Part shown: one piece after another, positions 1 through 32,000 of the stretch
Numbering within the stretch: the first letter of the stretch is position 1
Layout of the letters: the number at the start of each line of letters is the position of its first letter
NCBI GenBank assembly: GCA_964347835.1
Contig: CAYFZR010000082.1
Location: 1-32,000 of the forward strand
Origin: an uncultured archaeon
GTDB taxonomy: Archaea; CAYFZR01
DNA length: 32,000 nucleotides
Direction of reading: 5' to 3'
The notes under the pieces: model-generated
The model's input: only the letters and a program-made list of their open reading frames with translations
Database searches by the model: none
Told to the model about the DNA's origin: nothing
Made by a program: the position numbers and the translations under genes

Positions 1-213
1 TGCGACTATTTTGCCATCCTCGAATAATAACTCGCTAAACAATGACTTTTTCTCCTTATCGGCAAATATTCTCATACAGCCGTTGTGCTTTAACCTGCTA
101 AGTTCTCCAAAAATCTCAGCCAATCTATGGTCTTTGGTATCGAGATTAACTTTATATGGAATTCCTTTTGGAAGATTCATTATTATCTCTTCTTTGACGC
201 TCACCTGTGACAT
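1..213 (-). CDS. hypothetical protein, N-terminal part only (gene runs off left edge)
   Basis: The reverse-strand frame is open from the window edge to the ATG at 211-213 (MSQVSVKEEIIMNLPKGIPYKVNLDTKDHRLAEIFGELSRLKHNGCMRIFADKEKK...). An in-frame TAG lies a few codons upstream of that ATG. The composition is protein-like, unlike the overlapping + ORF 11-373. It is absent from the ORF track because it is edge-truncated. Confidence 0.5.
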   Translation of the reverse strand, partial: MSQVSVKEEIIMNLPKGIPYKVNLDTKDHRLAEIFGELSRLKHNGCMRIFADKEKKSLFSELLFEDGKIVA

Positions 214-477
214 TAACCATCTCTATCGGGTTTGCATACTATCAAATTTCTGTATACAAAATTGCTGGCTTATGATACAATTATGTCTTTTTAACCGAAA
301 AAGGATAGATATGGCATCACCGCTTTCTAAAAATGGGGAGATTTCTGGATTTTTAGGCTTCCTTTTGTTCTAGCCAAGCATATCGAGTTGGAACAGTTTC
401 ATTTCTCATTGTTTCATCTTCTTCCTTTACTTCTTCTCCTGATCTCTTTATTCTCTTTCCAGACGCGGTAAATTTTC

Positions 478-529
478 TTAGGCTGACCTAAACCCAAGCA
501 TGGTTCCTAATTCTTAGGTTCGGACCTAA
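478..529. repeat. cluster of five TTAGG/CCTAA pentamers in alternating orientation (three short palindromes)
   Basis: TTAGG 478-482, CCTAA 487-491, CCTAA 506-510, TTAGG 514-518 and CCTAA 525-529, read directly. They form TTAGG-n4-CCTAA, CCTAA-n3-TTAGG and TTAGGT-n4-ACCTAA units in a non-coding stretch. Confidence 0.4.
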
Positions 530-723
530 CTTCAAAGCTTACCTTTATGCATTTGTCTGAAATATCCCGAACAACATTATAGTTTTGATTCTCCAGGACC
601 GTGTGGAGATATTTGAAGGAGATTTAAAGCTGATATTGGGTTCTAAAATTTTGACACCAGTGGTATCTTGATGACTTATACAATCATTCGATAAGTTTAT
701 GTACAATTCGTGCAAACAAGTAT

Positions 724-1008
724 TTGCCAAGACAGGGGAGGGCGGCAATTTTGACGGTAGATCTTTTAGATGTAATTGATAAAAAATATAAAGAAATAGA
801 AGAAGAATTTAAAGCAAACAAAATTACAAAAGAAGAATTTGTTGAAAAACTTGGATTTTTGATAGAAAAATTGGAATCTATAGAAAAAGAGGTTAGTAAC
901 GCGAAGAAAGAGTCTAATTTAAATAAATTTTCAATGATAAAAGGTCTTTTTATAGGATTGATTATAATTTTAATAACTTTACTTTCGTTAGTTCTTATTC
1001 TCTTTTAA
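724..1008 (+). CDS. hypothetical coiled-coil protein with C-terminal transmembrane anchor
   Basis: ORF with a K/E-rich helical region and a hydrophobic tail (GLFIGLIIILITLLSLVLILF). The real start is probably the TTG at 751, which follows GGAGG at 737-741. Confidence 0.5.
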   Translation: MPRQGRAAILTVDLLDVIDKKYKEIEEEFKANKITKEEFVEKLGFLIEKLESIEKEVSNAKKESNLNKFSMIKGLFIGLIIILITLLSLVLILF

Positions 1009-1385
1009 TATTTCAGGAAACATAATACTTAACCTTAGGCCTAATAATAACAAATCCGGTACGAGCTTCAACTAGTTGCTTTAAACGTTTACTAATTGTA
1101 AACATCTGTTTTATTTTTTTAAACGCTGAAAACAAAACCGATAATTATATAAATTACAAAATAGACGTAAATGGGAAGAGGGTGAGGGTGTACCAACTTT
1201 TTTACTCGAAGCTATCCAGTCGAAGTCCAGTAATCTCAGCTATCTCTACCTCCTTTCAGACTCATCCTCTTCCAGCGGGCACCTTATGTCTTCCACCCGT
1301 AAACTTGGTGCCCTTACGAGAAAGTTGAACAAGGAAAGCTTTAGAAGCTGTAAGAGAGGAAAGGAACATAAAACAGGGGGCTTAA

Positions 1386-1679
1386 ATGGCTAAAATAACT
1401 ATTTCTTCAAGAATTGGCAATGATTTTAGAGATATAAAAATTGAATTAGACGATGCGAAGAATCACAATATAATGATAGTGGGAGCGAAAGAGAGTGAAA
1501 TAATCAAATGGTTAAGATACTCATGGACAGTAGACAAAAACCTAAAAAAAGATCTTATTAAAACACTTAGTGATGAACCTGATATGGGACTTATTTTCGA
1601 AATGGAATTCCAGGATTTTGCTAGAGAATGGATTGAAAAAATTGATAAAAAATTGGGCGGGGCCGTAATGTTAATCTAA
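1386..1679 (+). CDS. hypothetical protein
   Basis: 97-aa ORF with an ATG start preceded by AGGGGG 6 nt upstream. No recognisable motif. Confidence 0.5.
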   Translation: MAKITISSRIGNDFRDIKIELDDAKNHNIMIVGAKESEIIKWLRYSWTVDKNLKKDLIKTLSDEPDMGLIFEMEFQDFAREWIEKIDKKLGGAVMLI

Positions 1680-1781
1680 ATATCCTTTGATTTAGTGCCT
1701 ATTCACGACAGCCATGATATCATAAGAAAAAACGAAATCGACTAAAACTTAAGTAATCATTAGTTAGGGGTATCGTAAGAC

Positions 1782-1961
1782 ATGAATGAGGGCGGACAAG
1801 GAGCTTTAGAATATATTCTTATGATTGCTTTGATGTTGGCAGCAGTCTCATTTATGATAATATTTTTTGTAGGAAAACCTACTAAGCTTGCTAACAAAAG
1901 TCAACGTGGGTATAACATAACTAACGATAGTATTGAGGCAATACTTCACGAGGCAAGATGA
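1782..1961 (+). CDS. class III signal peptide (archaeal type IV pilin-like) protein, 59 aa
   Basis: Translates to MNEGGQGALEYILMIALMLAAVSFMIIFFVGKPTKLANKSQRGYNITNDSIEAILHEAR. It has a short charged leader, a G/Q cleavage-type site and the QxxxEY motif, followed by a hydrophobic helix. This is typical of archaeal prepilins. It is below the ORF-track size cutoff. Confidence 0.65.
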   Translation: MNEGGQGALEYILMIALMLAAVSFMIIFFVGKPTKLANKSQRGYNITNDSIEAILHEAR

Positions 1962-2069
1962 AATGAGGCTTTAACTAAATACTAAAACATTAAATTTTTC
2001 TGAACAAACCTTCAGACGGTATTACAAAAATATTGTAATAATAAATAGATGAGGCGTAAATAATCCTCA

Positions 2070-2396
2070 TCATTTGACATTTTTCAAAACAACAGAGGAA
2101 AAATACGGTTTATTATGAGATCTCTCCATTGCCTTCTCAAATTTGTCTTTTTCTGTTAGGTAAGCAAGTGGATGACTCATGTTCATCTTAATAATAACTA
2201 TATTCTTGTTTTCTAACAGTAAGAATCTACCTTTTTCCAATCGCTTTATTGCATCGCTAACGCGAGCCTTTGATTTGCCTATTTTCCTAGATAGTTCGCT
2301 AAGGTGCATTACGTCATTTGGATTGTTCAAAAAATGTTGCACAATTCTGGTTTCAGCGGTATCTCCGAATATCTCTACTAAATTAACATAAACCAT
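2070..2396 (-). CDS. winged-helix transcriptional regulator (small, ArsR/MarR-like)
   Basis: The HTH-like segment is LSELSRKIGKSKARVSDAIKRLEKGRFL. The ORF extends to the ATG at 2411, but the second ATG (2396) is preceded by GGGGAGGG and is the likelier start. Confidence 0.6.
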   Translation of the reverse strand: MVYVNLVEIFGDTAETRIVQHFLNNPNDVMHLSELSRKIGKSKARVSDAIKRLEKGRFLLLENKNIVIIKMNMSHPLAYLTEKDKFEKAMERSHNKPYFSSVVLKNVK

Positions 2397-2480
2397 CCTA
2401 ACCCTCCCCATCCATGGACAGGTAAATAATTGTGTAACAACAAGTATTAAAGCTTTTATATTTCATTCTTGTGAAATAAA

Positions 2481-2569
2481 ATTAAGTCTTTTAGATAATG
2501 TGGTTTGGCCTTGGACTTATCCTCATAAATTGATTAAGTCTTCTAAGAGTGATCTTTCTGTAAAGACTT
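2481..2569. promoter_or_regulatory. repeated ATTAAGTCTT motif (two direct copies plus one inverted core) in divergent intergenic region
   Basis: ATTAAGTCTTTTAGA at 2481-2495 and ATTAAGTCTTCTAAGA at 2533-2548. The inverted core AAGACTT sits at 2563-2569. The region lies between the wHTH gene and the 2679 ORF. Confidence 0.3.
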
Positions 2570-2678
2570 TGATAAACCACCGATGTATATAATTTAATAA
2601 CAATAACCAAATTTTACCAATCAGCGTAGAGATAAACCTCTATTGGTTACGATAAGAAATGACGAAGAGCGCTAGTAT

Positions 2679-2954
2679 ATGCATTATGTTTTCACAAAAA
2701 AAGGCGATAATCTTGCTCTGATGAGGAGGAACAACGTCAAAAACACAATTGAATTTAAGATGAGTTACGAAACCTATGAAAAATTAATCTCTAAGCATGA
2801 TAAGGCTGAATATCTTAATACAATTAAAGAGATGATCAAACTATGGAAAAAAGGAGTAATAGAAGTTGATGCTCATTCATTTACGCAAAACATGGCTGTG
2901 TTCTTCATAAAACTTAGGGATACCGACTGGATTCTTAGATTCTTGACAGAATGA
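2679..2954 (+). CDS. hypothetical protein
   Basis: 91-aa ORF with protein-like composition and no recognised motif. Confidence 0.45.
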   Translation: MHYVFTKKGDNLALMRRNNVKNTIEFKMSYETYEKLISKHDKAEYLNTIKEMIKLWKKGVIEVDAHSFTQNMAVFFIKLRDTDWILRFLTE

Positions 2955-3092
2955 ATTAAAACTCTTGATGGGATATGAACATGCAGCTGTGGATTCTTTT
3001 ATCTCTTTGATCATATTTATGAAAATAAAATTTCCTAATTTTAAGCTACTCTACTCTCTCAAAAATCTTGTCTCGACTTTTGAGCTTCTTGG

Positions 3093-3509
3093 TCATTCAA
3101 TTAGCTTTCTCATTCTATTCAAAAATTTTTGAGCATTTACAAGAACGTCTTCAGCATTTTCTTTGAAGTAAGTATATCTATAATCAGCATTTTCTCTACT
3201 ACTCATCGCAGAAGAATAATATTCCAGATAAATATTTTTTAACTTGCCTTTTTTAACTAGGTCTTCAAGAACTACTTTAATAGCAAAATGTCTCCTCTCC
3301 CTATAGCCTAGAGAAAATAATACTGCCCTGGCAGCGTGAAACATAGAGAAATAACCCTTTATAATACACCATTTGAAGTCATTCTCTTCAAATGCACGCT
3401 TCGATCGATTTAAATCATATTCTGCTTCATTGAATTCTTTCTCAATAAGTATTGGATCGCGTTGAATTCTAATGAGAAAACCCTCATCCAAACATTGCTT
3501 AACGTCCAT
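3093..3509 (-). CDS. HEPN domain protein (toxin-like partner of adjacent nucleotidyltransferase)
   Basis: 138-aa all-helical protein resembling HEPN-domain proteins (AEYDLNRSKRAFEENDFKWCIIKGYFSMFHAARAVLFSLGY). Its start overlaps the stop of the upstream MNT-type gene by 1 nt. Confidence 0.75.
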   Translation of the reverse strand: MDVKQCLDEGFLIRIQRDPILIEKEFNEAEYDLNRSKRAFEENDFKWCIIKGYFSMFHAARAVLFSLGYRERRHFAIKVVLEDLVKKGKLKNIYLEYYSSAMSSRENADYRYTYFKENAEDVLVNAQKFLNRMRKLIE

Positions 3510-4066
3510 TATATCAGCTCTATTTTATCTCTCTCAACTCTTTCGTAGAAAGCAGGATCTTTTTCCGACATTTTAATCCATTCGTCCTCTGTAAATACGG
3601 TTGCCTTTAGTTGAATATTAAATTCATTTCTAAGAAGCATTAGCTCTTTTTCCACCTCTCTCTGTTTTATATTACCTATCATAAGTAAGTCCCAATCACT
3701 ATCTTCCACGTCTTCTCCCCTAGCCACAGAACCGTATAAATAAATTCTAACCTTCAATTTTTCTCTAAATTCTGTCAATTTGTAGATAGCAGGGTGTGAG
3801 AGGTTATAGGCAATTTTTAAATGTTTGACAAATGTGTTTTCCCTGTTTAGTTTTAAAAATTTCATTCTGCCCCTTCTTTTTAAAATTAGAAGATTTTCCT
3901 TGGATAATTCGTCTAAATATTTGTTAACTGCACCTAAGCTTAATTCAGTCTTTTCTTTGACTTGTTTTTCATAAAATTCTTGAGTAGGGTTTTCTAAAAA
4001 GAAAAGTAACAATCTCAACGCTGTACCGGATTCCCATATAACACTTTTTGATGAAATTGTTTTCAT
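3509..4066 (-). CDS. nucleotidyltransferase (MNT-type) with N-terminal winged-helix domain
   Basis: Carries the minimal nucleotidyltransferase motif LYGSVARGEDVEDSDWDLLMIG (GS...D-x-D). The N-terminal ~80 aa look like a wHTH (LSLGAVNKYLDELSKENLLILKRRGRMKF). Confidence 0.8.
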   Translation of the reverse strand: MKTISSKSVIWESGTALRLLLFFLENPTQEFYEKQVKEKTELSLGAVNKYLDELSKENLLILKRRGRMKFLKLNRENTFVKHLKIAYNLSHPAIYKLTEFREKLKVRIYLYGSVARGEDVEDSDWDLLMIGNIKQREVEKELMLLRNEFNIQLKATVFTEDEWIKMSEKDPAFYERVERDKIELI

Positions 4067-4142
4067 ATTAATGAAGTTGTTTTCATTTTCTTATAAATTT
4101 TTTTGTTTTTATCATCTTGTCAAAACTTTGCATTTATCTTTT

Positions 4143-4577
4143 CTAAGTCAAATCCGATCTCAGGTCTTTTACCTCTTTCTCTATACAAGGAATTTTCGAG
4201 GTATGTTCAAGCATCTTGTCCTGCTTATCAAGCATCTTTTCTGTATTTTCTCTAATATCTAAGATGGCAGGAATTCCTTTGTCTAATTGTTCTACCTGTA
4301 AAAAATGCATGTAGTCGATGACGCTCATTATATAACCTTCGTATTCTTCAAAGATTACTTCTGAAACCAATGCATGCTCAGGATAATTTTCCTCTGCAAA
4401 TTTTTTAAATTGCTCGGCTTTTTCTCCGTCGACATAAACTATAACAGCCTGTTTATCATTTTCTTTAATGTTGAAGGCATTGAATCTGTCTATTCCTAAT
4501 TCCAAAGCCTTTTTTAATAAAAAGACCCTGTAACCCACTCCATGTACCCTAGTGCCTAAGATCTTTATCTTCGGAAT
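4143..4577 (-). CDS. acylphosphatase-like domain protein with C-terminal helical extension
   Basis: The V-x-G-x-V-x-G-V-G-(F/Y)-R signature reads ILGTRVHGVGYRVF only if translation starts upstream of the track's GTG (4538). An in-frame ATT at 4575-4577 follows AGGTG (4584-4588) after a 6-nt spacer. See findings. Confidence 0.6.
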   Translation of the reverse strand: MPKIKILGTRVHGVGYRVFLLKKALELGIDRFNAFNIKENDKQAVIVYVDGEKAEQFKKFAEENYPEHALVSEVIFEEYEGYIMSVIDYMHFLQVEQLDKGIPAILDIRENTEKMLDKQDKMLEHTSKIPCIEKEVKDLRSDLT

Positions 4578-4733
4578 TTAAAACACCTAAATCCTGAGCA
4601 GAGATTAAAGTATTTATAACTTTATTTCTTCCCCGACAATATTTCCAGATGAGCTTGAGACAATTAGATTTTTTCTTAACGAACTGCTAAAAAACTTAAG
4701 GAAAAAATGAAGTATTCTATTCTTTAGATTTCT

Positions 4734-5171
4734 TCAAAATCGTCTTCTTTTCAGCCAAACTAACCCTGCTATGGGAACGGTTACCAGAGCAGGGAAGTAA
4801 GAGTCAGACCATATAAATCCGTGGGTTTCAAACGTAAAGAATGGATAAAAATATACGTTTATATTTCCAAATGGATAAAGGAAACTATCTAAAACTAAAT
4901 GGCTTAAAAAACCAACAGATATCAAGAGATAGGTATCTTTCCAGTCTTTAAAGAAGCTTGATAATAAAGCGCCTGATAAAAGCACGCCAATAATAGTATG
5001 AAAGGGTAAAAAGAAGTTTATCACCGCGGAATTATTATAAGAATGCGCAAACATAAAAAGTTTTGAAAGATCCGGGAGTACGGATCCAAGTATAACAGGT
5101 CTGACCCTTATGTTCAACAACACAGCGACGAGATACCCAGCGCATATATGGGTGATCCAATCAGGCATCAT
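4734..5171 (-). CDS. membrane-bound metal-dependent hydrolase-like protein (DUF457/YdjM-like)
   Basis: The N-terminus MMPDWITHICAGYL and the multiple TM helices with His/Asp residues (SHLVLDSF) are typical of the family. The ATG at 5169-5171 overlaps the upstream stop (ATGA). Confidence 0.6.
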   Translation of the reverse strand: MMPDWITHICAGYLVAVLLNIRVRPVILGSVLPDLSKLFMFAHSYNNSAVINFFLPFHTIIGVLLSGALLSSFFKDWKDTYLLISVGFLSHLVLDSFLYPFGNINVYFYPFFTFETHGFIWSDSYFPALVTVPIAGLVWLKRRRF

Positions 5172-5569
5172 GAAAACCTCCTGTTTTCTCTCCATTCCCT
5201 GATGAAAACTAAGAGAAGCAGAGGCAGGCTAAGAAAAGAGGAATATATAGGAAAATTCGGATAGTCGTGGATATGGTACCTCTGAACCATTAGTTTTCCC
5301 TCATTTACATAACCAGAGAAACTAACCTCTTGACCTTCTTGGAAGTTGGAATCGGTCTTTACGATCGCAGATTGATTGACGTATTTTGTGTGTACTTCAT
5401 AAACGTTAGATTCGAGTTTTTTACCGATAATAAAGTTGTTAAGATAATATTCTTTTCCTTCATAAGCAGATAGATCCAAAGGCTTATAAAGAGGATGTTT
5501 AAGAGCAAAAAAACAAAAAAGGATTATTAAAAGGAAGATTACTGTTCTAAAGAGCCATATTCTTTTCAT
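5168..5569 (-). CDS. hypothetical bitopic membrane protein with small beta-rich middle domain
   Basis: Has an N-terminal TM helix (LFRTVIFLLIILFCFFAL) and a C-terminal one (SSFLSLPLLLLVFI). It is translationally coupled to the downstream DUF457-like gene. Confidence 0.55.
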   Translation of the reverse strand: MKRIWLFRTVIFLLIILFCFFALKHPLYKPLDLSAYEGKEYYLNNFIIGKKLESNVYEVHTKYVNQSAIVKTDSNFQEGQEVSFSGYVNEGKLMVQRYHIHDYPNFPIYSSFLSLPLLLLVFIREWRENRRFS

Positions 5570-5716
5570 GGAAAAAACATCCCGAAATTACTATTTAATT
5601 TTTTTCAAAGATAATAAGCCTGATAATAGAATTCAAAGAATCTTTGAATTAAAAGCAGGATTTGATTTAGGAAATAGAATCGAAGAATTGCCAGAGAAGA
5701 TCGCAAATTTTAACGT

Positions 5717-5857
5717 TTATTTTCCTACCTTTACTTTAACTGCGCAGTTTGAACATATCCATACAATACTCTCGCCTCTATCTTCTTTTTTCGATATTCT
5801 CAATCTACCCTTTTCTTTTTGATCAAATGATGAGTTGCATATTTTACATTTCTTCAT
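5717..5857 (-). CDS. small zinc-ribbon protein, 46 aa
   Basis: Translates to MKKCKICNSSFDQKEKGRLRISKKEDRGESIVWICSNCAVKVKVGK, with CxxC...CxxC. AGGTG lies 5 nt upstream of the ATG. It competes with the implausible + ORF 5568-5822. Confidence 0.55.
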   Translation of the reverse strand: MKKCKICNSSFDQKEKGRLRISKKEDRGESIVWICSNCAVKVKVGK

Positions 5858-5903
5858 TTTAACACCTGCTGGAAATATTTAATCAAAGTCTCTAAATAAA
5901 TAT

Positions 5904-6632
5904 TTAGATGTCCGAGGATAATCCTACTAAACTTTTCATTGCCACAGATGCTTTCAATCGAAGAGAATAGTCTGCTATAGGAGAGATAGGCGTTTCTGAA
6001 GGATTTATTTCTATCAAAACTGCTCTGTTATTCTTTGCCATAATCGGCAGAGAAGCAGCGGGTTGTATCACAGCCGATGTGCCTATAACCATCATCACGT
6101 CACACCTGCTTGAGTGTAAGATACTCTGATTTAGCAGGAAAGGATCTAAAGATTCGCCAAACCAAACAACAGATGGTCTTAACATGCTATGACATACGTT
6201 GCATTTGGGAGGTATCTCCTTTAGGGGGGTTTCATAATTTTCAACTTCATTATTACACGACATGCATTTCATACGCCAGATATTTCCGTGAAGTTCTATA
6301 ATTTTTTTATTTCCGGCCCTTCTATGCAAGCCGTCTACGTTTTGAGTTATCAGCATCTTGAGAACATCTCTTTCTTCAAGCCACGCTAAAACCTTATGAG
6401 CATCGTTTGGACTTGCTCTTGCTATCAATGATCTTCGCCAATCATACCATTCCCATACCAAGGTTGGGTTTTTCTTAAAGGCTTGCAGCGTGGCTAACTC
6501 CTCCGGACGATATTCTTTCCACAAGCCATCTTTTCCTCTAAAAGTAGGAATACCGCTCTCCGCCGAAATGCCGGAGCCTGTTAAGGCTAACAGGTACTTC
6601 GATTTTGTGATTATATCTACTAACTCTTCCAT
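5904..6632 (-). CDS. cobB: NAD-dependent protein deacylase, Sir2 family
   Basis: GSGISAESGIPTFRG, QNVDGLH and the zinc-module CxxC...CxxC (CMSCNN...CNVC) are all present. Confidence 0.9.
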   Translation of the reverse strand: MEELVDIITKSKYLLALTGSGISAESGIPTFRGKDGLWKEYRPEELATLQAFKKNPTLVWEWYDWRRSLIARASPNDAHKVLAWLEERDVLKMLITQNVDGLHRRAGNKKIIELHGNIWRMKCMSCNNEVENYETPLKEIPPKCNVCHSMLRPSVVWFGESLDPFLLNQSILHSSRCDVMMVIGTSAVIQPAASLPIMAKNNRAVLIEINPSETPISPIADYSLRLKASVAMKSLVGLSSDI

Positions 6633-6698
6633 AATCTAATTTTAAATTTCTGAATATAAAAAGGAAAATATAAAAACTATGACTTCCGGTTGTGCGTT

Positions 6699-7913
6699 AT
6701 GACAGAAGATGGCTGGAAGCAAATATCCATACTCCTAGGAATCTTACTAATCGCATCGATCATATTACATCTAATTCCTAAAATTCCAGAAAGTAAACAA
6801 CCTCAGGTTGTTACTCAACCCCCTCCAGACTACTACACTCAAGCACCGGGTATTGACCTATCAAACCTTGATGAGAGTAGAAGCACTCTGGCAATAAGTG
6901 TGATGAATGAGATTGAATGCACTTGCGGATGCGGTCTCAGCATAGCAAAATGTAGGAACGAAGATCCAAGTTGTGTTGTGAGTATCGGGATTGGAAATAA
7001 TGTAGTAAGGTTTGCTGAGAAAGGATACAGTGAGAATGAAACCAAATCTGCAATAGTCAGTGGAAAAGTCCCTGAGATTAATGTGAGCGTGGATGACGAC
7101 CCCTTTAAAGGCCCAGAAGATGCACCCGTTACCATAGTAGAGTTCTCCGATTATCAGTGTCCTTACTGCAAGATATTCTTCGATCAAACATTTAATCATA
7201 TTCTTACGCTGTACGAGGGTAATGTAAAGTTCGTATACCGAGATTTTCCCCTAGGCTTTCATCAGTATGCTCAAAAAGCCGCTGAAGCAGCTGAATGCGC
7301 CGATGATCAGGGAAAGTTCTGGGAGTATCACGATAAATTATTCCAAAACCAAGAAACTTGGTCTTCCTTAGGTATTTCAGAGTTCAAAAGATACGCCGAA
7401 GAGGTGGGATTGAATAATGACGAATTTAATCGTTGTTTGGATAATGAAGAAAAAACAAGAGAAGTAAAAAAAGATCTTCAGGATGGAAGGTCTTATGGCG
7501 TTACAGGAACTCCTACTTTCTATATAAATGGTCGAAAACTAAGCGGCGCGGCTTCTTTTTCAAATTTTGTAAGAATAATTGAAACTGAGTTAAAAGAGAG
7601 CAATTCCATCGAATACGAACTTCCTGATTATGCTTACAAGAGTCAAAAACATTTAGAAAGTTATTTGATAGCCAGAAAAATGCCGGAAGTCTTAGATAAT
7701 TTTCCTTGTTACTGTGGTTGCGATAATTTAGGTCACAAAAGTCTTAAAGAATGTTTTATTGAAGAAGACGGAAGTTTTGAAGTACATGGGGCTTATTGTC
7801 AAGCCTGCATGGACGAAAGTTTGGATGTAAATAAATGGTACGGAGAAGGTTTGTCTTTTATTGAGATTAAAAATAGAATAGACGATAAGTATGGATCAGA
7901 AAAGGCTAATTAA
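6699..7913 (+). CDS. membrane-anchored DsbA-family thiol:disulfide oxidoreductase fused to Cys-rich modules (incl. PCYCGC motif)
   Basis: From the N-terminus: a TM helix, a CTCGCGLSIAKC...C cluster, a DsbA/thioredoxin core (VEFSDYQCPYCKIFF ... GTPTFYINGRKL), then a C-terminal PCYCGCDNLGH...C...CQAC module. The ATG at 6699 is preferred over the track's TTG at 6690. Confidence 0.8.
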   Translation: MTEDGWKQISILLGILLIASIILHLIPKIPESKQPQVVTQPPPDYYTQAPGIDLSNLDESRSTLAISVMNEIECTCGCGLSIAKCRNEDPSCVVSIGIGNNVVRFAEKGYSENETKSAIVSGKVPEINVSVDDDPFKGPEDAPVTIVEFSDYQCPYCKIFFDQTFNHILTLYEGNVKFVYRDFPLGFHQYAQKAAEAAECADDQGKFWEYHDKLFQNQETWSSLGISEFKRYAEEVGLNNDEFNRCLDNEEKTREVKKDLQDGRSYGVTGTPTFYINGRKLSGAASFSNFVRIIETELKESNSIEYELPDYAYKSQKHLESYLIARKMPEVLDNFPCYCGCDNLGHKSLKECFIEEDGSFEVHGAYCQACMDESLDVNKWYGEGLSFIEIKNRIDDKYGSEKAN

Positions 7914-8824
7914 ATCCTTCTAGAAATGAAAAATCCGATTATTGCCAAGAAAATGATTAAAAAACCGAAATATACTGTTTGAACCCTTCTTCTCTCTCTC
8001 TGCTCCTCAATAAATTTTAATTCATTTTGAACATCTTCTAATTCCTTTTTTGATTTTAGTGCCAAATTAACGCTTTTTTCATAACTCCCATTAAAGTAAG
8101 CGATTTTCGCCTTCCTTGTAAGATTCTCAGCAGCATAAAATTTTTGTTCTAAGTATAGTACATTAGAAATCAAACATTCGTCTTTCTTTGCATTTTCTAT
8201 CGCCTTAAATGTTTCATTTATCGAATGAGAAGCATCTAATATGGCTTTTTGAGGATGGATAAAATTCACACTTGCATATGTAAAGCCCTGCCAGTCGATT
8301 ATGCAGCGACCAAAACGCTTTGATGTTTCTCCATCATTTTTGCTTACTACTTGATAGTACTTAGGAAGTACAACGTGTAGAATACCTGGGTGGATCAGTG
8401 GTTTCAAGACGCCTTTATCCGTTTTTATTCTAAACAAATCGCTTGAGAAGTTAAAATAATCATAACTTGGTTGAGAATATTTTAATTCAAAAAAACCTAC
8501 TGTTCCGGATACCCTTTCTTTATAAAGATAGTGATAGTAGGGTACCTTAATCCAACCATCCTCGGTGTATGAGTCTAAAATTTTGCTAAAATCACTCACA
8601 AATATATTATATACATCAGGATTGCTTTTTATCCATATCTCCTTTACCTCATAATCTTTTGTATCGTTCGTGTTTTTGTAATTGTAACCTACGCCAAAGT
8701 ACTCCTTTATCTTTGTCTCATTTTCGATTGACACACTAACTTTCCATCCCTCTCCCATATAGAACGGATTTCCAAGGGATGCAACTATCAAAAAGACGAC
8801 TGGTATCGAATTTAGAAATCTCAA
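7910..8824 (-). CDS. hypothetical exported protein with C-terminal membrane anchor
   Basis: Has an N-terminal signal-like helix and a C-terminal TM (VYFGFLIIFLAIIGFFI). It overlaps the truD stop by 4 nt. Confidence 0.55.
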   Translation of the reverse strand: MRFLNSIPVVFLIVASLGNPFYMGEGWKVSVSIENETKIKEYFGVGYNYKNTNDTKDYEVKEIWIKSNPDVYNIFVSDFSKILDSYTEDGWIKVPYYHYLYKERVSGTVGFFELKYSQPSYDYFNFSSDLFRIKTDKGVLKPLIHPGILHVVLPKYYQVVSKNDGETSKRFGRCIIDWQGFTYASVNFIHPQKAILDASHSINETFKAIENAKKDECLISNVLYLEQKFYAAENLTRKAKIAYFNGSYEKSVNLALKSKKELEDVQNELKFIEEQRERRRVQTVYFGFLIIFLAIIGFFISRRI

Positions 8825-10014
8825 CTTACCCTCTCCATCAGTTCCCTAAGAAAGGATGTAGCATACCCACCCTTAGAGAGATCAAATCTTATTTCTACTG
8901 TATTATTGTTTATTTCGTATTCAAAGCCTTTGATTTTTAAAATCAATTCTCTTCTCAAACCCGCTGAAGATAGTTCTGGCATACTCTTTATTAGGAAGTT
9001 TTCTCTTTTCAAACCCTCTTTTTCTATGATTTCTCTTTCTATCTCCCCCATTCTTCCACCTGCGAGTAAGACATCATATCCAAACAATATTCCGGTGGGT
9101 AAGTTATCTTTTAAGATGTCCCCTTCTACAAAGTCGACTATAGGTAATTTTTCATCCAATCTCCTACTTAAAATTAGATTGAAAAGATATGACTGGTAAG
9201 CATGAACAAAAAGCCTTAATAGAGGTCTTGGAAATTTTCTTAGAGCACCTATAAAGTCTCTTGGATGTTTGGAGAGGTGCTCTAAAAGGATTCTTTCGTA
9301 TCTTAGATGTTTTGGAAATATTTTTAGAGATTCTTTGAAGTCCTTGGTCTCATCGTACATCTTTCTGGCTTCTATGGCCACTTCTGATTCAGTATCGAAA
9401 GGGTATCCCAAGTACCAGTCTATAGCCGATGAAAAATTGCCCTTAACTATCATCTCTCCAACAATATGGGTACTGGGTCTCCTTGAGCCAAATCTTTGAA
9501 TACCAAAGAAGTTTGGTACTCCGCCAATTTCCTTAATTTTATCTTCAAAATGCTTTAGTTTTTCTTTAGGATCTTCAAAGCAATTTATGTTTATTTTAAA
9601 TCTGTTACCTGAAAGACTCCCAATTTTTATTGGCTCTTCGGTCTTCTGAGGATTTAATATCTCAGTATTGGGCGCCCTTAAACTCAATAAATCGGAAGGC
9701 TCAACTTCGTATGCTGTAACGAGTTGAAAGGTGACCGCTCTTTTATCTTTATTTCCAGCAAATCGAAACCTCTTCTTGCTTATTTTAAGTCTTTTAGATA
9801 TTTCCCTAATGGCTTGTTGAGTATCTATGTTTTCTTTTTTAAGTACAAAGGCAGTATATTCTCCTTGTCCTGAAAAGTCTAGTTCTATGACTGGTTTATC
9901 ATAAACCAACTCCATTACGACGAAGTCTGAGCACTTTTCTCTTATATTTCCTTTCAAATCGCACCCAATGAGATGATTCTTCATTCCTACAAATTCGTCG
10001 TACATAAGAATCAC
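8821..10014 (-). CDS. truD: tRNA pseudouridine synthase TruD/Pus7 family
   Basis: Contains the catalytic-Asp motif FRFAGNKDKRAVTFQ, plus NFFGIQRFG and an overall TruD-like sequence. The GTG start overlaps the pth2 stop (GTGA). Confidence 0.85.
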   Translation of the reverse strand: MILMYDEFVGMKNHLIGCDLKGNIREKCSDFVVMELVYDKPVIELDFSGQGEYTAFVLKKENIDTQQAIREISKRLKISKKRFRFAGNKDKRAVTFQLVTAYEVEPSDLLSLRAPNTEILNPQKTEEPIKIGSLSGNRFKININCFEDPKEKLKHFEDKIKEIGGVPNFFGIQRFGSRRPSTHIVGEMIVKGNFSSAIDWYLGYPFDTESEVAIEARKMYDETKDFKESLKIFPKHLRYERILLEHLSKHPRDFIGALRKFPRPLLRLFVHAYQSYLFNLILSRRLDEKLPIVDFVEGDILKDNLPTGILFGYDVLLAGGRMGEIEREIIEKEGLKRENFLIKSMPELSSAGLRRELILKIKGFEYEINNNTVEIRFDLSKGGYATSFLRELMERVS

Positions 10015-10367
10015 TTTAAGAGTGGTAGACTCCCGGTGATGGCATCTATCAACTTAGAGGGAGAAGGTCCTATTGCCAGGGTTGTAATAGTCCCTGGAGG
10101 TACTTCAGTTAATCCCGCGTCTTTAACTAGATAAGTAGGTAAAAATCTCTCATCGGATGTCTGTTTTATGCTCAAAATCTCCTCTATATCCTTGCAAGTT
10201 ACAACCACTTTTTTTTGACCTTCTTCGATCCATTTTTTAAAATAAGATGGAAATCTTTTTTGAGATATTAATGCGGCGCCCACGGACCCATGGGCAACTT
10301 GTACACAGAGTTTACCCTTGGAAAGTTCTAGATCCTCTCTCACCAAAATGATTTGTTTGACTTGCAT
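10011..10367 (-). CDS. pth2: peptidyl-tRNA hydrolase, archaeal PTH2 type
   Basis: 118 aa with KQIILVREDLELSKGKLCVQVAHGSVGA...DAGLTEVPPGTITTLAIGP, typical of PTH2. Confidence 0.9.
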   Translation of the reverse strand: MQVKQIILVREDLELSKGKLCVQVAHGSVGAALISQKRFPSYFKKWIEEGQKKVVVTCKDIEEILSIKQTSDERFLPTYLVKDAGLTEVPPGTITTLAIGPSPSKLIDAITGSLPLLK

Positions 10368-10651
10368 TAACGCCCCCTTCTTAATCGGTATGCTGCATAA
10401 GATAATAACGTAACAAAAATAAGAGAAACCCAGAGATTCGTCTCAGTAAGCCTTATTGTTTGTGCTAATATAAAACCGACGTATACAGAAATCACAATGC
10501 TAAGACCAAAACCTAAAACAATTCTTTCAATCTCTTGCAAGTCTTCTTTTCTGGGATAAATGGCAAAAGTAAATATATATCCTGGAACAAAGAATACGAA
10601 TACGAAACCAATAACTGCATGGATGATAGATATAATATCCAATGGCGCCAC
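10367..10651 (-). CDS. small polytopic membrane protein (3 TM)
   Basis: Three hydrophobic helices and a basic C-terminus. It overlaps the pth2 start by 1 nt (TAATG). Confidence 0.55.
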   Translation of the reverse strand: MAPLDIISIIHAVIGFVFVFFVPGYIFTFAIYPRKEDLQEIERIVLGFGLSIVISVYVGFILAQTIRLTETNLWVSLIFVTLLSYAAYRLRRGR

Positions 10652-10707
10652 CTTCGTGATATCATAATTTACACCAATAAAAAACTATCGAGTAGGGAGG
10701 AAATCTG

Positions 10708-12384
10708 GTGGAAGATAAGAAGAAGAAATTAGCATATCTAGCAGATATTTCGTCTCGCGATAGTAGAGAATTTTTGGATAAATTATTTGAGCCCGAACCC
10801 GTGGAGGGGGAGAAGGTCTTAAAGGAGGTTAAAGGCGAGGTTAAAGACGTAGAACTGTCATCCACGATGGAAAAATTGATCAAAAAGGTCCCTTCTCTCA
10901 ATCGAGTGATTGGGACTTTTGGAAAAACAAGAACGATCGACGCCTATGGTAGAGTTGAAATCATGGAGATTAAGGGAGAGACTGTTCCAGTCTACGTCGT
11001 TAACCTACCTCAGTTAGCCTCCAAAGAAAAAGAGTTGTTAGACGAGGTAAAAGAGATCGCGATTACTGAGATGGATATCGACCCTGATTCAATACCAGAC
11101 CCAGAAAAGCGACGTACTGTATTCATGGAAAAAGTAGATGAACTAATTAAGAGCAAAAATCCGTCTCTGCCCAGCGCAAGAAGAAAAATACTAGCAGAGA
11201 CAATAGTCTCCGACATGATTGGATATGGTATATTAGATTACTTAGTAATTGATGATGATCTTGAGGATATAATGGTAATCGGTACAAAAAAGCCTGTATA
11301 CGTTGTTCATAGAAAACACGAGGTCTGCAAGACCAATATTACAATGAACACAGACGAAGAAATAAAAGCCATTATAGATAAAATCGCTAGACCTGTAGGG
11401 AGAAGAATAGACCAACAAACACCATTGTTGGATGCAAGACTGCCAAATGGAAGTAGAGTACATGCAACAATACCCCCTGTTTCTTTGGATGGTTCTACCC
11501 TAACGATTTCAAAATTCAGGGAGGATCCACTGACCGTAATAGATTTAATGAATTTTAGAACCTTGACTCCTGAACTTGCTGCTTTCTTATGGATATGCGT
11601 AGAAGGTTTGGGCATTAAACCCGCTAACGTGATTTGTGCAGGGGGAAGTAGTTGTGGAAAAACTACTACTGTAAACGTCCTCGCTACCTTTGTTCCAGAT
11701 ACTGAAAGGTTATTATCTATTGAGGATACGGCTGAACTTAAACTTCCTCTAACACATTGGATAAGATTCGAGACAAGGCCTCCAAACATAGAGGGTCGCG
11801 GCGAGATAACCATGGACGACCTTGTAAAAAATACCCTCAGAATGAGACCCGATAGGATCATTGTAGGAGAAGTAAGAGGCACTGAGGCAAGAACATTGTT
11901 CACTGCAATGAATACAGGACACGATGGTTGTATGGGGACTATACACTCTAATACTTCTCAAGAGACAATTACTCGCTTAACGAACCCTCCAATGAATGTT
12001 CCGGAGATTATGGTACCGGCCTTAGATTTGATAATAATGCAAAAGAGGATACACCATAGGGAAAAAGGAGTCTTGAGAAGAATAACGGAAATTTCAGAAG
12101 TAGTGGGCATGGAAGGGGGAAAAATACAACTTAACAAGATATACGAATGGAGCCCATTGGATGATACCATAAAACCTACGGATGTGCCCTGCAGATTGAA
12201 AAGAGATATTGCAGAGTATTCTGGAATGAGTGGGGATGAAATTAATGTGGAAATCAAAAAGAGAGAAATAGTCTTGGAATGGATGCGAGAACAGGCTATG
12301 AGAGATGTAAATGCTGTTGGAAGAGAAGTACAGGCGTATTACCAAGATCCTGATAAATACTTGGAGAGAATATTAGGAAAATAA
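10708..12384 (+). CDS. type II/IV secretion system ATPase (archaeal FlaI/PilB-like pilus or archaellum assembly ATPase)
   Basis: Walker A is GGSSCGKTT. The Asp box/Walker B is PDRIIVGEVRGTEA and the His box is GHDGCMGTIHSN. The GTG start lies 7 nt after GGGAGG. Confidence 0.85.
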   Translation: MEDKKKKLAYLADISSRDSREFLDKLFEPEPVEGEKVLKEVKGEVKDVELSSTMEKLIKKVPSLNRVIGTFGKTRTIDAYGRVEIMEIKGETVPVYVVNLPQLASKEKELLDEVKEIAITEMDIDPDSIPDPEKRRTVFMEKVDELIKSKNPSLPSARRKILAETIVSDMIGYGILDYLVIDDDLEDIMVIGTKKPVYVVHRKHEVCKTNITMNTDEEIKAIIDKIARPVGRRIDQQTPLLDARLPNGSRVHATIPPVSLDGSTLTISKFREDPLTVIDLMNFRTLTPELAAFLWICVEGLGIKPANVICAGGSSCGKTTTVNVLATFVPDTERLLSIEDTAELKLPLTHWIRFETRPPNIEGRGEITMDDLVKNTLRMRPDRIIVGEVRGTEARTLFTAMNTGHDGCMGTIHSNTSQETITRLTNPPMNVPEIMVPALDLIIMQKRIHHREKGVLRRITEISEVVGMEGGKIQLNKIYEWSPLDDTIKPTDVPCRLKRDIAEYSGMSGDEINVEIKKREIVLEWMREQAMRDVNAVGREVQAYYQDPDKYLERILGK

Positions 12385-12567
12385 GGCGCAAATTTGAGTG
12401 ACGTTTATATTATATATCTAATACTCATATTTCATAAAAATTAGGAAAATAACGCGTTTTTATATCATAGTCAATGAGTTAAATTTAAATATGTTGGCAC
12501 ATCTCTGCCATTGTAAGAGACCCAGATAATGTAAAAGAAGGATGCTAAAAACAAGAGGGTTATAATC

Positions 12568-13110
12568 ATGTTATCATATTTCTGGCCCACACCTGATATG
12601 AATATATTCGTAGCGGTTTCCATAATGCTTGCTCTTGCGCCGATAAGCATGATGGTCTTCGCTATTATCAGAGGTTTCGAAGATACCATATTGTGCATGG
12701 AATGCCAGCAGTGTGTCGCAGGCTGTCCGGTAAAAAGGGCACTCGGAGAAGAGTACTATGGCCCAAAAAACCTTATGACTCTAGCAAGAGCCAATCATAA
12801 GATTAAAAGCGCTGAAGGTAGAATTTTTTCGTGTACTTCTTGTGTTAGATGTACCGAAACCTGTCCAAGAGCGCTTTATGTTAAGCACACTATGGATAAG
12901 TACAGGGGTGTTTTATTCAAAGAAAACTTGGGTGTGATGGACGGACATAAAAAACTCGTGGAGAACGTTAGAAAATACAGAAATGTTTTGGATCCGGACA
13001 GAAAGAAACCTCCTTTAGATTCTGTTGTGGAAAAAGTAAAAGAACAAGTTAGCAAACAAGAAATGGCCTTAGGATTAGTGGAGATTCCTGTCGTAGAAGA
13101 AGCAAAGTAG
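12568..13110 (+). CDS. HdrC-like 2x[4Fe-4S] protein with N-terminal transmembrane helix
   Basis: Two CxxCxxCxxxCP motifs (CMECQQCVAGCP and CTSCVRCTETCP) follow a hydrophobic N-terminus (IFVAVSIMLALAPISMMVFAII). Confidence 0.75.
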   Translation: MLSYFWPTPDMNIFVAVSIMLALAPISMMVFAIIRGFEDTILCMECQQCVAGCPVKRALGEEYYGPKNLMTLARANHKIKSAEGRIFSCTSCVRCTETCPRALYVKHTMDKYRGVLFKENLGVMDGHKKLVENVRKYRNVLDPDRKKPPLDSVVEKVKEQVSKQEMALGLVEIPVVEEAK

Positions 13111-13908
13111 GTGGGGCGATTGGCGACTTTGCAAAAAATCCCAGAAAAAGTAATTTTCTTTGAAGGTTGCGTGACCTCGAGAAGAATGCACCACCTACGT
13201 TTTGCAATTCGTTTTTTGCTGGAAAAATTTGGTATTGACTATATTACACTTGACCCAAAAGAGCAGTGTTGCGGATCTCCCATATTCAGAGCCGGGGCGG
13301 TAGATGTTGCCGAAAGACAATTGCTCTATAACCTTAGAGAAATTGAGCAGTCTGGTAGAAATGTCGTGGTATCTGCCTGCCCGGGATGCGGATCTACATT
13401 AAAATCGGATGAGGCTGAGAAGAGAGATATCGAAGTAGTACATATAATGGAGATATTCATGAAATTAGCGGAGGAAGGAAGACTCTTTAACAGCCCCGAT
13501 TTAAGAAATCTAGATGCTACTGTAACAGCCCATTTTCCATGTCATTTGATTAGAGGCATGGGTGTTGATTGTTTTAAAGGATTCAAAGAAATATTCGCCC
13601 AAATGCCCGGCGTAGAATACATTGAATTAGAGGAGGCAAATTCTTGCTGTGGCGCCGGAGGTGGAGTAAGGGCATCTCAGATCGAGTTGGCAAAAAAAAT
13701 CAGAGAAAGAAAGATCGATTTTATTAAAGAAACAGAGGCGCAAATTTGCGTGACGATCTGTCCTTTCTGCGAGATCCATATCGGAGAAGGTTTAAAGGAA
13801 GCCGAACTGCCTATAAGGATTATGTCCTTACCATTCCTTCTTGCTTTGCTCCACAGTGATTTTAGAACAAAGATAGATGAATTAGTGGAAAAAGAAAAGA
13901 GTGCGTGA
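13111..13908 (+). CDS. HdrB-like protein with two CCG domains
   Basis: Two C...CCG...CxxC units: EGC...QCCGSP...ACPGCG and FPCH...SCCGAGGG...ICPFCE. The GTG start immediately follows the upstream stop. Confidence 0.8.
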   Translation: MGRLATLQKIPEKVIFFEGCVTSRRMHHLRFAIRFLLEKFGIDYITLDPKEQCCGSPIFRAGAVDVAERQLLYNLREIEQSGRNVVVSACPGCGSTLKSDEAEKRDIEVVHIMEIFMKLAEEGRLFNSPDLRNLDATVTAHFPCHLIRGMGVDCFKGFKEIFAQMPGVEYIELEEANSCCGAGGGVRASQIELAKKIRERKIDFIKETEAQICVTICPFCEIHIGEGLKEAELPIRIMSLPFLLALLHSDFRTKIDELVEKEKSA

Positions 13909-13912
13909 TCGA

Positions 13913-14272
13913 ATGGAGTCATTGATATATATGTTATTTCTTGTGCTTTCATTGCCTTTTGCTTATTACTACATAAAAACAACTATATTTCCCAATCATG
14001 TTGGAAAAATAAAAAAATTCGAAGGCTACGGAAAAATGTCAGAATGCGAAGTAACCTGTAATACTTCAATCCGAGACATATCAGATGGTAAAATGTCAAT
14101 AAAAATATTGGTTGAACTTCCCGATGGAGAGGAAATAAGGTGTGAAATAAGCCCATGTAACGTATGTTTAGAGAAGTTGAAGCAAGGAGATACGGTAGGC
14201 GTTACAAAACTAGGATCAAGATATATCGCCCAGCCGCTATTATTTAAAAGGGGGTATAACGAGTGCCAGTAA
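13913..14272 (+). CDS. small single-TM protein with Cys-rich beta domain
   Basis: A TM helix (LIYMLFLVLSLPFAYYYI) is followed by CEVTC...CEISPCNVC. The alternative GTG start at 13901 overlaps the HdrB-like stop. The 3' end overlaps the next gene by 10 nt. Confidence 0.55.
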   Translation: MESLIYMLFLVLSLPFAYYYIKTTIFPNHVGKIKKFEGYGKMSECEVTCNTSIRDISDGKMSIKILVELPDGEEIRCEISPCNVCLEKLKQGDTVGVTKLGSRYIAQPLLFKRGYNECQ

Positions 14273-14940
14273 CAATAATAGGCTATATAGCATTGACATT
14301 GTTTTTTGGCATAATATTGGCATCCCTTATGGGAGTAATCCCACAGTCCAGATTACCGATTCAGTCTGCTCTGATTGTGGCAACACTCGTGATAGTATTA
14401 CTCGCCTTCGTTGGTAATTTTATAGGGTATACAGTCGAACTGATTTACCCCATCGATCTTCTGGGACAGATTATAATTCATCCTATTACGGCTTTAATGG
14501 CTGGCTTTTTTGTCGCGGGGGCGCTAGAGGCTTCTGGCGGATTCGAAGCAGCCGCTGATTTATTAGATAGAATGGCTAAGACAAAACTGGGACTTCCGGG
14601 AACCGCTTGCATACTGGCCAACATGCCTACCATAATTAGTATGCCATGCGGTAGGATATTGGGCGCGGCCTTGATGCCTGCAGCACTATACTTTGGATGG
14701 ATTTTGGCAGAGAAAACAGGTAAAAAGGAGTTAATCGGAGTGCTTGTATTTTCATTCATTGTTAACGCAGCAGCATCTTGCGGACCCTCTCCGCTCGGAG
14801 GTATTGGTATGATCGGAGAGGGTATGATAGCAATTCCTCTAACCTCTCTCCAAGATCCTCAACAGGCAGGAATAATGTTAGCAACAGGAACATGCGCATT
14901 GGTGATGAGATTCGTGACACCATTGCTACCCGCTGAATAG
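14263..14940 (+). CDS. polytopic membrane protein, paralog A (conserved MPCGR and ASCGPSPLGG motifs)
   Basis: Multi-TM ORF clearly paralogous to 14952-15680. Shared blocks are HPIxAxxAGFxxAGAL, MPCGRI(L/I)GAA and FIVNAAASCGPSPLGG(I/V)GxIGEG. The GTG start follows GGGGGT. Confidence 0.7.
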   Translation: MPVTIIGYIALTLFFGIILASLMGVIPQSRLPIQSALIVATLVIVLLAFVGNFIGYTVELIYPIDLLGQIIIHPITALMAGFFVAGALEASGGFEAAADLLDRMAKTKLGLPGTACILANMPTIISMPCGRILGAALMPAALYFGWILAEKTGKKELIGVLVFSFIVNAAASCGPSPLGGIGMIGEGMIAIPLTSLQDPQQAGIMLATGTCALVMRFVTPLLPAE

Positions 14941-14951
14941 GAGGGTGAAAT

Positions 14952-15680
14952 ATGGAAGAAAGATTAAAAATCGGATACATTTCATTTTTCTTCTTCATGA
15001 TAGTCTTAGCCGCTGCCATCATACTCTACAGTAAAATGGGGGTGAAAGTGCCTCCAATTCAGACGATTCTCATCTTCATAGCAATAGTAATAATGCTGAT
15101 AAGCAGAGCGAGAATAGAAGATCTTCTTGCAGGAGTAATCTTACATCCAATAATGGCAATGTCTGCTGGTTTCTTGATAGCAGGGGCTTTGGGACTCGCA
15201 GGAGGTTTTGATGCACTACTAGACTTATGCTGGAGGATTGCGGGGCTCGTGGACACCGTTTTTTCCCCATTACAAGGGCTTGGAATATCTCTCTTAGGAT
15301 TAGAGAAAGGTATATCCCTTGGATTGCCCTTCGTGGCCGTTATTATAGTTAACATACCCACCATCACTCCTATGCCCTGTGGAAGGATAATAGGCGCTGC
15401 AGTTATTCCTGGAGTATATTATTTTGCAGAAGCAGTAGCAGGAGCAACCGGAAACACTTTGGCATTACCGGTGTTGGTTGCAGCCTTTATTGTAAACGCT
15501 GCAGCATCTTGCGGACCCTCTCCGCTCGGAGGAGTAGGAGGTATAGGTGAGGGCAACCTGGGAGTAGAAATCGGCTCATCAGGACCATCACAAGAGACCG
15601 GTATAATTATTGCAACAGGGGTTACGGCTCTTGTTATAGCATTCGTGACGGGATATGCCCTGATTCCATATCTAAAATAG
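14952..15680 (+). CDS. polytopic membrane protein, paralog B (conserved MPCGR and ASCGPSPLGG motifs)
   Basis: Same motif set as paralog A, with a ~25-aa insertion after the first conserved block. GGAGGGTG lies upstream of the ATG. Confidence 0.7.
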   Translation: MEERLKIGYISFFFFMIVLAAAIILYSKMGVKVPPIQTILIFIAIVIMLISRARIEDLLAGVILHPIMAMSAGFLIAGALGLAGGFDALLDLCWRIAGLVDTVFSPLQGLGISLLGLEKGISLGLPFVAVIIVNIPTITPMPCGRIIGAAVIPGVYYFAEAVAGATGNTLALPVLVAAFIVNAAASCGPSPLGGVGGIGEGNLGVEIGSSGPSQETGIIIATGVTALVIAFVTGYALIPYLK

Positions 15681-15691
15681 GAGGTAATAAA

Positions 15692-15835
15692 ATGAATCTC
15701 CCTCTCTTAGCAACAATGGTTGGAGCAGGAACTCTGACAGGTATAATGATAAATATAGCGTTGGGCTACAGCCCATTAAATATCGGCGGAATACTAGGCG
15801 GCGCGGTAACTGGATTGCTAATGTTCATACTCTAG
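15692..15835 (+). CDS. 47-aa Gly-rich transmembrane peptide
   Basis: Translates to MNLPLLATMVGAGTLTGIMINIALGYSPLNIGGILGGAVTGLLMFIL. GGAGGT lies 5 nt upstream. It fits exactly into the 11/9-nt gaps of the operon and is below the ORF-track cutoff. Confidence 0.45.
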   Translation: MNLPLLATMVGAGTLTGIMINIALGYSPLNIGGILGGAVTGLLMFIL

Positions 15836-15844
15836 GGTGTTGCT

Positions 15845-16576
15845 ATGGAAATCGAGCCGATTAGGAGAATATCTCAGTTAGTAGTGCTATTCGTAGCCCT
15901 CGTAAGTCTAGGTGCCGTATGCTCTAGAGATCCTTTCTTCATGCTACAAACGATATTTGCAAGGGGTAGCGTACTTCCTACGTTAATTCTTGCGTCCCTT
16001 GGGGGCCTCATCGTTTTTTCATTGATATTTGGAAGAGCGTTTTGTAGTTGGGTATGTCCGTTTGGAACAATACTCGATATATTGAATGGAATAACCTCCA
16101 AGAAACACAAAATACCTGAATTTTTAGAATACAGGTCCTTAAAATATTCTGTACTCGGAGGTTTTTTGATAACTGCTTTCGTATATGGATATACTGCTTT
16201 CTGCACTGTCTGTCCAGCAGGAGTATTTTTTAGATATGTAGAAGTTGCTACTGTTGCACCTGTATTTCCACTCATGCTCTTGGTGGCTGTATTTGTTTTT
16301 GCAATATTCTATCATGGCAGGGCTTGGTGCAGATATCTCTGTCCACTGGGTGCTTTTTTATCTCTAGTTAGTAAATTCAGCTTTACAAAGTTAAAAGTTG
16401 ATAATGAAAAATGTAGAGCATGCCTCTTGTGCCAAAGGACTTGTGCTATGGATTTGTTGGTAGTGGAGGATAGTATATGGAAGAAAAAAGACGCGGTCCC
16501 TCCAGCAGAATGCATAAGATGTGGCGACTGCATCAACGTTTGCCCTGCCGGGGCAATAGAATTTGACATGTTTTAG
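15845..16576 (+). CDS. NapH/MauN-type membrane polyferredoxin (4Fe-4S binding)
   Basis: TM helices carry the paired CxxCP motifs FCSWVCPFG and WCRYLCPLG. The C-terminal soluble 2x[4Fe-4S] region reads CRACLLCQRTC and CIRCGDCINVCP. Confidence 0.8.
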   Translation: MEIEPIRRISQLVVLFVALVSLGAVCSRDPFFMLQTIFARGSVLPTLILASLGGLIVFSLIFGRAFCSWVCPFGTILDILNGITSKKHKIPEFLEYRSLKYSVLGGFLITAFVYGYTAFCTVCPAGVFFRYVEVATVAPVFPLMLLVAVFVFAIFYHGRAWCRYLCPLGAFLSLVSKFSFTKLKVDNEKCRACLLCQRTCAMDLLVVEDSIWKKKDAVPPAECIRCGDCINVCPAGAIEFDMF

Positions 16577-16665
16577 AATTTATAATTCACTTATATACTG
16601 TTGCAAACAAAACTTTTATCTTTGTTATGTACTAAATAATATTGTTAGCGTGAACTTGTCACTCA

Positions 16666-17217
16666 ATGAAGAGGATGGTGAGGGGCACCATGAACGCAGT
16701 ATTAGATAACTATTTCAAGGAACTCATCTTGGAAGTAGCAGGAGAGGAAGGGATCGACGTCGTATCTGTATTGGGAGGAAAGGAGGCCACCGACGAAGAA
16801 CTTGCACAAGAAACAGGATTAAGAGTTAATACGGTGAGAAAGACCCTATACAAATTGTATGATAAGCATCTCGCCTCTTTTGTGAGAAAAAGAGACAAAA
16901 GCACTGGATGGTACATATATGTCTGGAAGTTAGACCTTGAGAGAGTCAACGATGTTTTGATTTCCGATAGACACGAATTACTGGAAAAAATAGAAAAACG
17001 CCTGGATTATGAGAAAAATCACATATTCTTCCACTGTTGCACTGAAAACGGTGTTTGTGTAAAGATACCTTTTGAGTCTGCCGCCGAACTCAATTTCGTT
17101 TGCTCTAAGTGTGGCAATCATCTGGAATTAGTTGATAATTCAGAGATTATAAGCAAGCTTGAACGAGAAAAGAACGAATTATACCATGAAATAGATATTC
17201 TAAAACGATTTCAGTAA
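16666..17217 (+). CDS. tfe: transcription factor E (TFIIE-alpha homologue)
   Basis: Has an N-terminal winged helix (TDEELAQETGLRVNTVRKTLYKLYDKHLASF...WYIYVWKL) and a C-terminal zinc-ribbon region (HCC...C...CSKCG). The start may be the third ATG (16690), which follows GGTGAGGGG. Confidence 0.8.
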   Translation: MKRMVRGTMNAVLDNYFKELILEVAGEEGIDVVSVLGGKEATDEELAQETGLRVNTVRKTLYKLYDKHLASFVRKRDKSTGWYIYVWKLDLERVNDVLISDRHELLEKIEKRLDYEKNHIFFHCCTENGVCVKIPFESAAELNFVCSKCGNHLELVDNSEIISKLEREKNELYHEIDILKRFQ

Positions 17218-17294
17218 AATGAGTGACATCTTATAATATCCATCAAGGGTAAATTTTATATTATGTTAATACTCTATCCCTAAAGAGGGATGGT

Positions 17295-17993
17295 ATGAGA
17301 CGACAATCAATAGGTTTTATTATCATAATGATTCTCTTGTTCATAGTTGCCATACCCACTATCTCGGGGGAGGAGCCACAGAGTCCTGAAGAAGTATCCT
17401 ACACGAAGTCTTTTTGTTATGGATGTCATGATGTGGCTCACAATGTTCATGTCGCAGTTGTAGTAGATTGCGCACAATGTCACGGAAATCTGCCAAGAGT
17501 ATTTATTCCTGAATGTGTAGCGTGCCACTCTCCGCCAATCCACAGGATTCACGAAGCTTCCGCTAGAGAAGACTGTCAAAAGTGTCATGGCGAAATAGCA
17601 GCCATTCACGCTGGTTTAGGAGAAGTGATATGCTCCAGATGTCACGGAACAGATGTGGCGAAGATACACGGAGGAGAGACTAGTTGCGAAAAATGTCATG
17701 AAACCGTTCCAAACATCGTAAAACCTCACGCAATGGAGGGAGAGATAGTCTGCCAGGCCTGCCACGAAGATAACCTCATTACAATACATGAACTCATTGC
17801 TACTGGCAATGAAAAATGTTATAAGTGTCATGGAACAGTCCACTTCATACACGCGAAAACTAGATTGGAAAAAGAAGGCAAGAAAGGACCCAGTTGCGAA
17901 AATTGTCACGGATCAGTTGAGATTGGCATACCCGAATGTACTCAGTGTCACAGACCTGAAGTCGTACACACTCTCAGCGCACTCATAGGTTAG
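17295..17993 (+). CDS. decahaem c-type cytochrome with N-terminal signal/anchor helix
   Basis: Ten CxxCH motifs counted in 232 aa: CYGCH, CAQCH, CVACH, CQKCH, CSRCH, CEKCH, CQACH, CYKCH, CENCH, CTQCH. There are 11 further His residues. The hydrophobic N-terminus is IGFIIIMILLFIVAIPTISG. Confidence 0.85.
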   Translation: MRRQSIGFIIIMILLFIVAIPTISGEEPQSPEEVSYTKSFCYGCHDVAHNVHVAVVVDCAQCHGNLPRVFIPECVACHSPPIHRIHEASAREDCQKCHGEIAAIHAGLGEVICSRCHGTDVAKIHGGETSCEKCHETVPNIVKPHAMEGEIVCQACHEDNLITIHELIATGNEKCYKCHGTVHFIHAKTRLEKEGKKGPSCENCHGSVEIGIPECTQCHRPEVVHTLSALIG

Positions 17994-18019
17994 GGTTGAT
18001 CCCCTTTTATTTTTTAAAA

Positions 18020-19009
18020 ATGAAAAAGGAAAAAATTAGCTTCACAAATCTGGAAAAAGAGGTAATAGAGATAGGTCTTTGTTCCTATTGTGGAACATGC
18101 ATGGGCGTTTGTCCGCCCAAATGCATAGGGATCGAAGATGAGACCATCTCCCTCGTAGGTGAATGTAAAGAATGTGGCGTATGCCTTTCAAAGTGTCCGA
18201 GGTTTGATCTAAGGGTAGATCTGGAAGATCTTGGACCCTATTATGATGAATACATAGGCCCGTATTCAAAAATCCCCTGTGCTAAATCTAAGAGTGATGA
18301 TATCATTAATGTTTGCCAAGATGGAGGTGTAACAACCTCTCTACTTACCTATTTATGCGATTTAGGCGATTCAATAGTCGCTGTTGACAGGGATGAAGAA
18401 TGGAAACCCATACCCATACTTACCAAAGATAGGAATGATCTAATTAAAGCTGCTGGCTCAAAATATTCTGTTGCAAGTCCAAATAGAGTTTTAAGCGATG
18501 TCAAGGATTCAGTATCTGTAGTAGGTACTCCATGCCAAATTGAGGGTCTAAGGAATATAATTTTGAACCCCAAAGGTGCAAAGAAGTTGGCTTCTAAATT
18601 AAATATTTTGATAGGTTTCTATTGCATGGAAAATTTTGTTTATTCAAAATTAAAGAGATTTATATTAAAAAATGGAATTGATATAAAAAATGTGAGAAAG
18701 TTCGATATTAAAAAGGGAAAATTCCTTATATATGAAAGAGAAACCCATGAGTTTCCACTTTCAGATTTAGAGGGCTGTATTTCTAGGGGATGTCACTTTT
18801 GTAGGGACTTTACTGCCATGATGGCAGATATTTCGGTGGGTAGTTTGGGATCTCCATCAGAATATAACTCAGTTATTATTAGGACAGAAAAAGGACTAAA
18901 CTTATGGAAGAACTGTGTAAAGGAAGGATACATAGAAGAAAGTGAAACTGAGGTAAATTTAAAACCTATAAGAAAGTTATCTCGGAAAAAAAGGGAGCGA
19001 AAAATATAA
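18020..19009 (+). CDS. F420-dependent oxidoreductase beta/FpoF-FrhB family subunit with N-terminal 2x[4Fe-4S]
   Basis: CSYCGTCMGVCP and CKECGVCLSKCP are followed by an FrhB/FdhB-like body (CQDGGVTTSLL ... VGTPCQIEGLR ... FYCMENF ... CHFCRDFTAMMADISVGS). The ATG at 18020 is preferred over the track's TTG at 17996. Confidence 0.8.
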   Translation: MKKEKISFTNLEKEVIEIGLCSYCGTCMGVCPPKCIGIEDETISLVGECKECGVCLSKCPRFDLRVDLEDLGPYYDEYIGPYSKIPCAKSKSDDIINVCQDGGVTTSLLTYLCDLGDSIVAVDRDEEWKPIPILTKDRNDLIKAAGSKYSVASPNRVLSDVKDSVSVVGTPCQIEGLRNIILNPKGAKKLASKLNILIGFYCMENFVYSKLKRFILKNGIDIKNVRKFDIKKGKFLIYERETHEFPLSDLEGCISRGCHFCRDFTAMMADISVGSLGSPSEYNSVIIRTEKGLNLWKNCVKEGYIEESETEVNLKPIRKLSRKKRERKI

Positions 19010-19042
19010 AGTGTTATAGTTTTCAAGCACCTACAAGGAGGG

Positions 19043-19879
19043 ATGGAGATGGTAGTAAAAGTAGGCGTAATTAAGTGTGGAGCTATTGCTACTTCCGCGA
19101 TGTTAGACCTTCTTTTAGACGAAAGAGCGGATAGAAAGGACATTTCCACTAAAGTAGTCGGTAGCGGTGCGAAGATGGGTCCAGAAGATGCTGAAGAAGC
19201 TGTAAATAAACTTTTAGAATTCGATCCTGACATGGTTATATACATTGGACCGAATCCAACAGTGGCTGGACCAAAAAAGGCTAGAGAACTGCTATCTGAG
19301 TCTGGAAAGCCTTCTTTGATTATTGGTGATGCTCCCGGTGTAAAAGCAAAAGAGGATATGGAGAAGGAGGGTCTTGGATACCTACTTATAAGGGCAGATT
19401 CTATGATTGGAGCCCGGAGAGAATTTCTTGATCCAACGGAGATGGCAATATTTAACGGAGATCTCATCAAAGTGCTCGCATCTACTGGAGCCTTCAATAT
19501 AGTTGTAGAGGCCATTGACAGCATGATAGAAGCCGTAAAGGAAGGTAAAGAGGTAGAACTCCCAAGGATCGTCATTACAAGAGACAAGGCAGTTGAAGCG
19601 GCTAACTTCACCAATCCATACGCAAAAACCAAGGCGATGGCATCCTATGAGATTGCTACAAAGGTAGCGGACCTGGATGTGGAGGGTTGTTTCGTTGTAC
19701 AAGATCCCAACAAATATATTCCAATTGTATCAGCAGGTCACGAGATGTTAAGGATTGCTAGTATTCTGGCAGAAGAAGCAAGAGAAATAGAAAAATATGG
19801 GGATACTGTATTCAGAAGACCTCATTTAGCAGAAGGTAAGTTAGTACAAAAGATAGAACTTATGAAAAAACCCGATTAA
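19043..19879 (+). CDS. mtd: F420-dependent methylenetetrahydromethanopterin dehydrogenase
   Basis: The N-terminus VKVGVIKCGAIATSAMLDLLLDERADRKDISTKVVGSGAKMGPE and the ~278-aa length match the Mtd family closely. Confidence 0.9.
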   Translation: MEMVVKVGVIKCGAIATSAMLDLLLDERADRKDISTKVVGSGAKMGPEDAEEAVNKLLEFDPDMVIYIGPNPTVAGPKKARELLSESGKPSLIIGDAPGVKAKEDMEKEGLGYLLIRADSMIGARREFLDPTEMAIFNGDLIKVLASTGAFNIVVEAIDSMIEAVKEGKEVELPRIVITRDKAVEAANFTNPYAKTKAMASYEIATKVADLDVEGCFVVQDPNKYIPIVSAGHEMLRIASILAEEAREIEKYGDTVFRRPHLAEGKLVQKIELMKKPD

Positions 19880-19899
19880 ACTCTCGCCTCTCTCTTACC

Positions 19900-19905
19900 T
19901 TTTTT
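19900..19905 (+). terminator. oligo-T tract downstream of mtd (archaeal-type terminator candidate)
   Basis: A TTTTTT run lies 21 nt after the mtd stop, with a second T5 run about 10 nt further on. Confidence 0.3.
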
Positions 19906-19960
19906 GCTTATATTATTTTTATAACCATATGATTTAAGTCCAAGTTATTGTAAAGATCCT

Positions 19961-20410
19961 ATGGTAGATAGCATGCTCGATTCATTTAATTTCCTTCCGA
20001 TACGGGTTGCATCAACAGAACTATTGGGGGATCTAAAGGATAAACTCACGAATAGAGAGTATACAGAAATTACAAAAATACCTGGCTCCAGAGTAGGAGA
20101 GATACTTGATCTGCTCAAAGAAAGTGATTTCTTAGGAGAATTTAATATCATAAAGGCAGTTGAAAAAGAAGAAAACGCGAAATTTGATGCTGTTGCGAGC
20201 ATTATTTCGCCAATCAGTTGTAATGCCTGTTCTATATCTAAAGACAACCAAAACTGGTTAATATATGATTACAGAGACTACGAGACCTTATTAAACTTCA
20301 GTTTGGTCGTGTGCGCAGACTGCGGAACCATCGAAGAACAGGCAAGTGATACCCCTCTCAGCGCTGCAATAGGACTTTGCAAGTTACTGGAGTTAGATAA
20401 AAAAATTTAA
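19961..20410 (+). CDS. hypothetical protein, possible wHTH plus Cys4 zinc-ribbon
   Basis: The HTH-like segment is TNREYTEITKIPGSRVGEILDLLKESDFL. The C-terminal Cys pairs are CNAC and CADC. Confidence 0.5.
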   Translation: MVDSMLDSFNFLPIRVASTELLGDLKDKLTNREYTEITKIPGSRVGEILDLLKESDFLGEFNIIKAVEKEENAKFDAVASIISPISCNACSISKDNQNWLIYDYRDYETLLNFSLVVCADCGTIEEQASDTPLSAAIGLCKLLELDKKI

Positions 20411-20417
20411 AGTATAA
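20402..20417 (+). promoter_or_regulatory. BRE/TATA-like box upstream of tRNA-Lys
   Basis: AAAAATTTAAAGTATA is centred ~28 nt upstream of the tRNA 5' end. Confidence 0.35.
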
Positions 20418-20438
20418 TCGCTAATATAATATTTTAGT

Positions 20439-20515
20439 GGGCCTGTAGCTTAGTCTGGGAGAGCAACGGGCTCTTAACCCGTCGGTCGTGGGTTCAAATC
20501 CCTCCGGGCCCGCCA
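20439..20515 (+). tRNA. tRNA-Lys (anticodon CUU), CCA encoded
   Basis: Cloverleaf folded by hand. Acceptor GGGCCUG/CGGGCCC (one G.U pair), D stem GCUU/GAGC, anticodon stem ACGGG/CCCGU with loop CU-CUU-AA. The variable loop is 5 nt, and the T arm is GUGGG-UUCAAAU-CCCUC with one U-U mismatch. The 3' end reads GCCA. Confidence 0.85.
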
Positions 20516-20534
20516 TTTTCATTAGGGTGATTAA

Positions 20535-21095
20535 ATGCGTAAATCCGCTGTCGAAATATATGACAGGCTACAGAATATGGCTGACGACATCAAACTTAGG
20601 AACAAACAGGGAGAGTTAGAAGACTGGAAAGAAGTAGCCGCTTTCATTGATACACTTAATAAATATGCGGATTCACTTCCTCCGAGTGTATATGCGAGAA
20701 TAAATGCAGGGCTTCCAGAAATCATTGATAAGATGAGAGAGGATGCGAGAAAAGAATTAAAGGCTCTAAGGGAAGAAAGCAGAGAACATCTTTCCCAATA
20801 CGAGAAGGGCGATATATCAGAACTGGAGTTTGAAGACATATTAAACAGCATTCTTGATAGGAGAGAAAAAATTACAGAAGGATTCTTAGCCGGAGTAGCG
20901 TCAGAATACCGTGAAATTGAAGAAGACGTAAATGTCTATAGAGAGAGACTAAAAAGGAAACTTTACGAAAGGAGAGAGGTCATAACAGATTTTTTGAGAT
21001 TTGCCGAAGATATAGAAGAATACGTTAGCGGAGAAGAAAGATACATAGTCGCAGCCATTTTAACTTTGGTGAGTAAGCTAGAGGAACGGAAATGA
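20535..21095 (+). CDS. hypothetical helical/coiled-coil protein, translationally coupled to NifH-like gene
   Basis: 186-aa E/R/K-rich helical ORF with AGGGTG upstream. Its stop overlaps the next start (ATGA at 21092). Confidence 0.55.
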   Translation: MRKSAVEIYDRLQNMADDIKLRNKQGELEDWKEVAAFIDTLNKYADSLPPSVYARINAGLPEIIDKMREDARKELKALREESREHLSQYEKGDISELEFEDILNSILDRREKITEGFLAGVASEYREIEEDVNVYRERLKRKLYERREVITDFLRFAEDIEEYVSGEERYIVAAILTLVSKLEERK

Positions 21096-21904
21096 AGGAT
21101 ATCCTTAGGATAGCCGTATACGGAAAAGGAGGGATAGGTAAATCAACTATATCCTCCAATCTGGCTGTCTCTTTTTCTCTTTTAAATAAATCTACGCTTC
21201 TCATGGGATGCGATCCAAAAAGAGATACAACCAGAAATCTTCTCTCTGGTAGATTGATACCAACAGTCTTGGAGAGTATACGTGAAAACAACAGTTTTAA
21301 CCTCGAGAAAGTAATTCATAAAGGTTATAACGACGTTTTATGTGTAGAATCAGGCGGTCCCGAGCCCGGAGTCGGCTGTGCGGGAAGAGGGATAATATTG
21401 TCTATCGAAACTTTGGAGAAACTAGGCTTGTTCGATTTAGTTGATACAGTAATATTCGATGTACTGGGAGATGTTGTTTGCGGCGGATTCGCAATGCCCA
21501 TCAGAAAAGGTTACGCTAACTATGTTTATATTGTTATTTCTGGAGAATTCATGTCTCTATACGCTGCAAACAATATTTGTAAGGGTATTAAGCGTTTTGC
21601 AGATAGAAAAGGAGCGCTATTAGGTGGGTTGATATATAACTCGCGAGATGTTCCAAATGGTCTAGAAATATCAAAAGAATTCGCGAATAAGATTGGCACA
21701 GATATTTTAGGAGAAATTCCAAGGAGTAACTTAATACTCAAAGGAGATGTCCAGAGAAAAACTGTATTTGAGGCATTTCCTGATTCAGATATAGTAGAAA
21801 GGTTTGTGGAGTTGACCCATAACATAGTAAGATCCTCACCTACAACCCCAAAACCTCTTTCTTATGAAGAACTAGAAGACCTTGCTATTCAAACTCTATT
21901 GTAG
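21092..21904 (+). CDS. cfbC: NifH/BchL-family ATPase, likely Ni-sirohydrochlorin a,c-diamide reductive cyclase component CfbC
   Basis: The P-loop is [10 protein letters not shown]. The cluster ligands are CAGRG and VCGGFAMP. There are no nifD/K neighbours and the context is methanogen-type. No cfbD is adjacent, so the CfbC assignment is an inference. Confidence 0.75.
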
Positions 21905-22805
21905 CGGGCGGTTTGTCAGTGATATCGTACAGGACTCTACTTACCTCCAATATCTCACTTGTGATTCTTTGTTGAAGTTTTTTAAGGAAATTCCAGGGGG
22001 CCTCTAATATGTTGGCAGTCATACCGTCAGATGAAAGGACTATTCTTACAGCAACTATGTAACCATACGCTCTTACATCACCCCTTACTCCTGTAGCCTT
22101 TCCAGATAAAAGCACAGCAAACGCCTGCCATGGCTCCAGATTTAGATTTCTTATCTCCTCTTTTACGATTGCATCCGCCCTCCTAACTATCTCCACCTTT
22201 TCAGGTGTAACTTCTCCAACAATCCTTACAGCAAGACCTGGACCCGGAAAAGGCATTCTTTCCGCAATCTCGTCAGGCAAATTTAAGGTTTTTGCAAGAA
22301 TCCTCACTTCGTCTTTGTAGAGATCTACCAAAGGTTCAACGAGTTTTAGTCCAAACTTTTCTGGCAATCCACCAACGTTGTGATGCGACTTTATTCCTCC
22401 TCTGGATTCTATCCAATCTGGAGCAATGGTTCCCTGAACCAAATAACTAGCCCCAATTTTTTTTGCCTCTTCCTCAAAAATTCGAATGAATTCTTCTCCA
22501 ATTATTTTCCTCTTTTCTTCTGGATCTTCGATTCCCTTCATTTTATCGAAAAACCTATCTTTTGCATCGATCATTTTTAGGTTCATGTGTGAGAATACTT
22601 CTCTTATCTTTTCTGGCTCTCCAAGCCTCATAAATCCTGTGTCAACAAATATTGGGGTTAAATTTTCTCCAATTGCCCTATATGTTAAAGCAGCAGATGT
22701 AGAACTATCTACACCGCCAGATAAGGCTATAACGGCTTTTTCATCCCTTATTATTCTTTTTATTTCTTCGACTTTTTCTTCTATGAAACTTTTAGGATCT
22801 AACAT
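21885..22805 (-). CDS. guaA: GMP synthase (glutamine-hydrolysing) subunit B, ATP pyrophosphatase
   Basis: Contains the PP-loop ALSGGVDSS and the C-terminal KPPATIEFE. The 306-aa size matches the archaeal split form. Confidence 0.9.
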
Positions 22806-22815
22806 GCGTACCTCT

Positions 22816-23601
22816 TCAAAGATTATCGACTATATATCCTATAACAGACTCAAATATTTTAAAACCATCGCCCTCTTTTTCATGAGAGCGAGACCAGTCA
22901 TACATCAGGTAAGGAAACAAAACTCTCTCTGGATGGGGCATTAGACCAAATACGTTTCCCGTTGGATTGCAGATCCCCGCGATATCATACAGAGATCCAT
23001 TGGGATTCCAAGGATATTCGTCCATTGCTGGTTCTCCATTATTCCTTCCATACCTAAAGACTATCTGCCTATTTTTTATCATACTGTCCAGCAATTCTTC
23101 CTGTCTTTCAATAGGTATGGTAAATCTACCCTCCGCATGGGCAACCGGCATTACTAATATATTTTTGTCTACTTTACCAGTAAATACGCAATGATTCTCA
23201 TTATGTATTAAAATTACGGGTCTACACTCAAAGCTGGCATTTTTATTAGGCGCCAAAGCCGCATGGACGCCTTCTTCATTACCCGGTAAAAGACCTAGTT
23301 CAACCAACACTTGAAATCCATTACATATGCCTCCAATTGCAAGGCCTTCGTCTACAAATTCGTTTATTTTCCTCTCCAATCCTCTTTTCATTCGAGCTGC
23401 CATTATGGCGCCCGCCCTTACATAATCACCAGCCGAAAATCCACCGGGTATCATGAATATATGGTAATCGAGCAAGTCTCTTTCTTTGTGAGTTGGAACC
23501 TCTTTTGAAAGTTGTTTTAAATGGACTAGTTCGACCTGAACGTTAAAATGCTCAAAGGCTCTTTTTGTTTCATTCTCACAGTTTGTACCTTCCATTACCA
23601 A
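22816..23601 (-). CDS. purQ: phosphoribosylformylglycinamidine synthase I (glutaminase subunit)
   Basis: Contains [23 protein letters not shown] (catalytic Cys) and MPHPER. The track start is a TTG, and family similarity continues 5 codons further upstream. See findings. Confidence 0.85.
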
Positions 23602-23633
23602 TATACACGTCCTAATATCTCCTCGATCTATAT

Positions 23634-25973
23634 TTAGCCCTCCATAAACTTATAAATTGGAGAATTCCATGTATCCCAAATCTTTTCAAGGGGAAGATTT
23701 ATTAACTCTCTTTTTTCTTTTATTTCAAGTATTTTTTCTTTTTTAGTTTTGCCAAGAAGTTCTATTCGAATCTCCCTCGCCTTACAAAATTCTTCTACTT
23801 TTTCTTTATCTCTCTTCTCAACTTCTATAAGGAACCTGCTATTCGACTCTGAGAACAATTTAAAATCTGATCTTAAATTATTTAATCCCTTGAGGTCAAT
23901 CTCCGCCCCAATATCTCCGGCGAGTAGACTCTCTGAGAGTGCTACAGCAAGTCCCCCGTTTGAGAGGTCATGACAGCTTTTGATAAGCTCCTCAGAAATT
24001 AAATCGATTATTCCGTAGATATTTCTTCTTGATTCTTCAATAATTACTCTCGGAACCTTTCCTCTGTTAACGTTCAATGCCTTGTAATACTCAGATCCAC
24101 CCAATTCTTTTTTAGTTTCGCCTATGACGTACAAATTGTTTCCTGTTCCTTTAATGTCGATTGTTACAGCCTTTCTGACATCGTTGATTATCCCGATTCC
24201 TAGTATGGTGGGAGTAGGAGCGACGCTGAATAAGGAGGACTCGTTGTAGAAACTTACGTTTCCGGATACGAACGGTACTTTAAAAGAAGATGCAACAAAA
24301 TACATACCCCTACAACACTCCCTAAAGTCTCCAAGTCTTTCAGGCTTTTCTGGATTACCAAAATTTAAGCAATCCGCCAGAGAATGTGGATAAGCTCCGA
24401 CAGATGCGAGATTTCTGAATACCTCTTCAACGGATGAGGCGGCTCCCCAATACGGATCAATTTTTGTAAAGAATACGTTAACGTCGCTCGAGATTGCAAG
24501 CCCCCTAAAACTATTATCGAGTGGCTTTACTACGGCAGAATCTCCATGAGACTGTCTATTTATAACGCCTTGAAGGGGCTTTAGAATTGTGTTTCCCCTG
24601 ACTTCATGGTCGTATTGTCTTATTACCCACTCCTTATTACATACATTTGGAGAAGAGAGTATTTTCAGAAATATTTCCTCATAATTCGGTTCATTTATAT
24701 TAGGATCTCTCTGATTTCTTTTAACCACTTTATACGGCCTATCGTAGGTTAATGCTCCAGTTAGGAACTCTATATCCATATCAAAAATTTTTTTATCAAA
24801 ATAATCTACAACAACTCTATTTCCCTCAATTACTTCCCCGATGGGGGTTGCTTGAACGTCCCAGAAATCAAAAATATCCAGAACTTCTTCAAGGTTTTTT
24901 TTATCAACGGATAACATCATCCTCTCCTGAGACTCAGATACCCAGATCTCCCATGGAGCCATGCCCTCCACTTTCAAAGGAACCTTTTCTAGGCTTATAT
25001 GTGCTCCGTTTCCCCCTGCTAAAGCCATCTCTCCTACAACACAAGATAGACCTCCTCCTCCAAGGTCTTTTAAGCCTTCTACCAATCCTTTTTCTACTAC
25101 TTCTAAACAAGCATGTATCAATGGTTCTTTTGTTATGGGGTCCCCTAATTGAACCGCAGGTCTATCTTCTTCATCGGACTTCTCTGTTAATTCTGCCGAA
25201 GCAAAAGTAACTCCATGTATTCCGTCTCTTCCTGTCTTTCCTCCTGCCAGTAAAAAGATTTCTCCAGGTTTTTTCGCAATACTTCTAATTATTTTGTCTT
25301 TTCTTACTATTCCTATGCATCCAACATTTACTAGACAATTTGTTATGTAGCTTTCATCAAAAACTAGACATCCTGCTAGAGTGGGTATGCCAACTCTGTT
25401 GCCATAATCTCCTATACCCTTCACAACACCTCTTAACAAAAAACTTGGATGTTTTGTTCCCAAAGGAAGTTTATCTTCAGAATAATCTAGAGGACCAAAG
25501 AATAAGGGGTCTACTAAGGCTATTGGTTGAGCACCCATGCATACCACGTCTCTCAGAATTCCACCAATGCCTGTTGCCGCACCGCCATAGGGATCTAAAG
25601 CGGAAGGATGGTTGTGAGACTCCAAAGCAACAACGTAAGCATAATCATCGTCGAATTCCACGACGCCAGCATCTTCCTCTATTACAAAAATGCACTGAGG
25701 CGCCTTAGTATCGAATATGGTTGTCTTTAGAATAGGTTTGCTGGTCTTATAGCAGCAATGCTCGCTCCAAGCCTGTGCTATGGATTCCAATTCTATATCA
25801 TGGGGATTTCTCCTTTCTTTTTTGAAATAATCTTTGATTTTTTTCATCTCATAAAGGTTTAAGCCTAGAGATCTCTCTTCGCTTATTCTTTCTAGTTCTT
25901 CGTCTCCCGCTTCAATTAAATTTATCTTATAGAGATGAAAAGGAACATTTACCTTCTTATAGAGTTCTTTCAT
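23634..25973 (-). CDS. purL: phosphoribosylformylglycinamidine synthase II
   Basis: 779 aa with AQAWSEHCCYKT, ESHNHPS, GGAATGIGGILRD and duplicated AIR-synthase-like domains. Confidence 0.92.
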   Translation of the reverse strand: MKELYKKVNVPFHLYKINLIEAGDEELERISEERSLGLNLYEMKKIKDYFKKERRNPHDIELESIAQAWSEHCCYKTSKPILKTTIFDTKAPQCIFVIEEDAGVVEFDDDYAYVVALESHNHPSALDPYGGAATGIGGILRDVVCMGAQPIALVDPLFFGPLDYSEDKLPLGTKHPSFLLRGVVKGIGDYGNRVGIPTLAGCLVFDESYITNCLVNVGCIGIVRKDKIIRSIAKKPGEIFLLAGGKTGRDGIHGVTFASAELTEKSDEEDRPAVQLGDPITKEPLIHACLEVVEKGLVEGLKDLGGGGLSCVVGEMALAGGNGAHISLEKVPLKVEGMAPWEIWVSESQERMMLSVDKKNLEEVLDIFDFWDVQATPIGEVIEGNRVVVDYFDKKIFDMDIEFLTGALTYDRPYKVVKRNQRDPNINEPNYEEIFLKILSSPNVCNKEWVIRQYDHEVRGNTILKPLQGVINRQSHGDSAVVKPLDNSFRGLAISSDVNVFFTKIDPYWGAASSVEEVFRNLASVGAYPHSLADCLNFGNPEKPERLGDFRECCRGMYFVASSFKVPFVSGNVSFYNESSLFSVAPTPTILGIGIINDVRKAVTIDIKGTGNNLYVIGETKKELGGSEYYKALNVNRGKVPRVIIEESRRNIYGIIDLISEELIKSCHDLSNGGLAVALSESLLAGDIGAEIDLKGLNNLRSDFKLFSESNSRFLIEVEKRDKEKVEEFCKAREIRIELLGKTKKEKILEIKEKRELINLPLEKIWDTWNSPIYKFMEG

Positions 25974-26069
25974 ATTACCACTTTAGGTTTTAATTCTTTA
26001 CTAAACTATAGGAGTTATCATTTTAACTTTATGATCGCATTTTAAAAATTCTTGCAACAGAATCCCGAA

Positions 26070-27458
26070 TCAGATAGACTTTACTTTTGCATAATTGGCC
26101 TTTGCTATTTTGCTTTCTTTTGAATGGTTAACTATAGGAAAAGGATAGTTTTTAATTTCAGGAGATTTTTGTTTTTCTAAATTATGAATTGTTTTTGCAG
26201 GTAAATTTCTTAATTCAGGAACCCATTTTTTTATGTATTCACATTCTGGATCAAATTTTTTCTGTTGTAACCAAGGATTGAATACTCTAAAGTAAGGTTG
26301 TGCATCACATCCTGTAGACGCAACCCACTGCCAATTACCATTATTCACGCTGGGATCATAATCAACGAGTTTTTGTGCAAAGTATTTTTCTCCCCATCTC
26401 CAATCAATATGGAGATCTTTTGTTAAAAAAGAACCTACTACAAGTCTCACTCTATTATGCATGAATCCTGTAGTGTTTAATTGTCTCATTCCTGCATCAA
26501 CAATGGGAAAACCAGTTTTTCCTTCGCACCACGATCTAAATTTTTCTTTATCATAACTCCAATTTATTTTATCGTATTCCTTATGGAACGAGTTTCCAAA
26601 AACATGTGGGAAATGATAGGCTATATATGTGAGGAAATCACGCCAGTATAGTTGTCTTATTAAAGGATGATTAGAACCTAATTGATCTTTTAGTGCATAG
26701 TATACTTCTCTTATTGAACATGTCCCGAATTTGTTATGGGCAGATAACCCAGTCGTTGCTTGTTTCGCAGGGTAATCTTTTTCAAATTCGTATTTTTCAT
26801 ACCTTTTTAAATTTCTAAGAATTTTTAAGCATTTGTATCTACCACCATGGGCATAAATGAATTTGTTTATTTTCTTTAAAACATGACTATACACTTCGTT
26901 TTTTCTTTCAAATTCTATAGCTCTTTTATAATAATTTTTGTGATTATTTTTTCTTGGCCTGCTTACCTGCTTTCTGATAGCCTTTCTAAAAAAAGCAGAA
27001 AAAATAGTATAAGGCTTTCCATTATCTTTTAATATGGTCTCTGGTTCATTAAGCAAAGTATCGCCGAACTGATTAAATTTAACGTTGTTTTTCTCACAAA
27101 TTTCTTTAATTGCTAAATCTCTGTTAATACTGAAGGGGGTATAGTCTCTATTAGTGTATAAGGCACTAATTTTTTCTTCGATTATCAGTTTTCGAATGAT
27201 ATTTTCAGCCAATCCATAGAAAAAGTATAATCTTGCTTTTTTTTGTTTAAGTTGGCTTTCTAAATCCTGTAGCGATTCCATCATGAACTGTAAGGCATTC
27301 TCACTTTTATATTCGTGATTTTCTACTTGCCTAGGATCAAAAATAAAGCAGGGAATCACATATTTTGATGATTCTAAGGCCTTGATAAGTCCTGTATTAT
27401 CTTCAACGCGGATATCTCTTCTAAATATAAATACCGATTTCTGATTTTTTTCTTTCAT
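26070..27458 (-). CDS. phr: deoxyribodipyrimidine photolyase / cryptochrome family
   Basis: The N-terminal photolyase domain is IFRRDIRVEDNTGL. The FAD-binding region is TGFPIVDAGMRQLNTTGFMHNRVRLVVGSFLTKDL...DYDPSVNNGNWQWVASTG. Confidence 0.88.
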   Translation of the reverse strand: MKEKNQKSVFIFRRDIRVEDNTGLIKALESSKYVIPCFIFDPRQVENHEYKSENALQFMMESLQDLESQLKQKKARLYFFYGLAENIIRKLIIEEKISALYTNRDYTPFSINRDLAIKEICEKNNVKFNQFGDTLLNEPETILKDNGKPYTIFSAFFRKAIRKQVSRPRKNNHKNYYKRAIEFERKNEVYSHVLKKINKFIYAHGGRYKCLKILRNLKRYEKYEFEKDYPAKQATTGLSAHNKFGTCSIREVYYALKDQLGSNHPLIRQLYWRDFLTYIAYHFPHVFGNSFHKEYDKINWSYDKEKFRSWCEGKTGFPIVDAGMRQLNTTGFMHNRVRLVVGSFLTKDLHIDWRWGEKYFAQKLVDYDPSVNNGNWQWVASTGCDAQPYFRVFNPWLQQKKFDPECEYIKKWVPELRNLPAKTIHNLEKQKSPEIKNYPFPIVNHSKESKIAKANYAKVKSI

Positions 27459-27467
27459 AACATTGTT

Positions 27468-27935
27468 TTAAGATTTTAATCTCTTAACTTCATTCAGCAC
27501 TTCTTCGGCATGACCCTTAACTTTAACTCCATCCCAGATTTTTACTATTTTACCTTCAGGATCTATCAAGAAAGTACTTCTTACAGTTCCCATTGATTCA
27601 CGTCCTCTGAACTTCTTTGATCGCCAGACGTAGTATTTTTTCTGAACTTCTAAATCAGAGTCAGATAACAAATTTATGTTCAAATTCCTTTTTTGTATAA
27701 AATTCTGGTGTGATTTTAAACTATCCTTACTCACTCCCAGTATCACTGCATTTTCTTTTTCAAAATCTGAATTTAAACTGCTGAAATCCATTGCCTCGGC
27801 AGAACAGCTGGGGGAGTTGTCCTTTGGATAGAAGTAAAGCACTATCCATTTACCTCTAAAGTCCTTCAAACAAGTACTCTTTTCATCATGATCAGGCAAA
27901 CAAAAGCCTGGAGCATTTTGCCCAATTTTTAACAT
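27468..27935 (-). CDS. bcp: thiol peroxidase, Bcp/PrxQ-type peroxiredoxin
   Basis: APGFCLPD...WIVLYFYPKDNSPSCSAEA contains the peroxidatic Cys motif. The 155-aa size fits the family. Confidence 0.85.
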   Translation of the reverse strand: MLKIGQNAPGFCLPDHDEKSTCLKDFRGKWIVLYFYPKDNSPSCSAEAMDFSSLNSDFEKENAVILGVSKDSLKSHQNFIQKRNLNINLLSDSDLEVQKKYYVWRSKKFRGRESMGTVRSTFLIDPEGKIVKIWDGVKVKGHAEEVLNEVKRLKS

Positions 27936-28199
27936 ATTATCCCTCCCATTTTTATTTTGGATGAGTATTAACTAAATATAGGGGCAATAAGTAGGGCTAC
28001 CGGGTTATTAAAGCAAAGGTTTCCTTATTTATAAAGATTTTGCTAGAATATCTCTATATAATAGAGAACTAAGTATTGATTTTTTATCTTCAATTCTGAT
28101 AACTTGCAACACATTTGTTAAAAATCCTGTAAAAATGTTTAGACAAGTTAAATAAGCGAGGATTCGCTAGTAATAGTAGAGAAGAAAGGAGAGATTTGC

Positions 28200-28397
28200 G
28201 TGAACGATAAGGAAGAGATCTTCAATTTACTTGCAATGGTTCATGCAGTATTAGGTTTGATAGCTTTACTTCTCGATAATGTGTTAATCGCGGGAATGTT
28301 TGGTATTTTTGGAGCAGTTTCATTTGTCATCAGTATGAGATATAAAGAGATGAATAACGACTATGAAACTTTACCCGCTGAAAGTAATGCATCATAA
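28200..28397 (+). CDS. small hypothetical membrane protein
   Basis: GTG start 6 nt after AAGGAGAG. Two hydrophobic helices. Weak call. Confidence 0.35.
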   Translation: MNDKEEIFNLLAMVHAVLGLIALLLDNVLIAGMFGIFGAVSFVISMRYKEMNNDYETLPAESNAS

Positions 28398-28643
28398 TCA
28401 TTTTTCTCTTATAATTATCTCATAATCCTGAATAACCGGATTTGCAAGCAATCTATTGCATGCATCTTCTATTTCTTTTAATACCTCCTCTTTCTTCTCT
28501 TTATTCATGCCTATCTCGTATACTTTTATGGTTTTAACGAAATCAACATCAAAACCTAACAGTTGCAAAGATTTTTTTACCGTCTCACCCTCTGCATCCA
28601 AAACTCCTGGTTTTAGTTTTACCCTTACCTCGACTGTATACAA
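28398..28643 (-). CDS. purS: phosphoribosylformylglycinamidine synthase subunit PurS
   Basis: 81 aa with VRVKLKPGVLDAEGETVKKSLQLLGF...ACNRLLANPVIQDYEI, typical of PurS. Confidence 0.85.
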   Translation of the reverse strand: MYTVEVRVKLKPGVLDAEGETVKKSLQLLGFDVDFVKTIKVYEIGMNKEKKEEVLKEIEDACNRLLANPVIQDYEIIIREK

Positions 28644-28765
28644 AGGTCCACCTCTCTAGATTTTAGGTTCTTGGGTTCTATCCTACCTTTTAGAATATAT
28701 CGTTTTTGACCCCTTTGACAGTCTCGCTGAAAAACCTTGAGTTTAGTTATCGTTCTTTACTTAAC

Positions 28766-29077
28766 ATGGATATAAGGTATGTTTGCATAGCAACTGCTTT
28801 TATAGGCATAATACTCTTAAATTCTCTGGCAGATAGCACTGAACCTTTATATACCGACATAAAATCCCTCGAAAAAATGTCAGAGGGGAGTTACGTATCT
28901 GTAGAAGGCGTAGTAACGAAGACTGGCAGAAATTCTTGGATAGAAGACGAAAACGGCAAAAAATGTATGGTAAACGGAAGACTCAAGAATGGAAGCAGAG
29001 TCAGGGTAACAGGATACCTTAGCCACTATTACTATAATCCCGTAATTAGACCGAAGAAAATTGTTGGAATTAAATGA
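28766..29077 (+). CDS. single-TM protein with OB-fold-like domain
   Basis: The ATG at 28766 (MDIRYVCIATAFIGIILL) is preferred over the track's TTG at 28706. The OB-like region is SYVSVEGVVTK...GSRVRVTGYL. Its stop overlaps the next start (ATGA). Confidence 0.5.
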   Translation: MDIRYVCIATAFIGIILLNSLADSTEPLYTDIKSLEKMSEGSYVSVEGVVTKTGRNSWIEDENGKKCMVNGRLKNGSRVRVTGYLSHYYYNPVIRPKKIVGIK

Positions 29078-30258
29078 ATAAAACTAATATATTTTTATGC
29101 ACGATTTTAGGTATGTTTTTAGGAATTTTGACGGGTTTAGTGCCCGGACTACATCAGAACACTGTTGCTCTGGTCTTATTTGCTTTATCGCCTCTCGACT
29201 CATTAGAAACTTCGTGCTTAATATTTTCAATGAGCGTTTCCCACAACCTCTTTGATTTCATACCTGCGCTTTTATTTTCTGTACCAGATCCTGAATTATC
29301 CATACTCCAGAATCCTACAATTCTATTAATAAGAGAACACGGATTTAAGGGCGTGGTTAATTGTATAAACTTCGGTTATTTCTTGGGGTTTTTGTTTTCA
29401 TGCATCATTTGTATTTTACTGCTTTTTCTACCAGTTAGAGAACTATATTTGCTTATACGCCCCTATCTTCCACATATTCTAATTTTAATATCTCTGTTTT
29501 TTATTTTACATGAGAAAAATAGATTAATGGCCCTGATAGTTTTTCTTCTGGCAGGATTTTACGGTATGGCCTCCTTCGACATGGTACATTTAATAAAAAA
29601 ATACTCAACACTCGAATACTCGGATAGCCTATTCCCTGTTTTTACAGGACTCTTTGGCATAACTTCATTAATTATGAGCGAAAAAAGTCTGGATTTTAAA
29701 GAAAAAAGCCCTGAAATCGATTGGAAAGATTTAATTAAATTTAGTTTAATAGGATCTTTTGTAGCGCTCATAATAGGCTTGTTACCCAGTTTGAGTCCTG
29801 CTCAAGGCGTAGCGATGACTCATTATTTATTGGGAAGAACGGGAATCGGTTTCGTAGTTTCTTCCTCAGCGGTAAATTCTGGCGATACCATCTTTTCTGT
29901 AGTTTCATGTTACACAATAAAAAACCCAAGAAGCGGCGTTGGAGTCTTGATAGAAGATTTAATAAGAGTAGGATCTTTAGAGGTCTTACTTATGATATCT
30001 ATAGGATTAATATCTCTGGGATTTTCTTCTCTGGTATTTAATTTTTTGATAAAGAACATAAAAACTTTCGACATTGAAAGGATAAAAGGACTTGTGCTAC
30101 TCTGTTTGTTCATCCTTCTATTCATTTTCTCAGGACCTTTTGGTATTTTGATAAGTTTGGTAGGAATAAGCATTGGATTGTTACCCCACTTCTATGGTAT
30201 TTCAAGGATACACTGCATGGGCGTATTGATAATGCCGACCATAATCTTTTTGATGTGA
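29074..30258 (+). CDS. TctA/DUF112-family polytopic membrane protein
   Basis: About 10-12 TM helices. The N-terminal GILTGLVPGLHQNTVA motif is typical of archaeal DUF112 proteins. Confidence 0.6.
   Translation: MNKTNIFLCTILGMFLGILTGLVPGLHQNTVALVLFALSPLDSLETSCLIFSMSVSHNLFDFIPALLFSVPDPELSILQNPTILLIREHGFKGVVNCINFGYFLGFLFSCIICILLLFLPVRELYLLIRPYLPHILILISLFFILHEKNRLMALIVFLLAGFYGMASFDMVHLIKKYSTLEYSDSLFPVFTGLFGITSLIMSEKSLDFKEKSPEIDWKDLIKFSLIGSFVALIIGLLPSLSPAQGVAMTHYLLGRTGIGFVVSSSAVNSGDTIFSVVSCYTIKNPRSGVGVLIEDLIRVGSLEVLLMISIGLISLGFSSLVFNFLIKNIKTFDIERIKGLVLLCLFILLFIFSGPFGILISLVGISIGLLPHFYGISRIHCMGVLIMPTIIFLM
30202..30252 (+). repeat. direct repeat copy A (3' end of the DUF112-like gene)
   Basis: TCAAGGATACACTGCATGGGCGTATTGAT...ACCATAATCTTTTTG is repeated at 30864-30916. 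There are 29 identical nt, then a short indel/mismatch patch, then 15 identical nt. Confidence 0.85.
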
Positions 30259-30277
30259 TCGAATGATACATAAAATT

Positions 30278-30297
30278 AATATTGAATCAATATTGAA
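30278..30297 (+). promoter_or_regulatory. tandem AATATTGAA direct repeat (11-nt phasing) upstream of TA cassette
   Basis: AATATTGAA at 30278-30286 and 30289-30297, about 25 nt upstream of the cassette's SD. This is a plausible operator for the AbrB/SpoVT-type antitoxin. Confidence 0.35.
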
Positions 30298-30321
30298 ATA
30301 GTATTATGTGAGGTGCTATAA

Positions 30322-30564
30322 ATTCCTATCCATACGTACCCGATAAAATACAGGGTTCATGCATCTAACATGCTGAGAGAAAGGTTCCTTATGCACACAG
30401 AAGAAGTTAGACATCATTTAAAAACTGGAAAACGTATCAAAAAACCGACAAAAAATGGGGAGATAGGTATTATAGAAAGCCAAGTGGGTAAAAAGGGGAT
30501 TAGATTCGTCTATACGGTAAGAAAGGGTATAGTATGGATAATAACTGTGGAGGAAGTAAAATGA
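30322..30564 (+). CDS. DUF4258-like toxin candidate
   Basis: ...IKYRVHASNMLRERFLMHTEEVRHHLKTG...GKKGIRFVYTVRKGIVWIITV resembles DUF4258 toxins. The conserved H-A..R..ER segment lies upstream of the only ATG (30370). An ATT at 30322 sits 6 nt after GAGGTG. See findings. Confidence 0.5.
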   Translation: MPIHTYPIKYRVHASNMLRERFLMHTEEVRHHLKTGKRIKKPTKNGEIGIIESQVGKKGIRFVYTVRKGIVWIITVEEVK

Positions 30565-30851
30565 CTAAATGTCCTTTTTGTAATTCTCCCCTGTTAAAAG
30601 AGACGCGTGAGATCTCTAAAGGGGTTTTTGCCGAAGTAGAGGTATGTCCGAAATGTAGCGATGAATGGATAGATGAAAAAGAACATGATCGTTTGGTGGA
30701 CTTATTCAAGAGAAAGGCGTTTGACCTGAGTGGAAGTATCGCTGTTAGGATACCAAAAGAGATTGCCGACTTACTTTCAATAAAAGAAGGCACAGAGGTA
30801 AGTTTTTCGGTGAAAGATGACAAGATAATTATTTCGAAGAGAAAGTCGTGA
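30561..30851 (+). CDS. antitoxin candidate: YgiT-type zinc ribbon fused to AbrB/SpoVT-like domain
   Basis: Translates to MTKCPFCNSPLLKE...VEVCPKCSDEWIDE followed by IAVRIPKEIADLLSIKEGTEVSFSVKDDKIIISK. The ATG at 30561 follows GGAGG and overlaps the toxin stop (ATGA). Confidence 0.65.
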   Translation: MTKCPFCNSPLLKETREISKGVFAEVEVCPKCSDEWIDEKEHDRLVDLFKRKAFDLSGSIAVRIPKEIADLLSIKEGTEVSFSVKDDKIIISKRKS

Positions 30852-30863
30852 ATTAATTTCAGA

Positions 30864-30916
30864 TCAAGGATACACTGCATGGGCGTATTGATTATGCACC
30901 AACCATAATCTTTTTG
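30864..30916 (+). repeat. direct repeat copy B (displaced duplicate of the DUF112-like gene 3' end)
   Basis: See copy A. In the same frame it would encode SRIHCMGVLIMHQP-stop, versus SRIHCMGVLIMPTIIFLM-stop in copy A. Confidence 0.85.
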
Positions 30917-30943
30917 TTCTAAAATAGTATTAGGAGTTACGGT

Positions 30944-31615
30944 ATGAAAATCATTGAATATCGAATTAATCAGGCGAGAAAATTATTGGAAAGTTGTAGG
31001 TTGAATGCGTCCATAAAAGTCCCTGGAAAACCAAAAGGAAACGTAGAAATTCGAGTAATAAGGGATTTAATTCAAGATTTGATCGAGATTGAAGAGTTGT
31101 TGAGAATTAAGATACCGTTGGAAGAAATAGAAGGAGAATACGCAGAATTTACCATAAGCACGCTCTTAGATATGAGAGGAAAACTCGACAATATGTTAGC
31201 AGGTTTTGGTGTTGAGGGAGTTAAGGCTCCCGAGAAAGAGATAGACCTGAATGAAAAGATGGCTGATAAGATTATCATATTGATGAGATCAAGCGATAGA
31301 AAGAAATTAAGCGATCATATAGATGCAAGGAGAATCATAGCAACCGGCACTCCTCTGTTTATAGAAGATATGCGCGCTTTAAAACCGGATTTACCCGATT
31401 CTGCTATCAAAGGTATAGAAAAGAAAATTGAAGGAGTGAAAAGGGAAATAGAGAATAAAATAAACGAATTCAGTATAGAAGAGATAATAGTGCTGATGGA
31501 AGATGGTGACAAGTACTTAGAAAAGGCTAAAGACCTGTATGAAAATGTCAGGGTTGTAACATGCGAAAAGATCTCAGATTTAAGCAGATCAGAGCTCTCG
31601 GAGATAATAGGATGA
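30944..31615 (+). CDS. hypothetical helical protein
   Basis: 223-aa ORF with AGGAG upstream. Its stop overlaps the next start (ATGA). Confidence 0.55.
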   Translation: MKIIEYRINQARKLLESCRLNASIKVPGKPKGNVEIRVIRDLIQDLIEIEELLRIKIPLEEIEGEYAEFTISTLLDMRGKLDNMLAGFGVEGVKAPEKEIDLNEKMADKIIILMRSSDRKKLSDHIDARRIIATGTPLFIEDMRALKPDLPDSAIKGIEKKIEGVKREIENKINEFSIEEIIVLMEDGDKYLEKAKDLYENVRVVTCEKISDLSRSELSEIIG

Positions 31616-32000
31616 AAGAGAAGAATTTTCATGTTGCTTCTTTCGACGAGATTAAATCTGGAGATACTGCCGACATATACTTTCCAAGGTGTAAAGAGAT
31701 CTTAGAGAAATACGAAAAATGCGATAAGATAGTTGTCGCCGATGTTACAACAACTTCATTCCCATTTAACTGGAAATGGGCGATTTTTGCCGGGTTAGAA
31801 GAAATTTTAATCCTTTTTCAGGACATTGATTGCGACATATACACCATGGAAGAGGGAACAGTATTTTATCCCCATCAGCCAGTTATGGAGATAGAGGGTA
31901 AATACTGTGACTTTAGCGTATTAGAAACGGCTCTTTTAGGACTAATATGCCAGTCATCCGGGATTGCAACCAGAGCCGCTAGATGCAAGATAGCAGCAAA
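31612..32000 (+). CDS. pncB: nicotinate phosphoribosyltransferase, N-terminal part (runs off right edge)
   Basis: MKEKNFHVASFDEIKSGDTADIYFPRCKEILEKY...VADVTTTSFPFNWKWAIFAGLEE...ETALLGLICQSSGIATRAARCKIAA matches archaeal NaPRTase N-termini. It is open to the window end and absent from the ORF track. Confidence 0.85.
   Translation, partial: MKEKNFHVASFDEIKSGDTADIYFPRCKEILEKYEKCDKIVVADVTTTSFPFNWKWAIFAGLEEILILFQDIDCDIYTMEEGTVFYPHQPVMEIEGKYCDFSVLETALLGLICQSSGIATRAARCKIAA

Follow-up and report, generated by a model that had tools for sequence, protein, structure and literature searches.

The seven genes at 12568-16576 may encode a single membrane redox complex, a reading to which we give a probability of about 0.4. 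Four cysteines of two paralogous membrane proteins would then make up a redox-active centre that works by alternating access, similar to that of RnfA/RnfE and NqrD/NqrE. The genes, p1 to p7, lie on the + strand of the window (the whole 32,000-nucleotide stretch of DNA analysed) and their host is an uncultivated Hydrothermarchaeota-like archaeon. The sequence-only reading had listed seven closely packed ORFs of one strand, and all seven were found where it placed them. Its junctions are also reproduced: 0 nt for p1/p2, -8 nt (from the GTG start 13901) or +4 nt (from ATG 13913) for p2/p3, -10 nt for p3/p4, +11 nt for both p4/p5 and p5/p6, and +9 nt for p6/p7. Database gene callers start p3 at the ATG, giving the 119-aa protein P0129. 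Clear Shine-Dalgarno sequences precede p1 (GAGGG), p4 (GGGGGT), p5 (GGAGGGTG), p6 (GGAGGT) and p7 (AGGGTG), while those of p2 and p3 are weak or absent, so the earlier statement that each gene has its own is only partly right. The intergenic region upstream (12385-12567, + strand) reads directly as A/T-rich, with TATA-like stretches TTTATATTATATAT and TTTTTATATCA and the GAGGG of p1, and is a putative archaeal promoter and 5' leader. The proposed single transcription unit agrees with the conservation of the cluster and its transcription-unit-like layout.

On their profile matches, p1 and p2 make up a split HdrD/TfrB-like module with p1 as the N-terminal half. p1 (12568-13110, + strand, 180 aa) is a membrane-anchored HdrC-like ferredoxin, with a hydrophobic N-terminal TM helix followed by two CxxCxxCxxxCP [4Fe-4S] motifs (Pfam Fer4_8, E 3.8e-9). 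Its Fe-S domain should lie on the cytoplasmic side. p2 (13111-13908, + strand, 265 aa) is a soluble HdrB-like protein whose two complete CCG domains (Pfam CCG, E 3.5e-33, two stretches) read directly as C20...C53C54G...C90xxC93 and C144...C179C180G...C217xxC220. These Pfam matches confirm the earlier HdrC-like and two-CCG HdrB-like assignments. The NCBIfam model TfrB is matched by p1 at positions 135-265 (E 5e-17, far under cutoff) and by p2 at positions 261-481 (E 4e-55, 187 bits against a cutoff of 385), and the nearest solved structures to p2 are HdrB chains (E 4e-19). An HdrC-like di-cluster protein with a two-CCG HdrB-like protein at the cytoplasmic face is shared with HdrDE, DsrMK(JOP), HmeCD, TmcBC, TfrAB and SdhE. 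Unlike in HdrDE/DsrMK-type complexes, however, the module consists of two proteins and has a TM helix of its own as anchor, the cluster has no HdrE/NarI-type cytochrome b or DsrM-like subunit, and the membrane partners are the NapH-like p7 and an Ion-Transporter (IT)-fold pair. The NCBIfam equivalog scores of the cluster products are all far under cutoff, and the cluster indeed matches none of HdrABC, HdrDE, DsrMK, Hme, Qmo and Lut.

p7 (15845-16576, + strand, 243 aa) is a NapH-like Fer4_5 membrane protein with 4 TM helices, two CxxxCP motifs, one CxxCP motif and two C-terminal [4Fe-4S] motifs, features that it shares with NapGH, MauMN and NosGH-NosR. The NapH/MauN-type assignment is borne out by Pfam Fer4_5 (E 8e-25) and by TIGR02163 (E 7e-41), although the latter scores 140 bits against a cutoff of 213. 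No NapG-like, NapAB, Mau or Nos genes were found in the window. p7 occurs in loci of Hydrothermarchaeota, Thermoplasmata, Altiarchaeota and Undinarchaeota but, unlike in NapGH-type modules, it is missing from the Halobacteriota-type cluster (MAG locus L031). Its clusters are probably cytoplasmic, as p1, p2 and p3 probably are. p3 (13901-14272, + strand, 123 aa, or 119 aa from ATG 13913) has an N-terminal TM anchor and a small four-Cys domain that probably faces the cytoplasm. It had been described as a single-TM protein with the pattern CxxxC...CxxxxCxxC; the anchor and the Cys domain stand, but the pattern conserved in alignments is Cx2-3C ... SPCxxC, which leaves C80 and C122 of the window protein outside. 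p3 also carries a GxxVGVTKxGSRxIAQ motif. It has no match in Pfam, NCBIfam or the PDB, and its database relatives number only 11, each annotated 'hypothetical'.

p4 (paralog A, 14263-14940, + strand, 225 aa) and p5 (paralog B, 14952-15680, + strand, 242 aa) are 44% identical (E 1e-43) and are paralogs, as had been proposed; p5 has a lineage-specific insertion following an amphipathic helix. p6 (15692-15835, + strand, 47 aa) is a Gly-rich two-helix membrane peptide (…GxMINI…GGxxGGxxxGLLMxxL), already noticed in the sequence-only reading. It is kept after B in most archaeal loci, is often duplicated, and forms the C-terminal two helices of the fusion proteins P0062-P0066 in other lineages. It is a real gene, and its product belongs to the A/B module as an accessory subunit. 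For p3, p4, p5 and p6 neither Pfam nor NCBIfam has a matching family, and at the sequence level p4 and p5 show no match to a characterised transporter family in these collections. The p3-p6 families are tiny, with about 66 representatives among 1.84 billion proteins.

The paralogs had been considered impossible to place, but at the level of fold they can be. The AF2 model of p4 has a pLDDT of 81, and a model of P0062, a natural p4-p5-p6 fusion, has a pLDDT of 84 and a pTM of 0.86. A Foldseek search of the PDB with the P0062 model gave 36 matches with E<1e-3, and the matches listed are all transporters of the IT superfamily (VcINDY, Pho90, ArsB, TRAP). VcINDY gives the best E-value (6e-7) and ArsB the best TM-score (0.61/0.67); TM-scores span 0.5-0.67, with probability 1.00 and about 450 aligned columns. 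By these models p4, p5 and p6 together are one IT-superfamily (ArsB/DASS/TRAP-like) protomer cut into two halves, p4 being the first half and p5 the second. By analogy with known structures of the fold, the halves should be inverted. Three observations are consistent with this: natural A-B fusions have short linkers (P0061-P0066, and the 440-aa protein of L019), the K/R bias in A is opposite to that in B, and extracellular domains are attached to the N-terminus of A, with a Sec-type signal and beta-helix (NosD-like) or CARDB domains in P0067 and P0094. p4 would thus have its N-terminus out and its C-terminus in. As in ArsB, DASS/VcINDY, Pho90, TRAP DctM and AbgT, a hairpin and a broken helix occur in each of two repeats. 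Unlike in that superfamily, the protomer is made by two genes and a small peptide, lacks sequence-level membership in the family, and carries four invariant cysteines at binding-site positions.

Each paralog has two of these cysteines, therefore four per pair. In p4, C129 (MPCGR) is at the tip of the re-entrant hairpin and C173 (SCGPSPLGG) at the helix break, and p5 has the same two motifs. In the P0062 model short non-helical breaks occur only at 115-119 FAMPC, 162-170 SCGPSPLGG, 337-341 FPMPC and 384-392 SCGPSPLGG, and the four lie in these. Judged from the fold, this is where the substrate and ion site would form, in the middle of the membrane. An invariant Arg adjoins the hairpin Cys (PCGR), and Asn, Thr, Glu and Gln are invariant too. 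The claimed invariance holds: MPCGR and NAAASCGPSPLGG are unchanged in 34 homologs, which include both paralog types, and all four cysteines are also kept in an alignment with divergent bacterial fusions of about 25% identity. Such invariance, from archaea to these fusions, fits a site of catalysis or cofactor binding better than a cargo site, which tends to vary.

The same site could alternatively serve a transporter of thiophilic cargo with reductive loading or release (a Mer/Ars-like logic), which is possible though a less probable account. Sulfane or polysulfide sulfur, a thio-anion, FeS(aq) or a soft metal or metalloid would be bound by the four cysteines and carried across by the elevator, and the Fe-S/CCG module would reduce the Cys-bound cargo, persulfide or disulfide for release into the cytoplasm. 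Elevator transporters have this fold, and the arsenite pump ArsB gives the top TM-score; the cysteines are at substrate-binding positions, and an anionic cargo and a coupling ion would be equally suited to the invariant Arg with Asn, Thr, Glu and Gln. To our knowledge, the characterised IT-fold proteins are all solute transporters and none is a redox protein, which counts against a redox centre. CCG proteins such as HdrB and DsrK reduce disulfides and trisulfides, and the presence of the CCG subunit suggests chemistry on disulfides or sulfane sulfur more than plain electron transfer, a further point against the redox centre. The beta-helix or CARDB domains on some A paralogs could capture substrate, and a DsbD_2-type membrane gene adjoins the cluster in Altiarchaeota and Planctomycetota. 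The carriers are all MAGs from anoxic or hydrothermal-type samples, which would suit such cargo. Against this, a four-Cys site would hold soft metals extremely tightly, and the binding residues stay invariant between very distant lineages even where the redox partners differ. No cargo-specific accessory gene recurs across the loci; NikR is confined to a single locus, and genes of the Mer, Ars or TusA/DsrE type were not found.

The cluster is syntenic in MAGs of Hydrothermarchaeota, Thermoplasmata, Halobacteriota, Altiarchaeota and Undinarchaeota, so its genes stay together in 5 phylum-level groups of archaea. The order p1-p2-p3-A-B-p6(-p7) is held in all but the Altiarchaeota, where it is rearranged yet intact. 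The A/B module always lies beside electron carriers, and the carriers are exchangeable. In archaea they are HdrC/B-like and NapH-like proteins, with p1 homologs adjoining the pair; in bacterial loci weak p1 homologs do likewise. Planctomycetota have a p1-like ferredoxin fused to cytochrome b561, and FMN_bind proteins adjoin the pair in Coatesbacteria and in a divergent bacterial clade. In Coatesbacteria an FMN_bind plus Fe-S protein recalls NosR. It is very improbable that p4, p5 and p6 are an ordinary solute transporter beside an unrelated Hdr-like/NapH-like operon. The fold assignment would favour this, but the gene order is held across lineages, neighbouring genes overlap or have at most 11 nt between them, p3 and p6 occur solely in this cluster context, in P0069 p3 is joined upstream to A (a second TM helix and an extracellular-type domain separate the two), and the bacterial versions again put the module beside electron carriers. 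Thermoplasmata loci encode three extra ferredoxins, all with twin-arginine motifs by direct reading, which places Fe-S proteins on both membrane faces there. In each of two families one scored member passes TIGR01409, as does a second member of the third; the Fd158/172 family has no match to this model. The 132/149-aa family is weakly NapG-like, in parallel with NapGH.

The redox-centre reading draws on Rnf and Nqr. RnfA and RnfE are homologs set in opposite orientations, and their helices are unwound at the centre. Each of four kinks contributes one invariant Cys to the binding of a metal centre within the membrane, which takes electrons from the TM-anchored ferredoxin RnfB and passes them to the extracytoplasmic FMN protein RnfG (PMC9588780). 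In Nqr the corresponding centre is [2Fe-2S]; according to the proposed mechanism, the switch between inward and outward states and the transport of Na+ are driven by its redox state (PMC12901251). p4 and p5 are likewise a homologous, probably inverted membrane pair with two invariant cysteines each at mid-membrane breaks. A TM-anchored ferredoxin is nearby (p1, as RnfB), FMN_bind partners occur in bacterial A/B clusters (as RnfG/NqrC), and alternating access is proposed for both. However, p4/p5 are not homologous to RnfA/E and have no Rnf-Nqr Pfam match, their fold is of the IT type with re-entrant hairpins rather than six-helix, the window lacks RnfC, RnfD and RnfG homologs, and the cofactor at the Cys site is putative. 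The centre would most likely be a small Fe-S or metal centre, or alternatively a dithiol/disulfide pair. It would exchange electrons at the cytoplasmic face with the membrane-tethered Fe-S domains of p1, p3 and p7, and an elevator motion would present it to the opposite face.

Such a Cys pair also recalls CcdA/DsbD, which the sequence-only reading had invoked with one Cys per repeat half. Conserved Cys beside Pro in membrane segments, a two-repeat inverted architecture and possible transmembrane transfer of reducing power are common to both, but the partner is thioredoxin in CcdA/DsbD and Fe-S/CCG here. Homology was rejected: there is no Pfam DsbD or DsbD_2 match, the fold differs and there are two Cys per repeat. 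A relay of this kind, with the cysteines cycling between dithiol and disulfide, reduced inside by the CCG/Fe-S module and acting outside on a protein or small-molecule disulfide, is unlikely. The disulfide-reductase-type CCG subunit, the Cys-Pro motifs (PCG, CGPSP), the alternating access implied by the fold, the DsbD_2 gene at several loci and a DsbA-like/PCYCGC protein encoded 4.6 kb upstream in the window would agree with it. Yet a buried HdrB-type CCG site takes small or flexible substrates and may not readily reach membrane-embedded cysteines, and no cluster has a thioredoxin-fold partner. The bacterial clusters have neither a CCG subunit nor a thioredoxin-like reductant, and have extracytoplasmic-type FMN_bind or cytochrome b instead, which speaks against both relay and cargo; CCG-site disulfide chemistry therefore cannot be the universal core.

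The earlier proposal, in which the membrane proteins couple a CCG/Fe-S site in the cytoplasm to a membrane or outside partner, remains viable: the Tat-exported ferredoxins of Thermoplasmata, FMN_bind and cytochrome b partners favour it, and the bacteria without CCG do not. The window version encodes no recognisable extracytoplasmic redox partner, which would count against the redox centre, and NapH-like, NosR-like or cytochrome b partners could themselves take electrons across the membrane, leaving the pair with another role. We know of no description of an obligatory genomic tie between the IT superfamily and Fe-S, flavin or haem carriers such as p4/p5 have, nor have we found described the combination of Fe-S electron-transfer proteins with a transporter-shaped four-Cys pair. 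As a redox complex, it would connect the cytoplasmic thiol/disulfide couple of the CCG site with either the quinone pool or a partner outside the cytoplasm, possibly with coupling to ion translocation, and would realise the logic of RnfA/RnfE and NqrD/NqrE on an unrelated fold.

The cluster is predicted to encode a membrane redox complex of CCG/NapH type whose membrane module has no known precedent. It consists of seven plus-strand ORFs (p1 to p7) within 12568–16576, with junctions of 0, -8 (or +4), -10, +11, +11 and +9 nt. Upstream of it are 183 nt of A/T-rich intergenic sequence containing TATA-like stretches; downstream, the nearest gene encodes a TFIIE-alpha homolog and begins 89 nt past p7. 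An SD, claimed from sequence alone for every ORF, is clear at p1, p4, p5, p6 and p7 but weak at p2 and p3. There is no second cluster copy in the window. The nearest public relative is locus L007 in a Candidatus Hydrothermarchaeota MAG, with 95% protein identity for p4. NCBI product names are "hypothetical protein" or "4Fe-4S binding protein".

Three subunits carry recognisable domains. The 180-aa p1 has a hydrophobic N-terminus and two CxxCxxCxxxCP motifs (Pfam Fer4_8). The 265-aa p2 has two complete CCG domains (PF02754, E 3.5e-33, two stretches), and both CxnCCGxnCxxC patterns are present by direct reading of the sequence. The 243-aa p7 has a Fer4_5 domain (PF12801, E 8e-25), and two CxxxCP motifs and two C-terminal 4Fe-4S motifs can be read directly. 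These matches bear out the HdrC-like, two-CCG HdrB-like and NapH/MauN-type calls of the sequence-only reading. Because p1 matches residues 135–265 and p2 residues 261–481 of NCBIfam TfrB, which are consecutive parts, the two proteins make up a split HdrD-like module. TfrB is also the best NCBIfam score of p2 (187 bits against a cutoff of 385); HdrB TIGR03288 scores 82 against 345 and DsrK 29 against 400. None of the curated equivalog cutoffs for TfrB, HdrB/C, GlpC, LutA, LutB or DsrK is reached, all scores being far below, and the PDB chains closest to p2 are HdrB (E 4e-19). Similarly, p7 resembles NapH/MauN (E 7e-41) and shares their Fer4_5 domain and motifs, but scores below the cutoffs of TIGR02163 (140.5 against 213 bits) and PRK09477 (137.6 against 234), and no Nap or Mau genes occur in the window. 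Pfam and NCBIfam detect no HdrE/NarI/DsrM-type cytochrome b among the seven products or the flanking genes. p1, p2 and the Fe-S clusters of p7 carry no export signal and are presumed to be cytoplasmic. The earlier statement that the cluster matches no known arrangement holds for HdrDE, DsrMK, Hme, Tmc, NapGH and Rnf/Nqr, since it lacks one tested defining feature of each. No description of it was found in the searchable open-access literature.

The remaining four of the seven proteins, p3, p4, p5 and p6, belong to families without any annotation. None has a Pfam or NCBIfam match, p4 and p5 giving only noise at E≤1, and a PDB profile search with the A/B profile and with p3 found nothing. p4 (paralog A, 14263–14940) and p5 (paralog B, 14952–15680) are paralogs with 44% identity (E 1e-43). 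A word-indexed search of 5.8 billion proteins gave 60 relatives, all unannotated, and a profile scan of 1.84 billion cluster representatives gave no more than 66; all relatives are MAG or metagenome sequences. Two cysteines are invariant in each paralog, C129 in MPCGR and C173 in NAAASCGPSPLGG (p4 numbering), as against the one cysteine per repeat half of the CcdA/DsbD relays to which the earlier reading compared them. H73, P74, N120, R131, N168, E186 and Q200 are also invariant. The four cysteines of the pair stay invariant when bacterial fusions of about 25% identity are added to the alignment. The 11 relatives of p3 have in common a TM anchor, the cysteine pattern Cx2-3C ... SPCxxC and the motif GxxVGVTKxGSRxIAQ.

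The fold of the module is recognisable only from a natural A-B-p6 fusion and not from a single-paralog model. Several relatives are natural A-B fusions, part of them also with a p6-like Gly-rich C-terminus (p6 itself is a 47-aa Gly-rich TM peptide). An AF2 model of p4 alone has a pLDDT of 81 and no significant Foldseek match, the best being at E 2.6 with weak similarity to VcINDY/NaS1. The AF2 model of the A-B-p6 fusion P0062 (pLDDT 84, pTM 0.86) gives 36 matches at E<1e-3, and all of those among the matches listed are elevator transporters of the Ion-Transporter (IT) superfamily, including VcINDY (E 6e-7), Pho90, ArsB (TM 0.61/0.67), SLC13, TRAP SiaQM/IseQM and AbgT. The model has the fold-level feature of this superfamily, namely two repeats, each with TM helices, a re-entrant hairpin and a discontinuous helix. 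In solved members such as VcINDY, four such elements converge into a mid-membrane substrate and ion site. The invariant motifs are the sole short non-helical breaks in the P0062 model: FAMPC and FPMPC form the tips of the two helical hairpins, and two SCGPSPLGG segments break the helices that follow. Because the motifs occupy the converging elements of the fold, p4, p5 and p6 are modelled as one split protomer with the four cysteines at the predicted substrate site. The models thus assign the pair to the IT superfamily at fold level and to no named IT family; neither p4 nor p5 has a significant Pfam or NCBIfam match to ArsB, CitMHS, DASS/Na_sulph_symp, DctM or AbgT, and the distant relative P0094 has a sub-threshold CitMHS match (E 9e-4, 18.8 bits against a cutoff of 31.9). 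The paralogs were first reported as unplaceable, which is true of sequence families but not of the fold.

A CcdA/DsbD-type thiol-disulfide logic had also been suggested. It fails as homology, as p4 and p5 have no DsbD or DsbD_2 Pfam match, an IT fold in place of 3+3 TM helices, and two cysteines per repeat where CcdA/DsbD have one. As a function, a DsbD-like dithiol relay is conceivable, and we consider it unlikely.

Several features give indirect evidence on how the module is oriented in the membrane. Part of the A paralogs start with a Sec-type signal followed by beta-helix/NosD-like or CARDB domains, which would place the A N-terminus outside. P0069, a database relative, joins p3 to A in one protein, with a second TM helix and an Ig/CARDB-like domain in between, and this layout would place the p3 Cys domain in the cytoplasm. 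The linkers in natural A-B fusions are too short for a membrane crossing. K/R-rich loops show opposite bias in A and B, a sequence pattern that agrees with the inverted repeats expected of an IT fold. From these features we infer a probable topology of the cluster overall, with A/B repeats that are likely to be inverted. The extracellular domains, which are of a capture type, also bear on the main rival explanation, in which the module keeps an ancestral transporter role and its cysteines bind a thiophilic cargo for reductive release. The ArsB-like fold, the invariant Arg, Asn and Glu residues and the CCG chemistry speak for it as well, and we regard it as possible although doubtful.

The closest working precedent, by analogy, is given by RnfA/RnfE and NqrD/NqrE. 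These are inversely arranged homologs whose helices are unwound centrally, and four invariant cysteines, one per kink, bind an intramembrane Fe or [2Fe-2S] centre (PMC9588780, PMC12901251). In them the TM-anchored ferredoxin RnfB feeds the centre and an extracytoplasmic FMN protein reads it; the proposal is that the redox state of the centre powers both Na+ translocation and the switch between inward and outward forms (PMC9588780, PMC12901251). The A/B pair has in common with them that it consists of paralogs, each with two invariant cysteines at non-helical intramembrane breaks (PMC9588780, PMC12901251). Homology to Rnf-Nqr was not detected for p4 and p5, either as a Pfam or NCBIfam match or as an Rnf/Nqr chain among the 50 listed Foldseek matches.

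The cluster is conserved in at least five archaeal phylum-level groups and three bacterial groups, all instances being known from MAGs only, so that the neighbourhood conservation proposed as a check is found. A scan of 185,579 species genomes gave 39 loci, all in MAGs; gene orders were obtained by tblastn with the seven window proteins, neighbour genes by targeted tblastn, and metagenome contigs show gene orders in accord with the genome loci. Hydrothermarchaeota and Thermoplasmata/Methanomassiliicoccales have p1-p2-p3-A-B-p6-p7. MAGs labelled "Methanobacteriota" have p1-p2-p3-A-B-p6, with p7 in L032 and L033 and not seen on the short L008 contig, and Halobacteriota MAGs from tar biofilm have the same order without p7. 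Altiarchaeota have p3-A-B-p6-...-p7-p1-p2, and Undinarchaeota have p1-p2-A-B-p6-...-p7 with no p3 detected. In most lineages a second p6 paralog is present, and in most there are three extra ferredoxin-like genes whose products have an N-terminal hydrophobic or signal segment; as these ferredoxin-like genes are missing there, the window holds a minimal version of the cluster. In Thermoplasmata all three extra ferredoxins have textbook twin-arginine motifs (TRREF, DRRKFIKHLG and TRRDFLK), so that the outer face, too, is predicted to carry Fe-S proteins. The TIGR01409 cutoff is passed by three of six proteins (two per ferredoxin family), covering two of the three families, and Fd158/172-type ferredoxins have no TIGR01409 match. 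The smallest of the three families is weakly NapG-like. In the Altiarchaeota versions, which show RR or RQ, a Tat signal is less evident. NapG-like Tat-signal ferredoxins belong to other lineages only, as do FMN_bind proteins and cytochrome b, and lie outside this window.

In the bacterial versions the core is kept and its partners differ. A-B-p6 is a single protein in Coatesbacteria, Planctomycetota and unclassified bacteria, and after it comes a TM-anchored ferredoxin of p1 type; tblastn detects no CCG or NapH-like gene in the bacterial clusters. Planctomycetota have this ferredoxin fused to a cytochrome b561-type domain, and upstream of their module lies a p3-like gene. In Coatesbacteria a 676-aa FMN_bind and Fe-S protein comes after the fusion, and a divergent bacterial clade has a 52-aa peptide, a 158-aa ferredoxin and a 250-aa FMN_bind protein. 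Because archaeal and bacterial clusters share them, A, B, p6, a membrane-tethered ferredoxin and usually p3 form the universal core, and the electron-input and output modules are exchangeable between lineages. To our knowledge this is the first IT-fold protein tied genomically to Fe-S, flavin or haem electron carriers. Mere co-location of a transporter and a redox operon, the explanation on which this persistent pairing bears, is very improbable.

Starting from the observed domain content, the modelled fold, the position and invariance of the cysteines and the pairing with electron carriers, our preferred reading, by analogy with Rnf/Nqr and with a probability of about 0.4, is that the four cysteines form a redox-active centre within an alternating-access module. 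Electrons would reach the four-Cys site, and the module would connect the thiol/disulfide couple of the cytoplasmic CCG site with the quinone pool or with a partner on the outer face. A more specific proposal, which we put forward only tentatively, is that p4/p5/p6 is a third, independently evolved solution on the Rnf/Nqr principle, an elevator fold with an intramembrane four-Cys Fe-S centre whose redox changes would power either alternating access with ion translocation or transmembrane electron transfer without haem. The chance is considerable that the A/B module operates by a mechanism so far undescribed for this fold.

Other genes in the window and around related loci were also recorded. 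The flanking genes (Mtd, FrhB-like, NifH-like, purine genes and a ten-haem cytochrome c) fit an anaerobic archaeon using the H4MPT pathway. The cytochrome (17295–17993, +), 719 nt 3' of the cluster, is a 232-aa c-type protein; it contains ten CxxCH motifs, and its N-terminal segment is hydrophobic. Its stop codon lies 2 nt before the start of an FrhB/FdhB-like gene with an N-terminal ferredoxin domain (17996–19009), after which comes Mtd (19043–19879). A multihaem cytochrome abutting an F420-type FrhB homolog is an unusual pair, and it could be an extracytoplasmic electron outlet of the organism. Outside the operon, 4.6 kb upstream of the cluster, a 407-aa protein (6690–7913, +) with a DsbA-like thioredoxin domain fused to a PCYCGC domain suggests that the same genome encodes extracytoplasmic chemistry on thiols and disulfides or on metals. 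A second contig of the Hydrothermarchaeota MAG b3.sp1_bin.60 (L043, 4401–5949) carries an incomplete further set in which a single B-type paralog (83% identical to p5) is directly followed by a NapH-like gene (71% identical to p7), without an A paralog, p1–p3 or p6. In the small genomes of DPANN Undinarchaeota (L026, L028) an eight-gene cluster comprises p1, p2, A, B, p6, two ferredoxins and p7; its p1 homolog ends in a long tail rich in charged residues.

A DsbD_2 (PF13386) membrane protein gene adjoins the cluster in loci L016, L018, L019, L023, L024, L032, L044 and L045, which belong to Altiarchaeota, one "Methanobacteriota" MAG and both Planctomycetota loci (there directly upstream of the p3-like gene); recurrent across domains, it may be functionally linked to the cluster. 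In some Altiarchaeales (L019, 6200–6628 and 13088–14149; also L018, L029) a GcvH-type lipoyl-carrier gene lies directly before p3, in three loci, and a lipoate-protein ligase gene after the cluster, in two. These neighbours recall sHdr/LbpA systems and flank L019 on both sides, but their distribution is restricted to those three and two loci, and we rejected an sHdr/lipoate link as a core feature. The AIRS-domain gene past p7 in two Thermoplasmata contigs (L001 10236–11246, L011 4748–5737), directly after the NapH-like gene, is AIR-synthase-like "methanogenesis marker 2" (TIGR03267, above cutoff) and not SelD, and with two loci only a selenium link was dropped; the marker is a hint that methanogenic relatives of Methanomassiliicoccales are among the carriers. 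In one Planctomycetota MAG (L045, 7899–9899) the ferredoxin-cytochrome b561 fusion has 512 aa and a NikR-type regulator gene comes directly after it; the regulator is absent from the sister locus L044, and a nickel link was not retained. In the divergent clade (L046–L049) an Ldh/Mdh-family dehydrogenase gene and an NHL-repeat protein gene consistently lie ahead of the high-GC A-B fusions (P0105, P0106).

Single-chain fusions of about 480 aa occur naturally and give good models, which makes the choice between a redox centre and a cargo site directly testable. If the four-Cys site is a cargo site, sulfur or soft metals would be taken up in sulfidic habitats by a new route that depends on redox chemistry. 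If it is a redox centre, it would be a new module for membrane energy coupling or transmembrane electron transfer in lineages of largely unknown bioenergetics. Should the Rnf/Nqr principle apply, Altiarchaeota, Hydrothermarchaeota, uncultivated Thermoplasmata and DPANN Undinarchaeota would possess an unrecognised energy-coupling site with exchangeable electron inputs.

Follow-up and report, generated by a model that had tools for sequence, protein, structure and literature searches.

The window, by which is meant the whole 32,000-nt stretch of archaeal DNA that was analysed, carries on its forward strand a gene for a decahaem c-type cytochrome, flanked by TFE-alpha on the 5' side and by an FrhB-like gene on the 3' side. 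Further upstream, an HdrC-like gene, an HdrB-like gene, three unassigned genes and a gene for a NapH/MauN-family membrane ferredoxin (140 bits) precede TFE-alpha, with the Hdr-like/NapH-like membrane operon spanning 12568-16576 and its NapH-like gene lying two genes upstream of the cytochrome. Downstream, the FrhB-like gene is followed by Mtd, co-directional with the cytochrome gene and with gaps of 26 and 33 nt, and this order of cytochrome, FrhB-like and Mtd genes is identical in the sister species (one genus only). The FrhB-like protein has the FpoF architecture, with an N-terminal 2x[4Fe-4S] domain joined to the FrhB core; it is probably translated from the ATG at 18020, which makes it 329 aa long like its sister-species counterpart, and Mtd probably starts at its second ATG, at 19049. 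A NifH/CfbC-like protein is also encoded within the window. The features of the cytochrome gene and its immediate surroundings are as follows.

17254..17289, forward strand: putative own archaeal promoter and ribosome-binding site, with the TATA-like TTTTATAT at 17254-17261 and GAGGG at 17285-17289
17295..17993, forward strand: coding sequence of the decahaem c-type cytochrome, an ATG-initiated open reading frame of 232 codons (232 aa plus stop), assigned by translation and Pfam
17295..17366, forward strand: predicted Sec signal peptide, residues 1-24 or 1-25, the sole hydrophobic segment, with a putative cleavage site
17415..17552, forward strand: N-terminal trihaem module, residues 41-86 (CYGCH..H..H, CAQCH, IPECVACH..H..H), which aligns with the C-terminal module
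17574..17789, forward strand: central tetrahaem stretch, residues 94-165, with four CxxCH motifs, each followed by a His 7-10 residues on
17817..17969, forward strand: C-terminal trihaem module, residues 175-225 (CYKCH..H..H, CENCH, IPECTQCH..H), which aligns with the N-terminal module
18005..18015, forward strand: T-run TTTTATTTTTT after the cytochrome stop codon, a possible archaeal terminator before the FrhB-like gene

Between the two species, the block CAAGGGTAA(A/G)TTTTATATTATGTTA and the GAGGG are kept while the surrounding intergenic sequence diverges. At the other end of the gene, the T-run is conserved as T8 in the sister species, and no ribosome-binding site was found for the FrhB-like gene, which together make co-transcription of the cytochrome with FrhB-like and Mtd uncertain. 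The GC3 of the cytochrome gene (0.378) lies inside the range of the adjacent genes, and recent horizontal transfer is hence not indicated.

Haem motifs, internal repeat and export signal

Translation confirmed the ten CxxCH motifs in 232 aa that a preliminary description of this DNA had reported, with all five of the strings quoted there (CQKCHGEIAAIH and others) present. The motifs start at residues 41, 59, 74, 94, 113, 131, 153, 175, 201 and 215, spaced by 14-26 residues from start to start (mean ~19), and accommodate all 20 Cys of the protein. Out of 21 His, 11 lie outside the motifs (49, 52, 83, 86, 105, 125, 145, 165, 183, 186 and 225), the number that had been put forward as sufficient for two His at every haem, and a single Met is found past the signal peptide. 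The computed masses are 22.6 kDa for the apoprotein and ~28.8 kDa for the holoprotein with its haems, at a pI of 6.0. Haem density amounts to 23.2 aa per haem in the precursor and ~20.8 in the predicted mature chain of 208 aa, in agreement with the earlier estimate of one haem per about 20 mature residues. This density is not a unique trait, since homologous giant cytochromes go down to 20.1 aa per haem; the packing of the decahaem lies at the dense end of the range in an otherwise ordinary family member. In Pfam, Cytochrome_C7 (PF14522) scores 49.7 bits against a cut-off of 24.8 and Cytochrome_c3_2 (PF14537) 44.9 bits against 25, and no domain other than cytochrome families exceeds its cut-off, as expected from the earlier statement that no large domain is fused to the protein. 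An NCBIfam scan at E <= 1 returned just CctA, paired_CXXCH and HmcA, each far under cut-off, and no decahaem family model.

Concerning its origin, growth by duplication of a single-haem unit of 25-30 aa had been proposed. Self-alignment bears out a significant repeat, but the repeated unit is a trihaem module of ~50 aa present at both ends, and the mean motif spacing of ~19 residues does not fit a unit of 25-30. Residues 41-90 (CYGCH-x3-H-x2-H ... CAQCHG ... IPECVACH ... H-x2-H) align with residues 175-229 (CYKCHG-x2-H-x2-H ... CENCHG ... IPECTQCH ... H) at a score of 106, as compared to 27 +/- 5.6 in plain shuffles and 58.8 +/- 10 in shuffles with every C and H fixed (z ~4.7; reached by 1 of 1000). 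Between the central stretch and the C-terminal module there is a weak resemblance (6 of 1000 shuffles), and the similarity of the central stretch to the N-terminal module is not significant (74 of 1000). With two trihaem ends that align and a four-haem stretch between them, the architecture, as read from the alignment, is 3+4+3 with a duplicated ~50-aa trihaem module at both ends, and the protein terminates 7 residues past the C-terminal module (H225).

The sole hydrophobic segment is N-terminal, as had been stated: a Kyte-Doolittle scan (19 residues) peaks at 2.56 over residues 7-25 and afterwards never rises above about 0.75. The protein begins with MRRQS, continues with a hydrophobic core of 18 residues and proceeds to P-T-I-S-G-E-E. 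The site I-P-(T/A)-I-S is conserved, with small residues at -3 and -1 in accordance with the -3/-1 rule, and it lines up with the AxA|E-type sites (such as AHA|E and VQA|E) of distant homologues. E26 is invariant in the 6-sequence alignment, and other cytochromes of the host genome have similarly long hydrophobic cores ahead of AxA sites. Cleavage of the predicted signal near residue 24/25 is likely. Export via Tat was also considered and set aside: the twin Arg is not kept, being replaced by RK and KR in two orthologues, and a Tat signal is thus unlikely.

Homologues and known systems

Using a word-indexed search of 5.8 billion proteins, just two close relatives were retrieved, at 79% and 65% identity, both from one sister-species MAG labelled Candidatus Hydrothermarchaeota (GCA_046760505.1), and the next matches beyond them are proteins of 308-321 aa with 31-33% identity. 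A profile search widened the family to 53 clusters. A HMMER scan of 1.84 billion representatives recovered about ten full-length family representatives as well as many giant cytochromes (1,000-3,600 aa) with 10-25 profile matches apiece. Within the family the ten-haem core is collinear (hmmsearch E 1e-52 to 1e-118). Conservation of the CxxCH motifs, which had been named as a point on which the cytochrome assignment would stand or fall, is complete, all ten being kept in the 6- and 53-sequence alignments, down to ~28% identity. Distal His are conserved at positions 49, 52, 83, 86, 105, 125, 165 (with a one-column offset), 183, 186 and 225, so that ten of the 11 extra His recur across the 53 homologues and H145, unique to the window protein, is the sole non-conserved one. 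The homologue alignments contain no conserved Met in the ten-haem core. Ten conserved extra His and the lack of a conserved Met constitute a signature of all-bis-His ligation, by which each of the ten haems would be held by two His. Bis-His ligation is typical of low-potential class III (c3/c7-type) cytochromes, and a low redox potential would be expected of the decahaem.

The family profiles, a CxxCH and a second conserved His for each haem, the lack of a conserved Met, the export signal and the Ccm genes of the host mark the window protein as a genuine, conserved decahaem cytochrome of class III with predicted export. The alternative of a Cys-rich protein of the cytoplasm or membrane whose CxxCH motifs coordinate iron-sulfur clusters or zinc and not haem would draw on weak, sub-threshold Pfam matches to the DnaJ zinc finger (22.5 bits against a cut-off of 32.7) and Trm112p. 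The chance of this is next to negligible, given a His after every Cys pair in all 53 homologues, the presence of a signal peptide, cytochrome Pfam families above cut-off and a complete Ccm system.

Outside its genus, the window protein is closest to the small 11-haem PGF-CTERM cytochromes of ANME-2, Methanosarcinales and Methanoperedens, with which it shares the ten-haem core, the ten distal His and an N-terminal signal peptide at 28-36% identity over 82-99% of the query. Where a source is named for these relatives, it is an ANME-2 cluster archaeon, a Methanosarcinales archaeon, a Euryarchaeota archaeon or Candidatus Methanoperedens. Beyond the ten-haem core, 47 of the 50 distant homologues continue with an 11th CxxCH and a linker rich in T/P/E, and then with PGF-CTERM (or SGF/TGF in its place), a membrane helix and a tail of basic residues; the other three stop after haem 11. 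In contrast, the window protein and its two sister-species homologues end right after haem 10, without the 11th CxxCH, the linker and the PGF-CTERM anchor. These three short proteins form a long-branch sister group (SH-aLRT 100%) in an unrooted tree, on which the tail may have been either lost or gained. The family was found in 25 of 41 sampled genomes of the family to which the Methanoperedens genome belongs and was not found in 59 other archaeal genomes sampled. By sequence comparison, the window cytochrome belongs to a family of small cytochromes known from ANME-2/Methanoperedens genomes and represents it in a ten-haem form without a tail, its kind being known and the member new. The contrast with giant ANME cytochromes drawn in the preliminary description holds with respect to fused domains, which are lacking; it does not extend to ancestry, as the nearest relatives outside the genus are themselves small ANME-2/Methanoperedens cytochromes with the same ten-haem core. 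The decahaem does not amount to a new kind of system. It shows an anchor-free ten-haem core version of the family and extends it from ANME-2/Methanoperedens-type methane oxidisers, where it had so far been found, to a deep-branching Mcr-less lineage with an H4MPT pathway. At ~21 residues per haem and ~29 kDa it is also a handy minimal target for expression, spectroscopic and structural studies of archaeal multihaem 'wires'.

Among bacterial cytochromes, the MtrA/DmsE decahaems of porin-cytochrome conduits, small and elongated proteins whose ten haems are bis-His ligated as predicted here, serve extracellular electron transfer, but their motif spacing differs and no NCBIfam decahaem model matched the window protein at E <= 1. 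Archaea are not known to have an outer membrane or an MtrB-type barrel. GSU1996 of Geobacter sulfurreducens, for which a role as wire or capacitor in the periplasm has been proposed, contains a single His-Met haem in each domain. It is a dodecahaem of four c7-type trihaem domains (PDB 3ov0, 3ouq) and, like the window protein, is secreted, free of fused domains and built of concatenated c7-like modules, at ~26 aa per haem. Profile matches between the two are weak (E 4.5e-5 for a fragment, to 4e-3) and represent motif-level similarity only; moreover, unlike in GSU1996, the ligands of the window protein seem to be all His and its layout is 3+4+3. The best profile matches to solved structures are the 16-haem HmcA of Desulfovibrio (PDB 2e84, 5.9e-9) and OmcZ (7lq5, 2e-5; 8d9m, 4e-5), class III-type multihaem proteins like the window protein, yet these matches are partial (~70-110 residues), c3-like and motif-driven, and the overall architecture is not shared. 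NrfB, NrfH and STC follow as weaker PDB matches, and no solved structure within the family itself was found in the PDB profile searches, which gave partial motif-level matches only. AlphaFold2 without haems reached a pLDDT of 39.4 with 6 aligned sequences and 52.5 with 53, models too poor for any structural claim, and Foldseek of the poor pLDDT-52.5 model against the PDB returned nothing under E = 4.9.

The OmcZ matches bear on whether the decahaem could be the subunit of a polymerised extracellular nanowire, comparable to Geobacter OmcS/OmcE/OmcZ or to archaeal cytochrome filaments, for which a small, secreted, anchor-free and very haem-dense protein would be suited. The weak and partial OmcZ similarity covers ~70 residues and is no better than that to HmcA, GSU1996 or NrfB, and the ten conserved distal His are enough for ten haems, so that no ligand is needed from a neighbouring subunit. 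Most relatives, moreover, are PGF-CTERM lipid-anchored, unlike a released filament, which leaves polymerisation with a very slender chance.

Host lineage, maturation genes and other cytochromes

The host is an uncultured deep-sea archaeon with a genome of 2.09 Mb in 88 contigs (GC 37.4%, rated 100% complete), and its GTDB phylum consists of two known species, the host genome and one sister species. The decahaem had first been viewed against a methanogen-type background, which does not hold, since McrA was not found in this genome rated 100% complete. Given this absence and the presence of Mtd, FpoF-type FrhB-like and HdrB/C-like genes, the host is an Mcr-less archaeon with H4MPT and F420 genes, labelled Hydrothermarchaeota, and is neither a methanogen nor an ANME archaeon. 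With regard to quinones, MqnA/D were not found in the host genome; however, a MenA-like match just over cut-off and an MqnC-like match just under it were obtained, and an absence of quinones is thus not concluded.

Maturation genes, whose lack had been anticipated as an argument against a cytochrome, are present. On contig C9, the genes for the ABC ATPase (ccmA), CcmB, CcmC and CcmE lie in a row, and contig C32 carries CcmF (637 aa), CcmH and a weak DsbD-like membrane protein, which makes up a full predicted Ccm system I. About 20 multihaem ORFs (at least two CxxCH) are encoded in the host genome, among them two 12-haem paralogues in tandem, an 18-haem protein truncated by the contig end and proteins with 9 and 8 haems; several have C-terminal anchors. 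The two 12-haem paralogues have a haem density of 24.4 aa per haem. On contig C52, genes for a 6-haem and a 4-haem protein accompany those for a four-cluster Fer4_11 protein (4Fe-4S) and an NrfD protein fused to FAD_binding_4, and this NrfCD-multihaem cluster is a plausible candidate for a membrane electron donor. In two 8-haem cytochromes the C-terminus consists of CGP followed by a helix and a tail of basic residues (CGP-CTERM-like, 18 bits against a 21-bit cut-off), and these two could be anchored acceptors. There are two exosortase-family genes in the genome. PGF-CTERM tails were not found anywhere in it, and the window cytochrome has no tail of any type.

Hydrothermarchaeota MAGs are known to contain multihaem cytochromes, with up to 10 motifs in those from Guaymas and up to 67 in those from Juan de Fuca, and extracellular electron transfer through such cytochromes has previously been proposed for this group (PMC6759336, PMC6775978). 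The genomic case for extracellular respiration in the lineage is strengthened by the host's ~20 multihaem genes, its NrfCD-multihaem module and a complete Ccm system with CcmH.

Proposed role of the decahaem

With no C-terminal anchor and no fused domain, the decahaem is probably a Sec-exported electron relay, most likely soluble or loosely attached, that carries electrons toward the cell surface. The mature protein (~208 aa, ~29 kDa with haems) would be matured outside the cytoplasmic membrane by Ccm system I and could act, in the space that separates the cytoplasmic membrane from the cell surface, as a capacitor or a short molecular wire. Membrane oxidoreductases may supply the electrons (the NrfCD-multihaem cluster of contig C52 and NapH-type proteins are candidates), and other multihaem cytochromes of the host, those that are anchored and those of very large size, may receive them, the end use being the reduction of extracellular acceptors (metal oxides/minerals) or of a partner cell.

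A membrane-proximal position would follow if the N-terminal helix remained uncleaved and anchored the decahaem as the cytochrome subunit of a quinol (or direct transmembrane):cytochrome c oxidoreductase, similar to CymA/NapC or to the multihaem partner in the proposed Mco, with the NapH-like/Hdr-like complex (12568-16576) as partner. Such an arrangement is suggested by the long hydrophobic core of 18 residues and by the NapH/MauN-family protein two genes upstream, at the end of the HdrC/HdrB-like membrane operon. A NapH-like homologue also adjoins a family member in Methanoperedens (L021), the two NapH-like proteins being full-length homologues with 26% identity (E 1e-21), and pairs of NapH and multihaem proteins have been proposed as ANME quinol oxidisers (PMC9012536). 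Against it, the TFE-alpha gene intervenes, and a conserved TATA-like box precedes the cytochrome gene itself; cleavage is suggested by the conserved T/A-I-S site and its alignment to AxA sites, and no redox gene adjoins the second sister-species copy. The pairing with NapH-like is, in addition, confined to one subclade and dispensable, as the neighbour is kept in 3 of 26 Methanoperedens-family loci, with a remnant of 26 aa in two more, so that a general NapH-cytochrome coupling was discarded as a weak link. Altogether, anchoring by the N-terminal helix in such a complex appears unlikely.

The 3' neighbours raise another possibility, namely that cytochrome, FpoF-type FrhB-like and Mtd make up one functional unit serving as a dedicated F420-linked outlet. 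In such a unit, Mtd would form F420H2 during oxidative H4MPT C1 metabolism, the FrhB-like protein would oxidise it, and the electrons would be exported to the decahaem. The short gaps between the three co-directional genes and the retention of their order in the sister species would favour this arrangement, as would the FpoF architecture of the FrhB-like protein. Both FrhB-family genes of the host are orphans, and the genome has no NuoH/FpoH homologue, hence no Fpo/Fqo complex to accept F420H2 electrons; this same absence ruled out the FrhB-like neighbour as the FqoF/FpoF of a classical Fqo/Fpo complex. However, the synteny is confined to one genus, a conserved T-run lies past the cytochrome stop, the FrhB-like gene lacks a ribosome-binding site, and an FrhB-like or Mtd neighbour occurs in none of about nine homologue contexts. 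Moreover, FrhB-like and Mtd reside in the cytoplasm and the cytochrome outside it, with nothing in the unit to connect them across the membrane, so that a dedicated outlet of this kind is distinctly unlikely. A longer novel route that dispenses with Fpo/Fqo/Nuo can be drawn from Mtd over F420H2 and the FpoF-like protein to the upstream Hdr/NapH-like complex and from there over the decahaem to extracellular acceptors. Its probability is low enough for it to be regarded as speculative, and if true, it would link extracellular electron transfer to the oxidative C1 metabolism of the H4MPT pathway in an Mcr-less lineage.

The surroundings of homologues bear on the relay as well. In one clade (L018, L030 and L031), a 273-aa Ni_hydr_CYTB cytochrome b is encoded directly 5' of the homologue, a pair that matches the description of Mco, the methanophenazine:cytochrome c oxidoreductase proposed for ANME-2a/b, in which a VhtC-like cytochrome b is followed by a 7-11-haem cytochrome (Chadwick et al. 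2022, PMC9012536). Next to the window gene, whose neighbours are TFE-alpha and FrhB-like, no such VhtC-like cytochrome b is found, and a Ni_hydr_CYTB-type cytochrome b (PF01292) has no match anywhere in the host genome. In four of about nine contexts (L022, L035/36, L037/38 and the second sister-species copy, L008) the homologue has no redox neighbour. Functional links of the window cytochrome to its FrhB-like, Mtd and NapH-like neighbours are weak. In another clade (L017 and L023), NrfD/Fer4_11/molybdopterin modules flank the homologue, and contexts as varied as these fit a general-purpose extracytoplasmic carrier that may dock to diverse membrane modules.

Genes adjoining the decahaem cytochrome

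The longest-ORF starts of the FrhB-like and Mtd genes downstream of the decahaem cytochrome gene are probably wrong (window 17996-18020 and 19043-19049, respectively), and, judged against the sister species, the FrhB-like gene more likely begins with the ATG at 18020, giving a product of 329 aa, and Mtd with the second ATG, at 19049. A well-placed GGAGG precedes this second ATG. As regards the NapH-like gene, in two Methanoperedens-family genomes it is reduced to its last 26 codons, adjoining the cytochrome gene, and because only these codons are left, decay of this neighbour is suggested in both:

L043 (cytochrome locus in one of these genomes), about 1384-1461: NapH-like remnant
L044 (cytochrome locus in the other genome), about 1379-1456: NapH-like remnant

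The source genome, whose GTDB phylum contains two species only, encodes Mtd as well as two FpoF-type FrhB-like proteins whose genes are orphans (C82; C16:1427-2503). In this genome, rated 100% complete, neither McrA nor a NuoH/FpoH homologue was found. A NifH-family gene of the window occurs in a genome without McrA, and its product scores slightly below the cut-offs for both NifH (349.5 bits, cut-off 394.35) and CfbC (346.8 bits, cut-off 402):

Window 21092-21904 (+): NifH-family protein

Cytochrome maturation and putative C-terminal sorting signals

Genes for CcmF and a CcmH homologue (70.7 bits) follow one another in the same genome. Most archaea are described as being without CcmH, with Methanoperedens, Ferroglobus and Geoglobus as exceptions (Chadwick et al. 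2022, PMC9012536). The window itself encodes a DsbA/PCYCGC protein, which may be a thiol-disulfide factor acting outside the cytoplasm, of relevance to cytochrome maturation:

L033 (G000:C32:5000-13000), 3534-5968: CcmF, then CcmH homologue, with a 4-base overlap
Window 6690-7913 (+): membrane-anchored protein that combines a DsbA/thioredoxin fold with a fused PCYCGC domain (PF13798, 64 bits)

Four proteins of this genome, two of them 8-haem cytochromes, share a C-terminus made up of C-G-P-T, a hydrophobic helix and a basic tail. By its sequence, this is a predicted CGP-CTERM-like sorting signal, scoring 18 bits against TIGR04288, slightly below the 21-bit cut-off. No PGF-CTERM tails were found in the genome, despite the presence of two exosortase-family genes, on C71 and C33. 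CGP-tailed proteins are located as follows:

C14:407-1849 (-)
C45:437-1585 (+)
C32, near 81930-83404 (+)

Further multihaem clusters

Another cluster combines multihaem cytochromes with an unusual 868-aa protein, in which an NrfD membrane domain is fused to a cytoplasmic FAD_binding_4 domain, and this fusion could directly link a cytoplasmic flavin dehydrogenase to periplasmic cytochromes:

L034 (G000:C52:33000-40537), genes 2532-7426: 6-haem cytochrome, 4-haem cytochrome, Fer4_11 four-cluster protein, NrfD fusion

A further dense cytochrome cluster lies on C5, where two tandem 12-haem paralogues of ~293 aa, with 24.4 aa per haem and anchors at the N-terminus, precede a 5-haem protein whose C-terminus bears a helix:

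G000:C5:7567-8448 (+): 12-haem cytochrome
G000:C5:8704-9582 (+): 12-haem cytochrome

Follow-up and report, generated by a model that had tools for sequence, protein, structure and literature searches.

The window, by which we mean the whole 32,000-nucleotide stretch of DNA that we analysed, carries in close succession the genes for a decahaem c-type cytochrome, an FrhB-like F420 oxidoreductase module, and F420-dependent methylene-H4MPT dehydrogenase (Mtd). Because the FrhB-like and mtd genes alone recur together in other archaea, we lean towards a reading in which the FrhB-like protein and Mtd would form a cytoplasmic pair that recycles F420 and F420H2, and in which the cytochrome gene would be a neighbour specific to the lineage, rather than one in which the trio encodes a dedicated wire from F420 to the cytochrome.

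Table 1. Positions of the genes and putative signals discussed in the text
Feature	Position	Strand	Evidence or remarks
HdrC-like (membrane-anchored), HdrB-like (two CCG motifs), three membrane proteins without an assigned family, and NapH-like	12568..16576	+	
Transcription factor E alpha (TFE-alpha), housekeeping	16666..17217	+	PF02002, 79.6 bits; TIGR00373, 159 versus 149.5
TATA-like element TTTTATATTATG, about 37 nt 5' of the cytochrome ATG	17254..17265	+	Kept in L001 and L005
Decahaem c-type cytochrome, 232 aa	17295..17993	+	CxxCH count, Pfam
Cytochrome/FrhB-like spacer, 26 nt: T6 at 18010, then AAAA abutting the ATG	17994..18019	+	
FrhB/FpoF-superfamily F420 oxidoreductase module, 329 aa	18020..19009	+	PF04422, PF04432
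FrhB-like/mtd spacer: TATA-like AAAAATATAAAG overlapping the FrhB-like stop codon, and GGAGG Shine-Dalgarno	19000..19041	+	Conservation
mtd, F420-dependent methylene-H4MPT dehydrogenase, 276 aa from the second ATG	19049..19879	+	NF002162, PF01993
T-runs (T6 at 19900, T5 at 19916) in a diverged spacer 3' of mtd	19896..19925	+	
tRNA-Lys	20439-20515		Breaks the same-strand run downstream of the trio

Identity of the three gene products

The identities and positions of the three genes in an earlier note on this DNA agree with our Pfam and NCBIfam matches and motif counts. The cytochrome has ten CxxCH motifs, which hold all 20 of its cysteines, and 11 of its 21 histidines lie beyond these motifs, a complement that is predicted to be sufficient for bis-His ligation. 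Its single hydrophobic segment is N-terminal (residues 5–23) and is a predicted signal or anchor. With these motifs, the distal histidines, and the N-terminal segment, the product has the features of an exported multihaem c-type cytochrome and is predicted to be extracytoplasmic. It matched two Pfam families above their cut-offs (Cytochrome_C7, 49.7 bits; c3_2, 44.9 bits) and no NCBIfam model at E ≤ 0.01. Assignment to the DmsE/MtrA decahaem family (TIGR03508) was rejected: the window protein was not matched, and distant homologues scored 23–31 bits against a cut-off of 192. Base composition gave no clear sign that the gene is foreign (GC and GC3 of 0.446 and 0.378, compared with 0.36–0.45 and 0.30–0.42 in its neighbours), and an AlphaFold2 model built from a six-sequence alignment was unusable (mean pLDDT 39).

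The FrhB-like protein consists of an N-terminal ferredoxin domain with two [4Fe-4S] clusters, followed by a core for FAD, a [4Fe-4S] cluster, and F420. Matches to FrhB_FdhB_N (56.1 bits; cut-off 22) and FrhB_FdhB_C (148.7 bits; cut-off 23.3) place it in the superfamily, and two CxxCxxCxxxCP motifs with matches to Fer4_9 and Fer4_10 place it in the subclass that carries a ferredoxin domain (FpoF, Fsr-N, FwdI, and ACDS-zeta). In a 23-sequence alignment, six of the ligands in these motifs (C21/24/27/31 and C49/52/55/59) are invariant and C24 and C52 are at least 90% conserved; the cysteine columns of the core cluster are likewise invariant or at least 90% conserved. The core motifs QDGG, VGTPCQ, GxFCxE, and CxxCxDFTA..ADISVGS are all found in the window protein. 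No hydrophobic segment was found in it, and it is predicted to be cytoplasmic. The topological objection raised in the earlier note, that the F420 subunit and the cytochrome belong on opposite sides of the membrane, is thus borne out by the contrast between the two proteins.

Narrower assignments of the FrhB-like protein fell short of the respective family models or known architectures. These were FrhB proper (TIGR03289, 204.2 bits versus 331.5; PRK09325, 222.9 versus 269), FpoF/FqoF (NF040616, 148.8 bits versus 475; PRK09326, 143.1 versus 444), complete Fsr (the protein stops at residue 329, and the siroheme sulfite-reductase half is missing), and FdhB (36.6 bits to 8rvu_E). The window contains no Fpo/Fqo, hydrogenase, or fdhA genes. 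The top PDB match is the N-terminal half of Fsr (Fsr-N; 7np8, 192 bits over residues 13–322), which was also the sister of the FrhB-like protein (72 of 100 bootstraps; about 42% identity from the tree distance) in a neighbour-joining tree whose references were five partial PDB sequences transcribed from alignments, without FpoF, FqoF, or FGltS. The protein thus falls among Fsr-N and F420 modules of the FrhB type rather than in an unrelated family. Its branch is long and nearest to that of Fsr-N, and it is not robustly placed within either Mtd-linked Bathyarchaeota clade. Function is therefore transferred to it by analogy, not by orthology, a point against the reading that we favour.

Membership of Mtd in its family is clear (NF002162, 423.2 bits against a cut-off of 297; PF01993, 425 bits over model positions 1–274), and its start is likely to be the ATG at 19049, 7 nt past the GGAGG. 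The protein is 92% identical to Mtd of the Hydrothermarchaeota MAG JBHIEG01, and the host is a Hydrothermarchaeota-like archaeon. The next Mtd proteins, from class I methanogens, are at most 65% identical, and a genome scan probed with Mtd for intermediate relatives returned one genome only.

Spacers, transcription signals, and surrounding genes

The complete trio was found elsewhere in two loci only (L001 and L005), which effectively represent one further species. The whole 14 kb is collinear between that relative and the window species, and conservation of the trio therefore says little. The earlier note had placed the FrhB-like start 3–26 nt beyond the cytochrome stop. The 26 nt value, which corresponds to the ATG at 18020, holds; the 3 nt value, which corresponds to a TTG at 17996, was dismissed, as that extension is out of frame in L001 because the spacer length differs between the species (25 nt in L001 and L005, with a T8 run). 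Codons 1–27 of the FrhB-like gene differ between the window and L001 by eight synonymous and four non-synonymous changes (hand count). The note was right that the trio is tightly packed, with spacers of 26 nt and 33–39 nt. Same-strand gaps nearby range from −10 to 183 nt, and the trio's spacers are wider than the gaps that are clearly operonic (−10 to 11 nt) and narrower than those with a visible promoter (77–183 nt). Such tight spacing is unexceptional in the region.

The TATA-like element ahead of the cytochrome gene is kept in L001 and L005 even though the surrounding spacer has diverged, and it is the probable promoter of the unit. The stand-alone cytochrome paralogue elsewhere in the related genome (L006) has TTTTATAT at equal distance from its ATG, so that the TATA-to-ATG geometry of the two genes is identical. 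The cytochrome/FrhB-like spacer contains neither a Shine-Dalgarno sequence nor a TATA element at promoter distance. As the FrhB-like gene has no visible promoter or Shine-Dalgarno sequence of its own, it probably depends on the cytochrome promoter, which would amount to real regulatory coupling and counts against our favoured reading; the cytochrome gene is probably co-transcribed with the FrhB-like gene, and perhaps with mtd, from that promoter. Termination at the T-run in this spacer is uncertain because T-runs of at least 5 are also common inside genes (13 between 12 and 22 kb). A hairpin or attenuator across the T-run and the FrhB-like start was considered and rejected: the palindrome looked compensatory by eye, and its z-score against shuffled sequences was about −0.5 in both species.

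A possible internal promoter for mtd lies in the second spacer. Over the roughly 45 nt from its TATA-like element to the mtd ATG, there are three differences between the window and L001 (hand count), and coding third positions near this spacer vary freely between the two. The T-runs downstream of mtd probably mark the end of the transcription unit, and the gene after mtd has its own conserved upstream block. An Rfam scan of 12–22 kb found tRNA alone.

The first five genes of the NapH/Hdr-like cluster overlap or abut (gaps of 0, −8, −10, and 11 nt), and the NapH-like gene follows after 164 nt. An AlphaFold2 model of a paralogue among the membrane proteins without an assigned family, built from two sequences, was unusable (mean pLDDT 42). 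The earlier note had put this cluster immediately upstream of the trio, a description that needs correcting, as the TFE-alpha gene stands between the cluster and the cytochrome gene. The genes that follow one another on this strand between 12.5 and 21.9 kb include unrelated functions (TFE-alpha, tRNA, and a NifH-like gene).

Recurrence of the gene pairs in other archaea

For comparison, we used 80 metagenomic loci, on average 7 kb long, that encode distant relatives of the FrhB-like protein. An mtd gene lies within about 3 kb of the FrhB-like relative in 15 of the 80 loci and no more than 300 nt downstream in ten, with both tandem and convergent arrangements. The mtd-carrying loci form 13 distinct clusters at 90% identity and account for 8 of the 33 clusters at 70%; with one mtd per genome of 1.5–3 Mb, well under one such locus would be expected by chance. 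They often bear ftr, cofD, or cofE as well, some also have a nitroreductase-family gene, and in a named Bathyarchaeota MAG (L097) the order is ftr, FrhB-like, mtd, and the gene for an Mpt_N protein. The FrhB-like/mtd adjacency thus recurs in independent lineages and in two orientations, and the association of mtd with the F420 subunit, to which the earlier note drew attention, is a general one.

This recurrence bears on the view that the three genes have no functional relation and came to lie in this order by accident, the genome being compact. The mixture of functions in the same-strand run and the short spacers usual in the region would fit such an accident, and the nearest Mtd relatives have other neighbours: in the three contexts from outside the lineage (63–65% identity), neither a cytochrome nor an FrhB-like gene lies beside mtd. 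The absence of the FrhB-like neighbour from these three contexts also counts against the reading that we favour. However, an FrhB-like/mtd adjacency that is found in at least eight clusters sharing less than 70% identity, in two orientations, together with other H4MPT and F420 genes, and far above chance makes an accident very improbable.

The cytochrome gene shows no such recurrence. None of the 80 FrhB-like loci contains a multihaem ORF (at least three CxxCH) or has membrane-protein or HdrC-like homologues beside the FrhB-like relative, and the NapH/Hdr-like cluster gave two weak partial matches only. The cytochrome/FrhB-like adjacency is limited to the two close species and was not seen in independent lineages. 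A search over 5.8 billion clusters returned five homologues of the cytochrome in total. The L006 paralogue (65% identity) is solitary, with housekeeping genes around it. Two of the three distant homologues adjoin cytochrome b or NrfD/molybdopterin modules, which are the canonical quinone-pool route, and none of the three loci has an FrhB-like gene beside the cytochrome. Alignment inspection suggests that the distant homologues end in a PGF-like C-terminal anchor, although no NCBIfam model for PGF-CTERM matched them; the window cytochrome has no 11th haem, linker, or C-terminal anchor.

The earlier note suggested that the trio might serve as a dedicated route from F420H2 to the cytochrome, or its reverse; such a route would run through a membrane partner such as the NapH-like/HdrCB-like proteins and bypass Fpo and the quinone pool. 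The cytochrome/FrhB-like spacer is conserved at 25–26 nt without a separate promoter, a membrane iron-sulfur cluster (NapH-like, and HdrC-like with a transmembrane anchor) is encoded on this strand some 700 nt further upstream, and iron-sulfur proteins can serve as docking sites for FrhB-like modules (PMC11493965). Against these points, the adjacency is confined to two close, fully collinear species, the 80 FrhB-like loci show no multihaem gene and no homologue of the membrane proteins or of the HdrC-like gene, an independent cytochrome paralogue exists, and relatives of the cytochrome gene are found beside those for cytochrome b or NrfD modules. In addition, the TFE-alpha gene stands between the trio and its proposed partner, and the membrane would keep the cytochrome and the FrhB-like protein apart. 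What speaks for a direct route is adjacency itself, and we regard a dedicated path of this kind as improbable. The synteny comparison that the note had proposed does find the trio in one relative, but it is uninformative: word-index and exhaustive searches found no relatives of the FrhB-like protein between 41% and 81% identity, which leaves no orthologues at intermediate distance for such a comparison.

A fuller, Fpo-independent version would make the trio, in this Hydrothermarchaeota lineage, one operon for a chain in which F420H2 made by Mtd is oxidised by the FrhB-like protein docked with its ferredoxin domain on a membrane iron-sulfur protein, with the decahaem cytochrome on the outer face; we give this chain little credence. 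Its docking site could be the NapH-like/HdrCB-like set or a Nuo-like complex without an F subunit, with F420H2 supplied to it by Mtd from C1 oxidation, and its endpoint could be metal reduction or interspecies transfer.

Possible functions of the FrhB-like protein and Mtd

In the recycling pair that we favour, the FrhB-like protein would be a free-standing iron-sulfur flavoprotein that transfers electrons between F420 and an iron-sulfur carrier of low potential, for which ferredoxin is the simplest candidate. Mtd would consume or make F420H2 as it interconverts methenyl- and methylene-H4MPT in the archaeal Wood-Ljungdahl pathway, in a host that appears to have no linked F420-reducing hydrogenase. 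By analogy with characterised enzymes, the FrhB-like protein is probably a ferredoxin:F420 oxidoreductase and Mtd its consumer. Electron transfer from F420H2 to ferredoxin is energetically uphill, and a C1-oxidising mode would therefore need another acceptor, which counts against this reading. The cytochrome would act outside the membrane, most likely fed by a membrane module of the quinone pool, as the neighbourhoods of its relatives suggest, and its gene probably came to lie upstream of the FrhB-like gene after a duplication in this lineage only. If, as is probable, the cytochrome promoter also drives the FrhB-like gene and perhaps mtd, the trio may be co-regulated without direct electron exchange.

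A close parallel to the favoured pair is soluble FpoF/FqoF (in Methanosarcina mazei, and proposed for Archaeoglobus fulgidus), which has the same two [4Fe-4S] clusters and FrhB-type FAD/[4Fe-4S]/F420 core in about 330–350 aa. Soluble FpoF catalyses ferredoxin:F420 oxidoreduction, according to the work of Welte and Deppenmeier as it is cited in PMC4543118 and PMC9012536. In M. acetivorans, fpoF (MA3732) adjoins mer (MA3733) and lies apart from the fpo operon (PMC3419521); the FrhB-like gene similarly adjoins that of an F420-dependent H4MPT enzyme, away from any membrane-complex operon. The likeness stops short of orthology, however, as the FrhB-like protein scores 149 bits where FpoF requires 475 and the window has no Fpo/Fqo genes. 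For the cytochrome, the nearest parallels are small multihaem cytochromes from archaea that carry membrane or PGF-CTERM anchors and the cytochrome b plus MHC (Mco-type) systems of ANME, which are likewise small and bis-His ligated with a signal segment; the window cytochrome differs from these in that its neighbour is a cytoplasmic flavoprotein instead of a quinol oxidase of the membrane.

FwdI and ACDS-zeta of Ca. Ethanoperedens thermophilum (8rja_E and 8riu_B) share the domain order of the FrhB-like protein and match it over its full length at 167–168 bits, and they show that the module is a portable F420 adaptor. The FrhB-like protein could be a docking module whose ferredoxin domain attaches to an iron-sulfur enzyme or complex with genes elsewhere in the genome, such as a sulfite reductase of the stand-alone Fsr-C/Dsr-like kind, a Nuo/Fpo-like complex of 11 subunits without an input module, CODH, or formylmethanofuran dehydrogenase; its adjacency to Mtd would then reflect mere shared use of the F420 pool. 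Modules built alike are bound to CODH and Fwd in the Ca. Ethanoperedens structures (PMC11493965), the closest characterised sequence is the Fsr N-terminal half (7np8, 7npa), whose siroheme partner half is absent here, and Hydrothermarchaeota MAGs are reported to have genes for Fsr-C/AsrC-like proteins and for Nuo-like complexes that lack NuoEFG (PMC6759336). However, the genes for characterised docking modules lie within the operons of their partners (PMC9012536), as those for FwdI and ACDS-zeta, which are bound subunits, do within the fwd and cdh clusters, whereas no candidate partner gene adjoins the FrhB-like gene in the window or in the Mtd-linked loci, and Mtd itself has no metal centre for docking. 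We hold docking to be rather unlikely, though the most probable of the alternatives to the recycling pair. The FrhB paralogue clusters of ANME (HdrA-, NuoF-Trx-, Pfor-, CODH-, and FGltS-linked; Chadwick et al., 2022) belong to the same family and also had their partners inferred from neighbourhood, and that list contains neither an Mtd-linked nor a cytochrome-linked class.

Hydrothermarchaeota have been described as carrying FrhB alone, mtd, and many c-type cytochromes (PMC6775978, PMC6759336). For the extracellular electron transfer proposed in this group, a membrane quinol-oxidising partner is still to be sought, and a new F420-to-cytochrome route cannot be deduced from a single close pairing of genes within one lineage of genus rank. 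We know of no agreed source of F420H2 in archaea that have the H4MPT Wood-Ljungdahl pathway and no F420-reducing hydrogenase (Bathyarchaeia, Hydrothermarchaeota, and others). The source has been called unclear in those with FrhB only (PMC7886697). An FrhB paralogue that has a ferredoxin domain and recurs near mtd, ftr, and F420-biosynthesis genes is a testable candidate for the missing ferredoxin:F420 link.

Gene order around the decahaem cytochrome and in close relatives

The earlier note placed genes for a decahaem cytochrome, an FrhB/FpoF-family F420 protein (here the FrhB-like protein) and Mtd in tight succession, and its family assignments, coordinates and spacings for these three genes were correct. 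It had considered two starts for the F420 subunit. ATG 18020 holds, and the first 27 codons from it evolve like coding sequence, but the extension to TTG 17996 does not, because the cytochrome/FrhB-like spacer, 26 nt long in the window, is one nucleotide shorter (25 nt) in the relative and the frame is lost there. The mtd start is most likely 19049, 7 nt past a GGAGG. Every gene between 12568 and 21904 lies on the + strand, and the apparent same-strand run is split into separate units by a tRNA gene that sits between genes.

Features between 12568 and 21904 of the window
Feature	Position	Strand
HdrC-like protein, membrane-anchored	12568-13110	+
HdrB-like protein, two CCG domains	13111-13908	+
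Three membrane proteins, no family match	13901-15680	+
NapH-like protein	15845-16576	+
Transcription factor E alpha (TFE)	16666-17217	+
Cytochrome	17295-17993	+
FrhB-like protein	18020-19009	+
Mtd	19049-19879	+
Hypothetical protein, between Mtd and tRNA-Lys		+
tRNA-Lys (CTT), between two hypothetical genes downstream of mtd	20439-20515	
Unknown 186-aa ORF (second hypothetical protein)	20535-21095	+
NifH-like protein	21092-21904	+

Several neighboring genes deserve mention. Two of the membrane proteins (14263-14940 and 14952-15680; the third is at 13901-14272) are polytopic paralogues, 52% identical, in a cluster of overlapping genes between the HdrB-like CCG protein and the NapH-like protein. 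They had no match in Pfam or NCBIfam, both strictly conserve the motifs NxPTIxxMPCGRIxGAA and NAAASCGPSPLGGxGxIGEG, and an AF2 model of one was unusable (pLDDT 42). The NifH-like gene, whose start overlaps the stop of the 186-aa ORF by 4 nt, scores slightly under both the NifH cut-off (349.5 versus 394) and the CfbC cut-off (346.8 versus 402); it is notable because the lineage is not known for F430 synthesis or nitrogen fixation. A DsbA-like thioredoxin domain and a PCYCGC-motif domain are joined in a 407-aa protein (6690-7913), which may have an extracytoplasmic thiol-redox function that could bear on cytochrome maturation. On the - strand, HEPN-domain and nucleotidyltransferase-domain genes (3093-4066) are adjacent with a 1-base overlap at their ends, the usual HEPN/MNT toxin-antitoxin-type pair.

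The trio of cytochrome, FrhB-like and Mtd genes was found at two further loci, one in a Logan assembly and one in MAG JBHIEG01 (GCA_046760505.1), which are nearly identical to each other. The entire 14 kb is collinear between these loci and the window, and conservation of the trio thus shows only an arrangement common to two close species. The next FrhB-like homologue (39% identity) has housekeeping genes as neighbors, and the next Mtd homologues (63-65% identity) have unrelated neighbors. The cytochrome/FrhB-like adjacency is new but narrow.

The window Mtd shares 92% identity with its counterpart in the same MAG, which was deposited as Candidatus Hydrothermarchaeota, and the next-nearest sequences (at most 65% identity) come from Methanobacteriales and Methanococcales; by Mtd distances, the lineage stands isolated among current database entries. 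Published work describes Hydrothermarchaeota as having the archaeal Wood-Ljungdahl pathway, numerous c-type cytochromes, and FrhB unaccompanied by hydrogenase subunits (PMC6775978, PMC6759336), and each component of the trio is of a known kind already reported in that group.

The cytochrome family and putative expression signals

The cytochrome has ten CxxCH motifs that contain all 20 of its cysteines, 21 histidines, about 21 residues per haem past the N-terminal segment, and a single hydrophobic stretch, at the N terminus; it is predicted to be an exported bis-His decahaem protein. A search of 5.8 billion protein clusters yielded only five homologues: a 79% orthologue, a 65% paralogue, and three proteins with identities of 31-33%. 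The paralogue (L006:653-1342, contig JBHIEG010000029.1) is encoded in the genome of MAG JBHIEG01 on a different contig from the trio, where it stands alone among proteasome-ATPase and PdxS/PdxT genes. Upstream it has a TTTTATAT box, as far from the ATG as that of the window cytochrome, and a similar ribosome-binding region, GAG(A/G)GGATGG, and a T-rich stretch lies 3' of its stop codon. The behavior of the cytochrome gene is therefore that of a self-contained cassette, of which two or more copies exist.

The three distant homologues (P0062-P0064) share the ten-haem core, and alignment inspection showed three additions: an eleventh haem motif (CxxCH), a linker rich in Thr and Pro, and a hydrophobic, PGF-like anchor at the C terminus. 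One (L095:2679-3620) immediately follows a gene for cytochrome b (PF01292), another (L009:7373-8299) is flanked by NrfD/4Fe-4S/molybdopterin modules, and the context of the third is uninformative; no FrhB-like gene was found near any of the three. The family associates with membrane quinol-handling modules.

The TATA-like box 5' of the cytochrome gene is kept between species and between paralogues. The cytochrome/FrhB-like spacer consists of a T-run followed by AAAAATG, with neither a Shine-Dalgarno sequence nor, at the distance expected of a promoter, anything TATA-like, and so transcription of the FrhB-like gene probably starts at the cytochrome promoter. Attenuation at the T-run is also possible, but similar runs are common within genes here. 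The FrhB-like/mtd spacer is almost invariant and carries GGAGG and AAAAATATAAAG, which overlaps the FrhB-like stop codon, making an internal mtd promoter possible. The spacer 3' of mtd is diverged and contains T-runs. The ribosome-binding contexts of the cytochrome (AAAGAGGGATGG, 17282-17293) and mtd (AAGGAGGGATGG, 19035-19046) are near-identical, and the FrhB-like gene between them has no such context.

Placement of the FrhB-like protein

The FrhB-like protein has all of the family motifs and both ferredoxin-type cluster motifs, and a search for a hydrophobic segment found none. Assignment as an equivalog of a named enzyme was rejected on model scores below the cut-offs (FrhB, 204 bits versus 331.5; FpoF, 149 bits versus 475). 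The best solved structure was the N-terminal half of Fsr (192 bits), followed by FwdI and FrhB (168 bits each), ACDS-zeta (167 bits), and FdhB (37 bits). A rough neighbor-joining tree, with no FpoF reference, was built from 80 metagenomic relatives (the best of at least 577 hits) together with five PDB sequences that had been copied out of alignments. In it the protein and its orthologue, on a long branch, were sister to the two Fsr sequences (72 of 100 bootstraps). In an exhaustive HMMER search of 1.84 billion representatives, the identity range from its own cluster down to 41% was empty; this is a deep paralogue restricted to the lineage. The main rival to the reading that we favor below is that it docks onto a partner encoded elsewhere; given its affinity to Fsr-N, a split Fsr-type enzyme or an F-less Nuo-like complex would be a candidate.

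Linkage to Mtd and a possible role in F420 recycling

Scanning metagenome contigs with a 23-sequence family alignment yielded 80 loci (567 kb in total), which were queried with the window proteins and for ORFs with at least three CxxCH motifs. The sample is biased, as it comprises the best 80 of at least 577 matches to a single peptide pattern, many on short contigs. Among these best 80, Mtd was present in 15 loci (dereplicating to 13 clusters at 90% identity and to 8 of the 33 at 70%), and in 10 loci mtd lay downstream of the FrhB-like gene, at most 300 nt away (4 tandem, 6 convergent); none of the 80 contained a multihaem ORF or homologues of the window cytochrome, HdrC-like protein, membrane proteins, or TFE. 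Despite the sample bias, the difference (15 loci with Mtd, 0 with a multihaem ORF) is clear.

The Mtd-linked loci, which encode ferredoxin-domain FrhB paralogues, fall in at least two Bathyarchaeota-affiliated clades. Examples of the linkage are L097:4861-9826, L037:5980-8737, and L060:6001-10202. The first, from a named Bathyarchaeota MAG, groups ftr, FrhB-like, mtd, and a gene for an Mpt_N-domain protein (570 aa), and further FrhB-like loci carry cofE, cofD, and a nitroreductase-family gene. The gene-cluster classes of an ANME FrhB survey include no Mtd-linked FrhB paralogue.

The earlier note had proposed a dedicated path from F420H2 to the cytochrome, or the reverse, with the NapH/Hdr-like cluster as candidate coupling partner. 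Such a direct route is possible only via a hypothetical membrane partner and lacks comparative support: the adjacency occurs in two close species only, and multihaem ORFs are absent from the best 80 of at least 577 matches. The conserved, functionally coherent element is FrhB-like plus Mtd, inside H4MPT/F420 neighborhoods. Soluble FpoF catalyzes ferredoxin:F420 oxidoreduction according to work cited in PMC4543118 and PMC9012536, fpoF adjoins mer in Methanosarcina acetivorans (PMC3419521), and FrhB-like modules are portable F420 adaptors (PMC11493965). On the basis of this conservation and these precedents, we read the pair as a putative cytoplasmic F420-recycling unit that would serve the Wood-Ljungdahl pathway; the cytochrome would be a lineage-specific neighbor that may share its transcript. 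Mtd-linked FrhB paralogues offer a testable answer to the question of how Wood-Ljungdahl archaea without hydrogenase obtain F420H2.
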